Assembly: GCA_964057225.1 (NCBI GenBank)
Contig: CAXKVF010000073.1
Span: 930,001-994,000 of the forward strand
Direction of reading: 5' to 3'
Source: Auanema rhodensis
Taxonomy: Eukaryota > Animalia > Nematoda
Length of the DNA: 64,000 nucleotides
How positions within the stretch are numbered: the stretch's first letter is position 1; each line of letters begins with the position of its first letter. Made by a program: the position numbers and the translations under genes. The notes below the pieces were generated by a model. That model was not told the origin of the DNA, ran no database searches, and saw only the letters and a program-made list of their open reading frames with translations. Below, in pieces: positions 1 to 64,000 of this stretch.

Positions 1-2339
1 ATTAAAGTTCACGTAAATTTCAAAGTCATGGTTACCATGCACCAATATCGATAAAAATTTGTTTTTAGACTAATATGGACATGGGGAATCTAATTTTGAA
101 AACCGCATCTCTTTATCTTTCACGTGAAGCGAGTTACATACCAAGTGCACATCACGTGTACATTTAATTAGCATAAATTAAAGTTCACGTAAATTTCAAA
201 GTCATGGTTACCATGAACCAATATCAATAAAAATTTGTTTTTAAACTAATATGGACATGGGGAATCTAATTTTGAAAACCGCATCTCTTTATCTTTCACG
301 TGAAGCGAGTTACATACCAAGTGCCCATCACGTGTACATTTAATTAGCATAAATTAAAGTTCACGTAAATTTCAAAGTCATGGTTACCATGCACCAATAT
401 CAATAAAAATTTGTTTTTAGACTAATATGGACATGGGGAATCTTATTTTGAAAACCGCATCTCGTTATCTTTCACGTGAAGCGAGTTACATACCAAGTGC
501 ACATCACGTGTACATTTAATTAGCATAAATTAAAGTTCACGTAAATTTCAAAGTCATGGTTACCATGCACCAATATCAATAAAAATTTGTTTTTAGACTA
601 ATATGGACATGGGGGAATCTAATTTTGAAAACCGCATCTCTTTATCTTTCACGTGAAGCGAGTTACATACCAAGTGCACATCACGTGTACATTTAATTAG
701 CATAAATTAAAGTTCACGTAAATTTCAAAGTCATGGTTACCATGCACCAATATCAATAAAAATTTGTTTTTAGACTAATATGGACATGGGGAATCTAATT
801 TTGGAAACCGCATCTCTTTATCTTTCACGTGAAGCGAGTTACATACCAAGTGCACATCACGTGTACATTTAATTAGCATAAATTAAAGTTCACGTAAATT
901 TCAAAGTCATGGTTACCATGCACCAATATCAATAAAAATTTGTTTTTAGACTAATATGGACATGGGGAATCTAATTTTGAAAACCGCATCTCTTTATCTT
1001 TCACGTGAAGCGAGTTACATACCAAGTGCACATCACGTGTACATTTAATTAGCATAAATTAAAGTTCACGTAAATTTCAAAGTCATGGTTACCATGCACC
1101 AATATCAATAAAAATTTGTTTTTAGACTAATATGGACATGGGGAATCTAATTTTGAAAACCGCATCTCTTTATCTTTCACGTGAAGCGAGTTACATACCA
1201 AGTGCACATCACGTGTACATTTAATTAGCATAAATTAAAGTTCACGTAAATTTCAAAGTCATGGTTACCATGAACCAATATCAATAAAAATTTGTTTTTC
1301 GACTAATATGGACATGGGGAATCTAATTTTGAAAACCGCATCTCTTTATCTTTCACGTGAAGCGAGTTACATACCAAGTGCACATCACGTGTACATTTAA
1401 TTAGCATAAATTAAAGTTCACGTAAATTTCAAAGTCATGGTTACCATGCACCAATATCAATAAAAATTTGTTTTTAAACTAATATGGACATGGGGAATCT
1501 AATTTTGAAAACCGCATCTCTTTATCTTTCACGTGAAGCGAGTTACATACCAAGTGCACATCACGTGTACATTTAATTAGCATAAATTAAAGTTCACGTA
1601 ACTTTCAAAGTCATGGTTACCATGCACCAATATCAATAAAAATTTGTTTTTAGACTAATATGGACATGGGGAATCTAATTTTGAAAACCGCATCTCTTTA
1701 TCTTTCACGTGAAGCGAGCTACATACTAAGTGCACATCACGTGTACATTTAATTAGCATAAATTAAAGTTCACGTAAATTTCAAAGTCATGGTTACCATG
1801 AACCAATATCAATAAAAATTTGTTTTTAGACTAATATGGACATGGGGAATCTAATTTTGAAAACCGCATCTCTTTATCTTTCACGTGAAGCGAGTTACAT
1901 ACCAAGTGCACATCACGTGTACATTTAATTAGCATAAATTAAAGTTCACGTAAATTTCAAAGTCATGGTTACCATGCACCAATATCAATACAAATTTGTT
2001 TTTAAACTAATATGGACATGAGGAATCTAATTTTGAAAACCGCATCTCTTTATCTTTCACGTGAAGCGAGTTACATACCAAGTGCACATCACGTGTACAT
2101 TTAATTAGCATAAATTAAAGTTCACGTAAATTTCAAAGGCATGGTTACCATGCACCAATATCGATAAAAATTTGTTTTTAGACTAATATGGACATGGGGA
2201 ATCTAATTTTGAAAACCGCATCTCTTTATCTTTCACGTGAAGCGAGTTACATACCAAGTGCACATCACGTGTACATTTAATTAGCATAAATTAAAGTTCA
2301 CGTAAATTTCAAAGTCATGGTTACCATGCACCAATATCG

Positions 2340-5300
2340 ATAAAAATTTGTTTTTAAACTAATATGGACATGGGGAATCTAATTTTGAAAACCGCATCTC
2401 TTTATCTTTCACGTGAAGCGAGTTACATACCAAGTGCACATCACGTGTACATTTAATTAGCATAAATTAAAGTTCACGTAAATTTCAAAGTCATGGTTAC
2501 CATGAACCAATATCAATAAAAATTTGTTTTTAGACTAATATGGACATGGGGAATCTAATTTTGAAAACCGCATCTCTTCATCTTTCACGTGAAGCGAGTT
2601 ACATACCAAGTGCACATCACGTGTACATTTAATTAGCATAAATTAAAGTTCACGTAAATTTCAAAGTCATGGTTACCATGAACCAATATCAATAAAAATT
2701 TGTTTTTAGACTAATATGGACATGGGGAATCTAATTTTGAAAACCGCATCTCTTTATCTTTCACGTGAAGCGAGTTACATACCAAGTGCACATCACGTGT
2801 ACATTTAATTAGCATAAATTAAAGTTCACGTAAATTTCAAAGTCATGGTTACCATGAACCAATATCAATAAAAATTTGTTTTTAGACTAATATGGACATG
2901 GGGAATCTAATTTTGAAAACCGCATCTCTTTATCTTTCACGTGAAGCGAGTTACATACCAAGTGCACATCACGTGTACATTTAATTAGCATAAATTAAAG
3001 TTCACGTAAATTTCAAAGTCATGGTTACCATGAACCAATATCAATAAAAATTTGTTTTTAGACTAATATGGACATGGGGAATCTAATTTTGAAAACCGCA
3101 TCTCTTCATCTTTCACGTGAAGCGAGTTACATACCAAGTGCACATCACGTGTACATTTAATTAGCATAAATTAAAGTTCACGTAAATTTCAAAGTCATGG
3201 TTACCATGAACCAATATCAATAAAAATTTGTTTTTAGACTAATATGGACATGGGGAATCTAATTTTGAAAACCGCATCTCTTTATCTTTCACGTGAAGCG
3301 AGTTACATACCAAGTGCACATCACGTGTACATTTAATTAGCATAAATTAAAGTTCACGTAAATTTCAAAGTCATGGTTACCATGAACCAATATCAATAAA
3401 AATTTGTTTTTAGACTAATATGGACATGGGGAATCTAATTTTGAAAACCGCATCTCTTTATCTTTCACGTGAAGCGAGTTACATACCAAGTGCACATCAC
3501 GTGTACATTTAATTAGCATAAATTAAAGTTCACGTAAATTTCAAAGTCATGGTTACCATGAACCAATATCAATAAAAATTTGTTTTTAGACTAATATGGA
3601 CATGGGGAATCTAATTTTGAAAACCGCATCTCTTTATCTTTCACGTGAAGCGAGTTACATACCAAGTGCACATCACGTGTACATTTAATTAGCATAAATT
3701 AAAGTTCACGTAAATTTCAAAGTCATGGTTACCATGAACCAATATCAATTAAAATTTGTTTTTAGACTAATATGGACATGGGGAATCTAATTTTGAAAAC
3801 CGCATCTCTTCATCTTTCACGTGAAGCGAGTTACATACCAAGTGCACATCACGTGTACATTTAATTAGCATAAATTAAAGTTCACGTAAATTTCAAAGTC
3901 ATGGTTACCATGAACCAATATCAATAAAAATTTGTTTTTAGACTAATATGGACATGGGGAATCTAATTTTGAAAACCGCATCTCTTTATCTTTCACGTGA
4001 AGCGAGTTACGTACCAAGTGCACATCACGTGTACATTTAATTAGCATAAATTAAAGTTCACGTAAATTTCAAAGTCATGGTTACCATGCACCAATATCAA
4101 TAAAAATTTGTTTTTAAACTAATATGGATATGGGGAATCTAATTTTGAAAACCGCATCTCTTCATCTTTCACGTGAAGCGAGTTACATACCAAGTGCCCA
4201 TCACGTGTACATTTAATTAGCATAAATTAAAGTTCACGTAAATTTCAAAGTCATGGTTACCATGCACCAATATCAATAAAAATTTGTTTTTAGACTAATA
4301 TGGACATGGGGAATCTAATTTTGAAAACCGCATCTCTTTATCTTTCACGTGAAGCGAGTTACATACCAAGTGCACATCACGTGTACATTTAATTAGCATA
4401 AATTAAAGTTCACGTAAATTTCAAAGTCATGGTTACCATGAACCAATATCAATAAAAATTTGTTTTCAGACTAATATGGACATGGGGAATCTAATTTTGA
4501 AAACCGCATCTCTTCATCTTTCACGTGAAGCGAGTTACATACCAAGTGCACATCACGTGTACATTTAATTAGCATAAATTAAAGTTCACGTAAATTTCAA
4601 AGTCATGGTTACCATGAACCAATATCAATAAAAATTTGTTTTTAGACTAATATGGACATGGGGAATCTAATTTTGAAAACCGCATCTCTTTATCTTTCAC
4701 GTGAAGCGAGTTACATACCAAGTGCACATCACGTGTACATTTAATTAGCATAAATTAAAGTTCACGTAAATTTCAAAGTCATGGTTACCATGAACCAATA
4801 TCAATAAAAATTTGTTTTTAGACTAATATGGACATGGGGAATCTAATTTTGAAAACCGCATCTCTTTATCTTTCACGTGAAGCGAGTTACATACCAAGTG
4901 CACATCACGTGTACATTTAATTAGCATAAATTAAAGTTCACGTAAATTTCAAAGTCATGGTTACCATGAACCAATATCAATAAAAATTTGTTTTTAGACT
5001 AATATGGACATGGGGAATCTAATTTTGAAAACCGCATCTCTTTATCTTTCACGTGAAGCGAGTTACATACCAAGTGCACATCACGTGTACATTTAATTAG
5101 CATAAATTAAAGTTCACGTAAATTTCAAAGTCATGGTTACCATGCACCAATATCAATAAAAATTTGTTTTTAAACTAATATGGACATGGGGAATCTAATT
5201 TTGAAAACCGCATCTCTTTATCTTTCACGTGAAGCGAGTTACATACCAAGTGCACATCACGTGTACATTTAATTAGCATAAATTAAAGTTCACGTAAATT

Positions 5301-7893
5301 TCAAAGTCATGGTTACCATGAACCAATATCAATAAAAATTTGTTTTTAGACTAATATGGACATGGGGAATCTAATTTTGAAAACCGCATCTCTTCATCTT
5401 TCACGTGAAGCGAGTTACATACCAAGTGCACATCACGTGTACATTTAATTAGCATAAATTAAAGTTCACGTAAATTTCAAAGTCATGGTTACCATGAACC
5501 AATATCAATAAAAATTTGTTTTTAGACTAATATGGACATGGGGAATCTAATTTTGAAAACCGCATCTCTTTATCTTTCACGTGAAGCGAGTTACATACCA
5601 AGTGCACATCACGTGTACATTTAATTAGCATAAATTAAAGTTCACGTAAATTTCAAAGTCATGGTTACCATGAACCAATATCAATAAAAATTTGTTTTTA
5701 GACTAATATGGACATGGGGAATCTAATTTTGAAAACCGCATCTCTTTATCTTTCACGTGAAGCGAGTTACATACCAAGTGCACATCACGTGTACATTTAA
5801 TTAGCATAAATTAAAGTTCACGTAAATTTCAAAGTCATGGTTACCATGAACCAATATCAATAAAAATTTGTTTTTAGACTAATATGGACATGGGGAATCT
5901 AATTTTGAAAACCGCATCTCTTCATCTTTCACGTGAAGCGAGTTACATACCAAGTGCACATCACGTGTACATTTAATTAGCATAAATTAAAGTTCACGTA
6001 AATTTCAAAGTCATGGTTACCATGAACCAATATCAATAAAAATTTGTTTTTAGACTAATATGGACATGGGGAATCTAATTTTGAAAACCGCATCTCTTTA
6101 TCTTTCACGTGAAGCGAGTTACATACCAAGTGCACATCACGTGTACATTTAATTAGCATAAATTAAAGTTCACGTAAATTTCAAAGTCATGGTTACCATG
6201 AACCAATATCAATAAAAATTTGTTTTTAGACTAATATGGACATGGGGAATCTAATTTTGAAAACCGCATCTCTTTATCTTTCACGTGAAGCGAGTTACAT
6301 ACCAAGTGCACATCACGTGTACATTTAATTAGCATAAATTAAAGTTCACGTAAATTTCAAAGTCATGGTTACCATGAACCAATATCAATAAAAATTTGTT
6401 TTTAGACTAATATGGACATGGGGAATCTAATTTTGAAAACCGCATCTCTTTATCTTTCACGTGAAGCGAGTTACATACCAAGTGCACATCACGTGTACAT
6501 TTAATTAGCATAAATTAAAGTTCACGTAAATTTCAAAGTCATGGTTACCATGAACCAATATCAATTAAAATTTGTTTTTAGACTAATATGGACATGGGGA
6601 ATCTAATTTTGAAAACCGCATCTCTTCATCTTTCACGTGAAGCGAGTTACATACCAAGTGCACATCACGTGTACATTTAATTAGCATAAATTAAAGTTCA
6701 CGTAAATTTCAAAGTCATGGTTACCATGAACCAATATCAATAAAAATTTGTTTTTAGACTAATATGGACATGGGGAATCTAATTTTGAAAACCGCATCTC
6801 TTTATCTTTCACGTGAAGCGAGTTACGTACCAAGTGCACATCACGTGTACATTTAATTAGCATAAATTAAAGTTCACGTAAATTTCAAAGTCATGGTTAC
6901 CATGCACCAATATCAATAAAAATTTGTTTTTAAACTAATATGGATATGGGGAATCTAATTTTGAAAACCGCATCTCTTCATCTTTCACGTGAAGCGAGTT
7001 ACATACCAAGTGCCCATCACGTGTACATTTAATTAGCATAAATTAAAGTTCACGTAAATTTCAAAGTCATGGTTACCATGCACCAATATCAATAAAAATT
7101 TGTTTTTAGACTAATATGGACATGGGGAATCTAATTTTGAAAACCGCATCTCTTTATCTTTCACGTGAAGCGAGTTACATACCAAGTGCACATCACGTGT
7201 ACATTTAATTAGCATAAATTAAAGTTCACGTAAATTTCAAAGTCATGGTTACCATGAACCAATATCAATAAAAATTTGTTTTCAGACTAATATGGACATG
7301 GGGAATCTAATTTTGAAAACCGCATCTCTTCATCTTTCACGTGAAGCGAGTTACATACCAAGTGCACATCACGTGTACATTTAATTAGCATAAATTAAAG
7401 TTCACGTAAATTTCAAAGTCATGGTTACCATGAACCAATATCAATAAAAATTTGTTTTTAGACTAATATGGACATGGGGAATCTAATTTTGAAAACCGCA
7501 TCTCTTTATCTTTCACGTGAAGCGAGTTACATACCAAGTGCACATCACGTGTACATTTAATTAGCATAAATTAAAGTTCACGTAAATTTCAAAGTCATGG
7601 TTACCATGAACCAATATCAATAAAAATTTGTTTTTAGACTAATATGGACATGGGGAATCTAATTTTGAAAACCGCATCTCTTTATCTTTCACGTGAAGCG
7701 AGTTACATACCAAGTGCACATCACGTGTACATTTAATTAGCATAAATTAAAGTTCACGTAAATTTCAAAGTCATGGTTACCATGAACCAATATCAATAAA
7801 AATTTGTTTTTAGACTAATATGGACATGGGGAATCTAATTTTGAAAACCGCATCTCTTTATCTTTCACGTGAAGCGAGTTACATACCAAGTGC
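2340..7893. repeat. Tandem duplication of a 16-monomer (2816-bp) block
   Basis: Rare variants recur exactly 2816 bp apart: 2579/5395, 3107/5923, 3750/6566, 4011/6827, 4129/6945. Confidence 0.85.
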
Positions 7894-10800
7894 CCATCAC
7901 GTGTACATTTAATTAGCATAAATTAAAGTTCACGTAAATTTCAATGTCATGGTTACCATGCACCAATATCAATAAAAATTTGTTTTTAGACTAATATGGA
8001 CATGGGGAATCTAATTTTGAAAACCGCATCTCGTTATCTTTCACGTGAAGCGAGTTACATACCAAGTGCACATCACGTGTACATTTAATTAGCATAAATT
8101 AAAGTTCACGTAAATTTCAAAGTCATGGTTACCATGAACCAATATCAATAAAAATTTGTTTTTAAACTAATATGGATATGGGGAATCTAATTTTGAAAAC
8201 CGCATCTCTTTATCTTTCACGTGAAGCGAGTTACATACCAAGTGCACATCACGTGTACATTTAATTAGCATAAATTAAAGTTCACGTAAATTTCAAAGTC
8301 ATGGTTACCATGCACCAATATCGATAAAAATTTGTTTTTAGACTAATATGGACATGGGGAATCTAATTTTGAAAACCGCATCTCTTTATCTTTCACGTGA
8401 AGCGAGTTACATACCAAGTGCACATCACGTGTACATTTAATTAGCATAAATTAAAGTTCACGTAAATTTCAAAGTCATGGTTACCATGAACCAATATCAA
8501 TGAAAATTTGTTTTTAGACTAATATGGACATGGGGAATCTAATTTTGAAAACCGCATCTCTTTATCTTTCACGTGAAGCGAGTTACATACCAAGTGCACA
8601 TCACGTGTACATTTAATTAGCATAAATTAAAGTTCACGTAAATTTCAAAGTCATGGTTACCATGAACCAATATCAATAAAAATTTGTTTTTAGACTAATA
8701 TGGACATGGGGAATCTAATTTTGAAAACCGCATCTCTTTATCTTTCACGTGAAGCGAGTTACATACCAAGTGCCCATCACGTGTACATTTAATTAGCATA
8801 AATTAAAGTTCACGTAAATTTCAATGTCATGGTTACCATGCACCAATATCAATAAAAATTTGTTTTTAGACTAATATGGACATGGGGAATCTAATTTTGA
8901 AAACCGCATCTCGTTATCTTTCACGTGAAGCGAGTTACATACCAAGTGCACATCACGTGTACATTTAATTAGCATAAATTAAAGTTCACGTAAATTTCAA
9001 AGTCATGGTTACCATGAACCAATATCAATAAAAATTTGTTTTTAAACTAATATGGATATGGGGAATCTAATTTTGAAAACCGCATCTCTTTATCTTTCAC
9101 GTGAAGCGAGTTACATACCAAGTGCACATCACGTGTACATTTAATTAGCATAAATTAAAGTTCACGTAAATTTCAAAGTCATGGTTACCATGCACCAATA
9201 TCGATAAAAATTTGTTTTTAGACTAATATGGACATGGGGAATCTAATTTTGAAAACCGCATCTCTTTATCTTTCACGTGAAGCGAGTTACATACCAAGTG
9301 CACATCACGTGTACATTTAATTAGCATAAATTAAAGTTCACGTAAATTTCAAAGTCATGGTTACCATGAACCAATATCAATAAAAATTTGTTTTTAGACT
9401 AATATGGACATGGGGAATCTAATTTTGAAAACCGCATCTCTTTATCTTTCACGTGAAGCGAGTTACATACCAAGTGCACATCACGTGTACATTTAATTAG
9501 CATAAATTAAAGTTCACGTAAATTTCAAAGTCATGGTTACCATGAACCAATATCAATAAAAATTTGTTTTTAGACTAATATGGACATGGGGAATCTAATT
9601 TTGAAAACCGCATCTCTTTATCTTTCACGTGAAGCGAGTTACATACCAAGTGCACATCACGTGTACATTTAATTAGCATAAATTAAAGTTCACGTAAATT
9701 TCAAAGTCATGGTTACCATGCACCAATATCAATAAAAATTTGTTTTTAGACTAATATGGACATGGGGAATCTAATTTTGAAAACCGCATCTCTTTATCTT
9801 TCACGTGAAGCGAGTTACATACCAAGTGCACATCACGTGTACATTTAATTAGCATAAATTAAAGTTCACGTAAATTTCAAAGTCATGGTTACCATGCACC
9901 AATATCAATAAAAATTTGTTTTTAGACTAATATGGACATGGGGAATCTAATTTTGAAAACCGCATCTCTTTATCTTTCACGTGAAGCGAGTTACATACCA
10001 AGTGCACATCACGTGTACATTTAATTAGCATAAATTAAAGTTCACGTAAATTTCAAAGTCATGGTTACCATGAAGCAATATCAATAAAAATTTGTTTTTA
10101 GACTAATATGGACATGGGGAATCTAATTTTGAAAACCGCATCTCTTTATCTTTCACGTGAAGCGAGTTACATACCAAGTGCACATCACGTGTACATTTAA
10201 TTAGCATAAATTAAAGTTCACGTAAATTTCAAAGTCATGGTTACCATGAACCAATATCAATAAAAATTTGTTTTTAGACTAATATGGACATGGGGAATCT
10301 AATTTTGAAAACCGCATCTCTTTATCTTTCACGTGAAGCGAGTTACATACCAAGTGCACATCACGTGTACATTTAATTAGCATAAATTAAAGTTCACGTA
10401 AATTTCAAAGTCATGGTTACCATGAACCAATATCAATAAAAATTTGTTTTTAGACTAATATGGACATGGGGAATCTAATTTTGAAAACCGCATCTCTTCA
10501 TCTTTCACGTGAAGCGAGTTACATACCAAGTGCACATCACGTGTACATTTAATTAGCATAAATTAAAGTTCACGTAAATTTCAAAGTCATGGTTACCATG
10601 CACCAATATCAATAAAAATTTGTTTTTAGACTAATATGGACATGGGGAATCTAATTTTGAAAACCGCATCTCTTTATCTTTCACGTGAAGCGAGTTACAT
10701 ACCAAGTGCACATCACGTGTACATTTAATTAGCATAAATTAAAGTTCACGTAAATTTCAAAGTCATGGTTACCATGCACCAATATCAATAAAAATTTGTT

Positions 10801-13800
10801 TTTAGACTAATATGGACATGGGGAATCTAATTTTGAAAACCGCATCTCTTTATCTTTCACGTGAAGCGAGTTACATACCAAGTGCACATCACGTGTACAT
10901 TTAATTAGCATAAATTAAAGTTCACGTAAATTTCAAAGTCATGGTTACCATGCACCAATATCAATAAAAATTTGTTTTTAGACTAATATGGACATGGGGA
11001 ATCTAATTTTGAAAACCGCATCTCTTTATCTTTCACGTGAAGCGAGTTACATACCAAGTGCACATCACGTGTACATTTAATTAGCATAAATTAAAGTTCA
11101 CGTAAATTTCAAAGTCATGGTTACCATGAAGCAATATCAATAAAAATTTGTTTTTAGACTAATATGGACATGGGGAATCTAATTTTGAAAACCGCATCTC
11201 TTTATCTTTCACGTGAAGCGAGTTACATACCAAGTGCACATCACGTGTACATTTAATTAGCATAAATTAAAGTTCACGTAAATTTCAAAGTCATGGTTAC
11301 CATGAACCAATATCAATAAAAATTTGTTTTTAGACTAATATGGACATGGGGAATCTAATTTTGAAAACCGCATCTCTTTATCTTTCACGTGAAGCGAGTT
11401 ACATACCAAGTGCACATCACGTGTACATTTAATTAGCATAAATTAAAGTTCACGTAAATTTCAAAGTCATGGTTACCATGCACCAATATCAATAAAAATT
11501 TGTTTTTAGACTAATATGGACATGGGGAATCTAATTTTGAAAACCGCATCTCTTTATCTTTCACGTGAAGCGAGTTACATACCAAGTGCACATCACGTGT
11601 ACATTTAATTAGCATAAATTAAAGTTCACGTAAATTTCAAAGTCATGGTTACCATGAAGCAATATCAATAAAAATTTGTTTTTAGACTAATATGGACATG
11701 GGGAATCTAATTTTGAAAACCGCATTTCTTTATCTTTCACGTGAAGCGAGTTACATACCAAGTGCACATCACGTGTACATTTAATTAGCATAAATTAAAG
11801 TTCACGTAAATTTCAAAGTCATGGTTACCATGCACCAATATCAATAAAAATTTGTTTTTAGACTAATATGGACATGGGGAATCTAATTTTGAAAACCGCA
11901 TCTCTTTATCTTTCACGTGAAGCGAGTTACATACCAAGTGCACATCACGTGTACATTTAATTAGCATAAATTAAAGTTCACGTAAATTTCAAAGTCATGG
12001 TTACCATGAAGCAATATCAATAAAAATTTGTTTTTAGACTAATATGGACATGGGGAATCTAATTTTGAAAACCGCATTTCTTTATCTTTCACGTGAAGCG
12101 AGTTACATACCAAGTGCACATCACGTGTACATTTAATTAGCATAAATTAAAGTTCACGTAAAATTCAAAGTCATGGTTACCATGAACCAATATCAATAAA
12201 AATTTGTTTTTAGACTAATATGGACATGGGGAATCTAATTTTGAAAACCGCATCTCTTTATCTTTCACGTGAAGCGAGTTACATACCAAGTGCACATCAC
12301 GTGTACATTTAATTAGCATAAATTAAAGTTCACGTAAATTTCAAAGTCATGGTTACCATGAAGCAATATCAATAAAAATTTGTTTTTAGACTAATATGGA
12401 CATGGGGAATCTAATTTTGAAAACCGCATCTCTTTATCTTTCACGTGAAGCGAGTTACATACCAAGTGCACATCACGCGTACATTTAATTAGCATTAATT
12501 AAAGTTCACGTAAATTTCAAAGTCATGGTTACCATGAACCAATATCAATAAAAATTTGTTTTTAGACTAATATGGAAATGGGGAATCTAATTTTGAAAAC
12601 CGCATCTCTTTATCTTTCACGTGAAGCGAGTTACATACCAAGTGCACATCACGTGTACATTTAATTAGCATAAATTAAAGTTCACATAAAATTCAAAGTC
12701 ATGGTTACCATGAACCAATATCAATAAAAATTTGTTTTTAGACTAATATGGACATGGGGAATCTAATTTTGGAAACCGCATCTCTTTATCTTTCACGTGA
12801 AGCGAGTTACATACCAAGTGCACATCACGTGTACATTTAATTAGCATAAATTAAAGTTCACGTAAATTTCAAAGTCATGGTTACCATGAAGCAATATCAA
12901 TAAAAATTTGTTTTTAGACTAATATGGACATGGGGAATCTAATTTTGAAAACCGCATCTCTTTATCTTTCACGTGAAGCGAGTTACATACCAAGTGCACA
13001 TCACGCGTACATTTAATTAGCATTAATTAAAGTTCACGTAAATTTCAAAGTCATGGTTACCATGATCCAATATCAATAAAAATTTGTTTTTAGACTAATA
13101 TGGAAATGGGGAATCTAATTTTGAAAACCGCATCTCTTTATCTTTCACGTGAAGCGAGTTACATACCAAGTGCACATCACGTGTACATTTAATTAGCATA
13201 AATTAAAGTTCACATAAAATTCAAAGTCATGGTTACCATGAACCAATATCAATAAAAATTTGTTTTTAGACTAATATGGACATGGGGAATCTAATTTTGG
13301 AAACCGCATCTCTTTATCTTTCACGTGAAGCGAGTTACATACCAAGTGCACATCACGTGTACATTTAATTAGCATAAATTAAAGTTCACGTAAATTTCAA
13401 AGTCATGGTTACCATGAACCAATATCAATAAAAATTTGTTTTTAGACTAATATGGACATGGGGAATCTAATTTTGGAAACCGCATCTCTTTATCTTTCAC
13501 GTGAAGCGAGTTACATACCAAGTGCACATCACGTGTACATTTAATTAGCATAAATTAAAGTTCACATAAAATTCAAAGTCATGGTTACCATGAACCAATA
13601 TCAATAAAAATTTGTTTTTAGACTAATATGGACATGGGGAATCTAATTTTGAAAACCGCATCTCTTTATCTTTCACGTGAAGCGAGTTACATACCAAGTG
13701 CACATCACGTGTACATTTAATTAGCATAAATTAAAGTTCACGTAAATTTCAAAGTCATGGTTACCATGAAGCAATATCAATAAAAATTTGTTTTTAGACT

Positions 13801-16800
13801 AATATGGACATGGGGAATCTAATTTTGAAAACCGCATCTCTTTATCTTTCACGTGAAGCGAGTTACATACCAAGTGCACATCACGTGTACATTTAATTAG
13901 CATAAATTAAAGTTCACGTAAATTTCAAAGTCATGGTTACCATGAAGCAATATCAATAAAAATTTGTTTTTAGACTAATATGGACATGGGGAATCTAATT
14001 TTGAAAACCGCATCTCTTTATCTTTCACGTGAAGCGAGTTACATACCAAGTGCACATCACGTGTACATTTAATTAGCATAAATTAAAGTTCACGTAAATT
14101 TCAAAGTCATGGTTACCATGAACCAATATCAATAAAAATTTGTTTTTAGACTAATATGGACATGGGGAATCTAATTTTGAAAACCGCATCTCTTTATCTT
14201 TCACGTGAAGCGAGTTACATACCAAGTGCACATCACGTGTACATTTAATTAGCATAAATTAAAGTTCACGTAAATTTTAAAGTCATGGTTACCATGAACC
14301 AATATCAATAAAAATTTGTTTTTAGACTAATATGGACATGGGGAATCTAATTTTGGAAACCGCATCTCTTTATCTTTCACGTGAAGCGAGTTACATACCA
14401 AGTGCACATCACGTGTACATTTAATTAGCATAAATTAAAGTTCACATAAAATTCAAAGTCATGGTTACCATGAACCAATATCAATAAAAATTTGTTTTTA
14501 GACTAATATGGACATGGGGAATCTAATTTTGAAAACCGCATCTCTTTATCTTTCACGTGAAGCGAGTTACATACCAAGTGCACATCACGTGTACATTTAA
14601 TTAGCATAAATTAAAGTTCACGTAAATTTCAAAGTCATGGTTACCATGAAGCAATATCAATAAAAATTTGTTTTTAGACTAATATGGACATGGGGAATCT
14701 AATTTTGAAAACCGCATCTCTTTATCTTTCACGTGAAGCGAGTTACATACCAAGTGCACATCACGTGTACATTTAATTAGCATAAATTAAAGTTCACGTA
14801 AATTTCAAAGTCATGGTTACCATGAAGCAATATCAATAAAAATTTGTTTTTAGACTAATATGGACATGGGGAATCTAATTTTGAAAACCGCATCTCTTTA
14901 TCTTTCACGTGAAGCGAGTTACATACCAAGTGCACATCACGTGTACATTTAATTAGCATAAATTAAAGTTCACGTAAATTTCAAAGTCATGGTTACCATG
15001 AAGCAATATCAATAAAAATTTGTTTTTAGACTAATATGGACATGGGGAATCTAATTTTGAAAACCGCATCTCTTTATCTTTCACGTGAAGCGAGTTACAT
15101 ACCAAGTGCACATCACGTGTACATTTAATTAGCATAAATTAAAGTTCACGTAAATTTCAAAGTCATGGTTACCATGAACCAATATCAATAAAAATTTGTT
15201 TTTAGACTAATATGGACATGGGGAATCTAATTTTGGAAACCGCATCTCTTTATCTTTCACGTGAAGCGAGTTACATACCAAGTGCACATCACGTGTACAT
15301 TTAATTAGCATAAATTAAAGTTCACATAAAATTCAAAGTCATGGTTACCATGAACCAATATCAATAAAAATTTGTTTTTAGACTAATATGGACATGGGGA
15401 ATCTAATTTTGAAAACCGCATCTCTTTATCTTTCACGTGAAGCGAGTTACATACCAAGTGCACATCACGTGTACATTTAATTAGCATAAATTAAAGTTCA
15501 CGTAAATTTTAAAGTCATGGTTACCATGAACCAATATCAATAAAAATTTGTTTTTAGACTAATATGGACATGGGGAATCTAATTTTGGAAACCGCATCTC
15601 TTTATCTTTCACGTGAAGCGAGTTACATACCAAGTGCACATCACGTGTACATTTAATTAGCATAAATTAAAGTTCACATAAAATTCAAAGTCATGGTTAC
15701 CATGAACCAATATCAATAAAAATTTGTTTTTAGACTAATATAGACATGAGGAATCTAATTTTGAAAACCGCATCTCTTTATCTTTCACGTGAAGCGAGTT
15801 ACATACCAAGTGCACATCACGTGTACATTTAATTAGCATAAATTAAAGTTCACGTAAATTTCAAAGTCATGGTTACCATGCACCAATATCAATAAAAATT
15901 TGTTTTTAGACTAATATGGACATGGGGAATCTAATTTTGAAAACCGCATCTCTTTATCTTTCACGTGAAGCGAGTTACATACCAAGTGCACATCACGTGT
16001 ACATTTAATTAGCATAAATTAAAGTTCACGTAAATTTCAAAGTCATGGTTACCATGAAGCAATATCAATAAAAATTTGTTTTTAGACTAATATGGACATG
16101 GGGAATCTAATTTTGAAAACCGCATCTCTTTATCTTTCACGTGAAGCGAGTTACATACCAAGTGCACATCACGTGTACATTTAATTAGCATAAATTAAAG
16201 TTCTCGTAAATTTCAAAGTCATGGTTACCATGAACCAATATCAATGAAAATTTGTTTTTAGACTAATATGGACATGGGGAATCTAATTTTGAAAACCGCA
16301 TTTCTTTATCTTTCACGTGAAGCGAGTTACATACCAAGTGCACATCACGCGTACATTTAATTAGCATTAATTAAAGTTCACGTAAATTTCAAAGTCATGG
16401 TTACCATGAACCAATATCAATAAAAATTTGTTTTTAGACTAATATGGACATGGGGAATCTAATTTTGAAAACCGCATCTCTTTATCTTTCACGTGAAGCG
16501 AGTTACATACCAAGTGCACATCACGTGTACATTTAATTAGCATAAATTAAAGTTCACGTAAATTTCAAAGTCATGGTTACCATGAAGCAATATCAATAAA
16601 AATTTGTTTTTAGACTAATATGGACATGGGGAATCTAATTTTGAAAACCGCATCTCTTTATCTTTCACGTGAAGCGAGTTACATACCAAGTGCACATCAC
16701 GTGTACATTTAATTAGCATTAATTAAAGTTCACGTAAATTTCAAAGTCATGGTTACCATGAAGCAATATCAATAAAAATTTGTTTTTAGACTAATATGGA

Positions 16801-19229
16801 CATGGGGAATCTAATTTTGAAAACCGCATCTCTTTATCTTTCACGTGAAGCGAGTTACATACCAAGTGCACATCACGCGTACATTTAATTAGCATTAATT
16901 AAAGTTCACGTAAATTTCAAAGTCATGGTTACCATGAACCAATATCAATAAAAATTTGTTTTTAGACTAATATGGACATGGGGAATCTAATTTTGAAAAC
17001 CGCATCTCTTTATCTTTCATGTGAAGCGAGTTACATACCAAGTGCACATCACGTGTACATTTAATTAGCATAAATTAAAGTTCACGTAAATTTCAAAGTC
17101 ATGGTTACCATGAAGCAATATCAATAAAAATTTGTTTTTAGACTAATATGGACATGGGGAATCTAATTTTTAAAACCGCATCTCTTTATCTTTAACGTGA
17201 AGCGAGTTACATACCAAGTGCACATCACGTGTACATTTAATTAGCATAAATTAAAGTTCACGTAAATTTCAAAGTCATGGTTACCATGAACCAATATCAA
17301 TAAAAATTTGTTTTTAGACTAATATGGACATGGGAAATCTAATTTTGAAAACCGCATCTCTTTATCTTTCACGTGAAGCGAGTTACATACCAAGTGCACA
17401 TCACGTGTACATTTAATTAGCATAAATTAAAGTTCACGTAAATTTCAAAGTCATGGTTACCATGAACCAATATCAATAAAAATTTGTTTTTAGACTAATA
17501 TGGACATGGGGAATCTAATTTTGAAAACCGCATCTCTTTATCTTTAACGTGAAGCGAGTTACATACCAAGTGCACATCACGTGTACATTTAATTAGCATA
17601 AATTAAAGTTCACGTAAATTTCAAAGTCATGGTTACCATGAACCAATATCAATAAAAATTTGTTTTTAGACTAATATGGACATGGGAAATCTAATTTTGA
17701 AAACCGCATTTCTTTATCTTTCACGTGAAGCGAGTTACATACCAAGTGCACATCACGTGTACATTTAATTAGCATAAATTAAAGTTCACATAAAATTCAA
17801 AGTCATGGTTACCATGAACCAATATCAATAAAAATTTGTTTTTAGACTAATATGGACATGGGGAATCTAATTTTGAAAACCGCATCTCTTTATCTTTCAC
17901 GTGAAGCGAGTTACATACCAAGTGCACATCACGTGTACATTTAATTAGCATAAATTAAAGTTCACGTAAATTTCAAAGTCATGGTTACCATGAAGCAATA
18001 TCAATAAAAATTTGTTTTTAGACTAATATGGACATGGGGAATCTAATTTTGAAAACCGCATCTCTTTATCTTTCACGTGAAGCGAGTTACATACCAAGTG
18101 CACATCACGTGTACATTTAATTAGCATAAATTAAAGTTCACGTAAATTTCAAAGTCATGGTTACCATGAAGCAATATCAATAAAAATTTGTTTTTAGACT
18201 AATATGGACATGGGGAATCTAATTTTGAAAACCGCATCTCTTTATCTTTCACGTGAAGCGAGTTACATACCAAGTGCACATCACGTGTACATTTAATTAG
18301 CATAAATTAAAGTTCACGTAAATTTCAAAGTCATGGTTACCATGAACCAATATCAATAAAAATTTGTTTTTAGACTAATATGGACATGGGGAATCTAATT
18401 TGAAAAACCGCATCTCTTTATCTTTCACGTGAAGCGAGTTACATACCAAGTGCACATCACGTGTACATTTAATTAGCATAAATTAAAGTTCACGTAAATT
18501 TCAAAGTCATGGTTACCATGAAGCAATATCAATAAAAATTTGTTTTTAGACTAATATGGACATGGGGAATCTAATTTTGAAAACCGCATCTCTTTATCTT
18601 TCACGTGAAGCGAGTTACATACCAAGTGCACATCACGTGTACATTTAATTAGCATAAATTAAAGTTCACGTAAATTTCAAAGTCATGGTTACCATGAAGC
18701 AATATCAATAAAAATTTGTTTTTAGACTAATATGGACATGGGGAATCTAATTTTGAAAACCGCATCTCTTTATCTTTCACGTGAAGCGAGTTACATACCA
18801 AGTGCACATCACGTGTACATTTAATTAGCATAAATTAAAGTTCACGTAAATTTCAAAGTCATGGTTACCATGAACCAATATCAATAAAAATTTGTTTTTA
18901 GACTAATATGGACATGGGGAATCTAATTTTGAAAACCGCATCTCTTTATCTTTCACGTGAAGCGAGTTACATACCAAGTGCACATCACGTGTACATTTAA
19001 TTAGCATAAATTAAAGTTCACGTAAATTTCAAAGTCATGGTTACCATGAACCAATATCAATAAAAATTTGTTTTTAGACTAATATGGACATGGGGAATCT
19101 AATTTGAAAAACCGCATCTCTTTATCTTTCACGTGAAGCGAGTTACATACCAAGTGCACATCACGTGTACATTTAATTAGCATAAATTAAAGTTCACGTA
19201 AATTTCAAAGTCATGGTTACCATGAAGCA

Positions 19230-22200
19230 ATATCAATAAAAATTTGTTTTTAGACTAATATGGACATGGGGAATCTAATTTTGAAAACCGCATCTCTTTA
19301 TCTTTCACGTGAAGCGAGTTACATACCAAGTGCACATCACGTGTACATTTAATTAGCATAAATTAAAGTTCACGTAAATTTCAAAGTCATGGTTACCATA
19401 AACCAATATCAATAAAAATTTGTTTTTAGACTAATATAGACATGAGGAATCTAATTTTGAAAACCGCATCTCTTTATCTTTCACGTGAAGCGAGTTACAT
19501 ACCAAGTGCACATCACGTGTACATTTAATTAGCATAAATTAAAGTTCACGTAAATTTCAAAGTCATGGTTACCATGCACCAATATCAATAAAAATTTGTT
19601 TTTAGACTAATATGGACATGGGGAATCTAATTTTGAAAACCGCATCTCTTTATCTTTCACGTGAAGCGAGTTACATACCAAGTGCACATCACGTGTACAT
19701 TTAATTAGCATAAATTAAAGTTCACGTAAATTTCAAAGTCATGGTTACCATGAAGCAATATCAATAAAAATTTGTTTTTAGACTAATATGGACATGGGGA
19801 ATCTAATTTTGAAAACCGCATCTCTTTATCTTTCACGTGAAGCGAGTTACATACCAAGTGCACATCACGTGTACATTTAATTAGCATAAATTAAAGTTCT
19901 CGTAAATTTCAAAGTCATGGTTACCATGAACCAATATCAATGAAAATTTGTTTTTAGACTAATATGGACATGGGGAATCTAATTTTGAAAACCGCATTTC
20001 TTTATCTTTCACGTGAAGCGAGTTACATACCAAGTGCACATCACGTGTACATTTAATTAGCATAAATTAAAGTTCACGTAAAATTCAAAGTCATGGTTAC
20101 CATGAACCAATATCAATAAAAATTTGTTTTTAGACTAATATGGACATGGGGAATCTAATTTTGAAAACCGCATCTCTTTATCTTTCACGTGAAGCGAGTT
20201 ACATACCAAGTGCACATCACGTGTACATTTAATTAGCATAAATTAAAGTTCACGTAAATTTCAAAGTCATGGTTACCATGAACCAATATCAATAAAAATT
20301 TGTTTTTAGACTAATATGGACATGGGGAATCTAATTTGAAAAACCGCATCTCTTTATCTTTCACGTGAAGCGAGTTACATACCAAGTGCACATCACGTGT
20401 ACATTTAATTAGCATAAATTAAAGTTCACGTAAATTTCAAAGTCATGGTTACCATGAAGCAATATCAATAAAAATTTGTTTTTAGACTAATATGGACATG
20501 GGGAATCTAATTTTGAAAACCGCATCTCTTTATCTTTCACGTGAAGCGAGTTACATACCAAGTGCACATCACGTGTACATTTAATTAGCATAAATTAAAG
20601 TTCACGTAAATTTCAAAGTCATGGTTACCATGAAGCAATATCAATAAAAATTTGTTTTTAGACTAATATGGACATGGGGAATCTAATTTTGAAAACCGCA
20701 TCTCTTTATCTTTCACGTGAAGCGAGTTACATACCAAGTGCACATCACGTGTACATTTAATTAGCATAAATTAAAGTTCACGTAAATTTCAAAGTCATGG
20801 TTACCATGAACCAATATCAATAAAAATTTGTTTTTAGACTAATATAGACATGAGGAATCTAATTTTGAAAACCGCATCTCTTTATCTTTCACGTGAAGCG
20901 AGTTACATACCAAGTGCACATCACGTGTACATTTAATTAGCATAAATTAAAGTTCACGTAAATTTCAAAGTCATGGTTACCATGCACCAATATCAATAAA
21001 AATTTGTTTTTAGACTAATATGGACATGGGGAATCTAATTTTGAAAACCGCATCTCTTTATCTTTCACGTGAAGCGAGTTACATACCAAGTGCACATCAC
21101 GTGTACATTTAATTAGCATAAATTAAAGTTCACGTAAATTTCAAAGTCATGGTTACCATGAAGCAATATCAATAAAAATTTGTTTTTAGACTAATATGGA
21201 CATGGGGAATCTAATTTTGAAAACCGCATCTCTTTATCTTTCACGTGAAGCGAGTTACATACCAAGTGCACATCACGTGTACATTTAATTAGCATAAATT
21301 AAAGTTCTCGTAAATTTCAAAGTCATGGTTACCATGAACCAATATCAATAAAAATTTGTTTTTAGACTAATATAGACATGAGGAATCTAATTTTGAAAAC
21401 CGCATCTCTTTATCTTTCACGTGAAGCGAGTTACATACCAAGTGCACATCACGTGTACATTTAATTAGCATAAATTAAAGTTCTCGTAAATTTCAAAGTC
21501 ATGGTTACCATGAACCAATATCAATGAAAATTTGTTTTTAGACTAATATGGACATGGGGAATCTAATTTTGAAAACCGCATTTCTTTATCTTTCACGTGA
21601 AGCGAGTTACATACCAAGTGCACATCACGTGTACATTTAATTAGCATAAATTAAAGTTCACGTAAAATTCAAAGTCATGGTTACCATGAACCAATATCAA
21701 TAAAAATTTGTTTTTAGACTAATATGGACATGGGGAATCTAATTTTGAAAACCGCATCTCTTTATCTTTCACGTGAAGCGAGTTACATACCAAGTGCACA
21801 TCACGTGTACATTTAATTAGCATAAATTAAAGTTCACGTAAATTTCAAAGTCATGGTTACCATGAAGCAATATCAATAAAAATTTGTTTTTAGACTAATA
21901 TGGACATGGGGAATCTAATTTTGAAAACCGCATCTCTTTATCTTTCACGTGAAGCGAGTTACATACCAAGTGCACATCACGCGTACATTTAATTAGCATT
22001 AATTAAAGTTCACGTAAATTTCAAAGTCATGGTTACCATGAACCAATATCAATAAAAATTTGTTTTTAGACTAATATGGACATGGGGAATCTAATTTTGA
22101 AAACCGCATCTCTTTATCTTTCACGTGAAGCGAGTTACATACCAAGTGCACATCACGTGTACATTTAATTAGCATAAATTAAAGTTCACGTAAATTTCAA

Positions 22201-25200
22201 AGTCATGGTTCCCATGAAGCAATATCAATAAAAATTTGTTTTTAGACTAATATGGACATGGGGAATCTAATTTTGAAAACCGCATCTCTTTATCTTTCAC
22301 GTGAAGCGAGTTACATACCAAGTGCACATCACGTGTACATTTAATTAGCATTAATTAAAGTTCACGTAAATTTCAAAGTCATGGTTACCATGAACCAATA
22401 TCAATAAAAATTTGTTTTTAGACTAATATGGACATGGGGAATCTAATTTTGAAAACCGCATCTCTTTATCTTTCACGTGAAGCGAGTTACATACCAAGTG
22501 CACATCACGTGTACATTTAATTAGCATTAATTAAAGTTCACGTAAATTTCAAAGTCATGGTTACCATGAAGCAATATCAATAAAAATTTGTTTTTAGACT
22601 AATATGGACATGGGGAATCTAATTTTGAAAACCGCATCTCTTTATCTTTCACGTGAAGCGAGTTACATACCAAGTGCACATCACGTGTACATTTAATTAG
22701 CATTAATTAAAGTTCACGTAAATTTCAAAGTCATGGTTACCATGAACCAATATCAATAAAAATTTGTTTTTAGACTAATATGGACATGGGGAATCTAATT
22801 TTGAAAACCGCATCTCTTTATCTTTCACGTGAAGCGAGTTACATACCAAGTGCACATCACGTGTACATTTAATTAGCATTAATTAAAGTTCACGTAAATT
22901 TCAAAGTCATGGTTACCATGAACCAATATCAATAAAAATTTGTTTTTAGACTAATATGGACATGGGGAATCTAATTTTGGAAACCGCATCTCTTTATCTT
23001 TCACGTGAAGCGAGTTACATACCAAGTGCACATCACGTGTACATTTAATTAGCATAAATTAAAGTTCACGTAAAATTCAAAGTCATGGTTACCATGAACC
23101 AATATCAATAAAAATTTGTTTTTAGACTAATATGGACATGGGGAATCTAATTTTGAAAACCGCATCTCTTTATCTTTCACGTGAAGCGAGTTACATACCA
23201 AGTGCACATCACGTGTACATTTAATTAGCATAAATTAAAGTTCACGTAAATTTCAAAGTCATGGTTACCATGAACCAATATCAATAAAAATTTGTTTTTA
23301 GACTAATATGGACATGGGGAATCTAATTTTGAAAACCGCATCTCTTTATCTTTCACGTGAAGCGAGTTACATACCAAGTGCACATCACGTGTACATTTAA
23401 TTAGCATAAATTAAAGTTCACGTAAATTTCAAAGTCATGGTTACCATGAACCAATATCAATAAAAATTTGTTTTTAGACTAATATGGACATGGGGAATCT
23501 AATTTTGAAAACCGCATCTCTTTATCTTTCACGTGAAGCGAGTTACATACCAAGTGCACATCACGTGTACATTTAATTAGCATAAATTAAAGTTCACGTA
23601 AATTTCAAAGTCATGGTTACCATGAAGCAATATCAATAAAAATTTGTTTTTAGACTAATATGGACATGGGGAATCTAATTTTGAAAACCGCATCTCTTTA
23701 TCTTTCACGTGAAGCGAGTTACATACCAAGTGCACATCACGTGTACATTTAATTAGCATTAATTAAAGTTCACGTAAATTTCAAAGTCATGGTTACCATG
23801 AACCAATATCAATAAAAATTTGTTTTTAGACTAATATGGACATGGGGAATCTAATTTTGAAAACCGCATCTCTTTATCTTTCACGTGAAGCGAGTTACAT
23901 ACCAAGTGCACATCACGTGTACATTTAATTAGCATAAATTAAAGTTCACGTAAATTTCAAAGTCATGGTTACCATAAACCAATATCAATAAAAATTTGTT
24001 TTTAGACTAATATAGACATGAGGAATCTAATTTTGAAAACCGCATCTCTTTATCTTTCACGTGAAGCGAGTTACATACCAAGTGCACATCACGTGTACAT
24101 TTAATTAGCATAAATTAAAGTTCACGTAAATTTCAAAGTCATGGTTACCATGCACCAATATCAATAAAAATTTGTTTTTAGACTAATATGGACATGGGGA
24201 ATCTAATTTTGAAAACCGCATCTCTTTATCTTTCACGTGAAGCGAGTTACATACCAAGTGCACATCACGTGTACATTTAATTAGCATAAATTAAAGTTCA
24301 CGTAAATTTCAAAGTCATGGTTACCATGAAGCAATATCAATAAAAATTTGTTTTTAGACTAATATGGACATGGGGAATCTAATTTTGAAAACCGCATCTC
24401 TTTATCTTTCACGTGAAGCGAGTTACATACCAAGTGCACATCACGTGTACATTTAATTAGCATAAATTAAAGTTCTCGTAAATTTCAAAGTCATGGTTAC
24501 CATGAACCAATATCAATGAAAATTTGTTTTTAGACTAATATGGACATGGGGAATCTAATTTTGAAAACCGCATTTCTTTATCTTTCACGTGAAGCGAGTT
24601 ACATACCAAGTGCACATCACGTGTACATTTAATTAGCATAAATTAAAGTTCACGTAAAATTCAAAGTCATGGTTACCATGAACCAATATCAATAAAAATT
24701 TGTTTTTAGACTAATATGGACATGGGGAATCTAATTTTGAAAACCGCATCTCTTTATCTTTCACGTGAAGCGAGTTACATACCAAGTGCACATCACGTGT
24801 ACATTTAATTAGCATAAATTAAAGTTCACGTAAATTTCAAAGTCATGGTTACCATGAACCAATATCAATAAAAATTTGTTTTTAGACTAATATGGACATG
24901 GGGAATCTAATTTGAAAAACCGCATCTCTTTATCTTTCACGTGAAGCGAGTTACATACCAAGTGCACATCACGTGTACATTTAATTAGCATAAATTAAAG
25001 TTCACGTAAATTTCAAAGTCATGGTTACCATGAAGCAATATCAATAAAAATTTGTTTTTAGACTAATATGGACATGGGGAATCTAATTTTGAAAACCGCA
25101 TCTCTTTATCTTTCACGTGAAGCGAGTTACATACCAAGTGCACATCACGTGTACATTTAATTAGCATAAATTAAAGTTCACGTAAATTTCAAAGTCATGG

Positions 25201-28200
25201 TTACCATGAAGCAATATCAATAAAAATTTGTTTTCAGACTAATATGGACATGGGGAATCTAATTTTGAAAACCGCATCTCTTTATCTTTCACGTGAAGCG
25301 AGTTACATACCAAGTGCACATCACGTGTACATTTAATTAGCATAAATTAAAGTTCACGTAAATTTCAAAGTCATGGTTACCATGAACCAATATCAATAAA
25401 AATTTGTTTTTAGACTAATATAGACATGAGGAATCTAATTTTGAAAACCGCATCTCTTTATCTTTCACGTGAAGCGAGTTACATACCAAGTGCACATCAC
25501 GTGTACATTTAATTAGCATAAATTAAAGTTCACGTAAATTTCAAAGTCATGGTTACCATGCACCAATATCAATAAAAATTTGTTTTTAGACTAATATGGA
25601 CATGGGGAATCTAATTTTGAAAACCGCATCTCTTTATCTTTCACGTGAAGCGAGTTACATACCAAGTGCACATCACGTGTACATTTAATTAGCATAAATT
25701 AAAGTTCACGTAAATTTCAAAGTCATGGTTACCATGAAGCAATATCAATAAAAATTTGTTTTTAGACTAATATGGACATGGGGAATCTAATTTTGAAAAC
25801 CGCATCTCTTTATCTTTCACGTGAAGCGAGTTACATACCAAGTGCACATCACGTGTACATTTAATTAGCATAAATTAAAGTTCTCGTAAATTTCAAAGTC
25901 ATGGTTACCATGAACCAATATCAATAAAAATTTGTTTTTAGACTAATATAGACATGAGGAATCTAATTTTGAAAACCGCATCTCTTTATCTTTCACGTGA
26001 AGCGAGTTACATACCAAGTGCACATCACGTGTACATTTAATTAGCATAAATTAAAGTTCTCGTAAATTTCAAAGTCATGGTTACCATGAACCAATATCAA
26101 TGAAAATTTGTTTTTAGACTAATATGGACATGGGGAATCTAATTTTGAAAACCGCATTTCTTTATCTTTCACGTGAAGCGAGTTACATACCAAGTGCACA
26201 TCACGTGTACATTTAATTAGCATAAATTAAAGTTCACGTAAAATTCAAAGTCATGGTTACCATGAACCAATATCAATAAAAATTTGTTTTTAGACTAATA
26301 TGGACATGGGGAATCTAATTTTGAAAACCGCATCTCTTTATCTTTCACGTGAAGCGAGTTACATACCAAGTGCACATCACGTGTACATTTAATTAGCATA
26401 AATTAAAGTTCACGTAAATTTCAAAGTCATGGTTACCATGAAGCAATATCAATAAAAATTTGTTTTTAGACTAATATGGACATGGGGAATCTAATTTTGA
26501 AAACCGCATCTCTTTATCTTTCACGTGAAGCGAGTTACATACCAAGTGCACATCACGCGTACATTTAATTAGCATTAATTAAAGTTCACGTAAATTTCAA
26601 AGTCATGGTTACCATGAACCAATATCAATAAAAATTTGTTTTTAGACTAATATGGACATGGGGAATCTAATTTTGAAAACCGCATCTCTTTATCTTTCAC
26701 GTGAAGCGAGTTACATACCAAGTGCACATCACGTGTACATTTAATTAGCATAAATTAAAGTTCACGTAAATTTCAAAGTCATGGTTCCCATGAAGCAATA
26801 TCAATAAAAATTTGTTTTTAGACTAATATGGACATGGGGAATCTAATTTTGAAAACCGCATCTCTTTATCTTTCACGTGAAGCGAGTTACATACCAAGTG
26901 CACATCACGTGTACATTTAATTAGCATTAATTAAAGTTCACGTAAATTTCAAAGTCATGGTTACCATGAACCAATATCAATAAAAATTTGTTTTTAGACT
27001 AATATGGACATGGGGAATCTAATTTTGAAAACCGCATCTCTTTATCTTTCACGTGAAGCGAGTTACATACCAAGTGCACATCACGTGTACATTTAATTAG
27101 CATTAATTAAAGTTCACGTAAATTTCAAAGTCATGGTTACCATGAAGCAATATCAATAAAAATTTGTTTTTAGACTAATATGGACATGGGGAATCTAATT
27201 TTGAAAACCGCATCTCTTTATCTTTCACGTGAAGCGAGTTACATACCAAGTGCACATCACGTGTACATTTAATTAGCATTAATTAAAGTTCACGTAAATT
27301 TCAAAGTCATGGTTACCATGAACCAATATCAATAAAAATTTGTTTTTAGACTAATATGGACATGGGGAATCTAATTTTGAAAACCGCATCTCTTTATCTT
27401 TCACGTGAAGCGAGTTACATACCAAGTGCACATCACGTGTACATTTAATTAGCATTAATTAAAGTTCACGTAAATTTCAAAGTCATGGTTACCATGAACC
27501 AATATCAATAAAAATTTGTTTTTAGACTAATATGGACATGGGGAATCTAATTTTGGAAACCGCATCTCTTTATCTTTCACGTGAAGCGAGTTACATACCA
27601 AGTGCACATCACGTGTACATTTAATTAGCATAAATTAAAGTTCACGTAAAATTCAAAGTCATGGTTACCATGAACCAATATCAATAAAAATTTGTTTTTA
27701 GACTAATATGGACATGGGGAATCTAATTTTGAAAACCGCATCTCTTTATCTTTCACGTGAAGCGAGTTACATACCAAGTGCACATCACGTGTACATTTAA
27801 TTAGCATAAATTAAAGTTCACGTAAATTTCAAAGTCATGGTTACCATGAACCAATATCAATAAAAATTTGTTTTTAGACTAATATGGACATGGGGAATCT
27901 AATTTTGAAAACCGCATCTCTTTATCTTTCACGTGAAGCGAGTTACATACCAAGTGCACATCACGTGTACATTTAATTAGCATAAATTAAAGTTCACGTA
28001 AATTTCAAAGTCATGGTTACCATGAACCAATATCAATAAAAATTTGTTTTTAGACTAATATGGACATGGGGAATCTAATTTTGAAAACCGCATCTCTTTA
28101 TCTTTCACGTGAAGCGAGTTACATACCAAGTGCACATCACGTGTACATTTAATTAGCATAAATTAAAGTTCACGTAAATTTCAAAGTCATGGTTACCATG

Positions 28201-28511
28201 AAGCAATATCAATAAAAATTTGTTTTTAGACTAATATGGACATGGGGAATCTAATTTTGAAAACCGCATCTCTTTATCTTTCACGTGAAGCGAGTTACAT
28301 ACCAAGTGCACATCACGTGTACATTTAATTAGCATTAATTAAAGTTCACGTAAATTTCAAAGTCATGGTTACCATGAACCAATATCAATAAAAATTTGTT
28401 TTTAGACTAATATGGACATGGGGAATCTAATTTTGAAAACCGCATCTCTTTATCTTTCACGTGAAGCGAGTTACATACCAAGTGCACATCACGTGTACAT
28501 TTAATTAGCAT
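19230..28511. repeat. Tandem duplication of a 26-monomer (4576-bp) block
   Basis: Variants recur 4576 bp apart: CCATAAACC 19400/23976, GGTTCCCATG 22211/26787, CATTAATT 23760/28336. Confidence 0.85.
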
Positions 28512-31500
28512 TAATTAAAGTTCACGTAAATTTCAAAGTCATGGTTACCATGAACCAATATCAATAAAAATTTGTTTTTAGATTAATATAGACATGAGGA
28601 ATCTAATTTTGAAAACCGCATCTCTTTATCTTTCACGTGAAGCGAGTTACATACCAAGTGCACATCACGTGTACATTTAATTAGCATAAATTAAAGTTCA
28701 CGTAAATTTCAAAGTCATGGTTACCATGCACCAATATCAATAAAAATTTGTTTTTAGACTAATATGGACATGGGGAATCTAATTTTGAAAACCGCATCTC
28801 TTTATCTTTCACGTGAAGCGAGTTACATACCAAGTGCACATCACGTGTACATTTAATTAGCATAAATTAAAGTTCACGTAAATTTCAAAGTCATGGTTAC
28901 CATGAAGCAATATCAATAAAAATTTGTTTTTAGACTAATATGGACATGGGGAATCTAATTTTGAAAACCGCATCTCTTTATCTTTCACGTGAAGCGAGTT
29001 ACATACCAAGTGCACATCACGTGTACATTTAATTAGCATAAATTAAAGTTCTCGTAAATTTCAAAGTCATGGTTACCATGAACCAATATCAATGAAAATT
29101 TGTTTTTAGACTAATATGGACATGGGGAATCTAATTTTGAAAACCGCATTTCTTTATCTTTCACGTGAAGCGAGTTACATACCAAGTGCACATCACGTGT
29201 ACATTTAATTAGCATAAATTAAAGTTCACGTAAAATTCAAAGTCATGGTTACCATGAACCAATATCAATAAAAATTTGTTTTTAGACTAATATGGACATG
29301 GGGAATCTAATTTTGAAAACCGCATCTCTTTATCTTTCACGTGAAGCGAGTTACATACCAAGTGCACATCACGTGTACATTTAATTAGCATAAATTAAAG
29401 TTCACGTAAATTTCAAAGTCATGGTTACCATGAAGCAATATCAATAAAAATTTGTTTTTAGACTAATATGGACATGGGGAATCTAATTTTGAAAACCGCA
29501 TCTCTTTATCTTTCACGTGAAGCGAGTTACATACCAAGTGCACATCACGCGTACATTTAATTAGCATTAATTAAAGTTCACGTAAATTTCAAAGTCATGG
29601 TTACCATGAACCAATATCAATAAAAATTTGTTTTTAGACTAATATGGACATGGGGAATCTAATTTTGAAAACCGCATCTCTTTATCTTTCACGTGAAGCG
29701 AGTTACATACCAAGTGCACATCACGTGTACATTTAATTAGCATAAATTAAAGTTCACGTAAATTTCAAAGTCATGGTTACCATGAAGCAATATCAATAAA
29801 AATTTGTTTTTAGACTAATATGGACATGGGGAATCTAATTTTGAAAACCGCATCTCTTTATCTTTCACGTGAAGCGAGTTACATACCAAGTGCACATCAC
29901 GTGTACATTTAATTAGCATTAATTAAAGTTCACGTAAATTTCAAAGTCATGGTTACCATGAAGCAATATCAATAAAAATTTGTTTTTAGACTAATATGGA
30001 CATGGGGAATCTAATTTTGAAAACCGCATCTCTTTATCTTTCACGTGAAGCGAGTTACATACCAAGTGCACATCACGCGTACATTTAATTAGCATTAATT
30101 AAAGTTCACGTAAATTTCAAAGTCATGGTTACCATGAACCAATATCAATAAAAATTTGTTTTTAGACTAATATGGACATGGGGAATCTAATTTTGAAAAC
30201 CGCATCTCTTTATCTTTCACGTGACGCGAGTTACATACCAAGTGCACATCACCTGTACATTTAATTAGCATAAATTAAAGTTCACGTAAATTTCAAAGTC
30301 ATGGTTACCATGAAGCAATATCAATAAAAATTTGTTTTTAGACTAATATGGACATGGGGAATCTAATTTTGAAAACCGCATCTCTTTATCTTTCACGTGA
30401 AGCGAGTTACATACCAAGTGCACATCACGTGTACATTTAATTAGCATAAATTAAAGTTCACGGAAATTTCAAAGTCATGGTTACCATGAAGCAATATCAA
30501 TAAAAATTTGTTTTTAGACTAATATGGACATGGGGAATCTAATTTTGAAAACCGCATCTCTTTATCTTTCACGTGAAGCGAGTTACATACCAAGTGCACA
30601 TCACGTGTACATTTAATTAGCATAAATTAAAGTTCACGTAAATTTCAAAGTCATGGTTACCATGAAGCAATATCAATAAAAATTTGTTTTTAGACTAATA
30701 TGGACATGGGGAATCTAATTTTGAAAACCGCATCTCTTTATCTTTCACGTGAAGCGAGTTACATACCAAGTGCACATCACGCGTACATTTAATTAGCATT
30801 AATTAAAGTTCACGTAAATTTCAAAGTCATGGTTACCATGAACCAATATCAATAAAAATTTGTTTTTAGACTAATATGGACATGGGGAATCTAATTTTGA
30901 AAACCGCATCTCTTTATCTTTCACGTGAAGCGAGTTACATACCAAGTGCACATCACGTGTACATTTAATTAGCATAAATTAAAGTTCACGTAAATTTCAA
31001 AGTCATGGTTACCATGAAGCAATATCAATAAAAATTTGTTTTTAGACTAATATGGACATGGGGAATCTAATTTTGAAAACCGCATCTCTTTATCTTTCAC
31101 GTGAAGCGAGTTACATACCAAGTGCACATCACGTGTACATTTAATTAGCATTAATTAAAGTTCACGTAAATTTCAAAGTCATGGTTACCATGAAGCAATA
31201 TCAATAAAAATTTGTTTTTAGACTAATATGGACATGGGGAATCTAATTTTGAAAACCGCATCTCTTTATCTTTCACGTGAAGCGAGTTACATACCAAGTG
31301 CACATCACGCGTACATTTAATTAGCATTAATTAAAGTTCACGTAAATTTCAAAGTCATGGTTACCATGAACCAATATCAATAAAAATTTGTTTTTAGACT
31401 AATATGGACATGGGGAATCTAATTTTGAAAACCGCATCTCTTTATCTTTCACGTGAAGCGAGTTACATACCAAGTGCACATCACGTGTACATTTAATTAG

Positions 31501-34500
31501 CATAAATTAAAGTTCACGTAAATTTCAAAGTCATGGTTACCATGAAGCAATATCAATAAAAATTTGTTTTTAGACTAATATGGACATGGGGAATCTAATT
31601 TTGAAAACCGCATCTCTTTATCTTTCACGTGAAGCGAGTTACATACCAAGTGCACATCACGTGTACATTTAATTAGCATAAATTAAAGTTCACGGAAATT
31701 TCAAAGTCATGGTTACCATGAAGCAATATCAATAAAAATTTGTTTTTAGACTAATATGGACATGGGGAATCTAATTTTGAAAACCGCATCTCTTTATCTT
31801 TCACGTGAAGCGAGTTACATACCAAGTGCACATCACGTGTACATTTAATTAGCATAAATTAAAGTTCACGTAAATTTCAAAGTCATGGTTACCATGAAGC
31901 AATATCAATAAAAATTTGTTTTTAGACTAATATGGACATGGGGAATCTAATTTTGAAAACCGCATCTCTTTATCTTTCACGTGAAGCGAGTTACATACCA
32001 AGTGCACATCACGCGTACATTTAATTAGCATTAATTAAAGTTCACGTAAATTTCAAAGTCATGGTTACCATGAACCAATATCAATAAAAATTTGTTTTTA
32101 GACTAATATGGACATGGGGAATCTAATTTTGAAAACCGCATCTCTTTATCTTTCACGTGAAGCGAGTTACATACCAAGTGCACATCACGTGTACATTTAA
32201 TTAGCATAAATTAAAGTTCACGTAAATTTCAAAGTCATGGTTACCATGAACCAATATCAATAAAAATTTGTTTTTAGACTAATATGGACATGGGGAATCT
32301 AATTTTGAAAACCGCATCTCTTTATCTTTCACGTGAAGCGAGTTACATACCAAGTGCACATCACGTGTACATTTAATTAGCATTAATTAAAGTTCACGTA
32401 AATTTCAAAGTCATGGTTACCATGCACCAATATCAATAAAAATTTGTTTTTAGACTAATATGGACATGGGGAATCTAATTTTGAAAACCGCATCTCTTTA
32501 TCTTTCACGTGAAGCGAGTTACATACCAAGTGCACATCACGTGTACATTTAATTAGCATAAATTAAAGTTCACGTAAATTTCAAAGTCATGGTTACCATG
32601 AACCAATATCAATAACAATTTGTTTTTAGACTAATATGGACATGGGGAATCTAATTTTGAAAACCGCATCTCTTTATCTTTCACGTGAAGCGAGTTACAT
32701 ACCAAGTGCACATCACGTGTACATTTAATTAGCATAAATTAAAGTTCACGTAAATTTCAAAGTCATGGTTACCATGAAGCAATATCAATAAAAATTTGTT
32801 TTTAGACTAATATGGACATGGGGAATCTAATTTTGAAAACCGCATCTCTTTATCTTTCACGTAAAGCGAGTTACATACCAAGTGCACATCACGTGTACAT
32901 TTAATTAGCATTAATTAAAGTTCACGTAAATTTCAAAGTCATGGTTACCATGAAGCAATATCAATAAAAATTTGTTTTTAGACTAATATGGACATGAAGA
33001 ATCTAATTTTGAAAACCGCATCTCTTTATCTTTCACGTGAAGCGAGTTACATACCAAGTGCACATCACGCGTACATTTAATTAGCATTAATTAAAGTTCA
33101 CGTAAATTTCAAAGTCATGGTTACCATGAACCAATATCAATAAAAATTTGTTTTTAGACTAATATGGACATGGGGAATCTAATTTTGAAAACCGCATCTC
33201 TTTATCTTTCACGTGAAGCGAGTTACATACCAAGTGCACATCACGTGTACATTTAATTAGCATAAATTAAAGTTCACGTAAATTTCAAAGTCATGGTTAC
33301 CATGAAGCAATATCAATAAAAATTTGTTTTTAGACTAATATGGACATGGGGAATCTAATTTTGAAAACCGCATCTCTTTATCTTTCACGTGAAGCGAGTT
33401 ACATACCAAGTGCACATCACGTGTACATTTAATTAGCATAAATTAAAGTTCACGGAAATTTCAAAGTCATGGTTACCATGAAGCAATATCAATAAAAATT
33501 TGTTTTTAGACTAATATTGACATGGGGAATCTAATTTTGAAAACCGCATCTCTTTATCTTTCACGTGAAGCGAGTTACATACCAAGTGCACATCACGTGT
33601 ACATTTAATTAGCATTAATTAAAGTTCACGTAAATTTCAAAGTCATGGTTACCATGAACCAATATCAATAAAAATTTGTTTTTAGACTAATATGGACATG
33701 GGGAATCTAATTTTGGAAACCGCATCTCTTTATCTTTCACGTGAAGCGAGTTACATACCAAGTGCACATCACGTGTACATTTAATTAGCATAAATTAAAG
33801 TTCACGTAAATTTCAAAGTCATGGTTACCATGAACCAATATCAATAAAAATTTGTTTTTAGACTAATATGGACATGGGGAATCTAATTTTGAAAACCGCA
33901 TCTCTTTATCTTTCACGTGAAGCGAGTTACATACCAAGTGCACATCACGTGTACATTTAATTAGCATAAATTAAAGTTCACGTAAATTTCAAAGTCATGG
34001 TTACCATGAACCAATATCAATAAAAATTTGTTTTTAGACTAATATGGACATGGGGAATCTAATTTTAAAAACCGCATCTCTTTATCTTTCACGTGAAGCG
34101 AGTTACATACCAAGTGCACATCACGTGTACATTTAATTAGCATAAATTAAAGTTCACGTAAATTTCAAAGTCATGGTTACCATGCACCAATATCAATAAA
34201 AATTTGTTTTTAGACTAACATGGACATGGGGAATCTAATTTTGAAAACCGCATCTCTTTATCTTTCACGTGAAGCGAGTTACATACCAAGTGCACATCAC
34301 GTGTACATTTAATTAGCATAAATTAAAGTTCACGTAAATTTCAAAGTCATGGTTACCATGAACCAATATCAATAAAAATTTGTTTTTAGACTAATATGGA
34401 CATGGGGAATCTAATTTTGAAAACCGCATCTCTTTATCTTTCACGTGAAGCGAGTTACATACCAAGTGCACATCACGTGTACATTTAATTAGCATAAATT

Positions 34501-37459
34501 AAAGTTCACGTAAATTTCAAAGTCATGGTTACCATGCACAAATATCAATAAAAATTTGTTTTTAGACTAATATGGACATGGGGAATCTAATTTTGAAAAC
34601 CGCATCTCTTTATCTTTCACGTGAAGCGAGTTACATACCAAGTGCACATCACGTGTACATTTAATTAGCATAAATTAAAGTTCACGTAAATTTCAAAGTC
34701 ATGGTTACCATGCACCAATATCAATAAAAATTTGTTTTTAGACTAATATGGACATGGGGAATCTAATTTTGAAAACCGCATCTCTTTATCTTTCACGTGA
34801 AGCGAGTTACATACCAAGTGCACATCACGTGTACATTTAATTAGCATAAATTAAAGTTCACGTAAATTTCAAAGTCATGGTTACCATGAACCAATATCAA
34901 TAACAATTTGTTTTTAGACTAATATGGACATGGGGAATCTAATTTTGAAAACCGCATCTCTTTATCTTTCACGTGAAGCGAGTTACATACCAAGTGCACA
35001 TCACGTGTACATTTAATTAGCATAAATTAAAGTTCACGTAAATTTCAAAGTCATGGTTACCATGCACAAATATCAATAAAAATTTGTTTTTAGACTAATA
35101 TGGACATGGGGAATCTAATTTTGAAAACCGCATCTCTTCATCTTTCACGTGAAGCGAGTTACATACCAAGTGCACATCACGTGTACATTTAATTAGCATA
35201 AATTAAAGTTCACGTAAATTTCAAAGTCATGGTTACCATGCACAAATATCAATAAAAATTTGTTTTTAGACTAACATGGACATGGGGAATCTAATTTTGA
35301 AAACCGCATCTCTTAATCTTTCACGTGAAGCGAGTTACATACCAAGTGCACATCACGTGTACATTTAATTAGCATAAATTAAAGTTCACGTAAATTTCAA
35401 AGTCATGGTTACCATGCACCAATATCAATAAAAATTTGTTTTTAGACTAATATGGACATGGGGAATCTAATTTTGAAAACCGCATCTCTTTATCTTTCAC
35501 GTGAAGCGAGTTACATACCAAGTGCACATCACGTGTACATTTAATTAGCATAAATTAAAGTTCACGTAAATTTCAAAGTCATGGTTACCATGAACCAATA
35601 TCAATAAAAATTTGTTTTTAGACTAATATGGACATGGGGAATCTAATTTTGAAAACCGCATTTCTTTATCTTTCACGTGAAGCGAGTTACATACCAAGAG
35701 CACATCACGTGTACATTTAATTAGCATAAATTAAAGTTCACGTAAATTTCAAAGTCATGGTTACCATGAAGCAATATCAATAAAAATTTGTTTTTAGACT
35801 AATATGGACATGGGGAATCTAATTTTGCAAACCGCATCTCTTTATCTTTCACGTGAAGCGAGTTACATACCAAGTGCACATCACGTGTACATTTAATTAG
35901 CATAAATTAAAGTTCACGTAAATTTCAAAGTCATGGTTACCATGAAGCAATATCAATAAAAATTTGTGTTGAGACTAATATGGACATGGGGAATCTAATT
36001 TTGAAAACCGCATCTCTTTATCTTTCACGTGAAGCGAGTTACATACCAAGTGCACATCACGTGTACATTTAATTAGCATAAATTAAAGTTCACGTAAATT
36101 TCAAAGTCATGGTTACCATGAAGCAATATCAATAAAAATTTGTTTTCAGACTAATATGGACATGGGGAATCTAATTTTGAAAACCGCATCTCTTTATCTT
36201 TCACGTGAAGCGAGTTACATACCAAGTGCACATCACGTGTACATTTAATTAGCATTAATTAAAGTTCACGTAAATTTCAAAGTCATGGTTACCATGAACC
36301 AATATCAATAAAAATTTGTTTTTAGACTAATATAGACATGAGGAATCTAATTTTGAAAACCGCATCTCTTTATCTTTCACGTGAAGCGAGTTACATACCA
36401 AGTGCACATCACGTGTACATTTAATTAGCATAAATTAAAGTTCACGTAAATTTCAAAGTCATGGTTACCATGAACCAATATCAATAAAAATTTGTTTTTA
36501 GACTAATATGGACATGGGGAATCTAATTTTGAAAACCGCATCTCTTTATCTTTCACGTGAAGCGAGTTATATACCAAGTGCACATCACGTGTACATTTAA
36601 TTAGCATAAATTAAAGTTCACGTAAATTTCAAAGTCATGGTTACCATGAACCAATATCAATAAAAATTTGTTTTTAGACTAATATGGACATGGGGAATCT
36701 AGTTTTGAAAACCGCATCTCTTTATCTTTCACGTGAAGCGAGTTACATACCAAGTGCCCATCACGTGTACATTTAATTAGCATAAATTAAAGTTCACGTA
36801 AATTTCAAAGTCATGGTTACCATGAACCAATATCAATAAAAATTTGTTTTTAGACTAATATGGACATGGGGAATCTAATTTTGAAAACCGCATCTCTTTA
36901 TCTTTCACGTGAAGCGAGTTACATACCAAGTGCACATCACGTGTACATTTAATTAGCATAAATTAAAGTTCACGTAAATTTCAAAGTCATGGTTACCATG
37001 TACCAATATCAATAAAAATTTGTTTTTAGACTAATATGGACATGGGGAATCTAATTTTGAAAACCGCATCTCTTTATCTTTCAAGTGAAGCGAGTTACAT
37101 ACCAAGTGCACATCACGTGTACATTTAATTAGCATAAATTAAAGTTCACGTAAATTTCAAAGTCATGGTTACCATGAACCAATATCAATAAAAATTTGTT
37201 TTTAGACTAATATGGACATGAGGAATCTAATTTTGAAAACCGCATCTCTTCATCTTTCACGTGAAGCGAGTTACATACCAAGTGCACATCACGTGTACAT
37301 TTAATTAGCATAAATTAAAGTTCACGTAAATTTCAAAGTCATGGTTACCATTCACCAATATCAATAAAAATTTGTTTTTAGACTAATATGGACATGGGGA
37401 ATCTAATTTTGAAAACCGCATCTCTTTATCTTTCACGTGAAGCGAGTTACATACCAAGT

Positions 37460-37463
37460 GCAC
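37460..37463 (+). other. Left target-site duplication GCAC (or TGCAC, 37459-37463)
   Basis: The empty monomer reads AAGTGCACATCACG. Here the left flank ends AAGTGCAC and the right flank starts (T)GCACATCACG. Confidence 0.9.
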
Positions 37464-37946
37464 TGTCGCAGTTGGCTATAGTTACCCACCTATGTTTCAT
37501 GTGCTATATAACGTATAGTTATTCACAAACACTCTGTTGAGTACGTTAAACATTATATTATCTTGAGAAGTATGTAAAACATTGATAAAACCTATATCAT
37601 ATAAAATCACATACTTAACTACATATACATAGTTAACTACATGAATATAGTACAGTTGAATTTGTCTTGCAACGACAAGCACGAATATATCATTCTTATT
37701 TCATTTAGACAAGTTCTAACAAAGTTACAACTTTGGGCATGTTGCCAAGATCAACTACCGTAATCAGATTATCAAGCATGCACATCTAAGAGTAGTGATA
37801 AGATCAATTGTTTACCTAAAATTGTTGATATAAGATATTTGTGATATATTTTAATCAGTTTAAGTCTCTCTTTTATTTTCTAATTTTTTAATAAATTCTT
37901 TTATTTTTTTCTTTTTTTTTCTTTTTTATTATACAGTCTTTTGACT
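37464..37946 (+). repeat. 5' LTR (483 bp)
   Basis: Starts TGTCGCAGTTGG and ends CAGTCTTTTGACT. By eye it matches 41087-41565 except for a 4-bp indel (~37625-37631, ACATATACATAG vs ACATATAG) and T37813 vs C41432. Confidence 0.96.
37829..37860 (+). promoter_or_regulatory. Putative LTR core promoter: TATA-like TATAAG plus Inr-like TCAGTT
   Basis: TATAAG at 37829-37834 and TCAGTT at 37855-37860, with the Inr A 28 nt after the TATA start. It lies upstream of AATAAA (37890), as expected for U3-R-U5 order. Motif inference only, in AT-rich sequence. Confidence 0.5.
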
Positions 37947-37961
37947 TGGGGGCCGAACCGG
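37947..37961 (+). promoter_or_regulatory. Primer-binding site, tRNA-Pro
   Basis: TGGGGGCCGAACCGG lies directly after the 5' LTR. It is complementary to ...CCGGUUCGGCCC-CCA, the C. elegans-type tRNA-Pro 3' end as I recall it. The vertebrate/MLV Pro PBS is TGGGGGCTCGTCCGG. Confidence 0.85.
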
Positions 37962-37991
37962 TTCTCTGCTCGATTGATTGTATTTTTTGTT

Positions 37992-38358
37992 AAATAGGGA
38001 AACGTATAGTTTCTTAACCTATTTTTGAGCGTATAGCTCTTGGTGATTTAGTCACAACTCTCCCGTATAGGGTTTTTCCGATTTTTCTGAATTTTTTTTT
38101 TTTTTTTTTTTTTCATAAAATTTTTTTGTGAAAAAAAAAAAAAAAGAAAAAGAGGAAAAAAAAATTTTGCTAAACACTGATTAGGTGTTAACAGAATTTT
38201 TTTTCGGAGAAACTTGAGAGAGTTGAAACTTTCACTTTTGATTTCGAGAAGAAATCAAAATTTTTTGTCATTGTTCGTATAGAATTTTTTTGACAATATT
38301 TTAAATTATTTTTTCGTATAGAAAACTAATAATTTTATTTCCAGTTGACAAACAGTCA
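37992..38358 (+). other. Structured 5' leader with repeated C-GTATA-G stem-loops (candidate packaging/export/translation cis-element)
   Basis: Five CGTATAG hairpins with distinct complementary stems, a C-GAGAA-G hairpin with a 10-bp stem, and long T/A-tract stems containing G-T pairs. Function is inferred from position between the PBS and gag. Confidence 0.7.
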
Positions 38359-38375
38359 TTGCCTATATCTCCATC

Positions 38376-41078
38376 ATGAGTGAGGAACTGGATATCGAAA
38401 TGAACGAGGTAAGACTACCTTTTAATTTTGATAAATTTGAGAGTAATATAGATAACATTTTATCTTTTGCTCAAAGTTTGATTTTAAATCATACTAAAAC
38501 CGGTTGTAGACCAAGAGTCGAAGCCGAGAAAAATCTAGCTAAAATAGCTAAGAATTTAAAAATCTCTAGTTCTGAAATAAAAAGTTTTCAAAAAGAGATT
38601 GATTTGTTAAATCAGATCCACAACATCTGTGATTCTAACAATGATAATGTTTTGATTAAAATTGAAAATTTGATTAATCATAATATTAAACATGATTTTT
38701 TACAGGTTGAACAAGTAACCGATAAAAAATTTATGAATCTGTCAATTACAGATAGTGAAAAAGGTTCGTTAGTAAATTCTAAACTGAATAAATCCTTTTC
38801 TTCTTTACAGCTGAAGAGCTCAGCAAGAAAGAACGAACTTTACAGCCAGGAGTGCAGTTATCAGGGTAAGTCCTTTTACGATATTGCAAAACTCATGAAA
38901 ACCCAGTTACTACCTGAGGTTGAGGCTTATAAGGGTGGATCGTATAGTGAATTCGTTGATTTCACAGAACGATTTAACTATAAATACCCAGATGATGTTT
39001 TTTCTCAACGTGAAAAAAAACTTTTATTCATCAATAAACTCCAAGGCGAGATCAGAAATCGCTATAGAGAGTTACCTGAAGCCATAAAGCAAAGTTCCTT
39101 AGATGTCATAGTGAACAGTTTACGTAGAGAGTCAACCGTTTCACAAAGACAGGGAAGAATGCAGGCTACTGAAAACTTGAAAAGTTTGAAATGGAATAGA
39201 TCCCAGTCGTTAGTAAATTACTGCGATGAGTTAGAAAAACTGACTCAACTGGCTAATCCAGATTTAATTCCTGGTTTATTATCGTTCGAAAGAGCAAATA
39301 AACTGTACCAAGAACTTTGTAATTGTTCTTGTGGAGTTTCCATCCTTGAAAAAATAGAGGATGAGGAGGACGAAGAAATTTACGAAAAAGTAAAACAAAT
39401 CGCCCTCAGATGTGAACGAAATAAGTTAACTCGTTCAATCAATCAATCCAATGAATCCGAGCAGAAACAAAACTTGAGCCGGAAACATTATCCACATATC
39501 TCCGATGAGAGAAGAGTGAGAAACACTAATAATAATGAAATTATTTGTGTGAACTGTAATAAAAAAGGACATACTGCAAACGTATGTTTTAAAAGACAAA
39601 ATGAGAGAATAGAGAATGAAAGTAGACTTAATACTCCTCGAGAACCACCCAGCATTAACAGAAAAGCTGAGAGTTGGAATCGAGCAATCCAAATCACTTC
39701 AAGTGATTTGAGAAACCCCCCATTGTTTGGTAAACCAGCATTAGGGAGAATGACTTTATGTCAAGTCCATATGCATGATGCATTACTAGATACTGGATCG
39801 CAAATTTCGGTCATCAGTTCATCATTGCTAGTTCGAGTAATCGATTCGTTGAAACAAAAAAAAATCAACGCAGATGAAAGAATAGTGGAATTACCATGGA
39901 CTAATAAAAAGTTCATAGTTAACGCATCAGGTGATCAAATGCATTTTGTTGGCGCCGTGCGAATGTCTGTTTTGTGTGATGAAAACCACAAAGAGGCAAT
40001 TGTTGACTTTTTAGTCAGCAAAAACAAAGAAAATCAAATGATATTGGGTACAAATTGTTTGAATTCTTTAGACATATGCTTGAAGTTCAATAAAACTCAA
40101 GCAATGACTTTAAAAAGAGTGTATTTACCTCCTTTTTCGCAAAATCAAGTGTTAGTTTCTTGTGACGCGATTTCAATAAAAAGAGAAATGTTTTTTAACG
40201 CTCTTACTGCTGTTGCAGTTTCGGGAATATATCCCATCAGAGATAATATATCAACCGTGAATTTACATAATAACACGGACAACCCTGTGATAATTAAGGC
40301 AGGAGAATTTATAGGTCACTGGAGATCTGGTTTTGAAACAATAGAGCCGAATCCAGCGATAAAAAAGATCAGTTTGAGAGAAAAACCTGAACACGAATGC
40401 GAAATACAGCATCAGGACTCTTACCGATTGGATAAACGAACTTTTGAGAGTCAAAAGTTTAAAGCTCCTAATTTGGGGTTAGTTAAAAATAATGTGCAGG
40501 TTGCTCTAAATGAAGCCGACCTAACACATACTGATATGGTCACAAAACCAATCAGACAGAAAGTTCGACCTGTTCCTATTAGAGTCAGGAACGGATTTAA
40601 GAAGGTTTTCAAAAATCTTCTAAACAAGAGAATGAATGGACCTAGCAATAGTGCTATGGCTCTTCCTATTGTTTCAAAAGAAGATAAAAATAGGAATGAT
40701 AAAACCAAAAAAAGGTTTAAATCATACTATGATAAAAAGAGTGAGAAAAAATCCGATTCACCAAAAATAAGTGATCGAGTTTTCATTAAAATACCTTTTG
40801 AAAAAAGAGGTGATCCGAATAAGAAACAAGCTTTCGATTTTCGAGGACCGTACAGAGTGATATCAGAATATAACACTTCTGCATTTATTAATGAACTAGA
40901 GGAGAACAAAAAACCTTTAAAAGTTCAAACAGACTTACTATACAAAATTCCTGACCAATTGGGAATAGTAACTGTTAAAACAAAACGTAATAGAAAAAAA
41001 ATTACGTGTAATCATATCTGTGAAAGTTTTTCCTTTAATGAAGAGATTTTACTTCTCGAGGACGAGAATTTTTTGTAG
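38376..41078 (+). CDS. Gag-protease polyprotein fused in frame to an RT N-terminal remnant and the integrase C-terminal (GPY/F) domain, 900 aa
   Basis: Uninterrupted ORF. Capsid-like LPEVEAYKGGSYSEFVDFTERF (~aa179-200), CCHC knuckle aa391-404, LLDTGSQIS (D472) and ILGTN (aa556), KPIRQKVRPVP...PSNSAMALPIV (aa724-766), YYDKK...DRVFIK...FRGPYRVI (aa784-829). No YxDD, RNase H, HHCC or DDE motifs seen. Confidence 0.92.
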   Translation: MSEELDIEMNEVRLPFNFDKFESNIDNILSFAQSLILNHTKTGCRPRVEAEKNLAKIAKNLKISSSEIKSFQKEIDLLNQIHNICDSNNDNVLIKIENLINHNIKHDFLQVEQVTDKKFMNLSITDSEKGSLVNSKLNKSFSSLQLKSSARKNELYSQECSYQGKSFYDIAKLMKTQLLPEVEAYKGGSYSEFVDFTERFNYKYPDDVFSQREKKLLFINKLQGEIRNRYRELPEAIKQSSLDVIVNSLRRESTVSQRQGRMQATENLKSLKWNRSQSLVNYCDELEKLTQLANPDLIPGLLSFERANKLYQELCNCSCGVSILEKIEDEEDEEIYEKVKQIALRCERNKLTRSINQSNESEQKQNLSRKHYPHISDERRVRNTNNNEIICVNCNKKGHTANVCFKRQNERIENESRLNTPREPPSINRKAESWNRAIQITSSDLRNPPLFGKPALGRMTLCQVHMHDALLDTGSQISVISSSLLVRVIDSLKQKKINADERIVELPWTNKKFIVNASGDQMHFVGAVRMSVLCDENHKEAIVDFLVSKNKENQMILGTNCLNSLDICLKFNKTQAMTLKRVYLPPFSQNQVLVSCDAISIKREMFFNALTAVAVSGIYPIRDNISTVNLHNNTDNPVIIKAGEFIGHWRSGFETIEPNPAIKKISLREKPEHECEIQHQDSYRLDKRTFESQKFKAPNLGLVKNNVQVALNEADLTHTDMVTKPIRQKVRPVPIRVRNGFKKVFKNLLNKRMNGPSNSAMALPIVSKEDKNRNDKTKKRFKSYYDKKSEKKSDSPKISDRVFIKIPFEKRGDPNKKQAFDFRGPYRVISEYNTSAFINELEENKKPLKVQTDLLYKIPDQLGIVTVKTKRNRKKITCNHICESFSFNEEILLLEDENFL
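39546..39587 (+). other. Gag nucleocapsid CCHC zinc knuckle
   Basis: CVNCNKKGHTANVC fits C-x2-C-x4-H-x4-C. Confidence 0.95.
39741..40070 (+). other. Retropepsin-type aspartic protease domain (boundaries approximate)
   Basis: Active-site ALLDTGSQISVI (GAT at 39789), flap-like IVNASG and C-terminal ILGTNCL. Confidence 0.92.
40503..40673 (+). pseudogene. Remnant of the reverse transcriptase N-terminus
   Basis: ALNEADLTHTDMVTKPIRQKVRPVP...LLNKRMNGPSNSAMALPIV resembles the gypsy RT start (PI.Q..R..P ... I.PS.SPWASPIV). The downstream RT motifs are missing. Confidence 0.8.
40700..40952 (+). other. Integrase C-terminal GPY/F (SH3-like) module
   Basis: KSYYDKK...KISDRVFIK...KKQAFDFRGPYRVI...VQTDLL matches the gypsy IN tail pattern K..YD...GD.V....KL...w.GPY.V...vh.d.L. 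GPY is at 40845-40853. Confidence 0.85.
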
Positions 41079-41086
41079 GACGGGGA
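41077..41086 (+). promoter_or_regulatory. Polypurine tract (plus-strand primer)
   Basis: AGGACGGGGA lies directly before the TG of the 3' LTR and overlaps the TAG stop (41076-41078). Confidence 0.75.
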
Positions 41087-41565
41087 TGTCGCAGTTGGCT
41101 ATAGTTACCCACCTATGTTTCATGTGCTATATAACGTATAGTTATTCACAAACACTCTGTTGAGTACGTTAAACATTATATTATCTTGAGAAGTATGTAA
41201 AACATTGATAAAACCTATATCATATAAAATCACATACTTAACTACATATAGTTAACTACATGAATATAGTACAGTTGAATTTGTCTTGCAACGACAAGCA
41301 CGAATATATCATTCTTATTTCATTTAGACAAGTTCTAACAAAGTTACAACTTTGGGCATGTTGCCAAGATCAACTACCGTAATCAGATTATCAAGCATGC
41401 ACATCTAAGAGTAGTGATAAGATCAATTGTTCACCTAAAATTGTTGATATAAGATATTTGTGATATATTTTAATCAGTTTAAGTCTCTCTTTTATTTTCT
41501 AATTTTTTAATAAATTCTTTTATTTTTTTCTTTTTTTTTCTTTTTTATTATACAGTCTTTTGACT
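41087..41565 (+). repeat. 3' LTR (479 bp)
   Basis: Direct repeat of 37464-37946. The last base (T41565) could belong to either the LTR or the TSD. Confidence 0.96.
41509..41514 (+). terminator. Putative polyadenylation signal AATAAA in the 3' LTR (copy at 37890-37895)
   Basis: AATAAA followed by T-rich tracts about 50 nt before the LTR end. Confidence 0.55.
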
Positions 41566-41569
41566 GCAC
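41566..41569 (+). other. Right target-site duplication GCAC (or TGCAC, 41565-41569)
   Basis: Duplicate of 37460-37463 directly after the 3' LTR. Confidence 0.9.
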
Positions 41570-42899
41570 ATCACGTGTACATTTAATTAGCATAAATTAA
41601 AGTTCACGTAAATTTCAAAGTCATGGTTACCATGCACCAATATCAATAAAAATTTGTTTTTAGACTAATATGGACATGAGGAATCTAATTTTGAAAACCG
41701 CATCTCTTTATCTTTCACGTGAAGCGAGTTACATACCAAGTGCACATCACGTGTACATTTAATTAGCATAAATTAAAGTTCACGTAAATTTCAAAGTCAT
41801 GGTTACCATGAACCAATATCAATAAAAATTTGTTTTTAGACTAATATGGACATGGGGAATCTAATTTTGAAAACCGCATCTCTTTATCTTTCACGTGAAG
41901 CGAGTTACATACCAAGTGCACATCACGTGTATTATTTAATTAGCATAAATTAAAGTTCACGTAAATTTCAAAGTCATGGTTACCATGAACTAATATCAAT
42001 AAAAATTTGTTTTTAGACTAATATGGACATGGGGAATCTAATTTTGAAAACCGCATCTCTTTATCTTTCACGTGAAGCGAGTTACATACCAAGTGCACAT
42101 CACGTGTATTATTTAATTAGCATAAATTAAAGTTCACGTAAATTTCAAAGTCATGGTTACCATGAACTAATATCAATAAAAATTTGTTTTTAGACTAATA
42201 TGGACATGGGGAATCTAATTTTGAAAACCGCATCTCTTTATCTTTCACGTGAAGCGAGTTACATACCAAGTGCACATCACGTGTACATTTAATTAGCATA
42301 AATTAAAGTTCACGTAAATTTCAAAGTCATGGTTACCATGAACCAATATCAATAAAAATTTGTTTTTAGACTAATATGGACATGGGGAATCTAATTTTGA
42401 AAACCGCATCTCTTTATCTTTCACGTGAAGCGAGTTACATACCAAGTGCACATCACGTGTACATTTAATTAGCATAAATTAAAGTTCACGTAAATTTCAA
42501 AGTCATGGTTACCATGAACCAATATCAATAAAAATTTGTTTTTAGACTAATATGGACATGGGGAATCTAATTTTGAAAACCGCATCTCTTTATCTTTCAC
42601 GTGGAGCGAGTTACATACCAAGTGCACATCACGTGTACATTTAATTAGCATAAATTAAAGTTCACGTAAATTTCAAAGTCATGGTTACCATGCACCAATA
42701 TCAATAAAAATTTGTTTTTAGACTAATATGGACATGGGGAATCTAATTTTGAAAACCGCATCTCTTTATCTTTCACGTGAAGCGAGTTACATACCAAGTG
42801 CACATCACGTGTACATTTAATTAGCATAAATTAAAGTTCACGTAATTTTCAAAGTCATGGTTACCATGAACCAATATCAATAAAAATTTGTTTTTAGAC

Positions 42900-45800
42900 T
42901 AATATGGACATGGGGAATCTAATTTTGAAAACCGCATCTCTTCATCTTTCACGTGAAGCGAGTTACATTCCAAGTGCACATCACGTGTACATTTAATTAG
43001 CATAAATTAAAGTTCACGTAAATTTCAAAGTCATGGTTACCATGCACCAATATCAATAAAAATTTGTTTTTAGACTAATATGGACATGGGGAATCTAATT
43101 TTGAAAACCGCATCTCTTTTTCTTTCACGTGAAGCGAGTTACATACCAAGTGCACATCACGTGTACATTTAATTAGCATAAATTAAAGTTCACGTAAATT
43201 TCAAAGTCATGGTTACCATGCACCAATATCAATAAAAATTTGTTTTTAGACTAATATGGACATGGGGAATCTAATTTTGAAAACCGCATCTCTTTATCTT
43301 TCACGTGAAGCGAGTTACATACCAAGTGCACATCACGTGTACAATTAATTAGCATAAATTAAAGTTCACGTAAATTTCAAAGTCATGGTTACCATGAAGC
43401 AATATCAATAAAAATTTGTTTTTAGACTAATATGGACATGGGGAATCTAATTTTGAAAACCACATCTCTTTATCTTTCACGTGAAGCGAGTTACATACCA
43501 AGTGCACATCACGTGTACATTTAATTAGCATAAATTAAAGTTCACGTAAATTTCAAAGTCATGGTTACCATGAACCAATATCAATAAAAATTTGTTTTTA
43601 GACTAATATGGACATGGGGAATCTAATTTTGAAAACCGCATCTCTTTATCTTTCACGTGAAGCGAGTTACATACCAAGTGCACATCACGTGTACATTTAA
43701 TTAGCATAAATTAAAGTTCACGTAAATTTCAAAGTCATGGTTACCATGAACTAATATCAATAAAAATTTGTTTTTAGACTAATATGGACATGGGGAATCT
43801 AATTTTGAAAACCGCATCTCTTTATCTTTCACGTGAAGCGAGTTACATACCAAGTGCACATCACGTGTACATTTAATTAGCATAAATTAAAGTTCACGTA
43901 AATTTCAAAGTCATGGTTACCATGAACCAATATCAATAAAAATTTGTTTTTAGACTAATATGGACATGGGGAATCTAATTTTGAAAACCGCATCTCTTTA
44001 TCTTTCACGTGAAGCGAGTTACATACCAAGTGCACATCACGTGTACAATTAATTAGCATAAATTAAAGTTCACGTAAATTTCAAAGTCATGGTTACCATG
44101 AAGCAATATCAATAAAATTTGTTTTTAGACTAATATGGACATGGGGAATCTAATTTTGAAAACCACATCTCTTTATCTTTCACGTGAAGCGAGTTACATA
44201 CCAAGTGCACATCACGTGTACATTTAATTAGCATAAATTAAAGTTCACGTAAATTTCAAAGTCATGGTTACCATGAACCAATATCAATAAAAATTTGTTT
44301 TTAGACTAATATGGACATGGGGAATCTAATTTTGAAAACCGCATCTCTTTATCTTTCACGTGAAGCGAGTTACATACCAAGTGCACATCACGTGTACATT
44401 TAATTAGCATAAATTAAAGTTCACGTAAATTTCAAAGTCATGGTTACCATGAACTAATATCAATAAAAATTTGTTTTTAGACTAATATGGACATGGGGAA
44501 TCTAATTTTGAAAACCGCATCTCTTTATCTTTCACGTGAAGCGAGTTACATACCAAGTGCACATCACGTGTACATTTAATTAGCATAAATTAAAGTTCAC
44601 GTAAATTTCAAAGTCATGGTTACCATGAACCAATATCAATAAAAATTTGTTTTTAGACTAATATGGACATGGGGAATCTAATTTTGAAAACCGCATCTCT
44701 TTATCTTTCACGTGAAGCGAGTTACATACCAAGTGCACATCACGTGTACATTTAATTAGCATAAATTAAAGTTCACGTAAATTTCAAAGTCATGGTTACC
44801 ATGAACCAATATCAATAAAAATTTGTTTTTAGACTAATATGGACATGGGGAATCTAATTTTGAAAACCGCATCTCTTTATCTTTCACGTGAAGCGAGTTA
44901 CATACCAAGTGCACATCACGTGTACATTTAATTAGCATAAATTAAAGTTCACGTAAATTTCAAAGTCATGGTTACCATGCACCAATATCAATAAAAATTT
45001 GTTTTTAGACTAATATGGACATGGGGAATCTAATTTTGAAAACCGCATCTCTTTATCTTTCACGTGAAGCGAGTTACATACCAAGTGCACATCACGTGTA
45101 CATTTAATTAGCATAAATTAAAGTTCACGTAAATTTCAAATTCATGGTTACCATGAACCAATATCAATAAAAATTTGTTTTTAGACTAATATGGACATGG
45201 GGAATCTAATTTTGAAAACCGCATCTCTTTATCTTTCACGTGAAGCGAGTTACATACCAAGTGCACATCACGTGTACATTTAATTAGCATAAATTAAAGT
45301 TCACGTAAATTTCAAAGTCATGGTTACCATGCACCAATATCAATAAAATTTTGTTTTTAGACTAATATGGACATGGGGAATCTAATTTTGAAAACCGCAT
45401 CTCTTTATCTTTCACGTGAAGCGAGTTACATACCAAGTGCACATCACGTGTACAATTAATTAGCATAAATTAAAGTTCACGTAAATTTCAAAGTCATGGT
45501 TACCATGAAGCAATATCAATAAAAATTTGTTTTTAGACTAATATGGACATGGAGAATCTAATTTTGAAAACCGCATCTCTTTATCTTTCACGTGAAGCGA
45601 GTTACATACCAAGTGCACATCACGTGTACATTTAATTAGCATGAATTAAAGTTCACGTAAATTTCAAAGTCATGGTTACCATGAAGCAATATCAATAAAA
45701 ATTTGTTTTTAGACTAATATGGACATGGGGAATCTAATTTTGAAAACCACATCTCTTTATCTTTCACGTGAAGCGAGTTACATACCAAGTGCACATCACG

Positions 45801-48800
45801 TGTACATTTAATTAGCATAAATTAAAGTTCACGTAAATTTCAAAGTCATGGTTACCATGAACCAATATCAATAAAAATTTGTTTTTAGACTAATATGGAC
45901 ATGGGGAATCTAATTTTGAAAACCGCATCTCTTTATCTTTCACGTGAAGCGAGTTACATACCAAGTGCACATCACGTGTACATTTAATTAGCATAAATTA
46001 AAGTTCACGTAAATTTCAAAGTCATGGTTACCATGAACTAATATCAATAAAAATTTGTTTTTAGACTAATATGGACATGGGGAATCTAATTTTGAAAACC
46101 GCATCTCTTTATCTTTCACGTGAAGCGAGTTACATACCAAGTGCACATCACGTGTACATTTAATTAGCATAAATTAAAGTTCACGTAAATTTCAAAGTCA
46201 TGGTTACCATGAACCAATATCAATAAAAATTTGTTTTTAGACTAATATGGACATGGGGAATCTAATTTTGAAAACCGCATCTCTTCATCTTTCACGTGAA
46301 GCGAGTTACATACCAAGTGCACATCACGTGTACATTTAATTAGCATAAATTAAAGTTCACGTAAATTTCAAAGTCATGGTTACCATGAACTAATATCAAT
46401 AAAAATTTGTTTTTAGACTAATATGGACATGGGGAATCTAATTTTGAAAACCGCATCTCTTTATCTTTCACGTGAAGCGAGTTACATACCAAGTGCACAT
46501 CACGTGTACATTTAATTAGCATAAATTAAAGTTCACGTAAATTTCAAAGTCATGGTTACCATGAACTAATATCAATAAAAATTTGTTTTTAGACTAATAT
46601 GGACATGGGGAATCTAATTTTGAAAATCGCATCTCTTTATCTTTCACGTGAAGCGAGTTACATACCAAGTGCACATCACGTGTACATTTAATTAGCATAA
46701 ATTAAAGTTCACGTAAATTTCAAAGTCATGGTTACCATGAACCAATATCAATAAAAATTTGTTTTTAGACTAATATGGACATGGGGAATCTAATTTTGAA
46801 AACCGCATCTCTTCATCTTTCACGTGAAGCGAGTTACATTCCAAGTGCACATCACGTGTACATTTAATTAGCATAAATTAAAGTTCACGTAAATTTCAAA
46901 GTCATGGTTACCATGCACCAATATCAATAAAAATTTGTTTTTAGACTAATATGGACATGGGGAATCTAATTTTGAAAACCGCATCTCTTTTTCTTTCACG
47001 TGAAGCGAGTTACATACCAAGTGCACATCACGTGTACATTTAATTAGCATAAATTAAAGTTCACGTAAATTTCAAAGTCATGGTTACCATGCACCAATAT
47101 CAATAAAAATTTGTTTTTAGACTAATATGGACATGGGGAATCTAATTTTGAAAACCACATCTCTTTATCTTTCACGTGAAGCGAGTTACATACCAAGTGC
47201 ACATCACGTGTACAATTAATTAGCATAAATTAAAGTTCACGTAAATTTCAAAGTCATGGTTACCATGAAGCAATATCAATAAAAATTTGTTTTTAGACTA
47301 ATATGGACATGGGGAATCTAATTTTGAAAACCACATCTCTTTATCTTTCACGTGAAGCGAGTTACATACCAAGTGCACATCACGTGTACATTTAATTAGC
47401 ATAAATTAAAGTTCACGTAAATTTCAAAGTCATGGTTACCATGAACCAATATCAATAAAAATTTGTTTTTAGACTAATATGGACATGGGGAATCTAATTT
47501 TGAAAACCGCATCTCTTTATCTTTCACGTGAAGCGAGTTACATACCAAGTGCACATCACGTGTACATTTAATTAGCATAAATTAAAGTTCACGTAAATTT
47601 CAAAGTCATGGTTACCATGAACTAATATCAATAAAAATTTGTTTTTAGACTAATATGGACATGGGGAATCTAATTTTGAAAACCGCATCTCTTTATCTTT
47701 CACGTGAAGCGAGTTACATACCAAGTGCACATCACGTGTACATTTAATTAGCATAAATTAAAGTTCACGTAAATTTCAAAGTCATGGTTACCATGAACCA
47801 ATATCAATAAAAATTTGTTTTTAGACTAATATGGACATGGGGAATCTAATTTTGAAAACCGCATCTCTTTATCTTTCACGTGAAGCGAGTTACATACCAA
47901 GTGCACATCACGTGTACAATTAATTAGCATAAATTAAAGTTCACGTAAATTTCAAAGTCATGGTTACCATGAAGCAATATCAATAAAATTTGTTTTTAGA
48001 CTAATATGGACATGGGGAATCTAATTTTGAAAACCACATCTCTTTATCTTTCACGTGAAGCGAGTTACATACCAAGTGCACATCACGTGTACATTTAATT
48101 AGCATAAATTAAAGTTCACGTAAATTTCAAAGTCATGGTTACCATGAACCAATATCAATAAAAATTTGTTTTTAGACTAATATGGACATGGGGAATCTAA
48201 TTTTGAAAACCGCATCTCTTTATCTTTCACGTGAAGCGAGTTACATACCAAGTGCACATCACGTGTACATTTAATTAGCATAAATTAAAGTTCACGTAAA
48301 TTTCAAAGTCATGGTTACCATGAACTAATATCAATAAAAATTTGTTTTTAGACTAATATGGACATGGGGAATCTAATTTTGAAAACCGCATCTCTTTATC
48401 TTTCACGTGAAGCGAGTTACATACCAAGTGCACATCACGTGTACATTTAATTAGCATAAATTAAAGTTCACGTAAATTTCAAAGTCATGGTTACCATGAA
48501 CCAATATCAATAAAAATTTGTTTTTAGACTAATATGGACATGGGGAATCTAATTTTGAAAACCGCATCTCTTTATCTTTCACGTGAAGCGAGTTACATAC
48601 CAAGTGCACATCACGTGTACATTTAATTAGCATAAATTAAAGTTCACGTAAATTTCAAAGTCATGGTTACCATGAACCAATATCAATAAAAATTTGTTTT
48701 TAGACTAATATGGACATGGGGAATCTAATTTTGAAAACCGCATCTCTTTATCTTTCACGTGAAGCGAGTTACATACCAAGTGCACATCACGTGTACATTT

Positions 48801-51800
48801 AATTAGCATAAATTAAAGTTCACGTAAATTTCAAAGTCATGGTTACCATGCACCAATATCAATAAAAATTTGTTTTTAGACTAATATGGACATGGGGAAT
48901 CTAATTTTGAAAACCGCATCTCTTTATCTTTCACGTGAAGCGAGTTACATACCAAGTGCACATCACGTGTACATTTAATTAGCATAAATTAAAGTTCACG
49001 TAAATTTCAAAGTCATGGTTACCATACACCAATATCAATAAAATTTTGTTTTTAGACTAATATGGACATGGGGAATCTAATTTTGAAAACCGCATCTCTT
49101 TATCTTTCACGTGAAGCGAGTTACATACCAAGTGCACATCACGTGTACAATTAATTAGCATAAATTAAAGTTCACGTAAATTTCAAAGTCATGGTTACCA
49201 TGAAGCAATATCAATAAAAATTTGTTTTTAGACTAATATGGACATGGAGAATCTAATTTTGAAAACCGCATCTCTTTATCTTTCACGTGAAGCGAGTTAC
49301 ATACCAAGTGCACATCACGTGTACATTTAATTAGCATGAATTAAAGTTCACGTAAATTTCAAAGTCATGGTTACCATGAAGCAATATCAATAAAAATTTG
49401 TTTTTAGACTAATATGGACATGGGGAATCTAATTTTGAAAACCACATCTCTTTATCTTTCACGTGAAGCGAGTTACATACCAAGTGCACATCACGTGTAC
49501 ATTTAATTAGCATAAATTAAAGTTCACGTAAATTTCAAAGTCATGGTTACCATGAACTAATATCAATAAAAATTTGTTTTTAGACTAATATGGACATGGG
49601 GAATCTAATTTTGAAAACCGCATCTCTTTATCTTTCACGTGAAGCGAGTTACATACCAAGTGCACATCACGTGTACATTTAATTAGCATAAATTAAAGTT
49701 CACGTAAATTTCAAAGTCATGGTTACCATGAACTAATATCAATAAAAATTTGTTTTTAGACTAATATGGACATGGGGAATCTAATTTTGAAAACCGCATC
49801 TCTTTATCTTTCACGTGAAGCGAGTTACATACCAAGTGCACATCACGTGTACATTTAATTAGCATAAATTAAAGTTCACGTAAATTTCAAAGTCATGGTT
49901 ACCATGAACTAATATCAATAAAAATTTGTTTTTAGACTAATATGGACATGGGGAATCTAATTTTGAAAACCGCATCTCTTTATCTTTCACGTGAAGCGAG
50001 TTACATACCAAGTGCACATCACGTGTACATTTAATTAGCATAAATTAAAGTTCACGTAAATTTCAAAGTCATGGTTACCATGAACCAATATCAATAAAAA
50101 TTTGTTTTTAGACTAATATGGACATGGGGAATCTAATTTTGAAAACCGCATCTCTTCATCTTTCACGTGAAGCGAGTTACATTCCAAGTGCACATCACGT
50201 GTACATTTAATTAGCATAAATTAAAGTTCACGTAAATTTCAAAGTCATGGTTACCATGCACCAATATCAATAAAAATTTGTTTTTAGACTAATATGGACA
50301 TGGGGAATCTAATTTTGAAAACCGCATCTCTTTTTCTTTCACGTGAAGCGAGTTACATACCAAGTGCACATCACGTGTACATTTAATTAGCATAAATTAA
50401 AGTTCACGTAAATTTCAAAGTCATGGTTACCATGCACCAATATCAATAAAAATTTGTTTTTAGACTAATATGGACATGGGGAATCTAATTTTGAAAACCG
50501 CATCTCTTTATCTTTCACGTGAAGCGAGTTACATACCAAGTGCACATCACGTGTACAATTAATTAGCATAAATTAAAGTTCACGTAAATTTCAAAGTCAT
50601 GGTTACCATGAAGCAATATCAATAAAAATTTGTTTTTAGACTAATATGGACATGGGGAATCTAATTTTGAAAACCACATCTCTTTATCTTTCACGTGAAG
50701 CGAGTTACATACCAAGTGCACATCACGTGTACATTTAATTAGCATAAATTAAAGTTCACGTAAATTTCAAAGTCATGGTTACCATGAACCAATATCAATA
50801 AAAATTTGTTTTTAGACTAATATGGACATGGGGAATCTAATTTTGAAAACCGCATCTCTTTATCTTTCACGTGAAGCGAGTTACATACCAAGTGCACATC
50901 ACGTGTACATTTAATTAGCATAAATTAAAGTTCACGTAAATTTCAAAGTCATGGTTACCATGAACTAATATCAATAAAAATTTGTTTTTAGACTAATATG
51001 GACATGGGGAATCTAATTTTGAAAACCGCATCTCTTTATCTTTCACGTGAAGCGAGTTACATACCAAGTGCACATCACGTGTACATTTAATTAGCATAAA
51101 TTAAAGTTCACGTAAATTTCAAAGTCATGGTTACCATGAACCAATATCAATAAAAATTTGTTTTTAGACTAATATGGACATGGGGAATCTAATTTTGAAA
51201 ACCGCATCTCTTTATCTTTCACGTGAAGCGAGTTACATACCAAGTGCACATCACGTGTACAATTAATTAGCATAAATTAAAGTTCACGTAAATTTCAAAG
51301 TCATGGTTACCATGAAGCAATATCAATAAAATTTGTTTTTAGACTAATATGGACATGGGGAATCTAATTTTGAAAACCACATCTCTTTATCTTTCACGTG
51401 AAGCGAGTTACATACCAAGTGCACATCACGTGTACATTTAATTAGCATAAATTAAAGTTCACGTAAATTTCAAAGTCATGGTTACCATGAACCAATATCA
51501 ATAAAAATTTGTTTTTAGACTAATATGGACATGGGGAATCTAATTTTGAAAACCGCATCTCTTTATCTTTCACGTGAAGCGAGTTACATACCAAGTGCAC
51601 ATCACGTGTACATTTAATTAGCATAAATTAAAGTTCACGTAAATTTCAAAGTCATGGTTACCATGAACTAATATCAATAAAAATTTGTTTTTAGACTAAT
51701 ATGGACATGGGGAATCTAATTTTGAAAACCGCATCTCTTTATCTTTCACGTGAAGCGAGTTACATACCAAGTGCACATCACGTGTACATTTAATTAGCAT

Positions 51801-54800
51801 AAATTAAAGTTCACGTAAATTTCAAAGTCATGGTTACCATGAACCAATATCAATAAAAATTTGTTTTTAGACTAATATGGACATGGGGAATCTAATTTTG
51901 AAAACCGCATCTCTTTATCTTTCACGTGAAGCGAGTTACATACCAAGTGCACATCACGTGTACATTTAATTAGCATAAATTAAAGTTCACGTAAATTTCA
52001 AAGTCATGGTTACCATGAACCAATATCAATAAAAATTTGTTTTTAGACTAATATGGACATGGGGAATCTAATTTTGAAAACCGCATCTCTTTATCTTTCA
52101 CGTGAAGCGAGTTACATACCAAGTGCACATCACGTGTACATTTAATTAGCATAAATTAAAGTTCACGTAAATTTCAAAGTCATGGTTACCATGCACCAAT
52201 ATCAATAAAAATTTGTTTTTAGACTAATATGGACATGGGGAATCTAATTTTGAAAACCGCATCTCTTTATCTTTCACGTGAAGCGAGTTACATACCAAGT
52301 GCACATCACGTGTACATTTAATTAGCATAAATTAAAGTTCACGTAAATTTCAAAGTCATGGTTACCATACACCAATATCAATAAAATTTTGTTTTTAGAC
52401 TAATATGGACATGGGGAATCTAATTTTGAAAACCGCATCTCTTTATCTTTCACGTGAAGCGAGTTACATACCAAGTGCACATCACGTGTACAATTAATTA
52501 GCATAAATTAAAGTTCACGTAAATTTCAAAGTCATGGTTACCATGAAGCAATATCAATAAAAATTTGTTTTTAGACTAATATGGACATGGAGAATCTAAT
52601 TTTGAAAACCGCATCTCTTTATCTTTCACGTGAAGCGAGTTACATACCAAGTGCACATCACGTGTACATTTAATTAGCATGAATTAAAGTTCACGTAAAT
52701 TTCAAAGTCATGGTTACCATGAAGCAATATCAATAAAAATTTGTTTTTAGACTAATATGGACATGGGGAATCTAATTTTGAAAACCACATCTCTTTATCT
52801 TTCACGTGAAGCGAGTTACATACCAAGTGCACATCACGTGTACATTTAATTAGCATAAATTAAAGTTCACGTAAATTTCAAAGTCATGGTTACCATGAAC
52901 CAATATCAATAAAAATTTGTTTTTAGACTAATATGGACATGGGGAATCTAATTTTGAAAACCGCATCTCTTTATCTTTCACGTGAAGCGAGTTACATACC
53001 AAGTGCACATCACGTGTACATTTAATTAGCATAAATTAAAGTTCACGTAAATTTCAAAGTCATGGTTACCATGAACTAATATCAATAAAAATTTGTTTTT
53101 AGACTAATATGGACATGGGGAATCTAATTTTGAAAACCGCATCTCTTTATCTTTCACGTGAAGCGAGTTACATACCAAGTGCACATCACGTGTACATTTA
53201 ATTAGCATAAATTAAAGTTCACGTAAATTTCAAAGTCATGGTTACCATGAACCAATATCAATAAAAATTTGTTTTTAGACTAATATGGACATGGGGAATT
53301 TAATTTTGAAAACCGCATCTCTTTATCTTTCACGTGAAGCGAGTTACATACCAAGTGCACATCACGTGTACATTTAATTAGCATAAATTAAAGTTCACGT
53401 AAATTTCAAAGTCATGGTTACCATGAACCAATATCAATAAAAATTTGTTTTTAGACTAATATGGACATGGGGAATCTAATTTTGAAAACCGCATCTCTTT
53501 ATCTTTCACGTGAAGCGAGTTACATACCAAGTGCACATCACGTGTACATTTAATTAGCATAAATTAAAGTTCACGTAAATTTCAAAGTCATGGTTACCAT
53601 GCACCAATATCAATAAAAATTTGTTTTTAGACTAATATGGACATGGGGAATCTAATTTTGAAAACCACATCTCTTTATCTTTCACGTGAAGCGAGTTACA
53701 TACCAAGTGCACATCACGTGTACATTTAATTAGCATAAATTAAAGTTCACGTAAATTTCAAAGTCATGGTTACCATGAACCAATATCAATAAAAATTTGT
53801 TTTTAGACTAATATGGACATGAGGAATCTAATTTTGAAAACCGCATCTCTTCATCTTTCACGTGAAGCGAGTTACATACCAAGTGCACATCACGTGTACA
53901 TTTAATTAGCATAAATTAAAGTTCACGTAAATTTCAAAGTCATGGTTACCATTCACCAATATCAATAAAAATTTGTTTTTAGACTAATATGGACATGGGG
54001 AATCTAATTTTGAAAACCGCATCTCTTTATCTTTCACGTGAAGCGAGTTACATACCAAGTGCACATCACGTGTACATTTAATTAGCATAAATTAAAGTTC
54101 ACGTAAATTTCAAAGTCATGGTTACCACGCACCAATATCAATAAAAATTCGTTTTTAGACTAATATGGACAAGGGGAATCTAATTTTGAAAACCGCATCT
54201 CTTTATCTTTCACGTGAAGCGAGTTACATACCAAGTGCACATCACGTGTACATTTAATTAGCATAAATTAAAGTTCACGTAAATTTCAAAGTCATGGTTA
54301 CCATGAACTAATATCAATAAAAATTTGTTTTTAGACTAATATGGACATGGGGAATCTAATTTTGAAAACCGCATCTCTTTATCTTTCACGTGAAGCGAGT
54401 TACATACCAAGTGCACATCACGTGTACATTTAATTAGCATAAATTAAAGTTCACGTAAATTTCAAAGTCATGGTTACCATGAACCAATATCAATAAAAAT
54501 TTGTTTTTAGACTAATATGGACATGGGGAATCTAATTTTGAAAACCGCATCTCTTTATCTTTCACGTGAAGCGAGTTACATACCAAGTGCACATCACGTG
54601 TACATTTAATTAGCATAAATTAAAGTTCACGTAAATTTCAAAGTCATGGTTACCATGAACCAATATCAATAAAAATTTGTTTTTAGACTAATATGGACAT
54701 GGGGAATCTAATTTTGAAAACCGCATCTCTTTATCTTTCACGTGAAGCGAGTTACATACCAAGTGCACATCACGTGTACATTTAATTAGCATAAATTAAA

Positions 54801-57800
54801 GTTCACGTAAATTTCAAAGTCATGGTTACCATGCACCAATATCAATAAAAATTTGTTTTTAGACTAATATGGACATGGGGAATCTAATTTTGAAAACCGC
54901 ATCTCTTTATCTTTCACGTGAAGCGAGTTACATACCAAGTGCACATCACGTGTACATTTAATTAGCATAAATTAAAGTTCACGTAAATTTCAAATTCATG
55001 GTTACCATGAACCAATATCAATAAAAATTTGTTTTTAGACTAATATGGACATGGGGAATCTAATTTTGAGAACCGCATCTCTTTATCTTTCACGTGAAGC
55101 GAGTTACATACCAAGTGCACATCACGTGTACATTTAATTAGCATAAATTAAAGTTCACGTAAATTTCAAAGTCATGGTTACCATGCACCAATATCAATAA
55201 AATTTTGTTTTTAGACTAATATGGACATGGGGAATCTAATTTTGAAAACCGCATCTCTTTATCTTTCACGTGAAGCGAGTTACATACCAAGTGCACATCA
55301 CGTGTACAATTAATTAGCATAAATTAAAGTTCACGTAAATTTCAAAGTCATGGTTACCATGAAGCAATATCAATAAAAATTTGTTTTTAGACTAATATGG
55401 ACATGGAGAATCTAATTTTGAAAACCGCATCTCTTTATCTTTCACGTGAAGCGAGTTACATACCAAGTGCACATCACGTGTACATTTAATTAGCATGAAT
55501 TAAAGTTCACGTAAATTTCAAAGTCATGGTTACCATGAAGCAATATCAATAAAAATTTGTTTTTAGACTAATATGGACATGGGGAATCTAATTTTGAAAA
55601 CCACATCTCTTTATCTTTCACGTGAAGCGAGTTACATACCAAGTGCACATCACGTGTACATTTAATTAGCATAAATTAAAGTTCACGTAAATTTCAAAGT
55701 CATGGTTACCATGAACCAATATCAATAAAAATTTGTTTTTAGACTAATATGGACATGGGGAATCTAATTTTGAAAACCGCATCTCTTTATCTTTCACGTG
55801 AAGCGAGTTACATACCAAGTGCACATCACGTGTACATTTAATTAGCATAAATTAAAGTTCACGTAAATTTCAAAGTCATGGTTACCATGAACTAATATCA
55901 ATAAAAATTTGTTTTTAGACTAATATGGACATGGGGAATCTAATTTTGAAAACCGCATCTCTTTATCTTTCACGTGAAGCGAGTTACATACCAAGTGCAC
56001 ATCACGTGTACATTTAATTAGCATAAATTAAAGTTCACGTAAATTTCAAAGTCATGGTTACCATGAACCAATATCAATAAAAATTTGTTTTTAGACTAAT
56101 ATGGACATGGGGAATTTAATTTTGAAAACCGCATCTCTTTATCTTTCACGTGAAGCGAGTTACATACCAAGTGCACATCACGTGTACATTTAATTAGCAT
56201 AAATTAAAGTTCACGTAAATTTCAAAGTCATGGTTACCATGAACCAATATCAATAAAAATTTGTTTTTAGACTAATATGGACATGGGGAATCTAATTTTG
56301 AAAACCGCATCTCTTTATCTTTCACGTGAAGCGAGTTACATACCAAGTGCACATCACGTGTACATTTAATTAGCATAAATTAAAGTTCACGTAAATTTCA
56401 AAGTCATGGTTACCATTCACCAATATCAATAAAAATTTGTTTTTAGACTAATATGGACATGGGGAATCTAATTTTGAAAACCGCATCTCTTTATCTTTCA
56501 CGTGAAGCGAGTTACATACCAAGTGCACATCACGTGTACATTTAATTAGCATAAATTAAAGTTCACGTAAATTTCAAAGTCATGGTTACCACGCACCAAT
56601 ATCAATAAAAATTCGTTTTTAGACTAATATGGACATGAGGAATCTAATTTTGAAAACCGCATCTTTTTATCTTTCACGTGAAGCGAGTTACATACCAAGT
56701 GCACATCACGTGTACATTTAATTAGCATAAATTAAAGTTCACGTAAATTTCAAAGTCATGGTTACCATTCACCAATATCAATAAAAATTTGTTTTTAGAC
56801 TAATATGGACATGGGGAATCTAATTTTGAAAACCGCATCTCTTTATCTTTCACGTGAAGCGAGTTACATACCAAGTGCACATCACGTGTACATTTAATTA
56901 GCATAAATTAAAGTTCACGTAAATTTCAAAGTCATGGTTACCATGAACCAATATCAATAAAAATTTGTTTTTAGACTAATATGGACATGAGGAATCTAAT
57001 TTTGAAAACCGCATCTCTTTATCTTTCACGTGAAGCGAGTTACATACCAAGTGCACATCACGTGTACATTTAATTAGCATAAATTAAAGTTCACGTAAAT
57101 TTCAAAGTCATGGTTACCATGAACCAATATCAATAAAAATTTGTTTTTAGACTAATATGGACATGGGGAATCTAATTTTGAAAACCGCATCTCTTTATCT
57201 TTCACGTGAAGCGAGTTACATACCAAGTGCACATCACGTGTACATTTAATTAGCATAAATTAAAGTTCACGTAAATTTCAAAGTCATGGTTACCATGAAG
57301 CAATATCAATAAAAATTTGTTTTTAGACTAATATGGACATGGGGAATCTAATTTTGAAAACCGCATCTCTTTATCTTTCACGTGAAGCGAGTTACATACC
57401 AAGTGCACATCACGTGTACATTTAATTAGCATAAATTAAAGTTCACGTAAATTTCAAAGTCATGGTTACCATGAACCAATATCAATAAAAATTTGTTTTT
57501 AGACTAATATGGACATGGGGAATCTAATTTTGAAAACCGCATCTCTTTATCTTTCACGTGAAGCGAGTTACATACCAAGTGCACATCACGTGTACATTTA
57601 ATTAGCATAAATTAAAGTTCACGTAAATTTCAAAGTCATGGTTACCATGAACCAATATCAATAAAAATTTGTTTTTAGACTAATATGGACATGGGGAATC
57701 TAATTTTGAAAACCGCATCTCTTTATCTTTCACGTGAAGCGAGTTACATACCAAGTGCACATCACGTGTACAATTAATTAGCATAAATTAAAGTTCACGT

Positions 57801-60800
57801 AAATTTCAAAGTCATGGTTACCATGAAGCAATATCAATAAAATTTGTTTTTAGACTAATATGGACATGGGGAATCTAATTTTGAAAACCACATCTCTTTA
57901 TCTTTCACGTGAAGCGAGTTACATACCAAGTGCACATCACGTGTACATTTAATTAGCATAAATTAAAGTTCACGTAAATTTCAAAGTCATGGTTACCATG
58001 AACCAATATCAATAAAAATTTGTTTTTAGACTAATATGGACATGGGGAATCTAATTTTGAAAACCGCATCTCTTTATCTTTCACGTGAAGCGAGTTACAT
58101 ACCAAGTGCACATCACGTGTACATTTAATTAGCATAAATTAAAGTTCACGTAAATTTCAAAGTCATGGTTACCATGAACTAATATCAATAAAAATTTGTT
58201 TTTAGACTAATATGGACATGGGGAATCTAATTTTGAAAACCGCATCTCTTTATCTTTCACGTGAAGCGAGTTACATACCAAGTGCACATCACGTGTACAT
58301 TTAATTAGCATAAATTAAAGTTCACGTAAATTTCAAAGTCATGGTTACCATGAACCAATATCAATAAAAATTTGTTTTTAGACTAATATGGACATGGGGA
58401 ATCTAATTTTGAAAACCGCATCTCTTTATCTTTCACGTGAAGCGAGTTACATACCAAGTGCACATCACGTGTACATTTAATTAGCATAAATTAAAGTTCA
58501 CGTAAATTTCAAAGTCATGGTTACCATGAACCAATATCAATAAAAATTTGTTTTTAGACTAATATGGACATGGGGAATCTAATTTTGAAAACCGCATCTC
58601 TTTATCTTTCACGTGAAGCGAGTTACATACCAAGTGCACATCACGTGTACATTTAATTAGCATAAATTAAAGTTCACGTAAATTTCAAAGTCATGGTTAC
58701 CATGCACCAATATCAATAAAAATTTGTTTTTAGACTAATATGGACATGGGGAATCTAATTTTGAAAACCGCATCTCTTTATCTTTCACGTGAAGCGAGTT
58801 ACATACCAAGTGCACATCACGTGTACATTTAATTAGCATAAATTAAAGTTCACGTAAATTTCAAAGTCATGGTTACCATACACCAATATCAATAAAATTT
58901 TGTTTTTAGACTAATATGGACATGGGGAATCTAATTTTGAAAACCGCATCTCTTTATCTTTCACGTGAAGCGAGTTACATACCAAGTGCACATCACGTGT
59001 ACAATTAATTAGCATAAATTAAAGTTCACGTAAATTTCAAAGTCATGGTTACCATGAAGCAATATCAATAAAAATTTGTTTTTAGACTAATATGGACATG
59101 GAGAATCTAATTTTGAAAACCGCATCTCTTTATCTTTCACGTGAAGCGAGTTACATACCAAGTGCACATCACGTGTACATTTAATTAGCATGAATTAAAG
59201 TTCACGTAAATTTCAAAGTCATGGTTACCATGAAGCAATATCAATAAAAATTTGTTTTTAGACTAATATGGACATGGGGAATCTAATTTTGAAAACCACA
59301 TCTCTTTATCTTTCACGTGAAGCGAGTTACATACCAAGTGCACATCACGTGTACATTTAATTAGCATAAATTAAAGTTCACGTAAATTTCAAAGTCATGG
59401 TTACCATGAACCAATATCAATAAAAATTTGTTTTTAGACTAATATGGACATGGGGAATCTAATTTTGAAAACCGCATCTCTTTATCTTTCACGTGAAGCG
59501 AGTTACATACCAAGTGCACATCACGTGTACATTTAATTAGCATAAATTAAAGTTCACGTAAATTTCAAAGTCATGGTTACCATGAACTAATATCAATAAA
59601 AATTTGTTTTTAGACTAATATGGACATGGGGAATCTAATTTTGAAAACCGCATCTCTTTATCTTTCACGTGAAGCGAGTTACATACCAAGTGCACATCAC
59701 GTGTACATTTAATTAGCATAAATTAAAGTTCACGTAAATTTCAAAGTCATGGTTACCATGAACCAATATCAATAAAAATTTGTTTTTAGACTAATATGGA
59801 CATGGGGAATTTAATTTTGAAAACCGCATCTCTTTATCTTTCACGTGAAGCGAGTTACATACCAAGTGCACATCACGTGTACATTTAATTAGCATAAATT
59901 AAAGTTCACGTAAATTTCAAAGTCATGGTTACCATGAACCAATATCAATAAAAATTTGTTTTTAGACTAATATGGACATGGGGAATCTAATTTTGAAAAC
60001 CGCATCTCTTTATCTTTCACGTGAAGCGAGTTACATACCAAGTGCACATCACGTGTACATTTAATTAGCATAAATTAAAGTTCACGTAAATTTCAAAGTC
60101 ATGGTTACCATGCACCAATATCAATAAAAATTTGTTTTTAGACTAATATGGACATGGGGAATCTAATTTTGAAAACCACATCTCTTTATCTTTCACGTGA
60201 AGCGAGTTACATACCAAGTGCACATCACGTGTACATTTAATTAGCATAAATTAAAGTTCACGTAAATTTCAAAGTCATGGTTACCATGAACCAATATCAA
60301 TAAAAATTTGTTTTTAGACTAATATGGACATGAGGAATCTAATTTTGAAAACCGCATCTCTTCATCTTTCACGTGAAGCGAGTTACATACCAAGTGCACA
60401 TCACGTGTACATTTAATTAGCATAAATTAAAGTTCACGTAAATTTCAAAGTCATGGTTACCATTCACCAATATCAATAAAAATTTGTTTTTAGACTAATA
60501 TGGACATGGGGAATCTAATTTTGAAAACCGCATCTCTTTATCTTTCACGTGAAGCGAGTTACATACCAAGTGCACATCACGTGTACATTTAATTAGCATA
60601 AATTAAAGTTCACGTAAATTTCAAAGTCATGGTTACCATGAACTAATATCAATAAAAATTTGTTTTTAGACTAATATGGACATGGGGAATCTAATTTTGA
60701 AAACCGCATCTCTTTATCTTTCACGTGAAGCGAGTTACATACCAAGTGCACATCACGTGTACATTTAATTAGCATAAATTAAAGTTCACGTAAATTTCAA

Positions 60801-63800
60801 AGTCATGGTTACCATGAACCAATATCAATAAAAATTTGTTTTTAGACTAATATGGACATGGGGAATCTAATTTTGAAAACCGCATCTCTTTATCTTTCAC
60901 GTGAAGCGAGTTACATACCAAGTGCACATCACGTGTACATTTAATTAGCATAAATTAAAGTTCACGTAAATTTCAAAGTCATGGTTACCATGAACCAATA
61001 TCAATAAAAATTTGTTTTTAGACTAATATGGACATGAGGAATCTAATTTTGAAAACCGCATCTCTTCATCTTTCACGTGAAGCGAGTTACATACCAAGTG
61101 CACATCACGTGTACATTTAATTAGCATAAATTAAAGTTCACGTAAATTTCAAAGTCATGGTTACCATTCACCAATATCAATAAAAATTTGTTTTTAGACT
61201 AATATGGACATGGGGAATCTAATTTTGAAAACCGCATCTCTTTATCTTTCACGTGAAGCGAGTTACATACCAAGTGCACATCACGTGTACATTTAATTAG
61301 CATAAATTAAAGTTCACGTAAATTTCAAAGTCATGGTTACCATGAACTAATATCAATAAAAATTTGTTTTTAGACTAATATGGACATGGGGAATCTAATT
61401 TTGAAAACCGCATCTCTTTATCTTTCACGTGAAGCGAGTTACATACCAAGTGCACATCACGTGTACATTTAATTAGCATAAATTAAAGTTCACGTAAATT
61501 TCAAAGTCATGGTTACCATGAACCAATATCAATAAAAATTTGTTTTTAGACTAATATGGACATGGGGAATCTAATTTTGAAAACCGCATCTCTTTATCTT
61601 TCACGTGAAGCGAGTTACATACCAAGTGCACATCACGTGTACATTTAATTAGCATAAATTAAAGTTCACGTAAATTTCAAAGTCATGGTTACCATGAACC
61701 AATATCAATAAAAATTTGTTTTTAGACTAATATGGACATGGGGAATCTAATTTTGAAAACCGCATCTCTTTATCTTTCACGTGAAGCGAGTTACATACCA
61801 AGTGCACATCACGTGTACATTTAATTAGCATAAATTAAAGTTCACGTAAATTTCAAAGTCATGGTTACCATGCACCAATATCAATAAAAATTTGTTTTTA
61901 GACTAATATGGACATGGGGAATCTAATTTTGAAAACCGCATCTCTTTATCTTTCACGTGAAGCGAGTTACATACCAAGTGCACATCACGTGTACATTTAA
62001 TTAGCATAAATTAAAGTTCACGTAAATTTCAAATTCATGGTTACCATGAACCAATATCAATAAAAATTTGTTTTTAGACTAATATGGACATGGGGAATCT
62101 AATTTTGAAAACCGCATCTCTTTATCTTTCACGTGAAGCGAGTTACATACCAAGTGCACATCACGTGTACATTTAATTAGCATAAATTAAAGTTCACGTA
62201 AATTTCAAAGTCATGGTTACCATGCACCAATATCAATAAAATTTTGTTTTTAGACTAATATGGACATGGGGAATCTAATTTTGAAAACCGCATCTCTTTA
62301 TCTTTCACGTGAAGCGAGTTACATACCAAGTGCACATCACGTGTACAATTAATTAGCATAAATTAAAGTTCACGTAAATTTCAAAGTCATGGTTACCATG
62401 AAGCAATATCAATAAAAATTTGTTTTTAGACTAATATGGACATGGAGAATCTAATTTTGAAAACCGCATCTCTTTATCTTTCACGTGAAGCGAGTTACAT
62501 ACCAAGTGCACATCACGTGTACATTTAATTAGCATGAATTAAAGTTCACGTAAATTTCAAAGTCATGGTTACCATGAAGCAATATCAATAAAAATTTGTT
62601 TTTAGACTAATATGGACATGGGGAATCTAATTTTGAAAACCACATCTCTTTATCTTTCACGTGAAGCGAGTTACATACCAAGTGCACATCACGTGTACAT
62701 TTAATTAGCATAAATTAAAGTTCACGTAAATTTCAAAGTCATGGTTACCATGAACCAATATCAATAAAAATTTGTTTTTAGACTAATATGGACATGGGGA
62801 ATCTAATTTTGAAAACCGCATCTCTTTATCTTTCACGTGAAGCGAGTTACATACCAAGTGCACATCACGTGTACATTTAATTAGCATAAATTAAAGTTCA
62901 CGTAAATTTCAAAGTCATGGTTACCATGAACTAATATCAATAAAAATTTGTTTTTAGACTAATATGGACATGGGGAATCTAATTTTGAAAACCGCATCTC
63001 TTTATCTTTCACGTGAAGCGAGTTACATACCAAGTGCACATCACGTGTACATTTAATTAGCATAAATTAAAGTTCACGTAAATTTCAAAGTCATGGTTAC
63101 CATGAACCAATATCAATAAAAATTTGTTTTTAGACTAATATGGACATGGGGAATTTAATTTTGAAAACCGCATCTCTTTATCTTTCACGTGAAGCGAGTT
63201 ACATACCAAGTGCACATCACGTGTACATTTAATTAGCATAAATTAAAGTTCACGTAAATTTCAAAGTCATGGTTACCATGAACCAATATCAATAAAAATT
63301 TGTTTTTAGACTAATATGGACATGGGGAATCTAATTTTGAAAACCGCATCTCTTTATCTTTCACGTGAAGCGAGTTACATACCAAGTGCACATCACGTGT
63401 ACATTTAATTAGCATAAATTAAAGTTCACGTAAATTTCAAAGTCATGGTTACCATTCACCAATATCAATAAAAATTTGTTTTTAGACTAATATGGACATG
63501 GGGAATCTAATTTTGAAAACCGCATCTCTTTATCTTTCACGTGAAGCGAGTTACATACCAAGTGCACATCACGTGTACATTTAATTAGCATAAATTAAAG
63601 TTCACGTAAATTTCAAAGTCATGGTTACCACGCACCAATATCAATAAAAATTCGTTTTTAGACTAATATGGACATGAGGAATCTAATTTTGAAAACCGCA
63701 TCTCTTTATCTTTCACGTGAAGCGAGTTACATACCAAGTGCACATCACGTGTACATTTAATTAGCATAAATTAAAGTTCACGTAAATTTCAAAGTCATGG

Positions 63801-64000
63801 TTACCATTCACCAATATCAATAAAAATTTGTTTTTAGACTAATATGGACATGGGGAATCTAATTTTGAAAACCGCATCTCTTTATCTTTCACGTGAAGCG
63901 AGTTACATACCAAGTGCACATCACGTGTACATTTAATTAGCATAAATTAAAGTTCACGTAAATTTCAAAGTCATGGTTACCATGAACCAATATCAATAAA
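42900..64000. repeat. Imperfect higher-order repeat of about 16-21 monomers
   Basis: A linked variant cassette (ACAATT / GGAGAA / GCATGAA / ACCACA) has its GGAGAA marker at 45553, 49248, 52591, 55407, 59102 and 62446, i.e. spacings of 21, 19, 16, 21 and 19 monomers. Confidence 0.8.

What the first reader, a model, noticed from the sequence alone, without database searches (positions are those of the whole stretch)
37992..38335. Array of C-GUAUA-G pentaloop hairpins with different but complementary stems in the retroelement leader
Seen: CGTATAG occurs five times in ~340 nt, each time closing a hairpin with a different stem. These are (AAATAGG)GAAAC-GTATA-GTTTC..(CCTATTT) at 37992-38024; GAGC-GTATA-GCTC at 38027-38039; CCC-GTATA-GGG at 38062-38072; TTC-GTATA-GAA at 38274-38284 inside TTGTCA/TGACAA; and TTTTC-GTATA-GAAAA at 38311-38325 inside AAATTATT/AATAATTT. 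A constant loop with variable but paired stems is not what plain duplication produces; it suggests selection on a structure-plus-loop recognition element. Known: GUAUA fits the GNRNA pentaloop class (lambda boxB type) read by basic peptides, and retroelement packaging signals lie between the PBS and gag. Inference: a multivalent protein-binding array for packaging, dimerisation or export, possibly how this RT/IN-less element engages helper machinery. I know of no description of this motif.
Basis: partly seen in the sequence, partly recalled or inferred. Interest (0 to 1): 0.85.

Follow-up and report, generated by a model that had tools for sequence, protein, structure and literature searches.

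The report
Conserved pentaloop hairpin array, retroelement leader
The untranslated leader of a nematode Cer1-like LTR retrotransposon holds an array of small RNA hairpins with the same five-base loop on different stems; related elements keep them through compensating stem changes, so they are probably docking sites for an element protein such as Gag or an RNA-export factor.

Summary
CGTATAG occurs five times in the 429-nt leader, always on the sense strand and always closing a hairpin (0 of 5000 dinucleotide shuffles reach this). The element is a Cer1-like Ty3/gypsy retrotransposon of a nematode. It has lost its RT and IN cores and sits in a 176-bp satellite.

Four other families in the same genome share its tRNA-Pro primer site: one non-autonomous sister and three families with long gag-pol frames (34-39% Gag identity to the window element). 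All carry a homologous four-hairpin domain just after that site:
- 93% of pair cells are paired.
- 11 pairs show changes on both sides.
- Slid controls give 30-49% paired.
- RNAalifold finds the same fold.

The three pentaloops read G-N-A-U-A and are closed by C-G in 14 of 15 cases. The two non-autonomous families carry 6-7 such hairpins, against 1-3 in the others, plus one in U3.

There is no Rfam match, and I found no paper describing the motif. Selection on structure plus loop is shown; the binding partner is inferred. I rank Gag packaging first, a CERV-like export factor second and loop-loop dimerisation third. No RNA-level or binding data exist.

The parts
37464..37946 (+). 5' LTR (about 483 bp)
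   Evidence: Matches 41087-41565. Flanked by the 4-5 bp target duplication GCAC/TGCAC in the 176-bp satellite.
37508..37522 (+). U3 hairpin ATAAC-GUAUA-GUUAU. It is repeated at 41131-41145, which is the copy carried by the genomic RNA.
   Evidence: Family E has TAAC-GCATA-GTTA about 45 nt from its LTR start, the same position.
37947..37961 (+). Primer binding site TGGGGGCCGAACCGG (tRNA-Pro type)
   Evidence: Its first 14 bases equal the Cer1 PBS TGGGGGCCGAACCG reported in PMC3315495. Shared by all families.
37992..38024 (+). HP1: outer stem, inner stem GAAAC/GUUUC, loop GUAUA and a 4-nt 3' bulge
   Evidence: Folds. Seven pairs show two-sided changes across families.
38027..38039 (+). HP2: GAGC-GUAUA-GCUC
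   Evidence: three pairs with two-sided changes.
38043..38055 (+). HPx: GUGA-UUUAG-UCAC, with a different loop ending in AG
   Evidence: Stem nearly invariant in A-D, replaced by UUGG/CCAA in E.
38062..38072 (+). HP3: CCC-GUAUA-GGG
   Evidence: Forms in local folds but not in the full-leader minimum-energy fold. Pairs are kept across families.
38236..38260 (+). 10-bp hairpin with loop GAGAA closed by C-G
   Evidence: The 28 bases 38236-38263 that hold it are identical in subfamilies A and B.
38265..38296 (+). HP4: UUC-GUAUA-GAA inside UUGUCA/UGACAA
   Evidence: Subfamily B lengthens the inner stem through changes on both strands.
38303..38335 (+). HP5: UUUUC-GUAUA-GAAAA inside an A/U outer stem
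38346..38358 (+). HP6: UGAC-AAACA-GUCA. The loop is GAAUA or GAAAA in subfamily B copies.
38333..38344 (+). 3' splice-acceptor-like TTTTATTTCCAG, 31 nt before the gag ATG. This is a possible trans-splice site that would remove the hairpin leader.
   Evidence: Conserved in A and B, with similar sites in C, D and E. Cer1 elements have a consensus splice acceptor before the initiator ATG (PMC10309623) and Cer1 uses an SL1 trans-splice site (PMC3315495). Use of this site here is inferred only.
38376..41078 (+). 900-aa ORF: Gag with one CCHC knuckle, a DTGS protease, the start of RT, then the integrase C-terminal GPY region
   Evidence: dN/dS is 0.32 against subfamily B.
41077..41086 (+). Polypurine tract AGGACGGGGA
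   Evidence: Directly abuts the 3' LTR.
41087..41565 (+). 3' LTR

Best explanation
The hairpins are a conserved cis-acting RNA domain of the genomic-RNA leader of a Cer1-like Ty3/gypsy retrotransposon lineage.

Shown:
- A four-hairpin module lies just 3' of the tRNA-Pro primer site. It consists of a two-tier HP1 with a 4-nt 3' bulge, then HP2, HPx and HP3.
- The module is kept in five families of this genome through compensating stem changes.
- Three of its loops are pentaloops closed by C-G that read G-N-A-U-A.
- The two non-autonomous families (A, which is the window element, and B) add a second cluster near the gag start and one copy in U3. That gives 6-7 sense-strand copies in the leader.

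Inferred:
- Each hairpin presents the same loop as a docking site, so the array binds several copies of one element-encoded RNA-binding protein.
- The most likely partner is Gag, through its zinc-knuckle region, marking the unspliced RNA for selection and packaging into particles.
- The larger number of hairpins in the RT/IN-less lineage would help its RNA compete for particles that carry a helper's polymerase.
For: - Chance is excluded: 0 of 5000 shuffles.
- The motif is strand-specific: 0 antisense instances in A-E with the GNAUA loop.
- Covariation across families A-E: 93.2% of cells paired, 11 pairs with two-sided changes, 0 of 500 shuffles as high, slid controls 30-49% paired.
- RNAalifold independently predicts the same four hairpins. 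Single-sequence folds give all four in A, B and E.
- Loop tally over 15 homologous loops: G1 13, A3 12, U4 14, A5 13, closing C-G 14.
- Hairpin elements are 90% identical between A and B, against 74% outside them.
- A covariance model finds at least 40 copies in the genome, all in families A-E and on the element strand; the copies read here lie next to the primer site.
- The position between PBS and gag is where retroviral packaging hairpins lie. GACG-tetraloop hairpins of alpha- and gammaretroviruses are a precedent for a constant loop used in packaging (PMC516450).
- In Cer1, Gag associates rapidly with newly exported genomic RNA (PMC10309623).
- The window element keeps its own gag under purifying selection.
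Against: - There are no binding, probing or expression data. No public RNA run holds the element.
- Only five families, about four independent lineages, all from one genome.
- Family E loops depart from GNAUA, and one loop each in C and D does too.
- HP3 does not form in the minimum-energy fold of the whole leader. In C and D the outer strand of HP1 has an alternative partner.
- The hairpins lie upstream of the first splice donor, so on their own they would not tell unspliced RNA from cis-spliced RNA.
- Relatives from strongylid nematodes (at most 32% Gag identity) lack the domain.
Confidence: 0.45

Rival explanations
1. The array is the response element of a Rev-like export factor. In Cer1, the spliced-mRNA product CERV is needed to export unspliced genomic RNA. 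It co-localises with that RNA and is predicted to form rings of 5 or more subunits with a possible RNA-binding Cys loop. Several identical hairpins would suit such a multimer. The window element seems to lack the env-position ORF that encodes the C-terminal half of CERV, so it would use a helper's factor through the shared motif.
For: - CERV's role, ring model and unknown RNA target are described in PMC10309623.
- The motif is shared between the non-autonomous families A and B and the related families C, D and E.
- The window element's ORF ends about 70 aa after the integrase GPY motif, and no other long frame exists.
- Conserved splice-like sites in the first 500 nt of gag recall cerv exons 1-3.
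Against: - No CERV homologue was identified in any family here. I could not fetch their 3' halves.
- The hairpins are not inside an intron, so spliced RNA would carry them too.
- It is not known whether Cer1 itself has such hairpins.
Confidence: 0.2
2. The loops drive RNA dimerisation or 5'-3' contacts by loop-loop kissing. UAUA within GUAUA is self-complementary, and identical loops on two RNAs, or in the leader and in U3, could pair, as GACG tetraloops do in gammaretroviruses.
For: UAUA is palindromic and present in every GUAUA loop of the window element. Family D's HP1 loop UAAUU holds AAUU. GACG tetraloops contribute to dimer stability (PMC516450).
Against: Most homologous loops are not self-complementary: GAAUA, GCAUA, GCUAA, GUUUA and GAUUA. 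What is conserved is G1, A3, U4, A5 and the C-G closure, not a palindrome. Four A-U pairs in a 5-nt loop would be weak and strained.
Confidence: 0.1
3. The hairpins bind a host factor or act on the RNA itself, in translation control, stability, localisation in germ cells or suppression of splicing, with no element protein involved.
For: A 430-nt structured leader precedes gag (z-score -9.2). In λ boxB, a GNRNA pentaloop takes a GNRA-like fold that a peptide reads (from my own knowledge, not checked here).
Against: Nothing specific points to this. The motif clusters nowhere else in the genome, whereas a general host-factor site would be expected on host RNAs as well.
Confidence: 0.12
4. The palindromes act as double-stranded DNA sites, or are by-products of local duplication with no function.
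For: HP1 shares an 11-mer with the U3 hairpin, and HP4 shares one with HP5, so duplication did take part. The U3 copy lies in promoter DNA. The gypsy leader carries protein-binding DNA repeats (from my own knowledge).
Against: The half-sites differ between copies while the unpaired centre is constant, which is the reverse of a dimeric DNA site. Orientation is always sense. Stems covary across families that cannot otherwise be aligned there.
Confidence: 0.03

Closest known systems
GACG-tetraloop hairpins in the leaders of alpha- and gammaretroviruses (for example the MLV packaging region)
   Same: Hairpins in the retroelement leader with a constant loop. They are tied to packaging and help dimer stability (PMC516450). 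That their stems differ is from my own recollection, not checked here.
   Different: Here the loop is a pentaloop, G-N-A-U-A closed by C-G. There are three copies per core module and up to seven per leader, plus one in U3. The host is a nematode Ty3/gypsy element. No functional data exist.
Cer1 of C. elegans (Ty3/gypsy) with its Gag and CERV proteins
   Same: Same primer site (TGGGGGCCGAACCG, tRNA-Pro). Related families here have a single long gag-pol frame. A splice acceptor precedes the ATG, and splice sites lie in the 5' part of gag. The host is a nematode.
   Different: The window element has lost the RT/RNase H/IN cores and has no env-position ORF. Its Gag has one CCHC knuckle, where Cer1 has three. 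Cis-acting RNA signals of Cer1 have not been described, so no direct comparison is possible.
λ and P22 boxB hairpins bound by N peptides (GNRNA pentaloops)
   Same: A short stem with a five-base loop starting with G and ending with A. GUAUA, GAAUA, GCAUA and GAGAA all fit GNRNA and could take a GNRA-like fold with one base flipped out.
   Different: The setting is a eukaryotic retroelement, with no boxA and no N-like arginine-rich peptide identified. U4 is the best-conserved loop base here, whereas I recall the flipped-out base of λ boxB as variable. Family E loops do not fit GNRNA.
HIV-1 Rev response element and the MPMV constitutive transport element
   Same: Structured RNA with repeated sites that recruit several copies of an export factor to unspliced retroviral RNA.
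   Different: Those elements are long branched structures or paired internal loops located in or near introns. This one is a string of small hairpins in the 5' leader.

Membership tests
Cer1-like Ty3/gypsy LTR retrotransposon | PBS complementary to tRNA-Pro, TGGGGGCCGAACCG, directly after the 5' LTR | tested here: met
   37947-37961 reads TGGGGGCCGAACCGG. The Cer1 sequence comes from PMC3315495.
Cer1-like Ty3/gypsy LTR retrotransposon | Single long gag-pol reading frame with the Ty3/gypsy domain order | tested here: inconclusive
   Related families show open frames of up to 2114-2134 aa, and RVT_1 follows gag-PR. The window element itself has an internal deletion. The integrase part of the relatives was not fetched.
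Cer1-like Ty3/gypsy LTR retrotransposon | Nematode host | tested here: met
   TTAGGC repeats abut one truncated copy. All named Gag relatives are from strongylid nematodes.
Retroelement packaging (Psi-type) hairpins | Located on the genomic RNA between the PBS and gag | tested here: met
   All leader hairpins lie in 37992-38358, between the PBS (37947-37961) and the ATG at 38376.
Retroelement packaging (Psi-type) hairpins | Structure and loop conserved among related elements | tested here: met
Retroelement packaging (Psi-type) hairpins | Bound by Gag/NC and required for encapsidation | not testable with these tools
   Needs binding and packaging assays.
boxB-type GNRNA pentaloop | Loop fits G-N-R-N-A on a short stem | tested here: inconclusive
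   Met by every C-G-closed G...A pentaloop hairpin of A and B and by most loops of C and D. Not met by the three loops of family E, by UAAUU in D or by AAAUC in C.
boxB-type GNRNA pentaloop | Part of a phage nut site read by an arginine-rich N peptide | tested here: not met
   The setting is a eukaryotic retroelement. Pfam finds only weak aspartic-protease hits in the ORF. It may resemble boxB in fold but is not a member.
Any curated RNA family (Rfam 15) | Match to a covariance model | tested here: not met
   No match at E up to 1 over 37400-41600, both strands.

The most novel reading that the evidence does not exclude
The G-N-A-U-A hairpin array is the so far unknown RNA handle by which Cer1-type retroelements have their genomic RNA recognised by Gag or by a CERV-type export factor. 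A polymerase-less parasite lineage has multiplied this handle, to 6-7 copies plus one in U3 against 1-3 in the related families with long gag-pol frames. This would let it outcompete its helpers for export or packaging, much as defective interfering genomes amplify their packaging signals.
Probability: 0.25. Interest if true: 0.8.

Novelty: new variant of a known kind. Interest (0 to 1): 0.6.

Why it matters
Cer1-type elements form capsids in nematode germ cells, and work on Cer1 shows that both Gag and the export factor CERV act on the genomic RNA. The RNA signals they read have not been described. This module gives a concrete candidate that is supported by covariation: a short stem, C-G closure and a G-N-A-U-A loop. 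It can be tested directly by binding and structure probing.

The module also offers a natural comparison between related families with long gag-pol frames, which carry few copies, and a long-lived non-autonomous lineage that keeps its gag and carries many. That comparison bears on how parasitic retroelements compete for helper machinery. The module is absent from Rfam.

Tried and rejected
- Rfam scan of the whole element on both strands: nothing.
- Paper searches for pentaloop plus retrotransposon plus packaging, and for GUAUA hairpins: nothing relevant.
- Word-index protein search with the Gag region: one weak hit only. The exhaustive profile search gave 428 relatives, all at most 32% identical to families A-E.
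- Leaders of four of those relatives (L086, L087, L088, L090) carry a similar primer site but no match to the domain, by eye or by covariance model. A fifth locus, L089, had no such primer site. One look-up (P0005) found no contig.
- RNA evidence: no RNA run holds the element. Contigs of three DNA runs from organisms A, B and C carry near-identical copies with no change in the loops. The joint 37961>38198 seen there is a degenerate fragment followed by a tandem repeat, not a working variant.
I did not try another route. For the same reason the 3' halves of families C, D and E, and any CERV-like ORF there, were not examined.
- Complementarity of the loops to U5 (TATAC near the LTR end) is not conserved in C and D, so I dropped it. 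I compared the stems with the tRNA-Pro arms only from memory, so that idea stays untested.
- Earlier notes of this scan held nothing on this motif.
The consensus line that the alignment tool prints is not reproduced here.

Full report
**Setting**

The window is a 176-bp satellite array of about 32% G+C, interrupted once at about 37464-41565. The insert is an LTR element with these parts:
- LTRs at 37464-37946 and 41087-41565.
- A 4-5 bp target duplication, GCAC/TGCAC.
- The primer site TGGGGGCCGAACCGG at 37947-37961.
- A 429-nt leader.
- One 900-aa ORF at 38376-41078.
- The polypurine tract AGGACGGGGA at 41077-41086.

The ORF has a CCHC knuckle, a DTGS protease (weak Pfam hits) and the first motifs of RT. 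It then runs straight into an integrase C-terminal GPY region.

The primer site contains the 14-base site reported for Cer1 of C. elegans, which is complementary to tRNA-Pro (PMC3315495). Three observations place the element as a Cer1-like Ty3/gypsy element of a nematode:
- Related families in the genome show single open frames of up to 2114-2134 aa, with RVT_1 after gag-PR.
- All named Gag relatives elsewhere are from strongylid nematodes.
- One truncated copy is joined to TTAGGC repeats.

**The observation**

CGTATAG occurs at 38003, 38030, 38064, 38276 and 38315. Each time it closes a hairpin, with contiguous stems of 7, 4, 3, 4 and 5 pairs when G-U pairs are allowed. HP1, HP4 and HP5 also have outer stems. 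All 8 copies in the window are on the + strand. The LTR copies also form hairpins (ATAAC-GTATA-GTTAT), and only the ORF copy at 38941 has no stem.

None of 5000 dinucleotide shuffles of the leader gives five hairpins with one common closing pair and loop. Genome-wide, pairs of CGTATAG within 60 nt are almost confined to this family.

One is a 10-bp stem with loop GAGAA at 38236-38260. The other is TGAC-AAACA-GTCA at 38346-38358.

The minimum-energy fold of the whole leader contains HP1, HP2, the GAGAA hairpin, HP4 and HP5 (z = -9.2). HP3 forms only in local folds.

**Copies and a sister subfamily**

The genome (181 Mb) has nine near-full copies of the leader. Five are 92-100% identical to the window copy and form subfamily A. 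Four are 77-78% identical and form subfamily B.

A and B share almost identical LTRs, and their ORFs differ mostly at the 5' end. dS is 0.35 for the first 150 codons and falls to 0.01 at the 3' end, so the two are recombinant mosaics. Overall dN/dS is 0.32, and B has the same 900-aa frame. The polymerase-less lineage has therefore kept gag-PR under selection.

After the primer site, hairpin elements are 90% identical between A and B, against 74% outside them, or 59% when gaps are counted (Fisher p = 8e-5). In B:
- The loops of HP1, HP4 and HP5 are unchanged.
- The HP2 loop is GAAUA and the HP3 loop is GCAUA, so only loop position 2 changes.
- One A-U pair in HP2 becomes G-U.
- The HP4 stem is lengthened by changes on both strands.
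- The HP6 loop becomes GAAUA or GAAAA.

**More distant families**

A Gag search of the genome finds three further families, C, D and E. C and D match Gag at 37-39%, E at 34-36%. In the alignment of the first 575 residues, identity to the window element is 34%, 35% and 24%. All three have the same primer site.

Their leaders cannot be aligned to A overall. Even so, each has the same module shortly after the primer site:
- HP1, with an outer stem stacked directly on an inner stem and a 4-nt bulge on the 3' side only.
- HP2.
- HPx, a small hairpin that reads GUGA-NNNAG-UCAC in A-D and UUGG-UUUUAG-CCAA in E.
- HP3.

I aligned the five modules with MAFFT, without fitting them to any structure. On that alignment:
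- 93.2% of pair cells form standard pairs.
- 11 of 27 pairs show changes on both sides, in 21 cells.
- No shuffle of 500 reaches these values.
- Sliding the 3' partners by 1-3 columns gives 30-49% pairing and at most 6 such pairs.
- RNAalifold predicts the same four hairpins on its own.
- Single-sequence folds give all four in A, B and E. In D, HP2, HPx and the inner stem of HP1 form. C is ambiguous, because the outer 3' strand of HP1 (AACCC) can also pair with the 3' strand of HP3.

The fifteen homologous pentaloops, by family, are listed below. For family C the majority copy is used; only copy L031 has AAAUA in HP2.

| Hairpin | A | B | C | D | E |
|---|---|---|---|---|---|
| HP1 | GUAUA | GUAUA | GAAUA | UAAUU | GCUAA |
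| HP2 | GUAUA | GAAUA | GAAUA | GAAUA | GUUUA |
| HP3 | GUAUA | GCAUA | AAAUC | GAAUA | GAUUA |

The tally is G1 13/15, A3 12/15, U4 14/15 and A5 13/15. The closing pair is C-G in 14 of 15 cases.

A covariance model of the module finds at least 40 copies in the genome. All are in families A-E and on the element's strand. It finds none in three more distant families with the same primer site, nor in five loci from strongylid relatives.

C-G-closed G...A pentaloop hairpins number 6 in the leader of A and 7 in B. The counts are 1 in C (2 in its majority copy), 1 in D (plus one with U-G closure) and 3 in E. With the GNAUA loop there are none on the antisense strand of any family.

The U3 hairpin of A (44 nt into the LTR) has a counterpart in E, TAAC-GCAUA-GUUA, about 45 nt into its LTR.

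**What this shows and what it does not**

The data show selection for pairing and for a loop pattern on the sense strand, that is, on the RNA. A double-stranded DNA site is unlikely because the half-sites vary while the unpaired centre is constant.

The data do not show what binds the hairpins. No RNA run holds the element. Contigs of DNA runs under three organism labels carry near-identical copies and add no loop variation.

**Mechanism**

I rank the explanations as follows.

1. Gag recognition, about 0.45. The position between PBS and gag, the repeated identical loops, the retained gag, and the precedent of GACG-loop hairpins used in packaging (PMC516450) all fit. So does the rapid association of Cer1 Gag with exported genomic RNA (PMC10309623).
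2. The target of a CERV-like export factor, about 0.2. Cer1 needs CERV to export unspliced RNA. CERV is predicted to form rings of five or more subunits with a possible RNA-binding loop, and its RNA target is unknown. The window element lacks the env-position ORF that encodes CERV's C-terminal half in Cer1, so a shared motif would let it use a helper's factor.
3. A host factor, or a role in translation or stability, about 0.12. Nothing specific supports this.
4. Loop-loop dimerisation through the UAUA palindrome, about 0.1. The palindrome is not kept in relatives.
5. A DNA site or neutral duplication, about 0.03.

The boxB-like GNRNA fold is a reasonable structural guess for A-D, where G-N-A-(U)-A would give a GNRA-like loop with U4 flipped out. 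It does not hold for family E, and it is not a membership claim.

**Comparison and novelty**

The closest known kind is the retroviral leader hairpin with a constant loop. This case differs in four ways: the loop type, the number of copies, the extra U3 copy and the host lineage. There is no Rfam family, and I found no paper on it. I rate it a new variant of a known kind, with interest 0.6.

The most novel reading still open is that the polymerase-less lineage multiplied the handle to outcompete its helpers. I give that a probability of about 0.25.

**Limits**

- There are five families from one genome.
- E-values from the home-made covariance model are rough.
- The shuffle control ignores relatedness, though the slid control does not.
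- Function is wholly inferred.

Noticed in passing
L061-L065 (G000:C8, about 26309097-26309220): A truncated copy of the element ends right after HP3 and is joined directly to about seven TTAGGC repeats, the nematode telomere unit. This may be an interstitial telomere tract or a healed break inside the element.
   Followed up: no
window 37459-37463 and 41565-41569; L002, L008, L009: Several family A/B copies sit inside the same 176-bp satellite. The copy on contig C82 (L002) is at the identical position of the monomer (same flank ...CCAAGTGCAC). L008 and L009 are at another position. This could be targeted insertion or amplification together with the array.
   Followed up: partly
window 38409, 38699-38705, 38866 (also 38805-38811, 38840-38846): Strong splice donor-like sites (GAG|GTAAGA, AGG|GTAAGT) and acceptor-like sites (TTTTTTACAG) lie in the first 500 nt of the ORF. 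The two donors and the first acceptor are kept in subfamily B, although this is the most diverged part. The interval 38409-38705 is 297 nt, so it is in frame. This recalls cerv exons 1-3 of Cer1.
   Followed up: partly
window 38333-38344: An acceptor-like TTTTATTTCCAG lies 31 nt before the gag ATG, with similar sites before the ATG in families C, D and E. It is a possible spliced-leader site that would strip the hairpin leader from translated mRNA.
   Followed up: partly
window 38086-38168: A run of about 22 U followed by A-rich runs folds into a long A-U hairpin in the middle of the leader. Subfamily B keeps a U-run and an A-run of different lengths, and the run lengths vary between copies.
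   Followed up: no
window LTRs versus L006-L009; L004, L005: Subfamilies A and B have nearly identical LTRs (only scattered differences in the alignment) but leaders only 78% identical. Copies L004 and L005 carry the A-type leader behind an unrelated LTR that shares only the last 16 nt. Recombination between elements is frequent.
   Followed up: partly
L087:29-262; L088:100-310; L090 about 1548-1970: Leaders of distant relatives from other nematodes carry their own repeated short motifs: GTACGG(A/T)A five times in L087, GACC-CAGAAG(T)-GGTC-like units three to four times in L088, and TGATCGA-type palindromes in L090. Repeated leader motifs may be general in this clade.
   Followed up: partly
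L079 (reverse strand), locus positions 79, 421, 1105, 1446: Upstream of a family E copy, a repeat with a period of about 342 bp carries an AAC-GTCTA-GTT hairpin in each of the four units seen.
   Followed up: no
G000:C7:17696293-17701602: Eight matches to the complement of the primer site lie outside any element, in pairs 80 bp apart. They look like a cluster of tRNA-Pro genes, which would be the presumed primer. I could not fetch them.
   Followed up: no
L031:278-353, L038:379-461: In families C and D the 3' strand of the HP1 outer stem (AACCC) can pair either with the upstream GGGUU or with the 3' strand of HP3 (GGGU), so two alternative folds are possible.
   Followed up: no
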